Assembly: GCA_048594805.1 (NCBI GenBank)
Contig: JBMDXC010000285.1
Span: 1-57,241 of the forward strand
DNA: 57,241 nt
Origin: Candidatus Entotheonellaceae bacterium
GTDB lineage: Bacteria > Tectomicrobia > Entotheonellia > Entotheonellales > Entotheonellaceae
Reading direction: 5' to 3'
Below are positions 1 through 57,241 of this stretch, piece by piece. Made by a program: the position numbers and the translations under genes. Below the pieces are notes generated by a model. It had not been told where the DNA came from and did no database searches. It saw nothing but the letters and a program-made list of their open reading frames with translations. Every line of letters starts with the position of its first letter. Positions within the stretch are counted from its first letter, which is position 1.

Positions 1-1296
1 GTAGGCGGACTGAATAAGGGTGGACAAGGCATCTACGCGCTCAACATCACTGATCCAACGATCTTTACGGAAGCTGGGGCCGCGAACATTGTGCTGTGGG
101 AATTTACCGATACCAACGACCCGGATCTCGGCTATACTTTCAGCCAGCCATCCATAGTGCGCTTGCATAACCAGAGATGGGCTGCAGTGTTTGGTAATGG
201 CTATAACAATACGGAAAATGACGGCCATGCGAGCACGACCGGTTATGCGGCTTTGTACATCGTCGACATCGAGACTGGTAGCTTGATCCGCAAAATCACG
301 ACCGAGGCTGGATCGGTATCGACCCCGAATGGCTTGGCCACGCCGGCCGTGGTCGACTTCGATGGCGATATCATCGCTGACTATGTGTTTGCTGGCGATC
401 TGCTTGGCAATATGTGGAAGTTCGACATCAGGGATGCCAACGAAGCGAACTGGCGGGTCGCCTATACCGATGCTAGCGGCAAGCCGGCTCCGTTGTTTGT
501 GGCAAAAGACAGTGCCACGCCCACACCAAATCGTCAACCAATTACCGAGCGACCTGAGATCAGTTTTGGGCCAAGAGATACTGATATAATGGTACTTTTC
601 GGTACTGGCAAGTATTTAGAATCGGCTGACAAGTTGCTGACGCCACGGCTTGACCAGAGCTTCTATGGCATTCTCGACTGTAATACGGGCACGTCGAGCG
701 ATATCGTCAGCAGTGGACTGCAGCAGCAGACCATTGACTCCGAAATGAGTGTCACGATTGACAATACCTCGTACAATGTGCGGCTGACCAGTAATAATCC
801 CGTCAACCTGCAATGCAACAACCCGTCCCAAGTCGGTGACCATCGCGGCTGGTATATGAACCTCGTCTCCCCTGTGCAGGGGTATCAAGCAGAGAAGCAG
901 GTCTCAAGACCGCTCTTGAGGAATGGCCGTATCATCTTCACCACCTTGATTCCGGATTCTGATCCTTGCAACTTTGGTGGTAACAGCTGGCTGATGGAAT
1001 TGGACGCATTCACAGGCAAGAGGCTGCAAGAATCGCCATTCGACCTCGAGCGGGATAACGAGTTTACCAAAGAGGACATGGTGCAAGTTACGCTGCCAAA
1101 TAGCACTACCGAGATGATACCCGCCAGCGGTTTACAGTCGACGGTTGGTATCATCCCAAAGCCGGGCGTCCTAGTGGACCCCACGAATCCTGTGGAGTAC
1201 AAGTACACGCCGGGTACCAGCGGCGATATTTCAGTCACAGTCGAGAACCCCGGCGCCAATAGTCACGGCAGACAGGCCTGGCGCCAGCTGCAGTAG
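1..1296 (+). CDS. PilY1-like type IV pilus tip adhesin / biogenesis factor, C-terminal beta-propeller part (5' end outside window)
   Basis: Frame 1 is open from nt 1 (VGGLNKGGQGIYALNITDP...), so the gene starts upstream of the window. PilY1-type motifs are present: LWEFTD..DLGYTFSQP, FGNGYN and FAGDLLGNMWKFD. Confidence 0.8.
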   Translation, partial: VGGLNKGGQGIYALNITDPTIFTEAGAANIVLWEFTDTNDPDLGYTFSQPSIVRLHNQRWAAVFGNGYNNTENDGHASTTGYAALYIVDIETGSLIRKITTEAGSVSTPNGLATPAVVDFDGDIIADYVFAGDLLGNMWKFDIRDANEANWRVAYTDASGKPAPLFVAKDSATPTPNRQPITERPEISFGPRDTDIMVLFGTGKYLESADKLLTPRLDQSFYGILDCNTGTSSDIVSSGLQQQTIDSEMSVTIDNTSYNVRLTSNNPVNLQCNNPSQVGDHRGWYMNLVSPVQGYQAEKQVSRPLLRNGRIIFTTLIPDSDPCNFGGNSWLMELDAFTGKRLQESPFDLERDNEFTKEDMVQVTLPNSTTEMIPASGLQSTVGIIPKPGVLVDPTNPVEYKYTPGTSGDISVTVENPGANSHGRQAWRQLQ

Positions 1297-1738
1297 CCAG
1301 ACAGGCAGGGGTACGCGTCATGCAACAAGAGTTGTTTGGCGTTCCCCTGTTATGCCGGCCTAGAGTGCTATGCTTGCTGGTCTCTGCAAGGGCGTGCAGG
1401 TTTGGCAGCGCGGGCATGCTGCCTAGGTCCCTGTCCTGAGCAAAGGAAGCGCTATGTTTATCACCAGAGGCGAGAGTGCATTCGAGGTCAGTATTAGTAT
1501 GGTAGACGGTGAGTGGGAAGGGAAGATAGTTGAAAACACTCTGAGCCACGTGGTGCCCATCGTACACCTCTGTCACAACTGGACCTCTCACGACGCCGCT
1601 GTCGCTGGCGTGCGGCGTCGCTGGCAGCGCCTCTTCCCGGATGAACCCGACGAGGACAGGCCCGATTTTCAGGAAGCCCTGAACGAGCCCATGGCGTCCT
1701 CGGATGTGAGTAATCACCTTTGACAAGAAGCGAGCGGC

Positions 1739-2461
1739 TTACACACCAAGTTTAGCAGCCAAATCGTTAAAATCGATGGCATGCACCGTAAAGGCCGGGT
1801 CGGGCGTCAGGTCAGGCGTACGCTCTGGGCCCCATTCCATAGGGCGTGGGACAAACGCCGTGTGCAGGCCGACGGCCTGTGCGGCCCGCAGATCACCTTT
1901 GTGCGCTGCCACCATCATCACTTGCTCCGGACGCAAGCCCAGGAGAGCGGCTGCCCCCAGGTATGTCTCGGGGTCTGGCTTATAGTGCTGCATCAACTCG
2001 GCTGAGAGAATGCAATCCCACGGCAGCCCGGCATATTTTGCCATATTAGTGAGCAGCGCGACATTGCCGTTCGAGAGTGTCGCTAGCACGTAACGTGCGC
2101 GTAGACGGGTGAGGCCAGGTATGGCGTCTGGCCAGGCGGTGAGACGGTGCCAGACGCGGTTCAGGTAATCCTTGTCGGCCTCGCTCAGGCTGGTGATGCC
2201 GTACTTCACCAATAGTTCGTCAAGGACCATGCGATGCAGCGTGTCAATGTTCGTCCACGGTAACTCGCCACGGCGCACACGGTTCATCGACGGACTGTAG
2301 CCTCCGCGCCAGTCGTCCGCAAAACTCGCCCAATCTATCTGGAGGCCACGCGCTGCACCAAACGCCAGGCCCTCCCGGATGAGACTGCCACGCCAATCGA
2401 CCACCGTGCCGAAGACGTCAAACGTCAGTGCCTTAACCTGGGCAATATCTGGCTGAGCCAT
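1739..2461 (-). CDS. Haloacid dehalogenase type II (HAD superfamily)
   Basis: 240 aa. N-terminal FDVFGTVVDW nucleophile motif. AAGGAGAGG Shine-Dalgarno site upstream of the ATG. Confidence 0.8.
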   Translation of the reverse strand: MAQPDIAQVKALTFDVFGTVVDWRGSLIREGLAFGAARGLQIDWASFADDWRGGYSPSMNRVRRGELPWTNIDTLHRMVLDELLVKYGITSLSEADKDYLNRVWHRLTAWPDAIPGLTRLRARYVLATLSNGNVALLTNMAKYAGLPWDCILSAELMQHYKPDPETYLGAAALLGLRPEQVMMVAAHKGDLRAAQAVGLHTAFVPRPMEWGPERTPDLTPDPAFTVHAIDFNDLAAKLGV

Positions 2462-2608
2462 AGCCTCTCCTTGGGGTGTGTTCCACGCGTTCCCGCTTCC
2501 TTTGTGTGTCTCGTATGGGTACTATAGACGCTGCTTGCTATTTGTCAAATGCCTGGTGCTCTGTTCGATGCCCTCACCCTGCTATACTTTCCCTAGAAAG
2601 GGGGTACT

Positions 2609-2788
2609 ATGGCAGCAGCAAAACTGATAACGTTTCACCTGCGCAACGGTGAGCAACGAACTTACAAAGACATTAGCCGCCTCGATACCTCGCGCCCCCA
2701 CACGGTGTTGGTGTATCACCAGGATCAGCTGATTGCGCAGATTGCCAAAAACGACATTGTGAGAATAACCCAGCAGGACGGGAGGTGA
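2609..2788 (+). CDS. Small hypothetical protein (59 aa)
   Basis: Too short for the ORF track. ATG at 2609 is preceded by GAAAGGGGG about 5 nt upstream. It fills an otherwise empty 365-nt gap. Translation: MAAAKLITFHLRNGEQRTYKDISRLDTSRPHTVLVYHQDQLIAQIAKNDIVRITQQDGR. No family recognised. Confidence 0.4.
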   Translation: MAAAKLITFHLRNGEQRTYKDISRLDTSRPHTVLVYHQDQLIAQIAKNDIVRITQQDGR

Positions 2789-2826
2789 AGAGGCAAGACG
2801 AGCGGAGGCACGTCCGAGGCGAAGCT

Positions 2827-3747
2827 CTACAGAGCAGGTGGGAAGGGTACTGCGAGAAGTGGGCACGACGTCTGAGCCAGGACAGCATCAACAATCGAGG
2901 GCACAAAGAATTGTTTCAGCCCTTCATAGCTGTGCACGCTCATGACCACGAGGTCGGCATGGCGCTCCTTGATCTGCTGTGGAATCATCTCAGCCGGCTT
3001 CCCAGGCACAACGAGACGCTCAATCGCTGGTCCTGTGGGCGTATCCGGCATGATGTCTTCAAGACGCCTGTGCAGCAGTGTCATGGTGCCATCCAGGTTG
3101 TGAGATAAGCCTGTCCCAGCTTCGAGGGAGGTTAAGTGGACGGGATCGGGTTCGAGAACCTGGAGCACCGACAGCGATGCCTGGCATACTGTCGCGAGCG
3201 TGCGGCACAGCGTGACAGCCTGGAGAGCATAATCGACGACGTGCAATGCCAGCAGGATATGCTGCACTGGGAGCGTTGGAGGCCGTGTGACAACGCTCTC
3301 AGGGAGTTTGCTACCGACTGGCACCAGGAGGACTGGCACAGCACTGCCATGGGCAACCTCCTGGGCCACTTTGCCCACGATCTTTTCCGAGGTTGGGGTC
3401 ATGCCTTGTGTGCCCATCACTACGAGATCCACATTGGTTGCCATATCAATGATGTTGTCAGCCGGATGACCCTGACGCACGAGCTGCTCCACGGGCAATC
3501 CGGTCAAGGCCGGATGCGCCAGCAGCGCCTGCAACGCGGCAGTCTCTTCGGCTCCTTGGGCGGCGAAGAACTCTGCGGAACGAAAGATGTCGGTCCAACG
3601 TGGGAGGGCAGTCACCCGCGTATCACGCACGTGCAATACCCAGAGCGTAGCGTGTGACAGGCGTGTCAGCGCTGCGGCATACAGCAGTGCCGTGGTGGCG
3701 CTGGCAGAAAAGTCAGTGGCGAGTAAGATGCGGTTGAACCCCAGCAT
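2827..3747 (-). CDS. Tandem universal stress protein (two UspA domains)
   Basis: Two Usp-like halves (ILLATDFS... VVMGTQG; ...DLVVMSVH). Start moved to the internal ATG at 3747 (MLGFNRILLATDFS) because GGAAGGAGA lies 8 nt upstream. Confidence 0.8.
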   Translation of the reverse strand: MLGFNRILLATDFSASATTALLYAAALTRLSHATLWVLHVRDTRVTALPRWTDIFRSAEFFAAQGAEETAALQALLAHPALTGLPVEQLVRQGHPADNIIDMATNVDLVVMGTQGMTPTSEKIVGKVAQEVAHGSAVPVLLVPVGSKLPESVVTRPPTLPVQHILLALHVVDYALQAVTLCRTLATVCQASLSVLQVLEPDPVHLTSLEAGTGLSHNLDGTMTLLHRRLEDIMPDTPTGPAIERLVVPGKPAEMIPQQIKERHADLVVMSVHSYEGLKQFFVPSIVDAVLAQTSCPLLAVPFPPAL

Positions 3748-4031
3748 ACCTACGTCTCCTTCCAGTGCCCCAGTGCATTGAAGCGTGACAAAAGCCAACA
3801 GATCTGGCGTGCGAGATGCGGGAGTATAACAAACGTCTAGCCGATGCTGCTAGAGAGAACAAGAGGGCAAGATACCAAATCAACTGACGAGGAAGGCTGC
3901 CGAAACGGATAGGACTGTCGACGTCAGTCAGCTCCGGACCTGGCTTGATGACCCAAAGCCAATCTGGGGCAGTCTGTGAGATGTATTGCCGTATGAGGGC
4001 GCTATGCACAGGCATAGCACCGTTTTTTCCT

Positions 4032-4745
4032 CTACGGCCCATGCGCTTCCAGCCAGGTCAACACGCCGTACAGGTCGCGAATCACCGGATAGTCGGCATG
4101 CATGGCCCCCTGACGCTGCAGCCACAGGGGCTGCAGCCCGGCCTGTTGGGCTCCCAGAGCATCAGCCTGCAGGTTATCGCCGATGTGCAGGGCGCGTTCC
4201 GGAGACACAGTGACCGCTGCGAGAGCGTGCTCGAAGATAGCACTATGTGGCTTTTCCCAGCCCACAAGGGCGGAAATACTCACGTGCTGCACATAGGTCA
4301 TCAACCCCATGCTTTGTAACAACTCCAGGAGTCGGATATCCCAATTCGAAATCACGCCCACCATATAGCCCTGCTGGCGCAGCGCCTGCAGAACTTCCAG
4401 GCATTCTGGGAACAAGCGCCACACCGTTGGTTGCTTAAAGAGCTGGTACAATTCCTCAAAAAAATCATCAAAAGGCTCTGGGACAGCAAGCTTACTAAAG
4501 GTAGCGTGGACCAGTGTGTGCCAGAAACGGCGTCCATCCGGCTCCCCAACTCCGTAGCGTACGGGATCGTTCTGGGCCAGCGTTTCGACCGTCCCCCAGG
4601 TGTGCCGAAAGGCGCGTTGCACAGCCTCTCCCGTGGTCTCGACGCCGTAGCGTCTGGCCACCTGGGCATACACCTCACCCACGGAGGGATAGGGATACAA
4701 CAAAGTATTAGCAGCATCAAAAAAAATCGCCTCGTATTTACGCAT
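4032..4745 (-). CDS. HAD-IA family hydrolase (REG-2-like)
   Basis: AIFFDAANTLLYP motif I, ISNWD motif and GDNLQAD motif. GGGAGA Shine-Dalgarno site. Confidence 0.75.
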   Translation of the reverse strand: MRKYEAIFFDAANTLLYPYPSVGEVYAQVARRYGVETTGEAVQRAFRHTWGTVETLAQNDPVRYGVGEPDGRRFWHTLVHATFSKLAVPEPFDDFFEELYQLFKQPTVWRLFPECLEVLQALRQQGYMVGVISNWDIRLLELLQSMGLMTYVQHVSISALVGWEKPHSAIFEHALAAVTVSPERALHIGDNLQADALGAQQAGLQPLWLQRQGAMHADYPVIRDLYGVLTWLEAHGP

Positions 4746-4851
4746 GGAAGGTCTCCCGGGTGCAGACGTCTCAGGCTCCTGTGGGTACTGCAGCTAGGAC
4801 GCTCGCACTCTTGGCCAAAAAATGCAAGGGTAAAAGTACACCATCAGCTAC

Positions 4852-4880
4852 TTGACCTGCTCTCTGAGAGCGTGTATGAC
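4852..4880 (+). promoter_or_regulatory. Candidate sigma-70 promoter (TTGACC-17-TATGAC) with a perfect 6+6 palindrome GCTCTC-t-GAGAGC inside the spacer
   Basis: Read directly: -35 at 4852-4857, -10 at 4875-4880, palindrome at 4859-4871. It lies upstream of the sigma-54 activator gene. Confidence 0.4.
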
Positions 4881-4930
4881 TTCTACACAAGAGAATCGCA
4901 ATGCAGCAAACCTGCGGGGAGGGTAGGAGG

Positions 4931-6451
4931 ATGCGCAAGCAGGCTGTCTCCAATGCAGCTGACAGCCCCATGCAATGGCTGGAACAGATCGCACACCTGA
5001 CGCAGAGTGCGCGGAACTCGACGCTACTGGTCGAGCGTGTGCTGCAGCTTCTCGGGGATGCTTTGGAAGCCATCGCGGGTGCAGTGGTGCTCGCGGGGGA
5101 GGCTGGCAGACGTCCGCAGGAATGGTGCTGGGGCACCTACCAACAACACATTGTCCAGGTCGGTCGTGAGCTCGTGCAGGGTCTCGAAGCGCACAGCGCT
5201 GCCACGGCGCAGCATACTGGTCTGCCGGGAACAACGCGGGAGACAGGCCCGGAGGGCGTCTTGTTAGCCGTGCCGCTGCGTGGCCTGCAACAGGCTCTCG
5301 GCGTCCTGGTCCTGTTTTGTCCTGGGCAACCGACGCCAGCGCTGGAGCCAGTGCTCACCTTTCTCGATCTCACCAGCACCTATGTGGGACTATATCTGCA
5401 GAGCACGGGACTGCAGGAGCGTCTCAAAGCCCTGACTGAGCCTGGCGAAGCACCGAGTATTGGGGTGTCCCCGAGTTACGATCCAGACCGGATTATTGGC
5501 ACGAGTGCGCGCATGCGGGCGATCATGCAGGAAATTGCGCAGGCAGCCCGGAGTCGGTCTACCGTCCTGCTGCGGGGGGAAAGTGGCACCGGCAAAGAAC
5601 TGGTGGCGCGCGCCCTGCATCGGTTCAGTGAGCGCAGCCAGCAGCCGTTTGTGAAGCTCAACTGTGCTGCCCTGCCGGAAAGTCTGCTCGAAAGCGAGCT
5701 GTTTGGCCACGAACGCGGTGCCTTCACGGGAGCGGTCAAAACCCGCCGTGGCCGCTTCGAACTGGCGGATCACGGCACGCTCTTTCTCGACGAAATTGGC
5801 GACATCAGCCTAGCCACCCAGATCAAACTGCTCCGCGTGCTGCAGGAGCGCACGTTTGAGCGCGTGGGGGGCAGCCGCAGTCTGACCGTGGACGTGCGCA
5901 TCATTGCGGCCACCAATGCGGACCTGGAAGAGGCTGTGCGGGCGCGGCGCTTCCGCGAGGATCTGTATTATCGCTTACACGTGGTGCCCATCGTGCTGCC
6001 ACCACTGCGCGAGCGCAAGGAAGATATTCCCCTCCTGGTCGGGCACTTCCTGCAGCGCTTCAATGTTGAGAATCGTAAGGCCCTCAAGATCTCTTCCCCT
6101 GCTATGGACCTGATCGTGGGCTATGAGTGGCCGGGCAATGTCCGCGAGCTGGAAAACTGTATCGAGCGCATGGTCGTCATGGCCCGTCGGGAGGTGATCG
6201 CGCCCGAGGATGTCCCCCTGCCTATCAGTATCTACGCGCCCACGCCGCCGCTCCGGGTGCTCTTGCCTGAGCCTACGGCCTCTACCTTGCCCAAAGCCGT
6301 GGCTGACATCGAGCGCGAACGCCTTCTCGAGGCCCTGCGCCGTAGTGGTGGTGTACAAACCCGCGCCGCCGCCTTGTTAGGCATTACGCCCCGCCAGCTC
6401 GGTTATAAGCTCAAGAAGTACCATATTACTCCAAAGATGATACTGGGTTGA
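4931..6451 (+). CDS. Sigma-54-dependent transcriptional activator (GAF sensor, AAA+ domain, Fis-type HTH)
   Basis: GESGTGKE Walker A, ESELFGHERGAFTGA (GAFTGA loop) and a C-terminal HTH (AAALLGITPRQLGYKLKKY). The start could be 4901 or 4931. I chose 4931 because of the upstream GGGGAGGG and the predicted promoter position. Confidence 0.85.
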   Translation: MRKQAVSNAADSPMQWLEQIAHLTQSARNSTLLVERVLQLLGDALEAIAGAVVLAGEAGRRPQEWCWGTYQQHIVQVGRELVQGLEAHSAATAQHTGLPGTTRETGPEGVLLAVPLRGLQQALGVLVLFCPGQPTPALEPVLTFLDLTSTYVGLYLQSTGLQERLKALTEPGEAPSIGVSPSYDPDRIIGTSARMRAIMQEIAQAARSRSTVLLRGESGTGKELVARALHRFSERSQQPFVKLNCAALPESLLESELFGHERGAFTGAVKTRRGRFELADHGTLFLDEIGDISLATQIKLLRVLQERTFERVGGSRSLTVDVRIIAATNADLEEAVRARRFREDLYYRLHVVPIVLPPLRERKEDIPLLVGHFLQRFNVENRKALKISSPAMDLIVGYEWPGNVRELENCIERMVVMARREVIAPEDVPLPISIYAPTPPLRVLLPEPTASTLPKAVADIERERLLEALRRSGGVQTRAAALLGITPRQLGYKLKKYHITPKMILG

Positions 6452-6484
6452 CAGTGGTTGTCTGCTCTAAAGGAGAATCGTGCT

Positions 6485-7648
6485 ATGACAGTCCCAGCGA
6501 GAATGAAGTTCGGCGTCTTCATGGCCCCCTTCCACCGGCCAGGTGAAAACCCGACCCTGGCCCTGGAACGTGACCTGGAGATTATCCAATGGCTCGACGT
6601 GCTGGGCTTCGATGAGGCCTATATTGGCGAACATCACAGTGCTGGCTGGGAGACCATCGGCTCCCCGGAAGTGTTTATGGCTACTGCTGCCGAGCGCACA
6701 CGACGTATTAAGTTGGGTACTGGTGTCGTGAGCCTGCCCTACCACCATCCGTACATGGTGGCGCACCGCATGGTGTTGTTGGATCATCTGACACGCGGAC
6801 GGGTCATTCTGGGTGTCGGGCCGGGCGCGCTGGCGTCCGATGCCCTGATGTTCGGGATTGACCCTGAACGCCAGCGCGACATGATGGATGAATCCCTGGG
6901 AGTGATCATCCGGCTGTTTGAGAGTACTGCTCCCCTCACCGTGAAGAGTGACTGGTTTGAACTGAACGAGGCTGTCCTGCAACTGCGTCCGTATCAGCAG
7001 CCTTCGATCCCCATTGCTGTGGCCTCAGTGCAGTCGCCGGCGGGTGTCGTGGTGGCTGGGAAGTATGGTGCCGGGGTGCTCTCCCTGAGCATTCCTCGGG
7101 ATACTGTCCGGCAGACCAGCCTCAAGGAGCTGTGGGCTATAGGGGAAGAAACCGCCGAGAAGCATGGCAAAACCCTGCGCCGCGAGGATTGGAGTCTGGT
7201 TGTGTCCGTGCATCTCGCCGAGAGTCGCAAGGAGGCGCGCGACGATGTCCGCCTGGGTAGCGGCCGCGAGCTCACCGAGTATTTTGGGGCAACGCTAGGG
7301 CATCCAACACCCGATGTCCCAGCCGATCAGATTGTCGACTTCATGGCCGAGCGCAATCAGTGGTTCATTGGCACGCCGGACGACTGCATTGCTGGCATCG
7401 AGCGTTTGCAAGAAATCAGCGGTGGGTTCGGTGGCTTCATGATCCGGGTGGCCGACTGGGCCACCCGCGAAACAACGCTGCACAGCTATGAACTGTTTGC
7501 GCGCTACGTTATGCCCCATTTTCAGGGCAGTCTCACCGGCATCCAGGTGTCGAACCAGTGGGCCAGCGAGCGCAAAGAAGGCTTGCAAGCCAACCGCATT
7601 GCCGGGCTCAGGCGTGCTACTGAGGCCTATTATGGCCAGCGGCAGTAG
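6485..7648 (+). CDS. LLM-class (luciferase-like) flavin-dependent monooxygenase
   Basis: MKFGVFMAPFH...EAYIGEHHS is a typical LLM N-terminus. AGGAG sits 7 nt before the ATG at 6485. Confidence 0.8.
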   Translation: MTVPARMKFGVFMAPFHRPGENPTLALERDLEIIQWLDVLGFDEAYIGEHHSAGWETIGSPEVFMATAAERTRRIKLGTGVVSLPYHHPYMVAHRMVLLDHLTRGRVILGVGPGALASDALMFGIDPERQRDMMDESLGVIIRLFESTAPLTVKSDWFELNEAVLQLRPYQQPSIPIAVASVQSPAGVVVAGKYGAGVLSLSIPRDTVRQTSLKELWAIGEETAEKHGKTLRREDWSLVVSVHLAESRKEARDDVRLGSGRELTEYFGATLGHPTPDVPADQIVDFMAERNQWFIGTPDDCIAGIERLQEISGGFGGFMIRVADWATRETTLHSYELFARYVMPHFQGSLTGIQVSNQWASERKEGLQANRIAGLRRATEAYYGQRQ

Positions 7649-7731
7649 TACAGCGTCAATGATCTTTCCTCTCTCCCGGAGGGAGAGGGGAAAGAAGTGG
7701 ATCGCCAGGTTTCCCTGTTGCTCTTGACTTT

Positions 7732-7748
7732 GCCACAGCTTCTGTGGC
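7732..7748. promoter_or_regulatory. Perfect inverted repeat GCCACAG-ctt-CTGTGGC just downstream of a TTGACT hexamer
   Basis: Read directly in the 217-nt gap between the LLM gene and the ABC binding-protein gene. TTGACT is at 7724-7729. Confidence 0.35.
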
Positions 7749-7865
7749 ATACGGGTCCAATTCTTAGGCCAAGACGTCTGCAAGCCATAGGCCTGTGCTC
7801 AGTGCCAGGCTCTTTACGCAAAAAGTCATTATCCGGACGATAGTCCGTTATGAAGGAGGGGGAGG

Positions 7866-9566
7866 ATGTCTAGCAAGAATCACGCCCAGGGGGCTGCGCG
7901 GCAGGCCATGAAGCGACGCGACTTCCTGAAGCACGCAGGATGGGGCAGTGTAGGAGTGACAGGCATCATCATTGGGGCAAGTCGCTCACGTGCCCTGGCC
8001 CATTCGCCCTCGCCCTATCCCTCCTGGGCCCCGCCAAGCGATAAACCCCCGAAACGCGGTGGCGTCCTGACGCGGGCCACGGCCTGGGATCCACCGGTGC
8101 TCGATCCGCGCCTGACCAATTCGGTGGGCCTGTTCCAGATGGCCACGCTCGTCTACAACCGTCTGTTGCGCTATCCCTTTACTGACGAGGCCAAGGACAA
8201 CAAGGATCTCACGCTCAAGGGCGACCTGGCGGAGTCGTGGGAGGGCAGTACCGATTTTAAGACCTGGACCTTCAAGCTGCGCCAGGGCGTCAAATGGCAC
8301 AACGTGCCACCGCTCAAGGGGCGTGAACTCGTTGCCGAAGATGTCAAGTATGCCTACGAGGCCTATGCCAAGGAAGGAGTGCAGTCGTTTACCTTCCAGG
8401 AAATCGACGGCATGGAAACGCCGGACAAATACACCCTCCGCATCCACTTAAAGACGCCCAATACGATGTTCCCGCAAAATGTGGCGGAACCCGTGACGGT
8501 GATCTTCCCACGCGAGGTGTTGGAAGAGGACGGTGATCTCAAAAAGCGCATGATCGGGACCGGGCCTTTTATTCTGAAAGAAAACGAGCGCAAGGTGAAA
8601 ATGGTGCTGGCGCGCAACCCGGACTACTTTGAAAAAGGGTTTCCGTACGTCGACGAGTACCGCATCCTCTCGACCCCCGATGCGGCCACACGCCGGGCCG
8701 CTTTCCGTACCGGGCAGAGCGATTGGCTGGGGCTACAGAGCCTGTCCGATGTGGAGACGGTAGTGAAGACGAATCCGAAGGCGGTCGTGCAGGAAACCAC
8801 TACGGTCCTGGCGCCGTTTGGCCTCACCTTGAGTCAGGATAGACCCCCCTTTAACGACGTGCGGGTGCGTCGGGCCATCTCGCTGGCTATCGACCGGCAA
8901 AAGCAGGTCGATACCGTCTATGAAGGCCATGGCATCCTCGGCTGGGGCGTTCCTTATATTTATTGGTCGGATGAAATGCCCACTGCCGCTGATCTGGGTC
9001 CCTACTGGCAGTATCGCCCTGAGGACGCGAAGAAGCTCCTGGCGGAGGCGGGGCACCCCAATGGGTTTGACACGACGCTGTTCTACTACGAATACTTCCC
9101 GCAGATGACCTCGCAAATCCAGCTCGTGCAGCAGGATCTGAAGCGCAACCTGAACATCGAGCTGAAGATCACCAAACAAGATTATACGACCTACTTTGGC
9201 CGCTATGCTGAAGGCAAATGGGAAGGTACGGCCTGGGGCTTCCAGACGGGGTACGCGATCAGCCTCGACGAGCGCACCTATCAGTACATGCATTCCAAAT
9301 CACCGAAGAACTATTTCCGCGTTAACGACCCGGTCATCGATGAGCTGTGCACCCAGCTACGACAGACCCCGGAGCGCGCCGAGCAACGCGCCCTTGCCAG
9401 GAAAGTTGTGGCTCGGGAGCACGAGCAGGTGCTGCGCCTGTGGATGCCCTACGACGCTGGCTTCCAATTATGGCAGCCGCATGTGCGCAATATCGGTCAG
9501 ACGGACCTGCGCGGGAACGTTGGGTACGGGGCCTCGACCCTGGCTCGTTCCTGGCTCGACAAGTGA
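7866..9566 (+). CDS. ABC transporter substrate-binding protein, family 5 (peptide/nickel type), Tat signal
   Basis: KRRDFLKHAG twin-arginine signal. DppA/OppA-like body. GGAGGGGGAGG Shine-Dalgarno site. Confidence 0.85.
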   Translation: MSSKNHAQGAARQAMKRRDFLKHAGWGSVGVTGIIIGASRSRALAHSPSPYPSWAPPSDKPPKRGGVLTRATAWDPPVLDPRLTNSVGLFQMATLVYNRLLRYPFTDEAKDNKDLTLKGDLAESWEGSTDFKTWTFKLRQGVKWHNVPPLKGRELVAEDVKYAYEAYAKEGVQSFTFQEIDGMETPDKYTLRIHLKTPNTMFPQNVAEPVTVIFPREVLEEDGDLKKRMIGTGPFILKENERKVKMVLARNPDYFEKGFPYVDEYRILSTPDAATRRAAFRTGQSDWLGLQSLSDVETVVKTNPKAVVQETTTVLAPFGLTLSQDRPPFNDVRVRRAISLAIDRQKQVDTVYEGHGILGWGVPYIYWSDEMPTAADLGPYWQYRPEDAKKLLAEAGHPNGFDTTLFYYEYFPQMTSQIQLVQQDLKRNLNIELKITKQDYTTYFGRYAEGKWEGTAWGFQTGYAISLDERTYQYMHSKSPKNYFRVNDPVIDELCTQLRQTPERAEQRALARKVVAREHEQVLRLWMPYDAGFQLWQPHVRNIGQTDLRGNVGYGASTLARSWLDK

Positions 9567-9582
9567 GGGAGAGCTGACTGGT

Positions 9583-10533
9583 ATGTACAAGTACGTGCTG
9601 CGGCGCGTGTTGCTGGTCATCCCGGTGCTGGTGCTGTCGTCCCTGGTGGTGTTCGGGCTGATGCGTGTCATGCCGGGAGATGCGCTGACGGCCTTGATGG
9701 CCGAGTCCGGGAACGTGAGCGAGCGCGAGCTGCAAAAACTCCGTCAGGATCTGGGGCTGGATCGCCCCTATCACGAGCAATATCTGCTCTGGATATGGCA
9801 AATGGTGACTTTTAACCCCGGCTACTCGATCTTTACCGGCGACGCCATCTCGGTATCCCTGAAAAAATCCATCCCGGTGACCATCGAACTGGCGGTGCTG
9901 GCGATGGCGTTCGGGCTGCTGATTGCCATCCCGGTCGGGGTGCTCTCAGCCACCAGACAGGATAAACCCGCAGATTACATCGGCCGTCTGGTCGCCATCT
10001 CCGGCCTGTCCTTTCCTGATTTCTGGCTGGGCACGCTGGTCATCACCTTTGCTGCCATCTGGTTTGGCTGGATCCCGCCGCTGGGCTATACCAGCGTCTG
10101 GGAGTCGCCCTGGAGAAATATCCAGCAATTCCTGTTGCCGGCGGCGATCCTGGGATTCCGCCTGTCCGCTGCCACTATGCGGATGACGCGCTCCACCCTG
10201 CTGGAGGTGTTGCGTGAGGACTACGTGCGGACCGCCTGGGCCAAGGGCCTGGGTGAGCGCATCATTATTTACAAGCACGCGCTGAAAAATGCCCTGATCC
10301 CGGTGGTCACCATTGTGGGAGGACAGTTGGGCGGACTCCTGGCCGGGACGGTGATCATCGAGACCATCTTCGCGCTGCCGGGGATGGGGCGGCTCACCGT
10401 TGAAGCCATTATATACCGTGATTATCCGGTGGTGCAGACGAATGTCATGCTGGCGGCCACTGTCCTGGTCACGCTCAATTTATTCGTGGATCTGACCTAT
10501 GCCTGGTTGGATCCACGCATTCGCTATCAATAA
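9583..10533 (+). CDS. ABC transporter permease (DppB-like)
   Basis: MYKYVLRRVLLVIPVLV is a typical N-terminus. The ORF-track extension back to 9196 overlaps the binding-protein gene and was discarded. Confidence 0.85.
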   Translation: MYKYVLRRVLLVIPVLVLSSLVVFGLMRVMPGDALTALMAESGNVSERELQKLRQDLGLDRPYHEQYLLWIWQMVTFNPGYSIFTGDAISVSLKKSIPVTIELAVLAMAFGLLIAIPVGVLSATRQDKPADYIGRLVAISGLSFPDFWLGTLVITFAAIWFGWIPPLGYTSVWESPWRNIQQFLLPAAILGFRLSAATMRMTRSTLLEVLREDYVRTAWAKGLGERIIIYKHALKNALIPVVTIVGGQLGGLLAGTVIIETIFALPGMGRLTVEAIIYRDYPVVQTNVMLAATVLVTLNLFVDLTYAWLDPRIRYQ

Positions 10534-10577
10534 AGCTGCAAGGCGTCCCTCAAGGGCGTCCGTCTTCTGGAGGCGCA

Positions 10578-11495
10578 ATGATTGGAAAACCGATGTCAAC
10601 CGCTACGGCAAATGTTGCTGTCTCTGCGCTACCGACGGTCGCCAGGCGGCGGCGCCTGCAGGCTATGCGGAACGTAATGCTGCGCAAGCCACTCGGAGTC
10701 GCTTCTGGCTTGCTTATTCTTCTTCTCGTGGGCACGGCGATTTTCGCGGATGTGCTGGCCCCCTATGATCCGTTCCTGGCGCGTCCTGAGGTGCGCCTGC
10801 TGCCGTCTAGCTGGCAACACCCCTTCGGCACCGATGACATCGGGCGCGACGTCTTCAGCCGCATCATCTATGGCGCGCGTCTGTCGCTCTGGGTGGGACT
10901 GCTGGCAGTCGGCATCGGGACACTGTCGGGCACGCTCATTGGGCTCGTCTGCGGCTACTGGGAGGGGCAGCTCGATCTCGTGTTACAACGCTTCATGGAC
11001 GCGCTGATGACCATTCCCGGCCTGATCCTGGCTCTGGCCATCGTCTCAGTGTTGACGCCCAACACGACCAACGCCATGCTGGCGATTGCCATTGTGATTA
11101 TTCCGGGCAACTCGCGTATCGTACGTGGGGCAGTGCTGTCAGCGAAACAGAACCCGTACGTCGAAGCGGCCCGGGCCCTGGGGTGCGGCCACCTGCGCAT
11201 CATCGCCAGCCATATCCTCCCAAACGTCACCGCACCCATTTTGATCATTGCGTCCATCTGGCTGGGGAATGCCATTTTCATCGAAGCCTCGCTGAGCTTT
11301 TTAGGGCTGGGGACACAGCCACCAAACCCGTCCTGGGGGTTGATGCTCAGCAGTACCGGGCGTGCCTTTATGGAGCAGGCTCCCTGGCTCGCCATTTTCC
11401 CCGGCCTGGCGATCAGTCTAGCTGTCCTGGGCTTCAATCTCTTTGGCAATACGCTACGCGATATCTGGGATCCCAAACTGCGCGGGCGGAGTTAA
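10578..11495 (+). CDS. ABC transporter permease (DppC-like)
   Basis: PFGTDDIGRDVFSRIIYGARLSL motif. GGAGG sits 4 nt upstream of the ATG. Confidence 0.85.
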   Translation: MIGKPMSTATANVAVSALPTVARRRRLQAMRNVMLRKPLGVASGLLILLLVGTAIFADVLAPYDPFLARPEVRLLPSSWQHPFGTDDIGRDVFSRIIYGARLSLWVGLLAVGIGTLSGTLIGLVCGYWEGQLDLVLQRFMDALMTIPGLILALAIVSVLTPNTTNAMLAIAIVIIPGNSRIVRGAVLSAKQNPYVEAARALGCGHLRIIASHILPNVTAPILIIASIWLGNAIFIEASLSFLGLGTQPPNPSWGLMLSSTGRAFMEQAPWLAIFPGLAISLAVLGFNLFGNTLRDIWDPKLRGRS

Positions 11496-11663
11496 ACGTT
11501 TACCTGAGCTCCGTAATGTCCGTGCAGACCTCTATGCCCAGTCGCATGGCCACCTCTGAGCGCATCAACCAGACGCGCGATGGGCAACCGCCGCTCAGAT
11601 GGAAATGCCTCAAAAACCTCTGCATAAGACCTACACTGCTCTCCTCACTGCTTGCTAGCGAAG

Positions 11664-12863
11664 TTATACACTGCGTCTCAGCCCCTCGAACCAGTCCAGG
11701 ATAGGCGTATTTTCGTCAGGTGGATAGGCATGGCCAAAGCCCATGAGTTCATGGTAGGTGACATTATGCCCCCACTCACGCAGTTTATCCACCATCAGGC
11801 GGATATACGCCACGGGAAAGAGTTGATCCTGAGCACCATGCGCGACGTAGACAGGCAATTGACTCGCCTGGGCACTGCGTTGGTGTGGCCGCAATATCCC
11901 AGCCACGACCGCCAGACCAGCAAAACGCTCAGGCCAGGCAAAGCCCACTTCATAACTGAACGAGCCCCCATCTGACAAGCCTGTGAGGAGAATACGCTCG
12001 GGGTCAACGTGATAGCGCTCCTGCATTTCGTCCAGGATGAACATGAGAGACGGCGCATCCCACGGAAACCATGTAGGACCAAACGATTTAGCGCTCACCA
12101 GTAGGTAGCCACGACTTTTGGCATATTTGAGCCACGTCCACAAAAAATCCTCGTCGTTGCCACTCCCCCCGTGCAGCGTCAGCAATAATGGCCAGGGGCG
12201 ATCCGCCCGGTAGAACTCGGGCACATAGCTGGTGTAGGCTCCCCGGGCCCCCGCGGCGGCGAAGCGCTGGATACCGCAATCAGGGTCAACATGGGCGGTG
12301 GGTGGTTCACAGGCTGCCACATCCACGTTGTCCAAGAGCCAGTAGTGCACCAATGCTGGCACCTGTTGGCGTATAGGGTAGAGGCGATATTTGATTTGCG
12401 ATGCCAAACGATTGGCAAACCGCACGGTCGCGAAGTCAAACTGGCCTCGTAGCTCCTTATACAGGTGCAAGATATGCTGCATAATCGCCAGCGCCTGGCG
12501 GGTCGCATCGTGCCGCGCGGCAGCCTCCGGTGGCGGCTGTATGGCCGCAAGCCGTGCGGCATCAGCCTCAGCCGCAGCACCATACTGCATTTCCAAGGTC
12601 TGCTGATACTCGGCCACACGGTGCTGGATAGTGTACCGTGGGGTGCTGTCCAGAGTATGCAGGAAGCTGCTGAGACGTGCACCAATGGCTGCCAGTTCAG
12701 CGTCGTACAGCGCCGGAGCCAGGATCTGAGGTTGGCCAGCAGGGCTCTGCGACAATTGCGTTGCGAGATACGTCTGCACGGCTGAGAGGAAGGACTCGCG
12801 TTCGGCAGCCCATTCCTCGGCCAAGGCACCAAGTTGGGCAGCACTCCACTGTTCTGCACTCAT
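11664..12863 (-). CDS. Alpha/beta-hydrolase (carboxylesterase / PHB-depolymerase-like) with a roughly 200-aa helical N-terminal extension
   Basis: LLLTLHGGSGNDEDF, GLSDGG nucleophile elbow and VAHGAQDQLFP. The N-terminal half has no recognisable family. Confidence 0.65.
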   Translation of the reverse strand: MSAEQWSAAQLGALAEEWAAERESFLSAVQTYLATQLSQSPAGQPQILAPALYDAELAAIGARLSSFLHTLDSTPRYTIQHRVAEYQQTLEMQYGAAAEADAARLAAIQPPPEAAARHDATRQALAIMQHILHLYKELRGQFDFATVRFANRLASQIKYRLYPIRQQVPALVHYWLLDNVDVAACEPPTAHVDPDCGIQRFAAAGARGAYTSYVPEFYRADRPWPLLLTLHGGSGNDEDFLWTWLKYAKSRGYLLVSAKSFGPTWFPWDAPSLMFILDEMQERYHVDPERILLTGLSDGGSFSYEVGFAWPERFAGLAVVAGILRPHQRSAQASQLPVYVAHGAQDQLFPVAYIRLMVDKLREWGHNVTYHELMGFGHAYPPDENTPILDWFEGLRRSV

Positions 12864-13330
12864 GACGTTTCTTCCTTATCAGCTTCCTGCCGCTGTCTAC
12901 CCAGTGTCACCAAAAGCTCTCCCAACATGTGCCGTTGGACAATCGTACAGTCCCGCTCAAAGAGCGTTGCCAGGAGTTCATTGCGCAACTGCTCGACGGC
13001 ACGGCTGGTCTGCGCCTCAGCATGCTGGGCCACACGCTCCGTATCTTGGGAGAGACGATGCAGGGCGTCAGCGACATCCTTCCGTAGTGCTTCGGTGGTC
13101 TCGCGTACGGTGGCCAGCGTTGCCTGGTGCTGGTGTTGGTGTTCGCGGGCCATGGTCACGAGCTGCTCGCTGAGCTTGTGCAGTACCTCTTCGACCTGGT
13201 CCCGCTGGCGCTGGTATTCTAGGGTCATCTGGAGCGCCAGTGCTTTGAGACGTTCATGGACATCGTCCTGGGGCGTATACGCCGTAGCCGTCAGCCGCTG
13301 AAGCTCTCCGTCGGGCGAAAGTGATGGCAT
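12860..13330 (-). CDS. Hypothetical coiled-coil protein (156 aa)
   Basis: Heptad-like, Glu/Gln/Arg/Leu-rich sequence. Its stop overlaps the start of the esterase gene (ATGA). GGAG lies upstream. Confidence 0.55.
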   Translation of the reverse strand: MPSLSPDGELQRLTATAYTPQDDVHERLKALALQMTLEYQRQRDQVEEVLHKLSEQLVTMAREHQHQHQATLATVRETTEALRKDVADALHRLSQDTERVAQHAEAQTSRAVEQLRNELLATLFERDCTIVQRHMLGELLVTLGRQRQEADKEETS

Positions 13331-13511
13331 GTGGACTTACTCCGTGTCACGAAGCTTATGGATCTATGAGGGTGGATCATAGTAATGAAAGAACGCCGAG
13401 ATGTCAAAATTGTCACTATGCGCTAAAAGGCGAGGGTCCTATGAGAGTGGAGGTGTCCGTGCTACAATGAGCGTACAAGGGTATCGTGACACACGACAGG
13501 TTATACAGATC

Positions 13512-14264
13512 ATGAGCACAGAGCCACACGCAGCACAGATCACCATCATCCTGGTACGTCCACAGAGCCCAGGCAACATCGGTGCTGCAGCGCGGGCCAT
13601 GCACAATATGGGGCTGCATCGCCTGGCGCTGGTAGCTCCCGAACATTTCCCGCATCCTGAGGCGCGCATGATGGCCTGTCATGCCGAGCACCTCTTGCAC
13701 CAGGCGGTGGTCTATGACTCTCTGGCCGCGGCAGTGGCTACGTGCCACTGGTTAGTAGGAACGTCAGCGCGTCGTCGGGAGTATCGTCATCCGCCGCTGA
13801 CGCCCCGCCAGTTCGCCTACATATTGCCGGCCTTGTCTGCGCAGCATCCGCACGTCGGTGTTCTCTTTGGCCCAGAGGACACTGGGCTTACGACTGCCGA
13901 GTTGGACCTCTGTAATGACCTCGTGGTGATTCCTACTGTCCCAGAGGCCACATCTCTGAATTTAGCGCAAGCTGTCCTGGTGTTGGGCTACGAGATCCTG
14001 CAGGTGCATGACCAGATCCCATCCCAGCAGGGGCCGCCGCTAGCCTCGGTGGACGAGATTGAGGCGATGTATGCCCATTTCCGGGCTGCGTTTAGCCTGC
14101 ACGGTTTCTCGGGGTCCCACGCTATTGAACGGAGTCTCATGGGCATACGGCGGATTTGTGAGCGTGCCGGGCTCGAACGCCGGGACGTACGGCTGCTGCG
14201 CGGCATGGCGCGGCAGTTAGCCTGGGCCTTACGCCATCCACGTCAAGGGAGTGGTACATCGTAG
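13512..14264 (+). CDS. trmJ: SpoU/TrmJ-type tRNA 2'-O-methyltransferase
   Basis: ITIILVRPQSPGNIGAAARAMHNMGL matches the TrmJ N-terminus. The start is uncertain: 13401, 13467 and 13512 are all in frame. 13512 best fits the family N-terminus. Confidence 0.7.
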   Translation: MSTEPHAAQITIILVRPQSPGNIGAAARAMHNMGLHRLALVAPEHFPHPEARMMACHAEHLLHQAVVYDSLAAAVATCHWLVGTSARRREYRHPPLTPRQFAYILPALSAQHPHVGVLFGPEDTGLTTAELDLCNDLVVIPTVPEATSLNLAQAVLVLGYEILQVHDQIPSQQGPPLASVDEIEAMYAHFRAAFSLHGFSGSHAIERSLMGIRRICERAGLERRDVRLLRGMARQLAWALRHPRQGSGTS

Positions 14265-14353
14265 GGTAAGTACCTTCGCCTGTGCTGTTGTGATATTTCT
14301 GGTTTCAGTGTGGTACCCTCAGGCCCTCTCATACACATCCTCACGGGCAAGGG

Positions 14354-15391
14354 TCAACGCCTGAGGCTGCTTCCAATCGTGGCTCCCCCTTCCTTTGCAG
14401 ACCGGGCAAGCAAAGTCCGGCGGGTGCACAGAGCATAAATCAGAAGTCCTATCCCGTTCCAAAACAGGCTTTCGAGCCGTGCAATAAGCCCAAAGGCGAG
14501 CCCGAACACCTGGGCGATGCCCACCGCAGACAGCACGAGGACACGGGTCCCTTCGAGTGTCCCGAGGCGTGCCGGCACGAGGAAGAACATCTGGTCGAGC
14601 GCTGCCACTGTCATTGCCACCATGAGTGCCTCGACCCACCCGGGAGCCTGGTGGCCGAGCAAAAGGCGGAGGAGAATGTATGTTTTGCATCCGGTACAAA
14701 CAAAGGCGATAAAATGCAACAGGAGTGAGCTAGCAAACCGCCACGGGTGCGTCGTATAGTAGGCCATGAGTTGTGCATCCAGCGGTACCAAGTGCTGGTG
14801 CAACTGGTGGAGCTTGGCTGGGGCGCATTTGAGACGACTGACGTGAGAGACGAGTTTGGACAAGAGCTGATAGCGCTGCGATGCAATAAAACCCAGCACG
14901 CCCAGTGAGATCAAGCTCATGGTGAGGCTCAAGGCCCATCGTAACGCGCTGGTGAGGGGGAAATGTCCCAGGGCATACACGAGCCCACAAGCCAGATAGC
15001 CCATCTGCGCCAGCGTGATACTCGCTTTGTCAATGACCACTGCAGCCGTCGCCTGGGCTCTTGGGATGACAGGCTCCAACAGCAAGACTTTCACCACTTC
15101 TCCACCGAGAGTGGCCGTGGGCGTCACCTGATTGATGGCGCTACCGACGAGTCGTATGCCATACAAGTGCCACAGCCTCAGGGGGCGTGGATACTCCTGA
15201 AAACAGGCCGCCCAACCAGTAGTATGGAGCAGGTCAGGGATGATCTCAAGCAGAAAAAAGGGGATGAGCCAGACGCCCACAGCCTGGAAGCTCGTGAGCA
15301 GGTCTCTGATGCCGACTTGTCCAATCATCCAGCCGAGTAAGACAATACCACCGAGGAGGAACACACCCATAATGAATCTGGACACTCGCAT
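14354..15391 (-). CDS. UPF0104 / lysylphosphatidylglycerol-synthase-TM-like (flippase-like) membrane protein
   Basis: Polytopic membrane protein. The N-terminus (FLLGGIVLLGWMIGQVG...LLTSFQ) is typical of UPF0104. Its ATG at 15391 overlaps the TAA of the upstream MocR gene (TAATG). Confidence 0.65.
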   Translation of the reverse strand: MRVSRFIMGVFLLGGIVLLGWMIGQVGIRDLLTSFQAVGVWLIPFFLLEIIPDLLHTTGWAACFQEYPRPLRLWHLYGIRLVGSAINQVTPTATLGGEVVKVLLLEPVIPRAQATAAVVIDKASITLAQMGYLACGLVYALGHFPLTSALRWALSLTMSLISLGVLGFIASQRYQLLSKLVSHVSRLKCAPAKLHQLHQHLVPLDAQLMAYYTTHPWRFASSLLLHFIAFVCTGCKTYILLRLLLGHQAPGWVEALMVAMTVAALDQMFFLVPARLGTLEGTRVLVLSAVGIAQVFGLAFGLIARLESLFWNGIGLLIYALCTRRTLLARSAKEGGATIGSSLRR

Positions 15392-16878
15392 TAGTGCCAC
15401 TCCCCGTGCTCCAGCACCGCGGCCAGGCGTTGCACCCCAGCACGAATTTCCTCTTCAGTCAGCGCAGCATAGCCAAGGAGTAAGCCGGCCCGTGGCGGAG
15501 GCATGAGATAATAGGGGGTCACGGAGTACAGCCCTACCCCTGCTCGTGCCGCACAGTCGATGCAGGCGCTGAGTTGCTGGGGCTCCACATCCTGGAGCCA
15601 GACCAGCATGTGCACGCCAGCGTTGGCCCCAGACACCTCAACACGCGTGCCCAGATACGTGTCCAGTGCCTCCAGGAGCGCGGCCCGACGGGCGGCATTC
15701 CGTGTGCGGGAACGGCGCAGATGATGCTCGAAATGGCCCTCGTGAATGAAGTCGGTGAGGACGGCCTGCTCGAGCGTGGACGTATGACGGTCAGTCAGCC
15801 ATTTGGCTGCAGTAAAGAGTGGGACCAGCGGTGGTGGTAAGACCAGATAGCCGAGGCGTAGCGCCGGAAAAAGTACTTTGGAGAAGGTGGCGACGTAGAC
15901 GACCCGGCCGCTACGGTCGAGGCCCTGGACGGCCTCAACCGGCCGCCCGGCATACCGAAACTCGCTGTCGTAGTCGTCTTCAAGGACATAGGCCTCAGTC
16001 ATCTCGGCCCACTGCAGCAGCGCCAGGCGGCGCACGAGGGACATAATCGCCCCGGTGGGAAACTGGTGCGACGGGGTGACATACACCAGACGAGCCTCTG
16101 CTACCGCCTCTGGCAGTGCCGTGGTGACCAGCCCTTCGGCGTCGATCGGGACCGTCATAAGGTGGGCGCCTGCTGCCAGAAAGACCTGGCGGGCGCCCTG
16201 GTAGTGTGGCTCCTCGATCAGGACCCGGTCTCCCGCATCGAGCAGCACGCGGGCTGCCAGGTCGAGGGCTTGCTGTGAGCCGTTCACCACAATGATCTGC
16301 TCCGGCTCACACACCACCGCACGCGCCCGCTGCAGATAGCTGGCGATAGCCTGGCGCAGTGGGGCGTAGCCCTCCGGTGGTCCATAGTGCAGTTCTTGCA
16401 CCGAGACGGCGCGCGCCCAACGTGCCAGCAAGCGCCGCCAGGTGTCATGCGGAAACGCTGTCCCATCTGGCAAGCCATAGCGGAAATCATAGCGCACGGG
16501 CTGACAATGGGGCACAGCACTCGGCGGAGGTAACGCAGTGTTCTGCGCCACACGCCGGCCGTAGGCGGACAGATGCAGGATAGTGTCCTCACTCGCGCTT
16601 ACGGCCCGAACATGCGCATCAGGGGAAGTCAGCGTCACGTCCGGAAGGGCCGTGGCGACATAAGTGCCTGAGCCTGTCTGCCCAACTGTATAGCCCTCAG
16701 CCAGGAGCTGATCGTAGGCGAGTAAAACCGTATTGCGGGACACGCCAAGCTCGTGCGCCAGGCTGCGCGTGGCTGGTAACCGTGTTCCAGGCGCGAGCTG
16801 TCCAGCCAGAATGGCGCGACGCAAGGCATGGTAGAGCTGCTGCGAGAGGGCTCCAGAGCCGTCCAGTTTAATGAACAT
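15391..16878 (-). CDS. MocR/PdxR-type regulator (GntR HTH fused to a PLP aminotransferase-like domain)
   Basis: LPATRSLAHELGVSRNTVLLAYDQLLAEGY HTH, with a fold-type I domain containing the TFSKVLFPALRLGY lysine motif. The ATG at 16878 is 2 nt after the MFS stop codon. Confidence 0.8.
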   Translation of the reverse strand: MFIKLDGSGALSQQLYHALRRAILAGQLAPGTRLPATRSLAHELGVSRNTVLLAYDQLLAEGYTVGQTGSGTYVATALPDVTLTSPDAHVRAVSASEDTILHLSAYGRRVAQNTALPPPSAVPHCQPVRYDFRYGLPDGTAFPHDTWRRLLARWARAVSVQELHYGPPEGYAPLRQAIASYLQRARAVVCEPEQIIVVNGSQQALDLAARVLLDAGDRVLIEEPHYQGARQVFLAAGAHLMTVPIDAEGLVTTALPEAVAEARLVYVTPSHQFPTGAIMSLVRRLALLQWAEMTEAYVLEDDYDSEFRYAGRPVEAVQGLDRSGRVVYVATFSKVLFPALRLGYLVLPPPLVPLFTAAKWLTDRHTSTLEQAVLTDFIHEGHFEHHLRRSRTRNAARRAALLEALDTYLGTRVEVSGANAGVHMLVWLQDVEPQQLSACIDCAARAGVGLYSVTPYYLMPPPRAGLLLGYAALTEEEIRAGVQRLAAVLEHGEWH

Positions 16879-16880
16879 GG

Positions 16881-18167
16881 TCAGGCTTTCACAAAAAAGA
16901 TCAAGATGGCACACAAGACGCGCGTGCCGGCCATGAGCAAGAATACCAGAGGCCAGGGACTGCCGCTCATGTTCAGCAGCACGCCAAAGACAGCGGCTTG
17001 CAGGCCGGCATAGAAATAGCCATGCGCATCGAGGAGGCCAGAGGCCGTACCAGCCATATGGCGCCCAGCGATGTCCACCGCCACGGCCGCCATGGGCGAG
17101 AGGCTCATGGCAAAGCTGCCGATGAAGAGCAGCGTGGCCCCCACGTATACCTGGCTTGGGGGTAGCAGGGCAATACCGAGGAGCGCTAAAGCACTCACCG
17201 CCGCTGAGAGCAACACCATGGGCCGGCGCGCGCTGCGCATGAGACGGTCCGAAATGACGCCAGCACAGAGCGGTGCCAGCACATAGCCGATGGGTAGGGC
17301 CAGGGTGAACAGGATGGTAGACTTGAGTTGTAAACCGGCTGCCTCAAAATAGTAGAGCGGTATCCAGGTCACCAGCCCGTAGCGCACGACATTTTCCAAG
17401 CCCTTCACCTGGCACGCGAGAACGAACTGGGGGTTCGTGAGCAGACGTTTATAAGGGCCAAAACCGTGCAGATGATCAGCCCCGGTGGCTTCGGCGGTAC
17501 GCGACAGGTGGTCATCTTCGACATACTCCGGCAGGCCAACGTCGCTGGGACGATCTCGCACCAGGACGTAATAGATGACGCCAGTGAGGGCGATGAGGAG
17601 GGGAGGGTAGCGAAATGCCGCACGCCAGCCAAACTGCTCTCCGACCCAGCCGCTGACCAACCACATCACCAGCATCGCTGCACCAGCCGCCATGCCGACG
17701 ACCCCGAGCGCCTGACCACGCTCACGCCGCGGCCACCACTGCGCCAGCAGGCTGATGCCTGGACTCCAACAGGCAGCGTTGACAAAGCCGTTGAGACACC
17801 ACAAAATAGCCAGAGTGACGGCTGAGACACTGAAACTTGCCAGCCAGTTACACGCTGTGGTGAGCAGGGCACCCAGCAGCACCCACAGACGCAGGCCATA
17901 GATCTCGCCCAGACGCCCGTGGGCCAGATCGCCGGCCATAAAGCCCCAGTACAGCAGGGCCGTGATCCAGCCCAGGGTGTGATGATCGATGGCCAGATCC
18001 TGCATCACCAGGGCCGCGACCTGGGAGAGGTGAAAACGTCCCAGGTATTGGAACAGATAAAAACTGGCATAGACTATTAAAATCCGCCACTTCCACTCAT
18101 CATAGAGGGCTGAAAGCTGGGTGGCGGGCACAGTCCCCGGGGTGGTCTGTGGCCGATGGTGCCTCAT
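16881..18167 (-). CDS. MFS transporter (organophosphate:Pi antiporter / UhpC-GlpT-like)
   Basis: 12-TM-like hydrophobic pattern. Start moved to MRHHRPQ (18167) because GGAAAGGAA lies upstream. Confidence 0.7.
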   Translation of the reverse strand: MRHHRPQTTPGTVPATQLSALYDEWKWRILIVYASFYLFQYLGRFHLSQVAALVMQDLAIDHHTLGWITALLYWGFMAGDLAHGRLGEIYGLRLWVLLGALLTTACNWLASFSVSAVTLAILWCLNGFVNAACWSPGISLLAQWWPRRERGQALGVVGMAAGAAMLVMWLVSGWVGEQFGWRAAFRYPPLLIALTGVIYYVLVRDRPSDVGLPEYVEDDHLSRTAEATGADHLHGFGPYKRLLTNPQFVLACQVKGLENVVRYGLVTWIPLYYFEAAGLQLKSTILFTLALPIGYVLAPLCAGVISDRLMRSARRPMVLLSAAVSALALLGIALLPPSQVYVGATLLFIGSFAMSLSPMAAVAVDIAGRHMAGTASGLLDAHGYFYAGLQAAVFGVLLNMSGSPWPLVFLLMAGTRVLCAILIFFVKA

Positions 18168-18267
18168 AGGTCGCTGTTCCTTTCCCTGGGCTTGCGTGCT
18201 GTCAAGGCGCTGGCGTTGCAGTGCTCCGTTATCATCAGGGCACCGGCATGAGCATGCGTAAATATAA

Positions 18268-18468
18268 ATCCTACCAGGGCGCAATGACAAAGATGATGTT
18301 GCGGCGGGACGACGCGTGGCAGCCTTTGGCTTGGTGCCAAATGGTCTGTCTATGTATGTCTCCTATGCCAAAGCCCACGCCACAGATCCACAGGTTGTGG
18401 CGTTTCGGGACTGGCTGCTTGAGGCGGGGAGAGCGTCGCCGGGTGCAGACGGCCTGGTACGAAAGTAG
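18268..18468 (+). pseudogene. Relic of the C-terminal ~65 codons of a LysR-family (GcvA-like) regulator
   Basis: Translation ...DDVAAGRRVAAFGLVPNGLSMYVSYAKAHATDPQVVAFRDWLLEAGRASP* matches the conserved LysR/GcvA C-terminus. Two in-frame TAA codons (18259, 18265) close the frame upstream. There is no HTH or N-terminal part. Confidence 0.6.
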
Positions 18469-18472
18469 GGCC

Positions 18473-21400
18473 TCATTGGTCGGTATGGAGGCGGACGGTG
18501 TTCTGGGGTGGTGTGTGTGGCGCCCCGCGGAGTTTCTCCTGAATCAGCTCGGGCCTATAGAAGTGCTTGCGCAGTTGCTCCCCTGAGATGTATGTCGCTG
18601 TCTTATCGAGACCCTGATGCATACTGGCGCCAATCAGATGTAAGCCGTGCGCTGAGGCAACAAAATGCCCCTCCGGTGTCCAGGCCACCCATTCGCCATC
18701 CTGCGCTGGAAAGAGGGTCAAGGTGGGCTGGAGTTCGATGGGGCTGGCTGGCATCACTGGCGGGAGTGACCACAGGCACAGGGTTTGATCGTTGGCGCCT
18801 GACAGCGCCCAGCGGCCATCCGCAGACACGGCCACAGCTTTAATTTCTCCGGTATGCCCGACGAGGATGACTCGGAGGCTACCGTCGAGCGCATAGAGCC
18901 GCAATACCCCATTGAGGCCACCTGACAGCACACCCTGCCTGTCAGGGGTAAACGTATAGGCGCTGTGGCGGTAGCCATCGGTATGGCCACGCTCAATCGT
19001 GCTGAGTCGTCGCGTGCCGTCTTGCACATGGAGACGGGCGTTGTGTTTATAAGGCCCCCCTTGCTCGAGCACGAGTGAGAGCGTCCCAAGGCGTTCGAGT
19101 GCCTGCACTGGGGAGGCATCTGAGAGTCCTCCAGGCAGGCGCGTGAACTGGGTCAGGTCAAAACGGTGTTCGAGCGGTCCCTGACGATTGGCAGAAGTAT
19201 AGACAGCGGTATGTCCCCAGCTGAGATAATGACCATCCGGCGAAAAGCCCACAGCATAGATGGTGCGCCCTGCGCCTGCGAGCCGGGTGAGCACCTGGCC
19301 TGTGTGTACCTGCCAGAGCAGGATCTCTTTGTGTTCGCCGCCCCCAGTGGCCACCCACTGGCCACTGGGATGAAACGCCGTTGCCACGACCACATTCTGA
19401 TGGCCGGTAAATACGCGTTCGGTTTTGCCACTCGGATAGGCCAAGAGCGTCAGCCGATCCGGCTGCGGAGGCGAAAAATTGCCCGCCAGCAACCGCGCGC
19501 CATCTGGCGCAAACGCCAGCGCCGAGACCTTGTGGTGTGGCCGAGCAAATACTCCGAGGGCAGCGCCGTCACGGGTCTGCCAGAGACGGATGGTTTGATC
19601 TTTACCACCTGAAGCCAGCACGGTGCCGCTGGGGTGGAAGGCCACCGTTTGCACCTGATCATCATGGCCCTGTAAGCGGGCCACCAGCGTTACTTGATGC
19701 TGCGCCAGCGGCACCGTGTTCCATAAGCCTACCGTGCGGTCATATGAGGCGGACGCCAGACGCTCCCCCGTGGCCGACCAGGCCAGATCATAGATGTGGT
19801 CGGTATGCCCGGTGAGTACCAGAGGGGCCTGGGTGAGAGTCTGACCCTGGAGTGCCGAGAGGTCCCAGAGGCGTATGGTGCTGTCTTTGCCTGCCGAGGC
19901 GAGCCAACGCCCAGCAGGCGAAAAGGCGAGGGCCAGGATCGTGTCGTTATGTCCACACAACAGGGCTACCACCTCGCCACTCGCATAATCATGGAGGCGG
20001 ATGGCGTATCGCTCGCTTGGAGCGCCGGCTAATATACCGCCTACGGCCAACCAGCGTTGCCGTCCATCGGCCTCCGGAGGAGAGAGCGTTGCTGCAGCGA
20101 GCGTGCCCTCGCGACCCTCGCCGATGTACCCGCGGATCGTCCGCGCTAGAGTAGCCTGCCGTCCGTCCGGCGTGACCGCCCAGACCCGAATAGTTTTATC
20201 GTCGCTGATCGAGACCAGTTCGCGACCGTCCGCCGTAAAAAGCAGTTCGCGGATCATGGCGACGTGTCCCCCGGTTTCGACCACCATGCGAGGTGTGCCT
20301 TCTGGCCAGAGGGTGCCTGGCTCCCCAGCAGGCGAGGCCGGGGCCGCTCTCTGGATGCTGTCTTGCGGAGCCGCTCTATCTCTCGCTGGCGGTGCAGCCC
20401 GGCGCTCTTGCTGGACTGTGCCCGGATTGAAGCGGTCTGCATCTCGCATGGTTTGGGGAGGCACAGCGGGTGGCGGGCTCTCGGGCAGTGCCGCCGAGCG
20501 CTCAGGTGCGACAGCCGACACACGCGCTTCTGATGGTACTGTGCGAGAAGGAGCACCGTCCCCCTTGTCAGCACGAGTGGGCGATGGTGTATGCGGTAAG
20601 GGAGGGACGGCTGCTTGTCGCGGTGTGCCTCTGCGAGGTTGGCTTTTCTGAGGGCGTTCCGCGCTCCGTACGGGCTTGGACGGCACTACGGGCGTTGGCG
20701 GTTCTGGCAGCGCCGCAGGTTGTTCAGGCCCTAGAGCCTTGGACTCCACTGTCTCCAGAGGCGGTGACACGTCCGGCGTGTCCATCTGCGGGGTACTCCT
20801 CGTCTGGGTGAGAGTTTGAGGGGGTTCAGAGGGCTCTGATGTCTCAGGGAGTGCTACAGCCTGTACAGAGGAGGTGAGGACTTCATCGGGTGCAACAGTG
20901 GGGGGAAGATATTCTTGCAGGGGTGGCGGAGCAGACAGCGCCGTGAGGGGAGGAGATGCCCTCATCTCAATGGGCTGTTGTGCTGTATCCGCACTGGATA
21001 TGTGTTGGAGACTATGGGCGAGTTGCGATAGATTGTGGCTACCGCGCTGAGAGACAGCCAGATGGTCGTATTGGAACGTACCAGCCAGCCCCGCTACCAC
21101 GAGAACTCCCGCAGCGTATGCCACCCCTCGCCACCACAGTGTCGAGGCGTTTTTGCCTCTATAGGCCGCAATAACATCACGTGCCATAGTGGCAGGAATA
21201 GGCTTTTGCGTGGCCAAAAAGCCCTTGATCAACAGATTCGTACATAGCACATTCATGATGCGCGCATTGCCGCGCGCATATCGCGCGATCTTCCCCATGG
21301 CCTCTACAGTGAAAACCGTGTCTGCACAGATACCGGCCTGCAGCAAGCGATGACGGAGGTAGGCCAGGCTCTCCGTGTAGGTGAGAGGGGCAAGGGTCAC

Positions 21401-21961
21401 ACGCGCCACCAGGCCCTTCTCGACGGACCGTAAGAGCACGCCATTGCCATGCTGGCAGAATGCCGGAAGGCCCGCCATGACGATCTGGAGGAGCGGCTTG
21501 CCTGTCGAGGATCTGCGATGGGCAAACCACAAGAGGCGTTCTAATGTCTCTCGCGGTACGGTGTCGGCTTCGTCAATAATGAGCGCCACTTGCCGACCCC
21601 GTTCGTGCTCGGCGAGCAAGGCATGAGAGAAGGAAGCGGTCAGCTGCTCGGCGTCCTGTGCGATGCCATCGCATCCCAGCTCCCAGCAGATTATCTTCAA
21701 GATATCAGACGTGGACAGCTTTGGATAAAAGATATGAACTGCTTTGAGGTGCTGCAGATTGCTATGAGCGAGAGCGGCGTGGAGCAGAAACGTTTTCCCC
21801 AGCCCTGGCTCTCCCAGGAGAGTAATCACTGCCTGCCCGGCTTGCAGGGCATGAAGAAGAGCCGGTAAAGCGGCCTTATAGCTGCCACCCAGAAACAGCA
21901 TGTCTGGAGTGGCCGTGTTCGAGAAAGGATCATGCTGCAGGCAATAAAAATCGAGATACAT
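18473..21961 (-). CDS. ExeA/GspA-like AAA+ ATPase, one TM helix, Pro-rich linker, multi-blade WD40 protein
   Basis: The N-terminus MYLDFYCLQHDPFS is ExeA-like. GEPGLGKT is Walker A and ALIIDEAD is Walker B. The hydrophobic segment WWRGVAYAAGVLVVAGLAGTF is at nt 21074-21136. About 260 aa of P/A/S/T/R-rich sequence follow, then 10 or more blades ending IRVWAV, IRLWDL, VGLWNT, IRLWQT, ILLWQV, LRLYAL, LCLWSL. Confidence 0.85.
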   Translation of the reverse strand: MYLDFYCLQHDPFSNTATPDMLFLGGSYKAALPALLHALQAGQAVITLLGEPGLGKTFLLHAALAHSNLQHLKAVHIFYPKLSTSDILKIICWELGCDGIAQDAEQLTASFSHALLAEHERGRQVALIIDEADTVPRETLERLLWFAHRRSSTGKPLLQIVMAGLPAFCQHGNGVLLRSVEKGLVARVTLAPLTYTESLAYLRHRLLQAGICADTVFTVEAMGKIARYARGNARIMNVLCTNLLIKGFLATQKPIPATMARDVIAAYRGKNASTLWWRGVAYAAGVLVVAGLAGTFQYDHLAVSQRGSHNLSQLAHSLQHISSADTAQQPIEMRASPPLTALSAPPPLQEYLPPTVAPDEVLTSSVQAVALPETSEPSEPPQTLTQTRSTPQMDTPDVSPPLETVESKALGPEQPAALPEPPTPVVPSKPVRSAERPQKSQPRRGTPRQAAVPPLPHTPSPTRADKGDGAPSRTVPSEARVSAVAPERSAALPESPPPAVPPQTMRDADRFNPGTVQQERRAAPPARDRAAPQDSIQRAAPASPAGEPGTLWPEGTPRMVVETGGHVAMIRELLFTADGRELVSISDDKTIRVWAVTPDGRQATLARTIRGYIGEGREGTLAAATLSPPEADGRQRWLAVGGILAGAPSERYAIRLHDYASGEVVALLCGHNDTILALAFSPAGRWLASAGKDSTIRLWDLSALQGQTLTQAPLVLTGHTDHIYDLAWSATGERLASASYDRTVGLWNTVPLAQHQVTLVARLQGHDDQVQTVAFHPSGTVLASGGKDQTIRLWQTRDGAALGVFARPHHKVSALAFAPDGARLLAGNFSPPQPDRLTLLAYPSGKTERVFTGHQNVVVATAFHPSGQWVATGGGEHKEILLWQVHTGQVLTRLAGAGRTIYAVGFSPDGHYLSWGHTAVYTSANRQGPLEHRFDLTQFTRLPGGLSDASPVQALERLGTLSLVLEQGGPYKHNARLHVQDGTRRLSTIERGHTDGYRHSAYTFTPDRQGVLSGGLNGVLRLYALDGSLRVILVGHTGEIKAVAVSADGRWALSGANDQTLCLWSLPPVMPASPIELQPTLTLFPAQDGEWVAWTPEGHFVASAHGLHLIGASMHQGLDKTATYISGEQLRKHFYRPELIQEKLRGAPHTPPQNTVRLHTDQ

Positions 21962-22036
21962 GATGGCACGACTCTCAGCTTGAAAGATAACCCGCATGCC
22001 GAGGATATACGGCAAGCATATTTCACCTAGAGCGTC

Positions 22037-23947
22037 TCATGGCGCCGAGACTGTGACTGGGGCGTCTAAGGTGGCGGTCGGGACAAAGGGCGCATCCACC
22101 ACCCCGAGCAGCCTATCGCCTGATGCCGATCGCACAGACCACGTCACTTCAGTCGCTACCAGGGGTGTTTCTGCCTCCAGGACGAAGGTAATCCTGCCAT
22201 ACGCATCAGCACTGCAGACGATGCGGTTGTTGGCTCTGTCAATAGGGACGACGGTCTGCCCTTGGAGGTCTTGGCACTCGGAGGCGGCTGTGAATTTACC
22301 TATGCCTCCCACCCGCGCCAGGGAGACAGGATCTCCTATGGGGTTGCGCACCGTGACGCGAAACCGGCCAGCCCGCACGCTCCTGGCCAGTTGAGTGCCC
22401 AGGACACTTTCAACACCAAAGCGAATACACGTGTTCAGGTGTACTGCCAGCTCTGTGGCGCGACCAACAGGCACGCCTCCCGCACGTAAGTCTTCTTCCA
22501 AGATCTCGCCACGCGGACTGCCTGTGGCATCCTGCCGGGTCAACACGTTGGTGAGGATCGCCTCGTAGCTGGCAGCAGGCGGGTTTCTGGCTTCAATGAG
22601 TAGAGCCTTGAAGAGAGCAATGGCTGTATACGACGTCGCTCCAGCACCCACATATTGAATCGCACCCTCTTGCGGATTGCTGATACGCAACGAGCACACC
22701 AGGCCATCCCCATTGGTATCAGCGATGATCCTCCCTTCCGAAGTGACCACGGTTTCCACCCGCACAATACCGCCGGATGGGGTCTTCAGGGCGCCAATAT
22801 CGGTGAGGAAGTTGGCCTCGACTGCCTGGGCGGCCTGCGAGGGAAGCTGGGGGAGAATGAAAGTCGTGAAAATCTGGTGTGCCGGCGACACGTCCTGCCC
22901 CGTCAGCAGTTCGCCTGACTGCCTGGCCCGTACAAAGGCAGAGACAGCGAACTGCGGCTCGGGAGCACATCTCACGAAACCGGCAAGGCCAGCGGGCACC
23001 CCCAGAAAATACATCCCCTGCGCATCGGTAATCGTCCGCAGCGGCTGGCCGTTGTTGCCGAGCAGTCGTATACCTTGTGGAAAAAATCGGGCAGATGCCT
23101 TTTGGAGGCTCGCATCGCGCTTGAGATTTGCCGCAATAGCCTGTAAATCTGCACGATCTAAAGCACCATCCAGGAGGTCGGCAAGTGCCGTGTCACCTTT
23201 AGAATCCAGGACAAATTCGCACGGGGCGTTGACAAAAGGTGAAAGCTCTGCACCATCGCCCGCGGCCCCTGCGGTGCCACCGGTGTCGCTATCACTACTG
23301 CCAACACCGCTGCCACCGCTGTCAGTACCACTACCGGCGTCACTCGTGTCATCACTCTCCGTGCTACCAGTGCTACTGAAGTCTACCGCAGTGATCTGCT
23401 GCTGCAACATGGCGTTGAACAAGTCTATGGCCGTGTTGACCAGCACAGTGAGATCTGGGTCCTGAGCTTGGAGGGCAGCCAGGATCTCAGCCTTGCGAGC
23501 TTGTGGATCAGACGGAGCTGTTTGCGCCAGAATCTCTGCGATAACGGTTGTGCGTGGCGATACCTCCTCCAAGCCATTCGCGGGCAGGAGCCCCCCAGCT
23601 ATGCCACCCACGGTGCTGACAAAGGTTGTCAGGCCAAGGTTTGAGAGTCCTTCAGGAGTGCACACGAGCCATCCTTGGCTCTCTAGCGGCGCTCCGAAGC
23701 GGAACTCCCCATTGCTATCGGCTGTCACTGTGGCGAGTTGGTGCCCTTTGAGATTCGTAAAGCGGCACTGGGCATTGGCAATGGGTGACATCGCCAAGCC
23801 ATCATCGACTCTGCCTTGAAGCGTCACCAGACTCTGGGTCGTGTCACCGCCCCCGCTGCCCGCATCATCTCCATCACCGCAATGCGAGAGTATGAGCGAG
23901 AAAAGGGTCAAAAGGATAGAAAGATAAACTATTTTGAAATGTTTCAT
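22037..23947 (-). CDS. Secreted protein / probable lipoprotein with carboxypeptidase-regulatory-like beta-sandwich modules and an acidic Ser/Gly/Asp linker
   Basis: Signal peptide MKHFKIVYLSILLTLFSLILSHCGDG. Repeated modules resemble LQGRVDD...TADSNGEFRF and RTITDAQGMYFLGVPAG. Start moved to 23947. The ORF-track start at 24019 is an alternative. Confidence 0.7.
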   Translation of the reverse strand: MKHFKIVYLSILLTLFSLILSHCGDGDDAGSGGGDTTQSLVTLQGRVDDGLAMSPIANAQCRFTNLKGHQLATVTADSNGEFRFGAPLESQGWLVCTPEGLSNLGLTTFVSTVGGIAGGLLPANGLEEVSPRTTVIAEILAQTAPSDPQARKAEILAALQAQDPDLTVLVNTAIDLFNAMLQQQITAVDFSSTGSTESDDTSDAGSGTDSGGSGVGSSDSDTGGTAGAAGDGAELSPFVNAPCEFVLDSKGDTALADLLDGALDRADLQAIAANLKRDASLQKASARFFPQGIRLLGNNGQPLRTITDAQGMYFLGVPAGLAGFVRCAPEPQFAVSAFVRARQSGELLTGQDVSPAHQIFTTFILPQLPSQAAQAVEANFLTDIGALKTPSGGIVRVETVVTSEGRIIADTNGDGLVCSLRISNPQEGAIQYVGAGATSYTAIALFKALLIEARNPPAASYEAILTNVLTRQDATGSPRGEILEEDLRAGGVPVGRATELAVHLNTCIRFGVESVLGTQLARSVRAGRFRVTVRNPIGDPVSLARVGGIGKFTAASECQDLQGQTVVPIDRANNRIVCSADAYGRITFVLEAETPLVATEVTWSVRSASGDRLLGVVDAPFVPTATLDAPVTVSAP

Positions 23948-24033
23948 AAAAACACCGTCCAGTATATCCTGGCCATGTGTGGATACTATAAAAAGAAGCT
24001 CGAATAAAATGTAACCCATTTAATATAAGTATC

Positions 24034-24062
24034 ATTATGCTTTGATACTTTCTCTATAGCAA
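24034..24062 (-). promoter_or_regulatory. Candidate sigma-70 promoter TTGCTA-17-CATAAT for the secreted-protein / WD40 operon
   Basis: Read on the minus strand inside a clearly AT-rich island, about 80 nt upstream of the ATG at 23947. Confidence 0.4.
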
Positions 24063-24090
24063 GAGAAAATGCATTTTTCATTCCATAGAT

Positions 24091-24119
24091 CTTTAACTCT
24101 TTGGTCTTTAACTCTTTGG
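24091..24119. repeat. Tandem direct repeat, 2 x 14 nt (CTTTAACTCTTTGG) separated by 1 nt
   Basis: Copies at 24091-24104 and 24106-24119. They lie about 30-60 nt upstream of the candidate -35. Confidence 0.8.
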
Positions 24120-24315
24120 CTCTTTGCAGCTTTCTCACTATGTCTGCACAGCGGGTGGTTGCAGAGAACACAGGTCGTAGAAATGGCCCTTTCATTTCTC
24201 TAAAAAATGGTTCTTTCAAAGAGCCACTTCTCTCGGTACACTTTGCCTGGACCCTTGGGCATGTGGTGCCCGTGGGCCGTGTCTCTTCTGCAGGAGCGCG
24301 AGGGAGCAACATATT

Positions 24316-24753
24316 ATGAAACTGCGAACGGGTGATCCCTGGATGCCAGGCTCCATCTATGGGCGTTCACTGCGTGGTCTCACGCTAAATCTGCTCGTGC
24401 GGCATATCGACGCAGCCTTACCCTTCCACCGTGAAGTCCTGGGCGCTGAGGTGGTGTACAGCGATCCGGACTTTGCCGTCCTGCGCTATGGCGAGGTAGA
24501 GTGGATGCTGCACGCTGACCATACCTACCTGGAGCACCCCCTCCACCCTAGCCTGGCCGAGGCTGGGCCACGTGGCGTTGGTGCTGAGTTACGCTTGCAT
24601 GGCCGTGATCCAGACGCAGCAGAGGCCGCAGCACGACGGCTCGGTTTTACGGTCCTGGCAAGAGCGACCGACAAGCCACACGGCCTGCGTGAAGTGTATC
24701 TCCTTGATAACGATGGCTATCTCTGGGTCCCAGACGTGCCACGGCCCGCCTGA
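24316..24753 (+). CDS. VOC (glyoxalase/bleomycin-resistance) family protein
   Basis: 145 aa with a paired beta-alpha-beta-beta-beta pattern (FHREVLGAEVVY...LREVYLLDNDGYLWV). GAGGGAG Shine-Dalgarno site. Confidence 0.65.
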   Translation: MKLRTGDPWMPGSIYGRSLRGLTLNLLVRHIDAALPFHREVLGAEVVYSDPDFAVLRYGEVEWMLHADHTYLEHPLHPSLAEAGPRGVGAELRLHGRDPDAAEAAARRLGFTVLARATDKPHGLREVYLLDNDGYLWVPDVPRPA

Positions 24754-24793
24754 TGGTAAGGAACACCTGATGGTAAGGAACAGAGGAGGAGAC

Positions 24794-26842
24794 ATGGTGG
24801 TGGCGACAAGTGCCAACAACGTGCTACGCACAGTGTGCGCACACGACTGCCCGGATGCGTGTGCTGTGCTCGTAACGGTCGAAGCAGGGCAGGTGGTGCG
24901 CACGGTGGGAGATCCGCAGCACCCATTCACGCGTGGATTCCTCTGCGGCAAGGTGAACCGTTATGCCGAGCGTGTGCATTCGCCTGAGCGCCTGCTCACT
25001 CCACTACGACGTGTTGGTGCCAAGGGCGAGGGGCAGTTTGCCCCGATCACGTGGGACGAGGCTCTGGAGGAGATCGTGAGCCGTTGGCAGGCGATCATGG
25101 CGCGCTACGGCAGTGAAGCCATTGCTGGCTACGCCTATAGCTCGCATCAGGGCTTAGTCAATCGCAATTTCACGCAGGCGCTGTTTCACGCCCTGGGCGC
25201 GACGCGGGTCAACGCTGGTGCCGTGTGCGACACGTGCTGTGGCGAAGCCTGGGAGCTGACGGTCGGGCCGGCGGGGGGCACGGAGCCTGAGCGCGTCCAG
25301 GACGCCGACTATATTATTGCCTGGGGGGCGAATCTGAACAGCACCAACGTGCATCAGATTCCCTTTATTGATATGGCCAGGCGCCAGGGCGCGCCACTGG
25401 TGGTGATCGATGTCTGGCGCACGCGCGCGGCGCGCCGTGCTGATTGGTTCATCCCTATCCGGGTGGGCACGGATGCGGCCCTGGCTCTGGGTATGGCGCA
25501 TGTGCTGCACCGCGACAACCTGATCGACCACGACTATATCCAGCGTCTGGTACTGGGATACGAGCGGTGGGCCCAGGAGGTGTTGCCACGCTATACTCCG
25601 GCTGCTGTCGAGATCATTACTGGCGTGCCAGCAACCGATATCGAAACGCTGGCCCGGGCCTATGGTCAGGCCAGAGCCCCCTTCATCCGACTTGGCCAGG
25701 GATTATCACGCCATGCCAATGGCGGCGCGGCCACGCGGGCCATCATCTGCCTCTCCGGGCTGGTCGGGGCCTGGCGGCGCCCTGGTGGTGGTGTCCTGCT
25801 CTCCACGGCTGATAGCTACAAGTTTAATTTCGCCGCTGTGCGCCGTCCTGATCTGCAGCCAGGACGGCGCCGCGTCCTCAATATGGTGCGCTGTGGTCGG
25901 GCCCTGACCGAGTGGCACAATCCACCCCTCATGGCCCTGTTCATCCAGAGCAATAATCCGGCAACCACCTGTCCTGAGCAAGCGCTGGTCCGGCGCGGGC
26001 TGGCGCGCGAGGACCTGTTTACCGTAGTGCACGACACGTTCCTGAGCGAGACGGCGCGCTATGCGGACCTGGTGCTGCCGGCGTGTACATCTTTTGAGTC
26101 GGAGGATCTCTATCGTGGCTACGGCACGTACTATGTGCAGTACGGACCACAGGTGTTAGAGCCGCAGGGGGAGGCGTGGCCGAACTACCGTCTGGTGGCC
26201 GCACTGGCGCACCGTCTGGGCCTGCACGATCCGGTGTTCAGTCGGACGCCGCGTGAGCACATGGCCGCCCTGCTAGACATGCACACTGGCCCGGTGGCTG
26301 GCCTGCGGCTCGATGATTTGCTGGATGGCATGCCACGCCGCCTGAACGTGCCGGCCCTCGGGCACACCTTTGATCACACCTTCCTCACCCCGAGCGGGAA
26401 GTTACAAATCGCCTGCCCAGAGCTGGCCGCCCGTGGGCTCCCTGACCTCCCCGACTATATCCCGGCTGCGCCGTCTGCCTATCCGCTGCGCCTGGTAACG
26501 GCCCCTGGGCATCACCTGCACCATTCCGCCTTTCTGGGTGTCGCTTCCTTGCGGCGTGCGGAGGGCGGTCCCTGGGTACGTCTGCATCCGGACGACGCAA
26601 CGCCACGCGGCATTAGTCAGGGCCAGGCCGTCGAACTCTTCAATGACGCTGGCGTGGTCGGGCTCTATGCGCGCCTGACCACGGATGTCTTGCCCGGTCT
26701 CGTGGTGGTGGAAGGGCATCGCCCCCAGTCGCAGTATCTTTCGGGTGGCCCACTCAACGTGCTCTGCTCTGACCGCTATGCGGACCTGGGCGAGGGCGCG
26801 ACGTATCAGGACACCTGGCTGGACGTGCGGCCGCTTGTGTAA
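24794..26842 (+). CDS. Molybdopterin-dependent oxidoreductase (MopB / DMSO-reductase superfamily), substrate unknown
   Basis: N-terminal Fe-S motif CAHDCPDAC...C. The length and internal motifs are typical of COG0243 enzymes. GGAGGAG lies before the ATG at 24794. Confidence 0.8.
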   Translation: MVVATSANNVLRTVCAHDCPDACAVLVTVEAGQVVRTVGDPQHPFTRGFLCGKVNRYAERVHSPERLLTPLRRVGAKGEGQFAPITWDEALEEIVSRWQAIMARYGSEAIAGYAYSSHQGLVNRNFTQALFHALGATRVNAGAVCDTCCGEAWELTVGPAGGTEPERVQDADYIIAWGANLNSTNVHQIPFIDMARRQGAPLVVIDVWRTRAARRADWFIPIRVGTDAALALGMAHVLHRDNLIDHDYIQRLVLGYERWAQEVLPRYTPAAVEIITGVPATDIETLARAYGQARAPFIRLGQGLSRHANGGAATRAIICLSGLVGAWRRPGGGVLLSTADSYKFNFAAVRRPDLQPGRRRVLNMVRCGRALTEWHNPPLMALFIQSNNPATTCPEQALVRRGLAREDLFTVVHDTFLSETARYADLVLPACTSFESEDLYRGYGTYYVQYGPQVLEPQGEAWPNYRLVAALAHRLGLHDPVFSRTPREHMAALLDMHTGPVAGLRLDDLLDGMPRRLNVPALGHTFDHTFLTPSGKLQIACPELAARGLPDLPDYIPAAPSAYPLRLVTAPGHHLHHSAFLGVASLRRAEGGPWVRLHPDDATPRGISQGQAVELFNDAGVVGLYARLTTDVLPGLVVVEGHRPQSQYLSGGPLNVLCSDRYADLGEGATYQDTWLDVRPLV

Positions 26843-26857
26843 AGGACGCTTGCAGCT

Positions 26858-27490
26858 ATGTACATGCCGAAACTGTATCAGGAAGACGACCTCGCGACCC
26901 TGCACGGGCTCATGCGCGACTATAGCTTCGCCACCCTGGTCACGCAGCATGCCGGGGCACCGTTTGCGACGCATGTCCCGCTCGTCCTGGAGGCTGACGA
27001 GGGGCCATATGGCACCCTGTATGGCCATATCGCCCGGGCCAACCCGCAGTGGCAGGATTTTCACGAGACGCAGGAGGTGCTGGTGATTTTCCAGGGGCCG
27101 CACACCTACGTGTCGCCGTCCTGGTATGAGGTCGAACTCAGCGTGCCTACCTGGAATTACACGGCGGTACATGCCTATGGCACACCGCGCCTGGTAACGG
27201 ACTACGATGCCTTTTATGCCCTCCTCGACACCCTAGTGCGCACCCATGAGGCGCAGTTTGCCAGACCCTGGCAGTTCCAATTGCCCGAGGACTACGTGCG
27301 CAAGATGATGCAGGGTATCGTGGGCTTTACTATCCGCGTCACGCGTCTTGAGGGCAAATGGAAATTGAGTCAAAACCGTTCCGCCACGGACCAGCAAAAC
27401 GTGGCCGCCACCTTGCAGCAGAGCCCTGACCCATTGAGTCGGGATGTCGGCCTCTTGATGCAGCAGCGGCAAGCCATGAGGAGGACTTGA
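26858..27490 (+). CDS. PaiB-family FMN-binding putative transcriptional regulator
   Basis: MYMPKLYQEDD...TLVT...WNYTAVHAYG...KLSQNR are typical PaiB features. Confidence 0.75.
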   Translation: MYMPKLYQEDDLATLHGLMRDYSFATLVTQHAGAPFATHVPLVLEADEGPYGTLYGHIARANPQWQDFHETQEVLVIFQGPHTYVSPSWYEVELSVPTWNYTAVHAYGTPRLVTDYDAFYALLDTLVRTHEAQFARPWQFQLPEDYVRKMMQGIVGFTIRVTRLEGKWKLSQNRSATDQQNVAATLQQSPDPLSRDVGLLMQQRQAMRRT

Positions 27491-28101
27491 TGCACATTGG
27501 CCCTGTGACCCTGGAGGGTCGACACGTGCGCCTGGAGCCCATGAGCCTGGCGCATGTGCCGGCCCTGTGGCGTGTCGGTGCCCATGAGGAAATATGGCGC
27601 TACCTCCCATATGCCGTGCACTCTGAAGACGAGATGCGGGCCTACGTCGAGGCAGAGCTGGCCAAACAACAGGCTGGGCTCGTGGTGCGTTTCATCACGG
27701 TCGCCAAGGCTATTGCAGAACCGGTAGGCTCGACCAGTTACCTCAACATTGACCGGCAGCACCGCCGCCTCGAGATTGGCGGAACCTGGATCACGCCGGC
27801 CTGGCAACGTTCACCCATCAACACCGAGGCTAAATATCTGCAACTGCGGCACGCCTTTGAGACGCTGGGCTGCATCCGTGTGGAGTTCAAGACCGACTCG
27901 CTCAACACGAAATCACGCCAGGCACTCGCCCGTATCGGGGCGGTTGAGGAAGGGACGTTTCGCAACCATATGGTGATGCCCGATGGGCGCATCCGGCACA
28001 GTGTCTATTTCAGCATCACGAGTGAGGACTGGCCGGCTATCAAGGCGCATCTCGAAGAGCTGATGGCCGCTTCCCCTCTCTCCGGGCGAGAGGAGGGGTG
28101 A
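27490..28101 (+). CDS. GNAT N-acetyltransferase (RimJ/RimL-like)
   Basis: LEGRHVRLEPMSLAHVPAL is a typical N-terminus. Its ATG overlaps the PaiB TGA (TGATG). Confidence 0.75.
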   Translation: MHIGPVTLEGRHVRLEPMSLAHVPALWRVGAHEEIWRYLPYAVHSEDEMRAYVEAELAKQQAGLVVRFITVAKAIAEPVGSTSYLNIDRQHRRLEIGGTWITPAWQRSPINTEAKYLQLRHAFETLGCIRVEFKTDSLNTKSRQALARIGAVEEGTFRNHMVMPDGRIRHSVYFSITSEDWPAIKAHLEELMAASPLSGREEG

Positions 28102-28240
28102 GGGAGTCATCCAGCCTTGCCATACAGCGACGCGCCGTCGAAGCCCAGCAGCGCGCGCTCGTCCTGGATGTACTCCTGGCCTGGTACCGGGAGTATTGTG
28201 GAGATATCCCTCAGTGATACTGGAGAGGGGAGGAACGTGT

Positions 28241-29401
28241 ATGGACCTCAAAACCGCTGCTCGTACCCGCTTTGAGGCGGTCCGTCCTGCGATTATTGCT
28301 CTGAGTCACCGTATCCATGCCAACCCGGAGCTGGGCTTTGAAGAAGAGCAGGCCTCGACGTGGCTCGCCGAGACGTTAACAGACGCCGGGTTCACGGTTG
28401 ATAAAGGCATCTGCGACTTGCCCACTGCGTTTGTCGCGCGTGCTGGCAGTGGCCCGCTGCACCTGGCCATGTGTGCGGAGTATGATTCTCTGCCAGGCAT
28501 CGGCCACGCCTGTGGTCACAACCTGATTGCCGCCATGGCTGTGGGCGCCGGTATTGCCGCAGCGCAGGTCGCCGATGATCTCGGCGTGACCATCCGCGTC
28601 ATCGGCACTCCGGCGGAGGAACTGGGCGGCGGTGGCAAAATCCTGCTCCTCGAACGCGGCGCCTTTGCTGGGGTACATGCCGCCATGATGGTGCATCCCA
28701 GCCCGGCAGACAGTGTGGCCCCCATGATGCTGGCCAATGCCCACTTTAGTGTGCGCTATACGGGCAAGGAAGCGCACGCCTCCGCCTACCCTGAACTGGG
28801 GATCAATGCCGCGGACGCCCTGACCATTGCGCAGGTCGCCATTGGACTTCTACGGCAGCACATCCACCCCACCGATCGCGTGCACGGCATTGTTACCAAG
28901 GGCGGCGAGGCGCCGAATATTATCCCCGCTGAGACGACGGCACGGTACATCGTACGTGCCAAGACGCTCGACGACCTCGAGGTGATCCGCGCTAAAGTCC
29001 TGCACTGCTTTGAAGCTGGGGCACTTGCCACCGGCACGCGCCTGGAGATCTTTGGCAGCCGTCCGCCCTATGCGCAGGTGCGTCACGATCCGGCTATGGC
29101 TGCCCTCTACCGCCGCAATGCCGAGGCGCTTGGGCGTGTCTTGCCAGATGTGCGTGAGGCACAGCAGCGCAGTGGCGGCTCGACTGACATGGGGAATGTG
29201 TCCCTGGCCCTGCCGTCCATCCATCCGATGATCGGTATCAACTCATTGCCAGCGGTGAATCATCAGCCGGAGTTTACAGCGCACTGCATTACAGAAGCCG
29301 CTGATCGAGCCATCGTCGATGGCGCCCTAGCCATGGCCTGGACGGCCATCGATATCGCCACTGATGCCACGTTGCGCCAGCGCTTGCTCAACCACGCCTG
29401 A
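28241..29401 (+). CDS. M20D-family amidohydrolase (aminoacylase / AbgB-like)
   Basis: HANPELGFEE and GHACGHN motifs. GGAGGAA lies before the ATG at 28241. Confidence 0.8.
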   Translation: MDLKTAARTRFEAVRPAIIALSHRIHANPELGFEEEQASTWLAETLTDAGFTVDKGICDLPTAFVARAGSGPLHLAMCAEYDSLPGIGHACGHNLIAAMAVGAGIAAAQVADDLGVTIRVIGTPAEELGGGGKILLLERGAFAGVHAAMMVHPSPADSVAPMMLANAHFSVRYTGKEAHASAYPELGINAADALTIAQVAIGLLRQHIHPTDRVHGIVTKGGEAPNIIPAETTARYIVRAKTLDDLEVIRAKVLHCFEAGALATGTRLEIFGSRPPYAQVRHDPAMAALYRRNAEALGRVLPDVREAQQRSGGSTDMGNVSLALPSIHPMIGINSLPAVNHQPEFTAHCITEAADRAIVDGALAMAWTAIDIATDATLRQRLLNHA

Positions 29402-29482
29402 GCCCAATGGCACGACAAGCCATACACTCCAGCAGGGACGGCGCGTGACAGGTGCGAGCCTGAGCATAGGGCTGGGGAGAGC

Positions 29483-30127
29483 CTACCCAGCCACTGTGGT
29501 CGTCAAGCGCTCCAGAGCCTGCTCGGCTGCGTGGTATGCCCGCCCAAAGTCATCCGGAGCGCCGCCCAGCGTCATATCGTTAGGCACAGTTGACCGGCGC
29601 ATACCTTGCGCCGGGATAAGGACGAAAGCGGCCTGGACCAGGAAAAAACTCCAGAGCGCCAAGGCCAGGCTGCCACTGTGCCCATACACCATGAGGGCAG
29701 CACCACAGCCGAGTACACACACCCCACCCTGGAGCACTGCGGACACCAGGCTGCGGCTGTAGGCGAAAGACCGCATAACCCATATTAGCGTCACACACAG
29801 CAGCAGAATCATGGGAAATCGCCGGGTGAACACGAGACTTGCCAGCAAAACAGTCAGGGCCAGTAGTCCCAGCGTCACCCGCCCACTCCGCCTCCTACTC
29901 CGCGCCAGGAGGTAGCATATGTAGGCGTATGCCATGATCATTACCATTATCTTCCAGGCCAAGAGGCTGCCAATCACGAGCTGCACGAGCACCACGAGTG
30001 GGCTCACGCTCAGACTCAGTACCAACGCGACAAGGACACCTTCTAGCAAGGTTGGACGGTGCATGGCTTCTCCTCCCATGACAGGATAGTTGTCATCCTC
30101 TGGCCTCTGCCATGGCATGTTGCTCAT
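29483..30127 (-). CDS. Polytopic membrane protein, unknown family (5-6 TM)
   Basis: Hydrophobic segments throughout the 214 aa. Its ATG overlaps the PspA stop codon (ATGA). Confidence 0.6.
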   Translation of the reverse strand: MSNMPWQRPEDDNYPVMGGEAMHRPTLLEGVLVALVLSLSVSPLVVLVQLVIGSLLAWKIMVMIMAYAYICYLLARSRRRSGRVTLGLLALTVLLASLVFTRRFPMILLLCVTLIWVMRSFAYSRSLVSAVLQGGVCVLGCGAALMVYGHSGSLALALWSFFLVQAAFVLIPAQGMRRSTVPNDMTLGGAPDDFGRAYHAAEQALERLTTTVAG

Positions 30128-30684
30128 GGCGTGCCAGGTGCTGCCCCACTCCGACGCCGTTTTTCCTCTAAGAAGGCCACCTCAACCTCCTCGTCCGTAA
30201 CGACACTGCCACCCTGGAGTGGAGCACAGGGTGAAGACGCCCAGGGCTGGTGCGGTCGAGTTGCCTCATACGCCCTGAGCTTCTGCACCACGCTCGCCAG
30301 CTGCGCTTTATGCGCCGCAATCCTTGTGGCCAGTGCGTCGCTTTGCGCCCGCGTCTCGTCCTGGGCCCGCGCTATGGCTTTGGCGCGCCCCACCATTTCG
30401 AGTCGCTTGCGCATCAGATTTCTGGACAATGGCTCATTCTCAGCCGCAAAACAGATGTCGATTTGTGATGCAATCTCCTGCATCGTCGCCGTCGTCTCCT
30501 GCGCTTCCCTCGCGAGTCGCTGCCGGACGGCACGGAGTTCTTCGAGCCGACGCTCTTGTGTGGCAATGTCCTCTTCCATATCGCGTATGGCCTGTTTAAT
30601 CACCTCCTCCGGCTCTTCGAGACTGTCGAGGAGGCCGTGCAGATCGGCTTTGCATAAACGGGTTATGCGTGTGATCAAGGTCAT
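30124..30684 (-). CDS. PspA/IM30 (phage-shock protein A / LiaH-like) family protein
   Basis: N-terminus ITRLCKADLHGLLDSLEEPEEVIKQAIRDMEEDI followed by a long coiled coil. The C-terminal tail has a DEEVEVAFLEEKRR motif. Confidence 0.8.
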   Translation of the reverse strand: MTLITRITRLCKADLHGLLDSLEEPEEVIKQAIRDMEEDIATQERRLEELRAVRQRLAREAQETTATMQEIASQIDICFAAENEPLSRNLMRKRLEMVGRAKAIARAQDETRAQSDALATRIAAHKAQLASVVQKLRAYEATRPHQPWASSPCAPLQGGSVVTDEEVEVAFLEEKRRRSGAAPGTP

Positions 30685-30723
30685 GGTGGACGCTCCTTTG
30701 TGCGCTGCTGATGCCTGCGGCTC

Positions 30724-32202
30724 TCACTGCGCCCGCTGGCTCTGGCGCGACTCGCCGTGGCGTATTTTGGCGGCACGCTTGCGTTTCTCTTGCTGTTGTG
30801 CCGCCGGTCCCGAAAAAGCCTCGTTGAGTTCCTGCTCCATGGTAGACAGCTTGTCGGTTACCGCCTGATTCTCCACCCTGACACCTGTGTCGCTTGCCGC
30901 CTTCTGCAGGGCCTGGCGATAGTCAGTGATGGCTTGCTGTGCCTTCGACTTATCACCAGCCCGTAGCCAGTGGCTGTAGTCCTGCTGCAGCCGTCCGAGA
31001 TTGTTGCCTTCCCAGAGCTGTTGGACCAGACCTCGGTGCACCGACGCCGTCGCTTCGTCACGCCGGGTCGGCTCCAGCACGGCGATACGCAGGTGTTCAG
31101 GCGCTAACGCTATGCTGCTCGTTCCCTGGCTGGTGGTGTAGTGCAGCGTGACGTTGCCTAAGCCGATCTCGCCAACGCGGTCGGTGGGGACGGTCATGGT
31201 CACTACGAAACGCTTTGTGGCACCGCCCAACAGTTGCCCAGTAGAGACGCGCGCCGTACCGGGCTGCGCGGTCAGGTCAATGGGATACCCACCTACATCG
31301 GTGACGGTGACACCGTCGCCGCACGTGATCTCAAGACTGCTGGCACTGGCAAACACCTGGCGCGTGTCAGACATGTCCTGCTCCAGGATCTCTCCGAGTT
31401 TTTCCAGATGTTCCAAGTACGCGTAATGGCCCATACCGTAATCCGCCAGCGTTGCCATGAGTGTTTCATTAAACCCAAGTCCCATGCCGATCGTGGACAG
31501 CACCGCGCTGTATCCTGTAAAGCTCGCGGCGATTTTTGCCAGTTCCCTGGGCTCGACGATACCCATATTAGCCTCACCATCAGACAGTAAAATCACCTTG
31601 CGCTTGCGCTGGCGCGACTGTGTCGGCGCAGGGCCGTCAGGCCCTTCCTCGGCGTTCCCTTGTAGCAAGGCGCGGGCCTTGAGTAAGCCGTCGCCGATGT
31701 TCGTCGAGGCCCCAGGCTGGATGGCACGCACCCGCCGCACGATGCGCTCACGTGCGGCGTCCGTGACAGGCGTAAGCTCGGTGTCAACCACAGCGACGGA
31801 ATCAAACGTGACTAGGGCGAACCGATCGTCTGCTTGTAGTTGCCGCAGCAGACGGCGCACTGCCTCTTGCGCGTAGGACAACCGATTTTCTGCTGCCATC
31901 GAACCGCTGCGGTCGAGTACCACCACGATGTCGCTGGCTTGCACGCGAGAGGGCGAGAGCGTTGCTGCGGGCGTGGCAATGCTCAAATCAAGGTACATGA
32001 CCCCATTCCCACCCTGCACGAGCTTCGTCTGGGATAACGTTCCCGACAAGGTGACGCCGTCAGCACCTGCGCCGCCGCCACCTCCTGTGGCCTGGGGCGC
32101 TAGGGCTATTGCCGCGGTCCCCACTATCAGAGCTACAAAGAGCCCTAGAGACCATCGGGGCGAGCGCAATATGTGAGCGATGCGTGTGATGAGATGTGGC
32201 AT
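30724..32202 (-). CDS. Membrane-anchored von Willebrand factor A (VWA) domain protein
   Basis: N-terminal TM (WSLGLFVALIVGTAAIAL). MIDAS-type VVVLDRSGSM motif. GGAGGAA Shine-Dalgarno site. Basic, helical C-terminal tail. Confidence 0.8.
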   Translation of the reverse strand: MPHLITRIAHILRSPRWSLGLFVALIVGTAAIALAPQATGGGGGAGADGVTLSGTLSQTKLVQGGNGVMYLDLSIATPAATLSPSRVQASDIVVVLDRSGSMAAENRLSYAQEAVRRLLRQLQADDRFALVTFDSVAVVDTELTPVTDAARERIVRRVRAIQPGASTNIGDGLLKARALLQGNAEEGPDGPAPTQSRQRKRKVILLSDGEANMGIVEPRELAKIAASFTGYSAVLSTIGMGLGFNETLMATLADYGMGHYAYLEHLEKLGEILEQDMSDTRQVFASASSLEITCGDGVTVTDVGGYPIDLTAQPGTARVSTGQLLGGATKRFVVTMTVPTDRVGEIGLGNVTLHYTTSQGTSSIALAPEHLRIAVLEPTRRDEATASVHRGLVQQLWEGNNLGRLQQDYSHWLRAGDKSKAQQAITDYRQALQKAASDTGVRVENQAVTDKLSTMEQELNEAFSGPAAQQQEKRKRAAKIRHGESRQSQRAQ

Positions 32203-32301
32203 GGTCGTTCCTCCATGTGAGTTGGTCCTGAGCGTTGACGACTGCGCAGTACATACGACACAGTGTAGCGACGGAGCCCCATGCAGGTGTAGACATGCGT
32301 G

Positions 32302-32339
32302 TGTAAAAAGACTGCGATGTTTTTTACATAACTTTTACA
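32302..32339. promoter_or_regulatory. Heptamer repeat cluster: TGTAAAAA (inverted) plus TTTTACA-N4-TTTTACA (direct, 11-bp register)
   Basis: Read directly: 32302-32309, 32322-32328 and 32333-32339. They lie in the 201-nt gap between the VWA operon and the response-regulator gene. Confidence 0.5.
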
Positions 32340-32403
32340 ATGGGCAAGGAAGTGCTGAGGTACTATTATGTATAAGAGTTGAGGTGCACCCTGGGATAGA
32401 ACT

Positions 32404-33114
32404 ATGCAGCGCAAAGCACGATTGCTCATTATTGAAGACGAGCAAGCTATCCTTACCGGGCTCCTGGACCTCTTCGTGTACCATGGGTACGACGTCGATG
32501 CCGCCCAGGACGGTCAGCTCGGGCTGGAGAAAGCCCTGCAAGGCAACTATGCCCTGATCATCCTGGACATCATGCTCCCCAGGCTCGACGGCTTTGCTAT
32601 TTGTGATGCTATCCGGCACCACAACCGCGAGCAGCCGCTCATCATGCTTACTGCCAAAACGACCGATGAGGACATCATCACGGGGCTCACACTCGGTGCC
32701 GACGATTATGTTGCCAAGCCCTTTAGTGTGCGTGAGCTGGTCTTGCGCGTGGAAGCCGTGCTGCGACGCTCGGCAAAGCGCCGGTATGAGGTCGCCCAAC
32801 TGTACCTCGGCACACACCTGCAGATTGATACCAGGACGCTCGTGGGCACACAGCGGGACCAGACCGAGCCCATCCTCTTTACGCGGCGTGAGGTGGAGAT
32901 CTTGCAGTATCTCACCCAGCATCACGATCATCCGGTGTCACGCGAGGAACTCCTGGTGGAGGTCTGGGGCTATGCCAACGGCTCACGCTTTGAAACCCGC
33001 ACCGTGGATATCCACATGGCGAAACTACGCCGGAAGATCGAACTCAGCCCCAAAGCCCCCGCCTTGCTGATCACGGTCCGTGGCGCCGGGTATCGCCTCC
33101 TGAGAGGCGCCTAG
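32404..33114 (+). CDS. OmpR-family response regulator
   Basis: Receiver domain (LIIEDE...ILDIMLP) plus a winged-helix domain (VDIHMAKLRRKIE...VRGAGYRL). Confidence 0.9.
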   Translation: MQRKARLLIIEDEQAILTGLLDLFVYHGYDVDAAQDGQLGLEKALQGNYALIILDIMLPRLDGFAICDAIRHHNREQPLIMLTAKTTDEDIITGLTLGADDYVAKPFSVRELVLRVEAVLRRSAKRRYEVAQLYLGTHLQIDTRTLVGTQRDQTEPILFTRREVEILQYLTQHHDHPVSREELLVEVWGYANGSRFETRTVDIHMAKLRRKIELSPKAPALLITVRGAGYRLLRGA

Positions 33115-33124
33115 GAACGCCGCG

Positions 33125-35269
33125 ATGCTTCAGCCCCTGCACCGCTGGTGGCGTCACACCCCCGTCAGAGCGCCATTGCGTCCTGGGACACGCGGACAGG
33201 CGACACGGCGCCTGCGCCTGCTCCTCTGTGCCTCACTGCTCTGTATGGCCTTGCCGCTTACGCTGCTCCTGAGTCGTGTCTATCAGTACCTGGCGCATGA
33301 GGTGTTCTATCAGTACCGCAGTGCCGCGGAAGAAGTGATGCAACAGGTCAATCAACGGCTGGCCGACATCCTGCAGGGAGAAGAGCTGCGGCCGTTTGAT
33401 GAGTATAGTTTTCTCAAGGTCACGGCCAATCCGCTGTTCAAAAACTCTGCTATCATCGCCTCACCCCTCTCCGAGCTGCCGCCGCAAAGCGCCGTACCGG
33501 GGGTGATCGGCTACTTTCAGATCAACCCCGATGGAAGCTTGAATTCGCCTGTACTTCCGGATCTCGATGAGGCCGAGTTGTCGGCCAATGCGGAACGCTT
33601 TGGTTTTGGCAGCGATGAGCTTGCCAGGCGCCTGGCCTTACGTAGCCGCATCGAGGAATTACTGCGTGCCGGGGCCCCTGCGACGGAACGCCGCAAACGG
33701 CAGCAACACACGACGCAACCATCCGCAGCACCAGCTCCAATGGGCTCTGCGCCCGTGTCCCGCGACGCTGGTGCAAGCAATTTTGCTTTGCGCCAGGACC
33801 AGCCGGGCACGCCCAGTGCAGAAGCGCCACAGGCACCGGCCCAAAAGGCTATGCCGCAGTCGAAGCTCTCTGGGACCAGATCGGCCTTGTATCGAGAGCG
33901 TCGTAAGGAACAGGTGGCGCTCCCCGAACAGTCTACGGTCGCCCAGGTGCAGGATGCGCTCGACAAGCTCAACGCCCTGCCGCCAGAGACTGGCCGCAGC
34001 GCTGAGCCGCAGCCTGTGCCGTCGGAAGTACAGAGCACCGCTAAAGGTGCGGCGGAAAAGAAGCAACGCACCACCGTGAAAATTCTCAGCTTCGAAGGCG
34101 AGGTCGATCCGTTCCAGTTTACCGTGTTAAGCACCGGGCCGTTGGGGTTTTTCCGCAAAGCCTGGCGCAATAATCTGCGGTATATCCAGGGCTTTGTAGT
34201 TGATAAGGACGAGTTATTGCAGCAGCTCATCTCCCCTATGAATGGCACCTCATTAGGGCAGTTAGCGTCGCTTACTGTGTCCTACCAGGGGCAGGAGATC
34301 TTCTCCCGTTCTCCGGCAGGGGCACACGACTCCTCGTCACTCGCCCTGCGTCCGCTGTACAGCGCTACCCTCGAGGCACCACTTGATAGTGTAGAGCTTG
34401 CTTTCCGTGTTGGACCTGTGCCGCGCAGCGGCGGTGCAGTGGTGGTAGACGCCCTCGCCCTCACGCTAGCGCTGGTGCTCCTGGTCGGGCATTATGGCCT
34501 CTACCGCCTGGGGCTGCAACAAATCGACCTGGCAGTCCAGCGCAGCGATTTTGTCTCGGCAGTCAGCCATGAACTCAAAACGCCCCTGACTGCCATTCGC
34601 ATGTATGGCGAGATGCTACGGGCCGGCTGGGTGCAGGATGAGACACGACGGCAGGCGTATTACGATTTTATTTTTTTTGAGAGCGAGCGGCTGTCACGGC
34701 TCATTGCCAATGTGCTGCAACTGGCTCATCTGACCAACCATGATGCTCCTCTCGAGCTGAAAGAATACTCTCTACACTCCCTCCTTGATGTCGTACGCAG
34801 CAAGGTCTCAACACAAGCCGACGCGGCTGGTTTCACCTTACGGTTTCTCAACGCAGGAGAGGCACAGGACCTTGCGACAGCCTCCGTGCTCGTCGAGCAG
34901 GACGCCTTCGTGCAGATTTTTATTAACCTTATCGACAATGCCCTGAAATTTTCCGCCAACGCCGAGGTCAAGTGCGTGGACATCGGACTCCGCTGGCACG
35001 CCTCACAACCGCAGCAAGCGGTACTGTTCGTGCGTGACTATGGACCCGGGGTCGCGCCTGATCAGATGCAGCGCATCTTCCAGCTCTTTTACCGGGCCGA
35101 GGACCAACTCACGCGTCAGACCAGAGGCACTGGTATCGGCCTCGCGCTCGTCAAAGTGCTGGCCACCAAAATGTACGCCACGGTGCATCTGCACAATCGC
35201 TATCCAGGCGCCGAGTTTCAGCTTACTCTACCGGCTGTGTACGAGGGGGCTAACCGAGGAGGAACATAG
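33125..35269 (+). CDS. Sensor histidine kinase with a large (~400 aa) extracytoplasmic region between two TM helices
   Basis: H-box SHELKTPLTAI, N-box NLIDNALKF and G-box GTGIGLALV. The sensor region has a low-complexity, Pro/Ala/Gln-rich centre. Confidence 0.85.
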   Translation: MLQPLHRWWRHTPVRAPLRPGTRGQATRRLRLLLCASLLCMALPLTLLLSRVYQYLAHEVFYQYRSAAEEVMQQVNQRLADILQGEELRPFDEYSFLKVTANPLFKNSAIIASPLSELPPQSAVPGVIGYFQINPDGSLNSPVLPDLDEAELSANAERFGFGSDELARRLALRSRIEELLRAGAPATERRKRQQHTTQPSAAPAPMGSAPVSRDAGASNFALRQDQPGTPSAEAPQAPAQKAMPQSKLSGTRSALYRERRKEQVALPEQSTVAQVQDALDKLNALPPETGRSAEPQPVPSEVQSTAKGAAEKKQRTTVKILSFEGEVDPFQFTVLSTGPLGFFRKAWRNNLRYIQGFVVDKDELLQQLISPMNGTSLGQLASLTVSYQGQEIFSRSPAGAHDSSSLALRPLYSATLEAPLDSVELAFRVGPVPRSGGAVVVDALALTLALVLLVGHYGLYRLGLQQIDLAVQRSDFVSAVSHELKTPLTAIRMYGEMLRAGWVQDETRRQAYYDFIFFESERLSRLIANVLQLAHLTNHDAPLELKEYSLHSLLDVVRSKVSTQADAAGFTLRFLNAGEAQDLATASVLVEQDAFVQIFINLIDNALKFSANAEVKCVDIGLRWHASQPQQAVLFVRDYGPGVAPDQMQRIFQLFYRAEDQLTRQTRGTGIGLALVKVLATKMYATVHLHNRYPGAEFQLTLPAVYEGANRGGT

Positions 35270-35736
35270 CCTATGTCTTTCCCAAGGCCCTTCAACATCC
35301 TGGGGGTGTAGAGGCTCGGGAATTGTGCCTTGAAGGTACAGAGGGCGAGCGTCATGCACTCATCGCAAGGGGCTTCGGTCAGCTCCAGATTGCCAGCAGG
35401 GGAGGGTACATGGGTAGACGGCAAGGAGGACCAAGCCTGAAGGGATTCCAAAAAAAATTTCCCGTGGATTGAACAGTATGGGGTGGCAGTGGTCGGAATG
35501 CTGACGAACATATTCTCGTGCCTTCTGTATATGACGTCCTGGTAGAAATTCACCGTGATCCGAGCCCGTCAATTTTGTTCCCTTTTCAAAGGATAATATG
35601 AGAACATCATATATACAAGCTTAATTTCTGTTCTGCTCTTATGGGGGTAGTACCGCCTTGTGTTAGGCACGGTGTAATCGTCCAATCCCGTTGTCTACCT
35701 TGAGCATGTTTCTGCCGCGCTCTTGCCCTCTGCACA

Positions 35737-35766
35737 CGTATGCTCGCCACCCGGACCCGTATGCTC
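35737..35766. repeat. Direct repeat CGTATGCTC x2 at 21-bp spacing, plus a third GTATGC at 35774
   Basis: Copies at 35737-35745 and 35758-35766, read directly. They lie about 225 nt upstream of the orphan receiver gene. Confidence 0.6.
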
Positions 35767-35987
35767 TTCGCGGGTATGCGAGGCGATGATCCTTGCGAGG
35801 ACTATCACATGCACATTTTTCAGGATCGCGTGTACAGAAAACGCAGCAGGAGCTGTGACGCACTGTGATGGATCCCTTGGTATGCTTCACGTTCTCCGTG
35901 CTGGTGCATTTGGCATCGTTTTTGCCCTGCCTGTGGCTAGTGATTCGGCAGGGGATAGTACGGTGTGCGGTGCAGGAGAGATGAACT

Positions 35988-36392
35988 ATGATACGTGTTC
36001 TAATTATTGACGACGATGCCCCGACACGCGACGTGCTCCGTCAGCTGCTCAACCGCGAGGGATACGAGACTGTCGAGGCCTGTGATGGCCGTGAGGGCGT
36101 GCAATGCTCCCAGGCAGCTTCCATGGACGTAATTATCCTGGACATGATGCTGCCCGAACAAAACGGGCTGGAAATTATTCGAGAACTGCGGGAGGTGGAT
36201 CCGGCAGTACCGATCATCGCCATCTCCGGGTACGGTCATACCGGACCGTTGGATTTCCTTCGCGCTGCTGAGACGTTCGGTGCCCAACGCACGTTCCAAA
36301 AGCCCTTCCATCTGCGGGAGATGCTCAAAGCAGTGCATGACCTCACGCAGGGCAAGGACGAGGGGGCTCGCACTCCTCGTCTCATAGGCTGA
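35988..36392 (+). CDS. Stand-alone CheY-like receiver domain protein
   Basis: VLIIDDD...ILDMMLPEQNG...IAISGY...KPF. AGGAGAG lies 7 nt upstream. Confidence 0.85.
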   Translation: MIRVLIIDDDAPTRDVLRQLLNREGYETVEACDGREGVQCSQAASMDVIILDMMLPEQNGLEIIRELREVDPAVPIIAISGYGHTGPLDFLRAAETFGAQRTFQKPFHLREMLKAVHDLTQGKDEGARTPRLIG

Positions 36393-36819
36393 AGCGTCCC
36401 TAATTGCTCCGCGTCCTCGGATCGTCAGTCGTCGTATGACGATTGGACATTATTCCTAGAAAATATATATGTTTTACTTTATAAGACACATGCCGGATAC
36501 TTCTCTCTTCATGGGGGCATCCCCTCCGCCTCCACTGTCATGGTGTTGAAGCGGCTGTCGATAGTAACAAGTGAACCTTTGCTACGTTGCAGCATGGCAC
36601 GCGGGCGACGAGTGAGCAGCACGCCCACGCTTCCGCTCTCGACACCACGCCGAGCTTTCCGCATGCCTGCCATACTTATTCTTATTCCTAGCTGAGCATG
36701 TCTTGCCGGCACCCACAATTACTGCGTGCGCGTGATGGGGTTATAAAACACGTGAGGTTGGCTTAGCCTGTGGGAGAGCCAAAACAGGCCTGATGAGATA
36801 GGCGGGAAGATATAGGAAG

Positions 36820-36853
36820 AAAAAAAGGTTCTAGAACAGGAAATGCTAGAACC
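36820..36853 (-). terminator. Rho-independent terminator of tRNA-fMet
   Basis: Minus strand reads GGTTCTAG-(11 nt loop)-CTAGAACC followed by TTTTTTT, 11 nt after the tRNA 3' end. Confidence 0.7.
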
Positions 36854-36864
36854 CTTTCACAGAG

Positions 36865-36938
36865 TAGCGGGGGCCGGATTTGAACCAGCGACCTTTGGGT
36901 TATGAGCCCAACGAGCTGCCTGACTGCTCCACCCCGCA
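36865..36938 (-). tRNA. Initiator tRNA-Met (anticodon CAT), no encoded CCA
   Basis: The reverse complement aligns almost base for base with E. coli tRNA-fMet. It has GGG:CCC in the anticodon stem, a CUCAUAA loop, a GGTTCAAATCC T-arm and a 1:72 mismatch (U-U here). Confidence 0.9.
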
Positions 36939-36949
36939 ATTGTAAGGAG

Positions 36950-36978
36950 AGCATACCGTTTCACCAGCGCTTTGTCAA
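36950..36978 (-). promoter_or_regulatory. Sigma-70 promoter TTGACA-17-TATGCT for tRNA-fMet
   Basis: Read on the minus strand: -35 at 36973-36978 and -10 at 36950-36955. This puts the start site a few nt before the mature 5' end. Confidence 0.65.
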
Positions 36979-37009
36979 GCACCGAGGGAGTCGGAAACGT
37001 GCGAAGACC

Positions 37010-37372
37010 TTAATCTACAAATTCGAAGACGATCTCTCCAGGGCGTACCAGCCCGAGTTCCTCACGGGCGATTTTCTCGATATACCCAAGATCACTGCGC
37101 AGACGCTGCACCTCACGGACCAGGGTGGCATTTTTTTGCTCGATAATCTCAATCTCACGCACCAGACGCCCAAGATCGTGCTGTGTACGCCACATGGCCA
37201 ACAGGCCACGATCACCCCACACCGTGAACGGCATCATCGCAAGTAAAAAGAGACTGCTGCCCATGAGCACCAGCGTCAGCCAGGGCGTGGCTACAATCTG
37301 GTGCACCAGGCTCGGCTTCGGCATCTCACCATACGGCGCTTGCAGAGGGGCGCCAGGGATTCTCTGGGCCAT
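37010..37372 (-). CDS. ftsB: Cell division protein FtsB/DivIC family
   Basis: One TM helix plus a coiled coil. LGYIEKIAREELGLVRPGEIVF is a signature C-terminus. The position downstream of eno is classical. Confidence 0.8.
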   Translation of the reverse strand: MAQRIPGAPLQAPYGEMPKPSLVHQIVATPWLTLVLMGSSLFLLAMMPFTVWGDRGLLAMWRTQHDLGRLVREIEIIEQKNATLVREVQRLRSDLGYIEKIAREELGLVRPGEIVFEFVD

Positions 37373-37383
37373 GGCTTACTTCC

Positions 37384-39983
<2,600 letters not shown>

Positions 39984-39996
39984 AGGCGTTCCTTCT

Positions 39997-40860
39997 CTAT
40001 GCCGTGAGATAGCGATCAATGAAGAGTCCAAGCCGCTCCCGCACTGCGGTTGGTATCATTGCTCGATCTGTAATGATGGCAGTCTGTAGGGCCGTACTGC
40101 ACGGACAGGTGCGAGTACCCTGAAGCTGTGGCACTGTGCGTGCAATGACTTCCTGCGCGAGCTGGACATTACGCTGGAGAATGGCCAAGATCGCACCAAT
40201 GTCCACGTCGGCAGCGCTGGCGTGCCAGCAGTCATAATCTGTAGCCAGCGCCAGGGTAGCGTAGCACAACTCCGCCTCGCGGGCCAGCTTTGCTTCGGGC
40301 ATGTTCGTCATACCAATGACGTCAACGCCCCACTGCCGGTAGAGCCGCGCCTCAGCACGGGTGGAAAACTGCGGTCCCTCAATGCACAGATAGGTACCGC
40401 CAAAGTGGACTATTGCCCCGATATCTGAGGCCGCCTGATGCAAGGCGTTAGCTACAACAGCACAGACCGGGTCGGCGAGCGCCACGTGTACGGTGAGTTC
40501 CTCGAAAAAGGTCGACACCCGACTGCGCGTACGATCGATAAACTGGTCCGGAATGACCAGATGGCCTGGCTGAATCTCCTCCCGCATGCTACCCACCGCA
40601 CTCACGGCAATGACCCATTCTACCCCGAGAGCCTTGAAGCCATACATGTTGGCTCGAAAATTAATCACCGTCGGTGGCAGACGATGACCGCGCCCGTGGC
40701 GCGGCAGAAACACCATGTCGCGTCCGTGCAAGGTCCCGACGATATAGGCATCAGAGGGCGGACCAAATGGGGTTGTCACCTCGACCTCACGTACGTTCTC
40801 TAAGGCCGCCATGGCGTAGAGGCCGCTACCCCCGACGACGCCGATCTTACCAGTGCCCAT
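39997..40860 (-). CDS. mtnP: S-methyl-5'-thioadenosine phosphorylase
   Basis: [11 protein letters not shown]...[10 protein letters not shown]...[15 protein letters not shown]. Confidence 0.9.
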
Positions 40861-40898
40861 GCCTCACCCTGTGCAGAATAGGGGTCAATTTCACGTGC

Positions 40899-41903
40899 TC
40901 AACGCCTTGTAAGGAGTTCGGCAGTCTGTACGACGTTGAGGGCAGCACCTTTGCGCAGATTGTCGGTGACCACCCAGAGATGCAGTCCATGGGGCACCGA
41001 CAGGTCAGCCCGGAGCCGCCCGACAAAAACCTCATCGTGGCCACTGGCGCGGATAGCCTGGGGGTACTGCAGACACGTCCGGTCGTCCTCGAGCCCGATC
41101 CCAGGCGCCTGTGCGAGCAACGCTCGGGCCGTCTCGACACTCAGCGGCTGCACGGTTTCCAGAGTAACAGAGGCTGAATCACTGTGCGCCAATGGCACAT
41201 AGGCCGCCGTCGCGGTTATTGGCAGGTCTGGGAGCCCAAGCAGTTTGCGTGTCTCCAGGATAATGGCCATTTCATCTTGCGTATAGGCATTGTCGAGGAA
41301 ATTCCCGCACTGGGGCAAGCAGTTGAAAGCAATCTGATACGGGAAGATGTCGGCCTGCGCTGGCCGGAAATTGAGCAAGTCGCGTAACTGCTGATCAAAT
41401 TCCTGCACCGCTCGTCGCCCACCATCAGAGATGGCTTGATACGTCGACACGACGACACGTTTCAGCCTTGCTGCGGCATGCAGCGGTGCCAGCGCCAGGC
41501 TGACTTGGATCGTCACACTGTGCGGCATGGCGATAATCCCCTGATGGTGCCGGAGCACGTCAGCATTGATTTCTGGGACACACAGGGGCACATCAGGAGC
41601 CAGGCGAAAGGCACTACTACAATCGATCGCGATAGCCCCAGCGCTCACGACGTGTGGGGCATACGTTTGACTGGTCTCAGCATCTGCCGCGAACAGGGCC
41701 AGATCAACCCCGCGCATGGCCTCCCTGGTGAGCGGACGCACCACGTAGCTCTCGCTGCGAAATGCGACGCGCGTACCAGCAGAGCGTCGCGAGGCCAGCA
41801 ACGTCAATTGGTCCAGCGGGAAATCCCGCTCCTCAAGCACGCGCAGAATTTCTTCGCCAACGATGCCCGTGGCACCCACGAGAGCGACATGCCAGGCAGC
41901 CAT
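40899..41903 (-). CDS. asd: Aspartate-semialdehyde dehydrogenase
   Basis: VALVGATGIVGEE Rossmann motif. Length and internal motifs fit the short Asd type. Confidence 0.9.
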   Translation of the reverse strand: MAAWHVALVGATGIVGEEILRVLEERDFPLDQLTLLASRRSAGTRVAFRSESYVVRPLTREAMRGVDLALFAADAETSQTYAPHVVSAGAIAIDCSSAFRLAPDVPLCVPEINADVLRHHQGIIAMPHSVTIQVSLALAPLHAAARLKRVVVSTYQAISDGGRRAVQEFDQQLRDLLNFRPAQADIFPYQIAFNCLPQCGNFLDNAYTQDEMAIILETRKLLGLPDLPITATAAYVPLAHSDSASVTLETVQPLSVETARALLAQAPGIGLEDDRTCLQYPQAIRASGHDEVFVGRLRADLSVPHGLHLWVVTDNLRKGAALNVVQTAELLTRR

Positions 41904-41909
41904 AGTATA

Positions 41910-43004
41910 TTACCTCTGCGGCGCTGGAGCCGCGGTACGCAGGGCGGTACAAATCGCCTCGCCCATCTGAGTAGTCCCAACACGGGTGCAGCCTGGCTCC
42001 ATAATGTCCGCGGTCCGATAGCCCTGATGCAGCACGCTCGCGACGGCCGCCTCAATGGCGCTCGCCGCTTGGGGCTGTCGCAGGGCATACTGCAGCATCA
42101 TGGCCACGGAATTAATGGTGGCAATGGGGTTGGCGATGTTCTGTCCGGCGATGTCTGGGGCACTGCCGTGCACCGGCTCAAAGACACCTACTGTCCCACC
42201 GATACTGGCCGACGGCAGCATGCCAATGGAGCCAGTCAGCATCGCGGCCTCATCGCTCAGGATGTCACCAAACAGATTGCCCGTGACGATCACGTCAAAC
42301 TGCCGCGGGGCTCGCACCAGTTGCATCGCACAGTTGTCAACATACAGATGTTCCAGCTCGACATCAGGGAACTCCCCGGCCAACTCCGTCACCTCCCGCC
42401 GCCACAACACCGATGTCTCCAGCACGTTGGCCTTATCAACCGAGGTTACTTTATGGCGCCGCTGCCGTGCCAGCTCAAAAGCGAGCCGGGCCACACGGCG
42501 AATTTCTGCTGAAGTATAACTCATCGTGTTAAAGCCACGTTCGCCCTCAGCGAGCGATTCAATACCCCGGGGTTCACCGAAATAAATGTCGCTGACCAGC
42601 TCACGCACGACCAGCACATCAATACCCTGCACGACCTCCGGACGCAGCGACGAGGCGTCAAGCAAGGCGGTATAGAGCTTGGCCGGTCGCAAATTGGCAA
42701 ACAAATCAAGTGTCTGCCGCAGACGGAGCAAGCCCCGCTCCGGGCGCTTGTCAGCCGGGAGCGCATCCCACTTGGGCCCCCCAACGGAGCCAAAGAGCAC
42801 CGCATCACTGTCCCGGCATAACTGTAACGTCGCTTCCGGTAAAGTGTCCCCGAGAGCGTCAATGGCGGCCCCGCCTACCAGACCATGACGCAGAGTCAAG
42901 TGCATATCATACAGGTCTGCAATGATGTGTAGCACTTTGATGCCCTCTGCGACGACCTCGGGACCCACGCCGTCCCCGGGCAACACCGCAATACGGTACT
43001 CCAT
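41910..43004 (-). CDS. leuB: 3-isopropylmalate dehydrogenase
   Basis: [17 protein letters not shown] and [32 protein letters not shown] lies upstream of the ATG at 43004. Confidence 0.9.
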
Positions 43005-43036
43005 GAGTGGTAGTCTCCCTCGCGCTTCTTCTGTCT

Positions 43037-45499
43037 CTATTTCGATGTAAGCGCCCACGAGCCATCCCAATGCGGCTCAGGAGGGTGCTCTTTCAAAAAC
43101 TCACAGCGTTCGATATACACGCGACTTGGCGTAGTGGGGCGCCGCGGGAACACGTCTTCGAGCTTCTCGCTGGCGATGAATTTCGCCATGGCCTCATCCC
43201 ACTGCTGCTGCCGATAGAGATCAATGCCCTGCTGGTATATGGCATGCATCTGGACGTGCTCTGAGGGCAATTGTCCCTTGTATGCCATGATCTCCACACT
43301 CTCTATGGCCTCTAGCTTGCCCACCACCTTGACTTTGTCGATCGTACGCCAGGCAAAATCATCAGGACCAGCCAGCCGCAACGTCTCGGTGGTGCACAAG
43401 ATATAGACACCATATTGCTTCGCCGCGGCTTCGAGCCGCGCCGCGGTGTTCACCACGTCCCCCATCATAGTGTAGTTCATGCGCATGGTCGAGCCCATAT
43501 TGCCGGTGACGATTTCCCCAGAACTGATGCCAATACGCATGCGCATCTGCTGCACCAGGTCAGGCCACTTGTCTCCTTCAGCATGCCATTTCTGGCGCAA
43601 TCGCGCCAGTGCCTGCTGCATCTTAAGCGCCACGCGCACGGCGCGTGCCGCGTGGTCTGGCTGCGCAATCGGTGCGCCAAAGAACGCCACAATCGCATCT
43701 CCTTCATACTTATCAAGGGTCCCACCTTCGGCAACTAAAATGTCCGTCATTGCAGACAAATACTCGTTGAGGAGTTCGACAAGCTGCGTGGCGCTGAGGA
43801 CTTCTGAGAAGCTCGAAAAGGAGGCGATGTCCGTAAAGTACGCCGTGCGCATGCCTGACGAGCCCCCGAGTCTGGGCTCTATGCCATCGCGCACCATCAT
43901 GGTGACGAGCTCCGGGGAAAGGTACGTGCTAAAAGTCTTACGCAGGTAGCGACTTTGCCTCTGCTCAAACAAAAAGTGGTAGATGGTCATGCCGAGCCAG
44001 ACTACGAACGTGGCCAGCAGGGGATACATGATATGCAACACCCATCCTTGCATGCTGAAGAGGGCGTAGTTCAGCCCCACGTTCCCCAGCATGACCAGGG
44101 TTGTGACGATGTCACCCCAGAGAGCACCCAGACGTGGCAAGATCAGTATGAGGCATAATCCCGTCAGCACGATATTAGCGGTGGTGTACCAGTTCCCCCA
44201 CCAGGGGGCCACGAGAAAACGCTGGCGCAGGACATTGTCAATCACGGTCGCGTGCGTCTCCACCCCGGGAAATGCCGGGTCGAAGGGAGTAATGCGCTGA
44301 TCCGTGAGCCCTACGGCAGTGGCCCCGATCAGGACGATCTTATCGCGGAAGGCCTCGGGTGGGGCAGCAGTCTCACGGCCTTTGACGATATCGGCGATAG
44401 CATAGCGTGGGAAGCGGTATTGACGACGCGCTGTGGTCTCGTTCGCGGGAAGCTCGGAGGGACCGAGATGATTGACAATCATCCGTCCCTGCTCGTCAGC
44501 GGGGATCTCCAAGCGTTGGCGTCCCGCCACCAGCCACACCTGGATTTTCTGGTCAGCACTAATGGACACAAGTGTGTTGGCATTGCCGTGACGCGCTTGT
44601 AGATAGCGCTCCAGGAGGCGCATGCCCAGCGGCGCAAAGAGATCGTTTTGCTGCCCAGGAGCCGTTGCCTCCCGACCACTGTCCCCCGACACACCCATAC
44701 GCTCACGGTACTGCGCGATGAGCGGATAATACCGAATGACGCCGTCGTCCGAGTCCGGACGGCTATTAAAAAAGCCGTTCCCCCAGACAGCCTGGGATAA
44801 AACCGGCAGATTGGACTCAGCCGCACAGGCCGGTGATACGTGCAACACACCCAGGCTGGCCCCGGGCTCCACTCTGGGGATATACCTGGCGTTTTTCGAG
44901 ATGGTCAGATTGTGGAAAAAATGCTCCAGTTGACTTGCAGGCACATGGGCGACGTCCTGGCATTGCCAGTGAAAAAAGTAGCCCAGAATCGTCCGACCCG
45001 ATGCTTGCAGGGCAGTGGCGAAGAGCTGATCGTGATCTGCCGCGGCCAGGGTAGACTCTACGAGCCCTTGCAGCTCTGCATCATTATAATAGCTACGGGT
45101 CGCCAGAGAAGCTTGAATCGTCTGCAAGCTGTCAAGGCCAGCACTGGTATCTGATGACGAGAAGACCACATCGTAGCCGATGGCTGCAGCGCCGTATGCG
45201 GTCAGGCGCTGGATGAGTTGCGCCTGCACCGTATAGGGCCATGGCCAGCGGCCCAGCTCATCAACACTCTGTTCATCGATGGCCGCAATCACCACCTCAG
45301 GGCCAGGCGCCATGGGGCCCCGCATCCGGAAGCGCAGATCGGAGGCGAGCAGTTCGAGACGATGCAGCCACGCCACCACAAAAGGCTTCTGCATCTGGTG
45401 GGTCTGGTCGAGCCAAAAGAGCAGCAGCACCATGAGGGTCAGCAGCAGTCCAAGGGTCGTACTGTGCAAGCGCGGGAAATGCGTGAGCCAGGCGGGCAT
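43037..45499 (-). CDS. CHASE2-sensor class III adenylate/guanylate cyclase
   Basis: CHASE2-like periplasmic region, a TM cluster and a cyclase domain ([36 protein letters not shown]). ATG at 45499 with GAGG upstream. Confidence 0.85.
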
Positions 45500-45563
45500 A
45501 CTGCACCTCACTGATGCGTCCGTACGTATACGCGCCTAGCGTATAGTCTCGAGCATGCTGGCG

Positions 45564-46190
45564 CTACCTGTATGGGGGAACAGCGTGCTTGGCATTGCGG
45601 ATGAAGGTCCGGACCTTGCTCCAATCCTTTGTACCTGGCGTGGCTTCCACGCCACTACACACATCCACGGCATATGGGCGGACAATACGGATGGCCTCAC
45701 GGACATTTTCTGGCGTTAGCCCGCCGGCGAGCATGATCCGGCCATACCGGTGCAACGAGGCCACGCGCTGCCAATCGGCCTGCACGCCGCCACCGCCGTA
45801 CACGTCAGGGTGAAAACCCTCAATCAACAGGGCCTCGACGCTGTATTGTTGCATGATCTCTGGTGGTACTTGCGCCGTGAAGCGAAAGGTTTTAATGACA
45901 GGCCAGGGTAGCTGCTGGCACAGTTCAGGACTTTCTGTGCCGTGCAATTGCACCATGTGCACACCGCTCGTCTGAGCTATATGCGTAACAGTGTCCAGAT
46001 CTGCATTGACAAACACCCCTACCGCGGAGCAGCCAGGCGGTAGATGCGCCACGATGCTGTGCGCCTGTTCTGGAGTGACATAGCGCGGACTCGGTGGATA
46101 GAAGATCAGACCGATCATATCGGCTCCCGCCTCCACCACCACCTGCGCGTCGTCTCTTGTGGTGATACCGCAAATCTTGACCTTGGTCAT
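45564..46190 (-). CDS. trpF: Phosphoribosylanthranilate isomerase
   Basis: KVKICGITTRDDA...GADMIGLIF...LAGGLTPENV. Confidence 0.9.
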   Translation of the reverse strand: MTKVKICGITTRDDAQVVVEAGADMIGLIFYPPSPRYVTPEQAHSIVAHLPPGCSAVGVFVNADLDTVTHIAQTSGVHMVQLHGTESPELCQQLPWPVIKTFRFTAQVPPEIMQQYSVEALLIEGFHPDVYGGGGVQADWQRVASLHRYGRIMLAGGLTPENVREAIRIVRPYAVDVCSGVEATPGTKDWSKVRTFIRNAKHAVPPYR

Positions 46191-46281
46191 GTATACTGGC
46201 TCGTGCTGGGTAGACTAGGAATCCACGCTCGTAGTAAGAAACAGTATAGCAAACTCTGGACAGGCTGCCATGTTCCCTTTT

Positions 46282-48561
46282 CTATGAGGAGAGGCGCTCG
46301 GCGCCGGAAGAGAGGCAATAGGCGTCATACAGCCGTGCCGCCTGCTGCATATGGTGGGCAATCGTCTGTGCCAATTGGGCTGGGGTGTCCTGCTCCTTCC
46401 AGTAGCCCATACGCCGTGCCAAAAAGATACATGCATCAGTGTCTACCGCAGGTAACACAAGATCGTGCGCCTGCCCGCTGGCCAGGCGCAGGGCATCGAT
46501 GAGATGGCGTAAAAAGACATAGGCGTCATGCAACGAGTGGTAGTCCGTGACGCTTATAATGTCAGCTTGGTAGAGTGCCTGCAGGGCGGCGAGCGTATGC
46601 GGGGTACGCAGAGCAGGGACGGTGGCACCGTGGCGCAGTTGGAGATATTGCACGGTATATTCAATATCCACCAGGCCACCCCGACTGTATTTGACGTCGA
46701 CGGCGCCCGGTGCCACCAACTCATGACGCTGGCGCTGGCGGAGCTGGATGGCTGTCTCCAGAGCAAAAGGCTCGGCACTGTAGACAAAGGCATCGCGGAG
46801 GGTTTCGACAGCCTGTCGGAGAGCCGCGTCGCCAGCCACTTCGCGCAGTTTGATCAGCGCCTGGCGTTCAAAAGGCGCTGCCTGCCCGCCGTGGCGATAG
46901 TACTCCCGAAAGGCGTCAAGACTGGTCGCCAGCGGGCCTTTCGAGCCAAAGGGGCGCAGGCGTAAGTCGATCTCAAAGGTCCCCGAGCGTCGCGCCACGA
47001 TGATCTCGAGGAGCTGTTGCACGAGCAGTTCGGCGTACTGACTTACAGCAATTTGCTGAGGTCCACTGGTCTGCCCCTGGCCGCTATAGACGCAGAGCAT
47101 TTCCAGGTCAGACGCATACCCCAACTCACGACCCCCGAGCTTGCCGAGACCAAAGAGCGCAAACGTACAGGGCTGGCCATCCATGAGTTGTGGGCGGCCA
47201 TAGCGCGCTTGCAGCGCGTTCTGGGCCAACTCCAAGGCTCCCGCCAGGACTACCTCCGCCAGGTCCGCCAGTTCATCTGAAAATACGCCAAAGGGCCTTT
47301 CACGATGTAAGAGATGCCCCATATCAATACGAAACAGCTCTTGATCCTTAAAGGCGTTGAGGGCGTGTTTGCCGGCAGCCGTCGTCGTCGCCCCCTGCAG
47401 AGCCTGCCGCAGGCGTACCGTCAAATCGTCCTTGCTCAGGCGTTGCTCAGCAGCGCGTAAGTCCTTGAAGATAGGCAGGAGTGTATCATAGTGCAGACGC
47501 AGGAAATCTTCCCATAGGAAGTGACTGCTCCCCAACACCGTTGCTAGTGCCTTTAAGGCGTTGTCCTCCCAGAGCCACTGCAGATCTTCGCCACGCGCCG
47601 CATCACCAGCAAGACGGTCCACGAGGCGGTCAAAGTGCTGCAAGGCCATCACCGGATCAGGCGCGACGGTGAGAAAATGCGTGAACTGCTTGATCAGCAT
47701 GACCATGAGGTGCAGCTCACGCTGACCGGCCGCCGAGGTGATTTTACCCCCACGACGCCAGCGCACAAAGAGCTGATCATGGACTTTGCCCATGGAGCTG
47801 GCGATGTTCACACGGTAGATATAAATATCACGCATGGCCAGGGCATTGGAGAGACTGTAGAGAAACGCCGGGGTATCGTCGGCACGGATGTGCACGACCG
47901 TCCAGTCTGCCGAGGCCTCGTTATCAATCGTAATCTCCACGGGAAAAAGATGAGCCGAGAAGGCCTGCAGTGAGGTGCGCATGGTGTCGATGATCTGGCC
48001 ACTCAGGCTGGCGCGCGCTTCCTGCAGCTGCCCAGCGCGTAGCTGTTGAATGAGCGTCGTGAGCTGGGCCGTGAACTCCGTCTGCGCCGCGCTGTTAAAG
48101 GGGCGCTCGGCAGCATACTCGACGGTAAACACGTCGACGATGAGCCCACCCGGTGTGGTACCCCAGAGTGTGGCACGTCCTGGACCGCGGTGATAACTAA
48201 ACACTTGGCCGTCACGAATATTGAGGCCATAGGCCGTCATTAAGCCTGTGATAATGGAAAATTCGCCAAAGAGATCGTAGGCTGCAACCAGGATCTCCGC
48301 CTTGTTGGCAGGACGCGATATGACGCGTATCTGCACGGGATGTTGATCGTCCACGGCGGCCAGCAGCAGCACATGGGTGGTGATCTCGGCTACGCTAAAC
48401 ACCCGAAAATAATCATCATCGAGCTGTGCGAATACCTCGTCAAGCACCTGCGGCGGCACGTCTGGACACCGTTGGGCCACTTCCTGGCGTAGCATCTGTC
48501 GGTCGGCCAGAGGTGCTGCGGGACTCCCATGCTGCACGGCGGTTCTCCCCTCTTTTCCCAT
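46282..48561 (-). CDS. glnE: GlnE adenylyltransferase-type module preceded by two ACT-like domains (stand-alone half of GlnE)
   Basis: C-terminal ~460 aa carry the GlnE nucleotidyltransferase motifs GLGKLGGRELGYASDLEMLCVY, IDLRLRPFG and VDVKYSRGGLVDIEY. The N-terminal ~300 aa contain two GlnD-like ACT patterns (ILVAAYDLFGEFSIITGLMTAYGLNI and VVHIRADDTPAFLYSLSNALAMRDIYI). Confidence 0.75.
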   Translation of the reverse strand: MGKEGRTAVQHGSPAAPLADRQMLRQEVAQRCPDVPPQVLDEVFAQLDDDYFRVFSVAEITTHVLLLAAVDDQHPVQIRVISRPANKAEILVAAYDLFGEFSIITGLMTAYGLNIRDGQVFSYHRGPGRATLWGTTPGGLIVDVFTVEYAAERPFNSAAQTEFTAQLTTLIQQLRAGQLQEARASLSGQIIDTMRTSLQAFSAHLFPVEITIDNEASADWTVVHIRADDTPAFLYSLSNALAMRDIYIYRVNIASSMGKVHDQLFVRWRRGGKITSAAGQRELHLMVMLIKQFTHFLTVAPDPVMALQHFDRLVDRLAGDAARGEDLQWLWEDNALKALATVLGSSHFLWEDFLRLHYDTLLPIFKDLRAAEQRLSKDDLTVRLRQALQGATTTAAGKHALNAFKDQELFRIDMGHLLHRERPFGVFSDELADLAEVVLAGALELAQNALQARYGRPQLMDGQPCTFALFGLGKLGGRELGYASDLEMLCVYSGQGQTSGPQQIAVSQYAELLVQQLLEIIVARRSGTFEIDLRLRPFGSKGPLATSLDAFREYYRHGGQAAPFERQALIKLREVAGDAALRQAVETLRDAFVYSAEPFALETAIQLRQRQRHELVAPGAVDVKYSRGGLVDIEYTVQYLQLRHGATVPALRTPHTLAALQALYQADIISVTDYHSLHDAYVFLRHLIDALRLASGQAHDLVLPAVDTDACIFLARRMGYWKEQDTPAQLAQTIAHHMQQAARLYDAYCLSSGAERLSS

Positions 48562-48576
48562 GTGAGCGTTGCGGGG

Positions 48577-50142
48577 CTACAGCGCCGATTCATCTTGAAA
48601 GGCTTCAACAAAAATCGCGTGCACGGCCTCCGTACGCTCGAGATAGTCTTGATAAAAAGCCTCCCAGGTGGGATAGCCAAAATGGCCTGCCAACCGCCGC
48701 TGCTGGTCAGGATGGCGTGGCAGCGTATGGGTCTGCGCGCCTTGTTCCATCTGGAGATAGTGTTCGAGACGACGCAAATAGCCATACGTGGAGCGCAAGG
48801 TCGTCGCAACGGACGATGTCATGAGTCCTGCCTCACGCAACTTGCTCAGGGCACGCAACGAGTGGCGTTCTTGCAGCGTCGGTTGGCGTCCGCCATACAG
48901 CAGCTGGGGCAGCTGAATCAGAAATTCGATTTCCCGAATACCCCCCAGGCCGAGTTTCACGTTGGTGCGTGACTGCGCCTTGTCAGCCAGTTGGGCATCA
49001 ATCTGACGCTTCATAGCGCGCAGCTGCCGCACGCCCTGCGCATCCAGATGGCTCTGATACACAAAGGGTCGAATCAGCGCCAGAAATTCTTCGCCAAGAC
49101 GACGGTCACCGGCCACAGGACGCGCTTTGATGAGCGCCATTCTCTCCCATGTTTGCCCCAGACGCGCGTAATACGCTTCATAGGAGAGGAGGGAGAGCGC
49201 CAACTGCCCCTGCGTCCCCTCCGGGCGCAGGCGCAGGTCGACACGAAACGCCTGACCCTCCGGCCCCTGGCCCCCAATGAGTGTCGTGAGACGGCGTGCC
49301 AGGGCCACAAAATATTCATGATTTGAGATCTGTTGCCGGCGCTCACCGTTCTCCCCAAAACCACTCGTGCTGCCCTCGTATGACGTGTAGACATACATGA
49401 GGTCCACATCGGAGGAAAAGTTCAACTCGTAACCACCGAGTTTACCCATACCAATAACGCAGAAGCCACAGGGATGTTGTACCCCATCAGCGTCAATGTA
49501 CATGGGGACGCCATACAGCGCTGTCAACCAGCGTACACACGCCTCAAGCCCTGCCTGTATGACACAGTCAGCCAGCGCCGACAGGTCTGCAGTAGTTTCT
49601 TCCACGTTCGCAAGTCCATAGAGGTCACGGGCCCCAATACGAAGTAAGTGTTGCTGGGTGAACGTCCGCAAAAGTGTGGCGACCTCGCCTTCCCCCTCTA
49701 CACCGGCCAGGAGCTGCGTGATCTCCGCGGTCAGTACCGCTGGCGGCGGTGGCGGCGCCCACAAGGCGTCCTCCAGCAGCCAGAAGAGGAGCTGTGGACG
49801 GCGCCAGAGAATACTGCTCAGCAACTGTGAACTCGCAAAAAAACGCATCATCCCAACAAACGCCTCCGGGTACTGCACGACAGTAGCCCAGAACGCGGCG
49901 ATGTCTGGCACATTGTCCAGGTAGCATAGCAGATGATTAATGGCACGTTGCGGGTCTACCGAAGTGAGGACGGCTTGGGTAAACTCTATAACGAGCGTCG
50001 CAGGGACGGTCTGCTGGTTTGCGTGGCGCAACACGAGGGCCAGCTCAACGGCTAGACGTGGAGAGACGCCATCGGAGGACATGGTACGCAAAAGTAGCGT
50101 AAGGTATGCCTCACTGTAGAGATTGTCAGTGGCTTCCTGCAT
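48577..50142 (-). CDS. glnE: GlnE adenylyl-removase-type module (stand-alone N-terminal half of GlnE)
   Basis: GMGKLGGYELNFSSDVDLMYVY, VDLRLRPEG, WERMALIKARPVAGD and NVKLGLGGIREIEF. AGGAGAGGG lies before the ATG. Confidence 0.8.
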   Translation of the reverse strand: MQEATDNLYSEAYLTLLLRTMSSDGVSPRLAVELALVLRHANQQTVPATLVIEFTQAVLTSVDPQRAINHLLCYLDNVPDIAAFWATVVQYPEAFVGMMRFFASSQLLSSILWRRPQLLFWLLEDALWAPPPPPAVLTAEITQLLAGVEGEGEVATLLRTFTQQHLLRIGARDLYGLANVEETTADLSALADCVIQAGLEACVRWLTALYGVPMYIDADGVQHPCGFCVIGMGKLGGYELNFSSDVDLMYVYTSYEGSTSGFGENGERRQQISNHEYFVALARRLTTLIGGQGPEGQAFRVDLRLRPEGTQGQLALSLLSYEAYYARLGQTWERMALIKARPVAGDRRLGEEFLALIRPFVYQSHLDAQGVRQLRAMKRQIDAQLADKAQSRTNVKLGLGGIREIEFLIQLPQLLYGGRQPTLQERHSLRALSKLREAGLMTSSVATTLRSTYGYLRRLEHYLQMEQGAQTHTLPRHPDQQRRLAGHFGYPTWEAFYQDYLERTEAVHAIFVEAFQDESAL

Positions 50143-50152
50143 GCCCTCTCCT

Positions 50153-50380
50153 CTAGCGGCGCTCCAGATGACGCAGTCGCCGCATCTGCCTCAGCCAGCG
50201 CACATAACGCCAGAAAGCGCGGCGGTGTTGTGGCTGCCGAAAAAAGGTCAGAAACGTGCGCCACGTCACTTCCGACGCCGGGATCCCCGTGTAGGTTTCC
50301 AGACGCCACGCATAGTAACGCCACGGCCAGCGCCAAGGTGGCCAGAGCGGTCGGGGCCGTAAACGCCAGAGATGCCACAT
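50153..50380 (-). CDS. Candidate Trp/Arg-rich small ORF (75 codons) immediately upstream of the glnE removase gene
   Basis: MWHLWRLRPRPLWPPWRWPWRYYAWRLE... has 10 Trp and about 20 Arg. Its TAG is directly followed by the AGGAGAGGG Shine-Dalgarno site of the next gene. No family recognised. It could be a chance GC-rich ORF. Confidence 0.3.
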   Translation of the reverse strand: MWHLWRLRPRPLWPPWRWPWRYYAWRLETYTGIPASEVTWRTFLTFFRQPQHRRAFWRYVRWLRQMRRLRHLERR

Positions 50381-50625
50381 GTCTTGGACCTCGTTGTAGC
50401 TTGGGACACCCAGATGAGATGCCTCTTTCTAAGTGTAGAATAGCAAAAAATGACGCGAGTGACACAAGGGGCAGAGCCTGTGAGTTTTGTTGACAGCTTC
50501 CATAGAGTCCATAAACGGTATATAGAGCACTCAATAATGATCTGGCTATGCCGCTTAAGCGTTGTGCACAGCGCACAAGTCTTGCTGTAGTGGTGTATGC
50601 TTATTCTCTATGGAAAGAGTTGTCT

Positions 50626-51408
50626 ATGGGTGGGCCAGGTGGAAACTTGATCGTTGGCATTCTTGATCTGATTATCAACATTTATATTATCTTGTTGTTT
50701 GTGCGGATGTTTCTCACTGAATACGAGCGTTATGATTCCATATTGGACATGGTCTTTCAGGCAACGGACCCTCTCGTGGTGCCATTAGCAAGCATAGTGC
50801 GCTCGCGTATCGCACAATTAGCACCGTTGCTGATTATTACTGTTCTCCTGCTCTTGAAGGGTGTCCTCGTAGGATCGATTCCAAGAGCCCTGGAAGGTTT
50901 TGTCAGCACACTATTGCAGGTGTATGTATTAACTATTATCATTACCTCGGCATTCCGTGAAGCTTACCTCAATCCTATTGTCAATGTAGGGCAGCGCATG
51001 GTGCGCCCGGTGCGCCGCCTGGCCACATACGTGTCGCCGCAGCCCATAGCCGTCAATGTGCTGGCGGTGGTGATCCTCGTGCTCTTGCACTCTGTGGCAT
51101 TAATCGTGCTGCGTGGCGACGATCTCCTCTCGATAAAAAGCGCCTTTATTGACAGTCTGAGAATCGTGGTGGATCTGACGTGGTTCTTTGTCCTTGTGCT
51201 CTTTATCTACGTGATTCTCTCGTGGTTCAGCCCTGATCCACGTAACCCTCTGGTGCAACTGCTCACCCTCATTGCCGTGCCAATACTTGAACCCATACGG
51301 CGTATCATTCCTCCTATCGGAGGCGTGATTGATCTGTCTCCTATTGTCGCGCTGTTTGCGCTGCAAATTGTCAATGCCGTGCTCCATGGCTTGCTCAATG
51401 CGCTCTAG
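50626..51408 (+). CDS. YggT-family membrane protein (two YggT repeats)
   Basis: The second repeat is canonical (ILSWFSPDPRNPLVQLLTLIAVPILEPIRRIIPPIGGVIDLSPIV). Start set at MGGPGGN (50626). GC content is visibly lower than in the neighbouring genes. Confidence 0.75.
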   Translation: MGGPGGNLIVGILDLIINIYIILLFVRMFLTEYERYDSILDMVFQATDPLVVPLASIVRSRIAQLAPLLIITVLLLLKGVLVGSIPRALEGFVSTLLQVYVLTIIITSAFREAYLNPIVNVGQRMVRPVRRLATYVSPQPIAVNVLAVVILVLLHSVALIVLRGDDLLSIKSAFIDSLRIVVDLTWFFVLVLFIYVILSWFSPDPRNPLVQLLTLIAVPILEPIRRIIPPIGGVIDLSPIVALFALQIVNAVLHGLLNAL

Positions 51409-51441
51409 AGCAGGCGCGGGAAGTCTCGATGGGAGGTGTGG

Positions 51442-52725
51442 CTAGAGAGCGGTAAAGCATTCAGTCCGTATGATGTCCTCGAACGTTTCGCGGCGTGAGA
51501 TGAGGTAGGGAGTACCGTTTTCGACCCATACCTGTGGGGCGCGGCCCAGGGAATTATAGTTCGAACTCATGGTATATCCGTAGGCACCAGCGTCATGGAT
51601 GAGGAGAAGATCACCAATCTGCACCGCTGGCAAGGGGCGAGGCTGTAATAACTCCGTTTCGTCACGGGTAAACACATCGCCCGATTCACACAGGGGGCCG
51701 GCGATGACCGTGGGTTCGAGGGCGGCATGACTGGGCGCGTTCCAGACACTGATCTGGTGGAAAGACCCATACATGGCTGGCCGGATCAGATCACAAAAAC
51801 CGGCATCGACCATGACGAAGGTCTGGCCTGGTCCCTTGGTATTCGCTTTGGTCCGCTTCACATCGGTGACGCGCGTGATCACATACGCGGCCGGCGCGAC
51901 AAAGTAGCGACCTGGCTCAATTTCCACGCGGATGGCGCGTCCGGTCTGGTTGCTGAAGCGCACCTGGGCTGCCTGCAAGAGATCCCCAAAGGCTTTGAGA
52001 TCGGCGCTGGGGGCTCCTGGGCGATAGGGATGCGGAATGCCACCACCGAAGTTGACGGCTTGCACGTGCGGGTACGCCTCTAGACAGCCGGCGAAAAAGT
52101 GAGCCAGCTGCTGCATATTGTCGGTGAATTCCGCTACTGCGGGTCCTGAGCCGATGTGGGCATGGAGGAGGGTCACGGTCATGCCATGGCGTGTGGCGGC
52201 GTGCGCGACCGTGAGCGCCTCGTCAAACCAGATACCATGTTTGGAGCTAGGGCCGCCAGTATCACAGCTCTGCACATGGCCGTGGCCAAAGCCAGGGTTC
52301 AGACGTATCCCCAGCGGACCCCGATAGCCGGCTGCTGCCAGCTGGTCGAGCATGTGTGGGGAGCCAATGGCGGGCAACACCCCATACTCGCGTACGACGT
52401 CCAGGGCATTATCCCGGAACACGTCGGTCGTGAGCATGACCTCGGGGACTGCGGTCCCCAGAGGATAACCTGCGGCTTGGGCGCGCAACACTTCATTGCC
52501 CGATACCGCATCGATCCAGATGTGGTGGGCCCGCATGCATGCTAAGACTGGTGCTGCGGAGCAGGCTTTCATGGCATAACGTGCCTGCAGGCCCGGTGCC
52601 GCAGTCAGGGCCACGATCGCATCGATTCTGGCCTTGACGGTTGCTGCGTCATACACATAAAAGGGCGTGCCGATGCGCTCAGCCAACCAGCGCAGGTCGG
52701 TACCTTGCAGGGCATCTGCAGCCAT
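51442..52725 (-). CDS. lysA: Diaminopimelate decarboxylase
   Basis: YAMKA PLP-lysine region, HIGSG, EPGRYFVAPA and CESGD. Confidence 0.9.
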   Translation of the reverse strand: MAADALQGTDLRWLAERIGTPFYVYDAATVKARIDAIVALTAAPGLQARYAMKACSAAPVLACMRAHHIWIDAVSGNEVLRAQAAGYPLGTAVPEVMLTTDVFRDNALDVVREYGVLPAIGSPHMLDQLAAAGYRGPLGIRLNPGFGHGHVQSCDTGGPSSKHGIWFDEALTVAHAATRHGMTVTLLHAHIGSGPAVAEFTDNMQQLAHFFAGCLEAYPHVQAVNFGGGIPHPYRPGAPSADLKAFGDLLQAAQVRFSNQTGRAIRVEIEPGRYFVAPAAYVITRVTDVKRTKANTKGPGQTFVMVDAGFCDLIRPAMYGSFHQISVWNAPSHAALEPTVIAGPLCESGDVFTRDETELLQPRPLPAVQIGDLLLIHDAGAYGYTMSSNYNSLGRAPQVWVENGTPYLISRRETFEDIIRTECFTAL

Positions 52726-52865
52726 GCGTGATTCTCCTCGTGTGCGTCATGGTGCTGTAAGCAGGTGTAGGAAGCTGTGAGCAACAGCAAGTAGAGATAC
52801 CTTGTTTACTAGGGATGTGTCAAGAGCAGCATAGAGAGACTGAGCAACAGAGAAAGGAGGCATAC

Positions 52866-54122
52866 ATGCGGCTCGTCTCCAGTACGGGCGCGATTGTGGT
52901 GTCGATGGTCTTGGCAGGGCTCCCTTCGACGGGACGTACAGGTCCCGCTAACCGTCCGGATCCAGTCGCGCAAACAGCGGTGCAGCACTACGTCAGCGAG
53001 GTCGCCGAGTTGGGGTTCGATGAACAGTATCATGGGGTGTGGCTGCAGTCCGAGGAGGGGGTTTTGGCTTACCATCAGGGTACTGTGCCTATGCCAGCGG
53101 CCTCGCTGACCAAGGTGGCGACCACCCTGGCAGCGTTGCGTACCTGGGGGCCGGCATATCAATTCGTCACTTTAGTCGACGCCACAGGGCCGATTCAGGA
53201 CGGTGTATTGCGGGGGGACTTGATTGTGCAGGGCAGTGGCGACCCGTTCTTTGTCAGCGAAGACGCTCTGGCGTTGCGTCAGTCCTTGCAGCAGCTCGGT
53301 CTCAAGCGGGTGACGGGAAAATTAATTATCAGCGGCAATTTTTTCATGAACTTTACGACCAATCCCGCACTTGCTGGGAAGTTGCTTAAACAGGTGTTCT
53401 CTCCACCGCTGCAGCGTGCCGGCCGCAAACGGCAACGTGTGGTAACCTCTACGGGTCAGGGGCTCACCATTGCTGGTCCCGTTGAGGTAGTCTCCTTTTG
53501 TCCCCCCACCCAGGTGTCGCTCGTGCGGCATCATTCCCTGCCGCTATTTAAGATTCTTAAACGCATGAATGTGTACAGCAATAATGCCATGGCCGAGATG
53601 TTCACCGCGGCGCTCGGTGGCCTGCCACGTATGGTGCAGCAGGCATCCTACGCGGCAGGCGTGCTGGCCGAAGATCTGCATTTAATTAACGGCTCGGGAC
53701 TCGGACCGGAAAATCAGTTGTCGGCCCGCACGGTGTGTGCCCTCTTTAGCGCGATCCATCGCCTGGTGACCCCCGCTAGGCTGACGGTGGCCGATGTCTT
53801 TCCTGTGGCTGGCATCGATCGTGGCACCATCCGGCGACGGCATTTGCCGGTCTACGCCGTCGTGAAGACCGGTACACTGCGCCAGGTTGCCGCTCTCGCA
53901 GGGGTGATCCTCACCCGCACCCATGGACCGGTCTGGTTTGCGCTGCTCAACCAAGGCAGTAACTTGGGGGCCTTCCGGACGCAGCAAGACACCCTATTAC
54001 AGTACCTCATCGCACATTGGGGGGCGGCAGCTCCCCCCCCGGTATCGTTTATCTCCACCAGTCCTTGGACCGATACTATCCGTAACGATATTGTCATGCG
54101 TACGAAAACTGGCGGGGGATGA
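52866..54122 (+). CDS. dacB: D-alanyl-D-alanine carboxypeptidase/endopeptidase (PBP4, peptidase S13)
   Basis: SLTK, GSGDPFF, YSNN and KTGT motifs. AAAGGAGG lies before the ATG at 52866. Confidence 0.8.
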   Translation: MRLVSSTGAIVVSMVLAGLPSTGRTGPANRPDPVAQTAVQHYVSEVAELGFDEQYHGVWLQSEEGVLAYHQGTVPMPAASLTKVATTLAALRTWGPAYQFVTLVDATGPIQDGVLRGDLIVQGSGDPFFVSEDALALRQSLQQLGLKRVTGKLIISGNFFMNFTTNPALAGKLLKQVFSPPLQRAGRKRQRVVTSTGQGLTIAGPVEVVSFCPPTQVSLVRHHSLPLFKILKRMNVYSNNAMAEMFTAALGGLPRMVQQASYAAGVLAEDLHLINGSGLGPENQLSARTVCALFSAIHRLVTPARLTVADVFPVAGIDRGTIRRRHLPVYAVVKTGTLRQVAALAGVILTRTHGPVWFALLNQGSNLGAFRTQQDTLLQYLIAHWGAAAPPPVSFISTSPWTDTIRNDIVMRTKTGGG

Positions 54123-54195
54123 GCGCCGTGCGTACACTATACATACAAAGAGGCAGTGCACATGGGTATGGCAACTCTGTGAGGAGCATCCAGTG

Positions 54196-55455
54196 ATGCC
54201 GGACAAGAAGAAGGGGCAGAAGCACATTGTCTTGACCTCCCACCCCAGGCCATTTGGTCCCCGCCCCAGCCCTATCGTATGGGGCCACAGTGATCCGCTC
54301 CAGCGTGGTCCGGTCATTGCTACCCTCACGGAGCCACGCCATCGCAATGCCATTGGCACCCACGCTGGCACCTATGCGGTCTACCGTGCCCTGGCCATAG
54401 CTAGCGGTGCCTTACAGCCCGGTCATCGTCCGGACCTCACCCACACTGCTCCGGTGGCACTGCTTGGATCACACCCGAGTTGGGGACAGCCAGACACGAT
54501 CGTATCGCTCGACCCGTTTGGAGCTGTGGTCTGCGAGGTCTTTGCCGACTTTTATGCCCGTGGTTATGACATTCGTCCCACTATTGCGGTGACGCGCGCC
54601 CATATCAACATGCCTGAACTCCAGGAGGCTATCGCCCAAGGGCGCCTCGCCGTTGACGGCACGATCCTCCTGCCGGGTGGGGATATCGTGGTCACCAAAG
54701 CCGCTATCGAGCCGGTCTGGTATCTCCCGGGCGTGGCCCAACGTTTTGGTGTCGATGAAAGTACCTTGCGCCATACCCTGTTCGAGCAGACGGGCGGCAT
54801 GTTCCCCGAGCTGGTGACACGCCCCGATCTTACCGTGTTTTTGCCGCCTATCGGTGGCCTGACCGTCTACATTGTCGGGCCGGTGGCGGCGATTACCGAC
54901 CCTGCCCGACCGCTCGCTGTACGGGTGCATGACGAATGTAATGGTTCCGATGTCTTTAGCTCGGACATCTGCACGTGCCGGCCGTATCTCGTACATGGCA
55001 TCGAGGTCTGTGTGCAAACGGCACAGCAGGGTGGCGTTGGGGTGATCGTCTATTGTCGTAAAGAAGGGCGGGCGCTGGGTGAAGTGACGAAATTTCTCGT
55101 CTATAACGCGCGTAAACGCCAGGCCGGCGGTGATCGTGCTGAGTCCTACTTCGCGCGCACAGAATGCGTCGCCGGCGTGCAGGACATGCGCTTCCAGGAA
55201 CTCATGCCGGACGTCCTGCACTGGCTCGGCATCACCAAGATCGACCGTTTCGTTTCTATGAGTGACATGAAATATAAGGCGATTGTTGACTCTGGCATGC
55301 AGATAGTCAGCCGTATCCCTCTCCCGGACGAGCGCATCCCGCCAGAGGCCTATGTTGAAATCAATGCCAAGAAGGCTGCTGGCTACTACACCGAAGGACC
55401 TGTGCCTGATGCGCGCGAATTGGCCAAACCCCTGGGCCGTGGCCTGGAGGCGTAG
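54196..55455 (+). CDS. URC1-like GTP cyclohydrolase II paralog
   Basis: VRVHDECNGSDVFSSDICTCRPYL zinc/cysteine motif with a long N-terminal extension (420 aa in total), as in URC1-type rather than RibA-type enzymes. GAGGAG lies upstream. Confidence 0.7.
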   Translation: MPDKKKGQKHIVLTSHPRPFGPRPSPIVWGHSDPLQRGPVIATLTEPRHRNAIGTHAGTYAVYRALAIASGALQPGHRPDLTHTAPVALLGSHPSWGQPDTIVSLDPFGAVVCEVFADFYARGYDIRPTIAVTRAHINMPELQEAIAQGRLAVDGTILLPGGDIVVTKAAIEPVWYLPGVAQRFGVDESTLRHTLFEQTGGMFPELVTRPDLTVFLPPIGGLTVYIVGPVAAITDPARPLAVRVHDECNGSDVFSSDICTCRPYLVHGIEVCVQTAQQGGVGVIVYCRKEGRALGEVTKFLVYNARKRQAGGDRAESYFARTECVAGVQDMRFQELMPDVLHWLGITKIDRFVSMSDMKYKAIVDSGMQIVSRIPLPDERIPPEAYVEINAKKAAGYYTEGPVPDARELAKPLGRGLEA

Positions 55456-55488
55456 CCAGGGCGGCAGGAGCCCGAAAGGACCTGATCT

Positions 55489-56121
55489 ATGGCCGGAACA
55501 GTGATTGTCATTGATCACCCGCTGGTACAGCACAAATTGACTTTGTTACGCAAGGTCGAGACCAGTGCTGCGGTGTTTCGCGCCTTGCTGCGTGAGATTA
55601 GTATGCTCCTGGCCTATGAAGTGACGCGTGACATGCCGTTGACCTACGTGCCTATTAAAACACCACTGGCGCCGATGCAAGCGCCTGTGCTGGCCGGGAA
55701 GAAATTAGTCGTGGTCTCCATTATGCGCGCCGGCAATGGCATTCTGGATGGCATGCTCGAGCTGATCCCCTCCGCCCGTGTGGGCCATATCGGGCTGTAT
55801 CGTGACCCGAAGACGCATGTGGCGGTAGAATATTATTTTAAGGTGCCTGAGGACATCGCGGAGCGTGATGCCCTGGTGGTGGATCCCATGCTGGCGACGG
55901 GCAACTCAGCGGTCGCAGCCCTGTATCGACTCAAGGATGCGGGCGCGAAAACCCTCAAATTTGTCTGCCTGTTGGCTGCACCAGAGGGCATTGCCCACGT
56001 GCATGAGCAACATCCCGATGTCCCCATCTATACTGCGGCGGTTGATGAGCGTCTCGATGCGCACGACTATATTATTCCCGGTCTGGGAGACGCGGGGGAC
56101 CGACTATTTGGCACAAAGTAG
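55489..56121 (+). CDS. upp: Uracil phosphoribosyltransferase
   Basis: [15 protein letters not shown], the PRPP loop [12 protein letters not shown] and [17 protein letters not shown]. Confidence 0.95.
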
Positions 56122-56160
56122 AGCACAGCGTTCTCCTAACCGCTGGGTTCGAGGAGTTGC

Positions 56161-57015
56161 ATGAACGCGCCAGAGCATGTCTTACGCAAGATTACGCCCG
56201 ATTCCTTGGCGACGTATCTGGCTGAGGTACGGCGGCAGTCGGTGCCCACGCCCGCCGAAGAAGTGGCCCTCGGCCGCCGTATCCAGGCCGGCGATGCCGA
56301 GGCCCTGCGCGAACTCGTCGAGCGCAATCTACGCTTTGTGGTACAGGTAGCCAACAAATATAAGGGGTATGGACTGCCGCTCGCTGACCTCATCAACGAG
56401 GGCAATGTCGGCCTGTTGCATGCTGCCAGCAAGTTCGATCCTGAACACGGTACACGCTTCATCACCTACGCCGTGTGGTGGATTCGTCAGGCCATCATGC
56501 ATGCTCTGGCAGAAGGCGGTGGGGCGGTACGGCTCCCCATCAAACAGGCCGAGGCGCTGGCGCGGGTGCGGCAGAAATTTGAGGAGCTGCGACGCGCCAC
56601 AGGCACGGAACCGACGGCTGAGGAGGTGGCGCACACCCTGGAGATGCGGCCCCACGAGGTTGAAGACTTGTTGCGGGTGTATCGCCCGCAGGTCTCGTTA
56701 GATGCGCCAGTCAGAGACGAGAGCGGCCTCACCCGGCTCGATGCCCTGCACTCGCAGAGTTTACCGTCGAGTGAAGAGGTCTACTTGCAGGCCTCGATGA
56801 TCAACGAGGTGCACTCCCTCTTGCACCTGCTGGAGCCGCGGGAGGCCAGTATTTTGCGAGCGCGGTTTGGCTTTGACGGGCCGCCGAAAAGTCTGGCGGC
56901 GATTGGGCGTGAGCTGGGGCTGTCGCGGGAGCGCGTGCGCCAGCTTGAAAGCCGGGCGCGCAATAAGCTGCGGGCTCGCGCCAAAGAAAAGGCGCTTAAT
57001 CACTATCTGAATTAA
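56161..57015 (+). CDS. Sigma-70 family RNA polymerase sigma factor (RpoD-like, lacks region 1.1)
   Basis: Region 2: DLINEGNVGLLHAASKFDPEHGTRFITYAVWWIRQAI. Region 4.2: LAAIGRELGLSRERVRQLESRA. Confidence 0.85.
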   Translation: MNAPEHVLRKITPDSLATYLAEVRRQSVPTPAEEVALGRRIQAGDAEALRELVERNLRFVVQVANKYKGYGLPLADLINEGNVGLLHAASKFDPEHGTRFITYAVWWIRQAIMHALAEGGGAVRLPIKQAEALARVRQKFEELRRATGTEPTAEEVAHTLEMRPHEVEDLLRVYRPQVSLDAPVRDESGLTRLDALHSQSLPSSEEVYLQASMINEVHSLLHLLEPREASILRARFGFDGPPKSLAAIGRELGLSRERVRQLESRARNKLRARAKEKALNHYLN

Positions 57016-57241
57016 GGCGGTACGCCCGCGGTAGTGTGGTATGATACGGCCTTGTCCCGGGCTGTTGGTTGTCCTGTCTTCGGTGTAGCGCGTGCCCTCA
57101 ACCCCTTTACATACGCTTCTACGCGTGCCCACCCGAGGTATGCGCCGCGAAGAGCCAGGGCTTCCTCGACCCCAGGCACAGACCGTCATGCTCGGGCCAC
57201 CCTGGCGCGACGCGGAGCAGATGAAGCGTATGGCCCACGAG

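Follow-up and report, generated by a model that had tools for sequence, protein, structure and literature searches.

Two genes on the minus strand of the window (the whole 57,241-nucleotide stretch of DNA analysed, 57 kb) make up the locus described here, which comes from an uncultured bacterium (Table 1). The ORF list of the window gave back both genes at unchanged coordinates and reproduced the same-strand arrangement with a 75-nt gap that the initial annotation had reported. The downstream gene encodes a protein in five parts: an ExeA-type AAA+ ATPase, a hydrophobic helix, a linker, WD40 blades and a helical tail. Its ORF covers 18473..22015, with the MYLDFY start at 21961 and a second possible start at an in-frame ATG at 21997. 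The upstream gene, hereafter the partner gene, lies in an ORF that reaches 24019, and its likely start is the MKHFKIVYLS sequence at 23947. No terminator-like site was found in the spacer scanned between the two genes. The other neighbours of the ATPase-WD40 gene are an MFS transporter gene, a VOC-family gene and a molybdopterin oxidoreductase gene.

Table 1. Features of the ATPase-WD40 gene and its partner gene (window coordinates).
Feature	Coordinates	Strand	Residues and basis
ATPase-TM-linker-WD40 gene	18473..21961	-	1162 aa; Pfam, NCBIfam, homologues
Helical tail, part of WD40 module	18476..18655	-	aa 1103-1162; conserved columns in family alignment
WD40 propeller module, predicted exported	18656..20296	-	aa 556-1102; ~11-12 blades; WD40 E 2e-61 (Pfam)
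Pro/Ala/Ser-rich disordered tether, predicted periplasmic	20297..21064	-	aa 300-555; composition, model
Single predicted transmembrane helix GVAYAAGVLVVAGLAGTFQY	21068..21127	-	aa 279-298; hydropathy, model
ExeA/GspA-type AAA+ ATPase and helical lid, cytoplasmic	21158..21961	-	aa 1-268; AAA_22, TIGR03015
Walker B	21569-21586	-	D130, E131
Walker A GEPGLGKT	21791-21814	-	aa 50-57
Intergenic spacer	21962..22036	-	75 nt; 39 nt with ATPase start at ATG 21997
Partner gene, predicted lipoprotein	22037..23947	-	636 aa; ORF list
Beta-sandwich 2 (aa 224-340), helical region (aa 355-523), beta-sandwich 3 (aa 526-632)	22052..23278	-	AlphaFold model m0d51ffd6af0d
Acidic Ser/Gly/Asp linker, predicted disordered	23282..23380	-	aa 190-222; pLDDT, sequence
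Beta-sandwich 1, CarboxypepD_reg/transthyretin-like	23561..23830	-	aa 40-129; Pfam PF13620, model
Signal peptide and lipobox-like LSHC, Cys23	23879..23947	-	Hydropathy, homologue lipoboxes; Gly/Asp-rich tether next

The ATPase domain matched Pfam AAA_22 (residues 42-166, E 3e-12) and aligned end to end, over residues 1-265, with the ExeA-like NCBIfam model TIGR03015 (model positions 1-264 of 269), bearing out the proposed Walker A/B AAA+ module with an ExeA N-terminus. The TIGR03015 score, 127.7 bits, lies below the curated cutoff of 324.5. As in the ExeA/GspA family, the protein begins with a COG3267/AAA_22 P-loop ATPase whose Walker A and B motifs are intact. In an alignment of 11 family members, G50, G53, G55, K56, T57, D130, R227, R230, G231, N232 and R234 do not vary, and at least 90% of the sequences keep E131, the glutamate of Walker B; ARGN.R is a conserved motif of the domain. 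The AlphaFold model places an alpha/beta core at residues 45-189. Full-length homologues (P0001-P0013) share 49-91% identity with the window protein, and homologues carry the JGI label "type II secretory pathway predicted ATPase ExeA". Matches to other NTPase models stayed below threshold (NACHT, 19.9 bits vs 26.7; NB-ARC, 11.8 vs 23.5), and the Pfam search of the protein returned no STAND-type NTPase domain (NB-ARC, NACHT, nSTAND) above it.

The predicted transmembrane helix is the highest hydropathy peak of the whole protein, but it is only moderately hydrophobic: its Kyte-Doolittle value is 1.53, the classical threshold being 1.6. The segment is Ala/Gly-rich, with a naive Hessa sum of about +3.7, and is flanked by three K/R residues on its N side vs one on its C side, a positive-inside bias. 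AlphaFold positions the helix at 274-292, in a full-length model of low confidence (pLDDT 56). Its position is kept across the family, and relatives are more hydrophobic there. The linker that comes next has 256 residues (19.5% Pro, 13% Ala, 10% Ser), in agreement with the Pro/Ala/Ser-rich stretch of about 260 residues noted at the outset. It is modelled at pLDDT below 35 and matches no Pfam domain even at E<=1; its sequence varies, yet it is present in all family members aligned.

Ten or more WD40-like blades had been counted by the initial annotation, and the model accommodates that count, with about 46-48 beta strands between residues 559 and 1102, hence about 11-12 blades. Foldseek matches of the region are canonical propellers, both single and tandem, and include Apaf-1. 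This module is the best-conserved part of the protein. In the tail the model has helices at residues 1105-1145, and tblastn alignments of the module to other genomes run to query residues 1140-1150. The tail matched no Pfam domain with the limit relaxed to E<=1, and at this limit neither PG_binding_1 nor OmpA_C was detected anywhere in the protein, linker and tail included, as expected from the claim that the peptidoglycan-binding domain is missing. A caspase (Peptidase_C14) domain is likewise absent from the protein in the Pfam search and from the scanned neighbours.

The WD40 module was found in 12 other loci, from Candidatus Entotheonella and Desulfobacterota, at 51-69% identity over the best tblastn segment. 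ATPase-free modules match query residues ~555-1150 with 55-69% identity, and module copies start at the same PRLV-EAGGH motif, right after a cleavable signal peptide or a lipobox. The exported copies are fused to Big_7 and Peptidase_C14 (Ig-caspase) or to a CsgG/TolB_N/FlgO-like domain; Peptidase_C14 domains occur in L008 and L011-L015. Since orthologous copies stand directly behind export signals, the module is an exported domain, and the WD40 array of the window protein is very probably exported as well. Partner-like and OmpA genes are found beside exported module genes in L013, L017 and L018, and OmpA-family genes adjoin in L008, L017, L018 and L053. Among close ExeA-like relatives the same helix is followed by an OmpA, DUF4384 or DUF1161 domain (DUF4384 in the ATPase of L053), and in-frame MFS-ATPase fusions occur. 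These fusions argue for a cytoplasmic ATPase, as do the positive-inside bias and the periplasmic domains that follow the helix in relatives. Judged from such comparisons, the topology first proposed, with the WD40 array outside the cytoplasm, appears sound: the helix position is conserved, orthologous modules stand behind signal peptides, and the protein would have the single transmembrane helix and periplasmic C-terminal part of the ExeA/GspA family.

The partner had been taken for a secreted CarboxypepD_reg-like protein. The signal peptide and the beta-sandwiches hold, but the protein is a predicted lipoprotein (Cys23) and not merely secreted. Its signal helix has a Kyte-Doolittle value of 1.99 over residues 6-24; at the equivalent place homologues show VSGC, LATC or LGSC, all canonical lipoboxes, and they keep C23 in at least 90% of cases. 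The PF13620 (CarboxypepD_reg) match, at residues 42-86, scores 29.8 bits vs a threshold of 32.3, which relatives of the partner exceed, and the AlphaFold model (pLDDT 84, pTM 0.75) has strands at residues 40-129. The pLDDT falls below 50 at residues 196-219 and is mostly above 85 in the segment of residues 224-632. Foldseek gave transthyretin-like matches, local only, and no global PDB match to the model. Clustering at 90% identity divides the family into 59 clusters, each of them unnamed or called just "hypothetical protein"; at 50% identity there are 400 representatives. Cadherin-like, lectin, CBM30 or BACON domains form the C-terminal end of longer relatives and suggest that the lipoprotein has a binding role outside the cytoplasm. 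Its anchor probably sits on a periplasm-facing membrane leaflet, possibly that of the outer membrane.

The partner gene adjoins the ATPase-WD40 gene in 12 of the 13 loci examined (the window, L001, L002, L003, L006, L045, L048, L049, L050, L055, L061 and L062), so the two are conserved neighbours, as the claim of the initial annotation demanded, and remain so where the gene order is inverted (L002, L006 and L062). The one unpaired locus, L065, has no partner on its short contig. Flanking genes vary from locus to locus while the pair, found in many metagenomes, stays intact. Such pairing supports the description of a two-gene module, of which the ATPase is not an obligatory part. In three Entotheonella loci (L007, L009 and L016) the lipoprotein gene lies directly upstream of a signal-peptide-WD40 gene, so that WD40 module and lipoprotein are paired without the ATPase. 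In L053 the lipoprotein is paired with an OmpA protein and a different ExeA-like ATPase, and in L004, L005 and L051 it has no ATPase-WD40 neighbour at all. A full-text literature search combining ExeA and WD40 returned PorE papers only and no description of the ATPase-TM-linker-WD40 architecture, for which databases offer only labels assigned automatically, for instance "WD40 repeat protein/ExeA". Together with the lipoprotein it looks like an undescribed cell-envelope module, as the initial annotation had suggested.

The ORF scan of the window took in the larger ORFs, among them every gene next to the pair, and passed over some 14 smaller ones. Among the ORFs scanned there was no secretin, GspB, pilin or exosortase gene, in line with the stated absence of such genes next to the pair, and no PEP-CTERM gene; no T2SS gene was seen among the larger ORFs of the window, nor any exopolysaccharide machinery encoded near the pair. 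The flanks of L001, L003 and L045 were also free of secretin, GspB, pilin and exosortase genes. The window also has a fragment of a PilY1-like gene (positions 91-1296), 17 kb away from the pair. Apart from generic WD40 repeats, PADLOC recovered nothing from a defence family.

Several known systems resemble the pair in part. Like ExeA/GspA of the Aeromonas/Vibrio T2SS, the window protein has an N-terminal cytoplasmic AAA+ ATPase starting MYLDFY...PF and, by prediction, a single transmembrane helix directly after it and a large periplasmic C-terminal part, and its gene stands beside a second envelope protein gene. Unlike ExeA/GspA, it carries a Pro-rich tether and a WD40 array in place of the peptidoglycan-binding domain, its neighbour is a 636-residue beta-sandwich lipoprotein instead of GspB/ExeB, and no secretin or T2SS genes accompany the pair among the larger window ORFs. 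In ExeA itself a single transmembrane helix joins the cytoplasmic ATPase to the periplasmic domain, and the protein must multimerise for an outer-membrane complex to be assembled (PMC4098917). The XrtA/PEP-CTERM-associated ATPase family (TIGR03015) is the best-scoring curated model and aligns over its full length; the window protein differs from this family in its score, far under the cutoff, in the lack of exosortase and PEP-CTERM genes among the window ORFs scanned, and in the helix and WD40 extension that the family model does not include. The exported WD40-Ig-caspase proteins of Candidatus Entotheonella and Desulfobacterota MAGs share the WD40 module, its start motif and its tail, often with partner-like lipoprotein and OmpA genes close by, but have a signal peptide where the window protein has ATPase, helix and tether, and end in Ig and caspase domains that the latter lacks.

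In the type IX secretion system, PorE (PG1058) combines a WD40-annotated beta-propeller, a CarboxypepD_reg-like domain and lipoprotein anchoring, a likeness to the window pair in domain set and architecture only; its OmpA_C domain has a counterpart in loci related to the pair. It is a proposed scaffold joining envelope layers, with a periplasmic propeller (PMC7192894; domain set also in PMC12773672). Unlike the window pair, PorE is one polypeptide, lacks an ATPase and is confined to Bacteroidota. TolA and TonB resemble the window protein in that an inner-membrane anchor carries a long, extended spacer through the periplasm to a partner in the outer envelope; Tol/Ton energy comes from a proton-motive-force motor, whereas the window protein has an AAA+ ATPase. 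In TolB-Pal and in Mycobacterium Rv3035-FecB, a periplasmic propeller-lipoprotein scaffold (PMC13041763), a beta-propeller binds a lipoprotein, as we infer for the window pair, although these propellers are no tandem WD40 arrays of the G-beta type, and neither these systems nor TolA and TonB are homologous to it.

On the analogies of ExeA-ExeB, PorE, TolB-Pal and Rv3035-FecB, we tentatively favour a two-gene trans-envelope scaffold, a proposal that falls just short of being probable, in which a cytoplasmic ATPase positions a periplasmic WD40 platform that binds the lipoprotein. The first gene's product would be a bitopic inner-membrane protein with its ExeA/GspA-type ATPase in the cytoplasm and a Pro-rich tether of ~256 residues carrying the tandem WD40 platform into the periplasm. 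Nucleotide-dependent oligomerisation of the ATPase would cluster and position the platforms; this role for ATP, and with it the earlier suggestion that the propeller is driven by the ATPase, is an inference. The platforms would bind the lipoprotein, with its three transthyretin-like beta-sandwiches and helical segments, a contact suggested by the adjacency of the genes. The resulting inner-membrane-to-outer-envelope scaffold might then help to build some structure of the envelope or cell surface, or to keep it in place. Export of the module in orthologues, the conserved pairing and the envelope setting given by neighbouring OmpA-family genes speak for this proposal. Against it count the moderate hydrophobicity of the helix, the low confidence of the full-length model, the lipoprotein genes with no ATPase-WD40 neighbour, the unpaired locus L065 and the absence, among the ORFs scanned near the pair, of a target such as a secretin, a pilus or exopolysaccharide machinery.

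Other readings share some of this evidence. In the classic STAND protein WD40 repeats come after the NTPase, as they do here, and the exported WD40 array might act as an outside-in receptor, a STAND NTPase with its sensor shifted across the membrane, that senses a periplasmic ligand (the lipoprotein or its ligand) and controls ATPase oligomerisation, with output through a cytoplasmic partner. The below-threshold matches of the ATPase and its relatives to NACHT, NB-ARC and nSTAND models, Apaf-1 among the Foldseek matches, and the extracellular WD40 sensor proposed for membrane-bound orthocaspases (PMC7475262) are consistent with this, yet we consider it unlikely: the ATPase sits at the very N-terminus, leaving no effector or adaptor domain, the end-to-end match is to the ExeA-like and not a STAND model, a disordered tether of 256 residues is a poor carrier of conformational signals, and helix and tether separate the ATPase from repeats that are exported in orthologues, whereas STAND sensor repeats share the NTPase's compartment. 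It is quite unlikely that the protein is a GspA/ExeA-like assembly factor, its WD40 domain replacing peptidoglycan binding, that serves a machine for secretion, pili or exopolysaccharide whose genes lie elsewhere in the genome. Homology to ExeA and the PEP-CTERM-associated ATPase, the PilY1-like fragment and the glycan-binding domains of lipoprotein relatives would fit, but the secretin, GspB, pilin and exosortase genes sought among the larger ORFs of the window and in the three sets of flanks were not found, TIGR03015 scores far under its cutoff, and the pair persists while flanking genes change.

A further origin is suggested by the signal-peptide-WD40-Big_7-Peptidase_C14 proteins, which among genomic sequences are nearest to the module: the pair might derive from an exported caspase system, with WD40 array and lipoprotein serving for recognition or regulation in a periplasmic orthocaspase pathway (proteolytic processing, conflict or cell death). 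In this lineage the ATPase anchor would then have taken the place of the protease. Partner-like and OmpA genes accompany some such proteins, and the DUF4384 of the L053 ATPase is a known orthocaspase accessory domain (PMC7475262), but the lack of a caspase domain in the window protein and its neighbours and the generic PADLOC result make such a derivation improbable. Very improbable is a wholly cytoplasmic ATPase-WD40 protein whose hydrophobic segment is not a membrane helix and whose adjacency to a lipoprotein gene is incidental. Canonical bacterial WD40 repeats are mostly cytoplasmic, and the helix is Ala/Gly-rich with a Kyte-Doolittle value under 1.6; against this stand the signal peptides and lipoboxes of orthologous modules, the conserved helix position with strong hydrophobicity in relatives, and adjacency in 12 of 13 loci despite gene-order inversion. 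The scaffold proposal also has a bolder, decidedly doubtful version, an ATP-powered counterpart of TonB/TolA: the ATPase would move or remodel the WD40 platform through helix and tether and so act on the outer-envelope lipoprotein, the same core being reused with an exported caspase elsewhere. If true, this would be a new route for cytoplasmic energy to the outer envelope.

The 1162-aa ATPase-WD40 protein matches AAA_22 at aa 42-166 and gives strong WD40 signals in Pfam, and the NCBIfam ExeA-like model TIGR03015 aligns end to end with aa 1-265, at 127.7 bits against a cutoff of 324.5. In an alignment of 11 family members (49-91% identity), Walker A (GEPGLGKT) and D130, the aspartate of Walker B, show no variation, E131, the glutamate of Walker B, is kept in at least 90% of members, and the ARGN.R motif of the ATPase and a hydrophobic helix at aa 279-298 (GVAYAAGVLVVAGLAGTFQY) are conserved. 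Thus, the initial annotation of an ExeA-type ATPase with Walker A and B motifs is borne out, with the model score below cutoff. The linker (aa 300-555), noted at the outset as some 260 residues rich in Pro, Ala and Ser, indeed contains 19.5% Pro, 13% Ala and 10% Ser; its sequence varies across the 11 proteins while its presence is constant, and conservation is highest in the WD40 part. An AlphaFold model of the whole protein, built from a shallow alignment and of low confidence overall (pLDDT 56), comprises an alpha/beta ATPase core, lid helices, a helix at aa 274-292, an unstructured stretch at aa 300-557, about 46-48 strands forming about 11-12 blades, where ten or more had been proposed, and a helical tail. 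Foldseek searches with this model recovered canonical WD40 propellers, single and tandem. The linker and the C-terminal tail have no Pfam match at E≤1; the negative control for a peptidoglycan-binding domain, whose absence had been proposed, is therefore clean. A PDB sequence search with the ATPase domain returned nothing useful, exact-sequence look-up of the protein matched no contig, and PADLOC found no defence-system matches apart from generic WD40 repeats. An assembly chimera was rejected, the full-length fusion being present on more than 10 independent contigs.

Positions of features in the window and in homologous loci (L numbers) on other contigs
Locus	Position	Strand	Feature
Window	18473-22015	-	ATPase-WD40 ORF; family-conserved MYLDFY start at 21961
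Window	21995-21997	-	Second in-frame ATG, 12 codons 5' of MYLDFY
Window	22037-24019	-	Partner ORF; likely start MKHFKIVYLS at 23947
Window	91-1296	+	PilY1 beta-propeller domain ORF at edge of window (E 2e-40, C-terminal half of model)
Window	30724-32202	-	vWA-domain protein, 492 aa
Window	43037-45511	-	CHASE2-adenylate/guanylate cyclase, 824 aa
Window	46282-50142	-	Two adjacent GlnE-like genes (521 aa and 759 aa), each with GlnE and GlnD_UR_UTase domains
L001	5929-7803		Additional 624-aa WD40 protein, inserted upstream of partner gene
L007	11828-12343		Terminal domain of ~170 aa, weak CsgG/FlgO/TolB_N similarity, no caspase (Entotheonella)
L009	11759-12271		As in L007
L045	7915-13559		Syntenic with window locus, 83-89% identity
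L046	10001-11044		Paralogous ExeA-like ATPase, 347 aa, 53% identity
L046	19027-19695		Second AAA_22 gene, 8 kb from the paralogous ATPase
L053	572-5040		ExeA-like ATPase-TM-Pro/Ala linker-DUF4384 (522 aa), secreted OmpA-family protein (186 aa), partner
L065	72-4841		MFS transporter fused in frame, N-terminal to ATPase-TM-WD40 (P0003, P0010, P0014)

Since the peptide preceding MYLDFY (MRVIFQAESRAIMYLDFY) is conserved with the MFS-fusion relatives, the real start may be at 21997, leaving a 39-nt gap to the partner gene. These fusions carry Asn in place of the canonical Met1 (...MRVVFQARKRAINYLDFY) and are probably real, being seen in three clusters with 33 member sequences. Read-through into the MFS gene downstream of the window pair was rejected as their origin: the MFS joined in frame at the N-terminus is a different one, only 23% identical to that neighbor.

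The helix at aa 279-298 is the highest hydropathy peak of the protein (Kyte-Doolittle 1.53; naive Hessa sum about +3.7), and the charge bias around it is positive-inside. Hydropathy on its own is not decisive for topology. A scan with the family alignment, in which each GTDB species was represented by one genome, located the WD40 module (query residues ~555-1150) in Candidatus Entotheonella (TSY1, DD2, palauensis) and in Desulfobacterales/Thermodesulfobacteriota MAGs, with 51-69% identity in the best tblastn segment, and never together with the ATPase; Candidatus Entotheonella and Desulfobacterota MAGs are the nearest genomes for module and partner alike. In all 12 of these loci a classical signal peptide or a lipobox precedes the module, which begins some 25-45 residues further on, at PRLV-EAGGH. 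C-terminal to it lie Big_7 and Peptidase_C14 domains (L008, L010-L015, L017 and L018) or a CsgG/TolB_N/FlgO-like domain (L007 and L009), sets typical of periplasmic proteins. ATPase relatives carry OmpA, DUF4384 or DUF1161 domains after an equivalent, more hydrophobic helix. In the MFS fusions the ATPase follows the MFS domain and, because canonical 12-helix MFS transporters end in the cytoplasm, should be cytoplasmic. Relatives, fusions and charge bias agree in suggesting a cytoplasmic ATPase with an exported C-terminal part. On these grounds, and because the same module sits behind an export signal in 12 of 12 loci, it is very probable that the WD40 array lies outside the cytoplasm, as originally proposed; that the whole protein is cytoplasmic seems highly improbable.

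The ATPase-WD40 and partner genes are separated by 75 nt, in which a promoter/terminator scan found no terminator-like site; no tRNA or Rfam element was found near the locus. Full-length ATPase-WD40 homologues occur on metagenome contigs only. The partner adjoins the ATPase-WD40 gene in 12 of the 13 loci examined, lying upstream of it in the window, L001, L003, L045, L048, L049, L050, L055 and L061 and downstream in L002, L006 and L062. The single exception, L065, is a short contig bearing an MFS fusion. Flanking genes differ between loci (nitrile hydratase genes occupy in L001 the place of the window's MFS gene), and the survival of the pairing through inverted gene order and changed flanks argues for selection on adjacency. 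The partner is also found alone (L004, L005 and L051), beside a diverged ExeA-like ATPase (L052; 38% identity) and, at 57% identity, in the three-gene set of L053, which ties the lipoprotein to an ExeA-like ATPase in a setting that lacks WD40. Thus, the co-occurrence of the two genes that the initial proposal required holds in both gene orders, but the partner does not depend strictly on this ATPase.

The extra WD40 protein of L001 (a locus 80% identical to the window's, which lacks this gene) has an N-terminal hydrophobic, lipobox-like leader and ~28% identity to the window module. In L045, gene calling assigns the ATPase (316 aa) and the WD40 part (853 aa) a gene each and breaks the partner into fragments, likely because of long-read assembly frameshifts rather than a real split. 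The paralogous ATPase of L046, a contig from the same sample as L001, has the helix without a large periplasmic domain and lies among unrelated, unannotated genes.

The partner (636 aa) had been described as a signal-peptide protein with beta-sandwich modules and an acidic linker. All three elements were recovered, and the description can be refined to that of a predicted lipoprotein, since the signal-peptide helix is followed by Cys23 within LSHC and homologues have canonical lipoboxes (VSGC, LATC, LGSC) at the aligned position. Its AlphaFold model (pLDDT 84, pTM 0.75, from a 41-sequence alignment) consists of a beta-sandwich (aa 40-129), three helices, a disordered acidic Ser/Gly/Asp linker (aa 190-222), a second beta-sandwich, a helical region and a third beta-sandwich. 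No PDB structure matches it globally, Foldseek giving only local transthyretin/CarboxypepD_reg-like matches (TM-score ~0.1 on the query), and a PDB sequence search with the partner profile returned nothing useful. All members of the family come from metagenomes (59 clusters at 90% identity, 400 representatives at 50%) and are unnamed or labelled only "hypothetical protein". In longer relatives the N-terminal ~380 residues are retained, and the C-terminus is formed by cadherin-like, legume-lectin, CBM30, BACON or Ig-repeat domains, which fits an extracytoplasmic binding protein.

Partner genes at 44-45% identity lie directly upstream of the signal-peptide-WD40-CsgG-like genes of L007 and L009, another uncharacterised architecture paired with the lipoprotein, and of the WD40 gene of L016, whose C-terminal domain is cut by the contig end. 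Weaker partner-like genes accompany signal-peptide-WD40-caspase genes in L013, L017 and L018, and OmpA-family genes are adjacent in L008, L017, L018 and L053. Three elements recur, namely the WD40 module, the lipoprotein and a peptidoglycan binder of the OmpA type, and their companion is an ExeA-like ATPase anchor in some cases and an exported caspase in others. Module and lipoprotein therefore form the stable core, and the ATPase-helix-tether is one of several alternative attachments.

To our knowledge, almost all that is known of ExeA/GspA-type ATPases concerns a peptidoglycan-binding role in helping type II secretins to assemble. The window protein shares their ATPase and predicted topology but lacks the peptidoglycan-binding domain and, among the larger ORFs scanned in the window, the GspB/secretin context; it scores below the cutoff of TIGR03015, the XrtA/PEP-CTERM ATPase model. 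Periplasmic beta-propellers are commonly scaffolds for lipoproteins or envelope machines. PorE is one such scaffold, with WD40, CRD and OmpA_C domains (PMC7192894, PMC12773672), and Rv3035-FecB exemplifies a propeller binding a lipoprotein or envelope machine (PMC13041763). ExeA needs its cytoplasmic ATPase for complex formation, attaches to peptidoglycan through its periplasmic domain and, by multimerising, drives the outer-membrane secretin to assemble (PMC4098917). By analogy, it seems conceivable, if somewhat short of an even chance, that the window protein serves as a trans-envelope scaffold: its cytoplasmic domains would assemble in an ATP-dependent manner, the tethered WD40 platforms would cluster, and the clustered platforms would hold the lipoprotein. 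An outside-in, STAND-like receptor is unlikely; by Pfam thresholds the protein is not a STAND NTPase. Service to a distant secretion, pilus or exopolysaccharide system is somewhat less likely, and no secretion system lies nearby. Descent from an exported caspase pathway, with which the WD40 module is shared, is slightly more doubtful still.

The anatomy and conservation of the pair are solid. The literature search found no published description of an ExeA-type ATPase-WD40 architecture, and database entries bear automatic labels only. In this family the ExeA/GspA chassis of cytoplasmic ATPase and helix bears another periplasmic domain, a tandem WD40 array of the G-beta type, and is linked to a conserved lipoprotein. 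Domain swapping on such a chassis is not revolutionary in itself; exported tandem propellers of this type on an AAA+ anchor are unusual. The loci provide clear genomic evidence for export of canonical WD40 propellers in several bacterial lineages, the same module occurring with a signal peptide, a caspase, a CsgG/TolB_N-like domain or an ATPase anchor attached. Should the scaffold or energy-coupling role prove true, the pair would be a new type of trans-envelope connector and would offer a way into the exported WD40-caspase proteins, a large and uncharacterised class.

Elsewhere in the window, the PilY1-like ORF, 17 kb from the locus, is the sole pilus-related gene seen. The GlnE-like gene pair may reflect the splitting or duplication of a glutamine synthetase adenylyltransferase gene, and the CHASE2-cyclase and vWA-domain protein fit a signalling-rich, large-genome organism.
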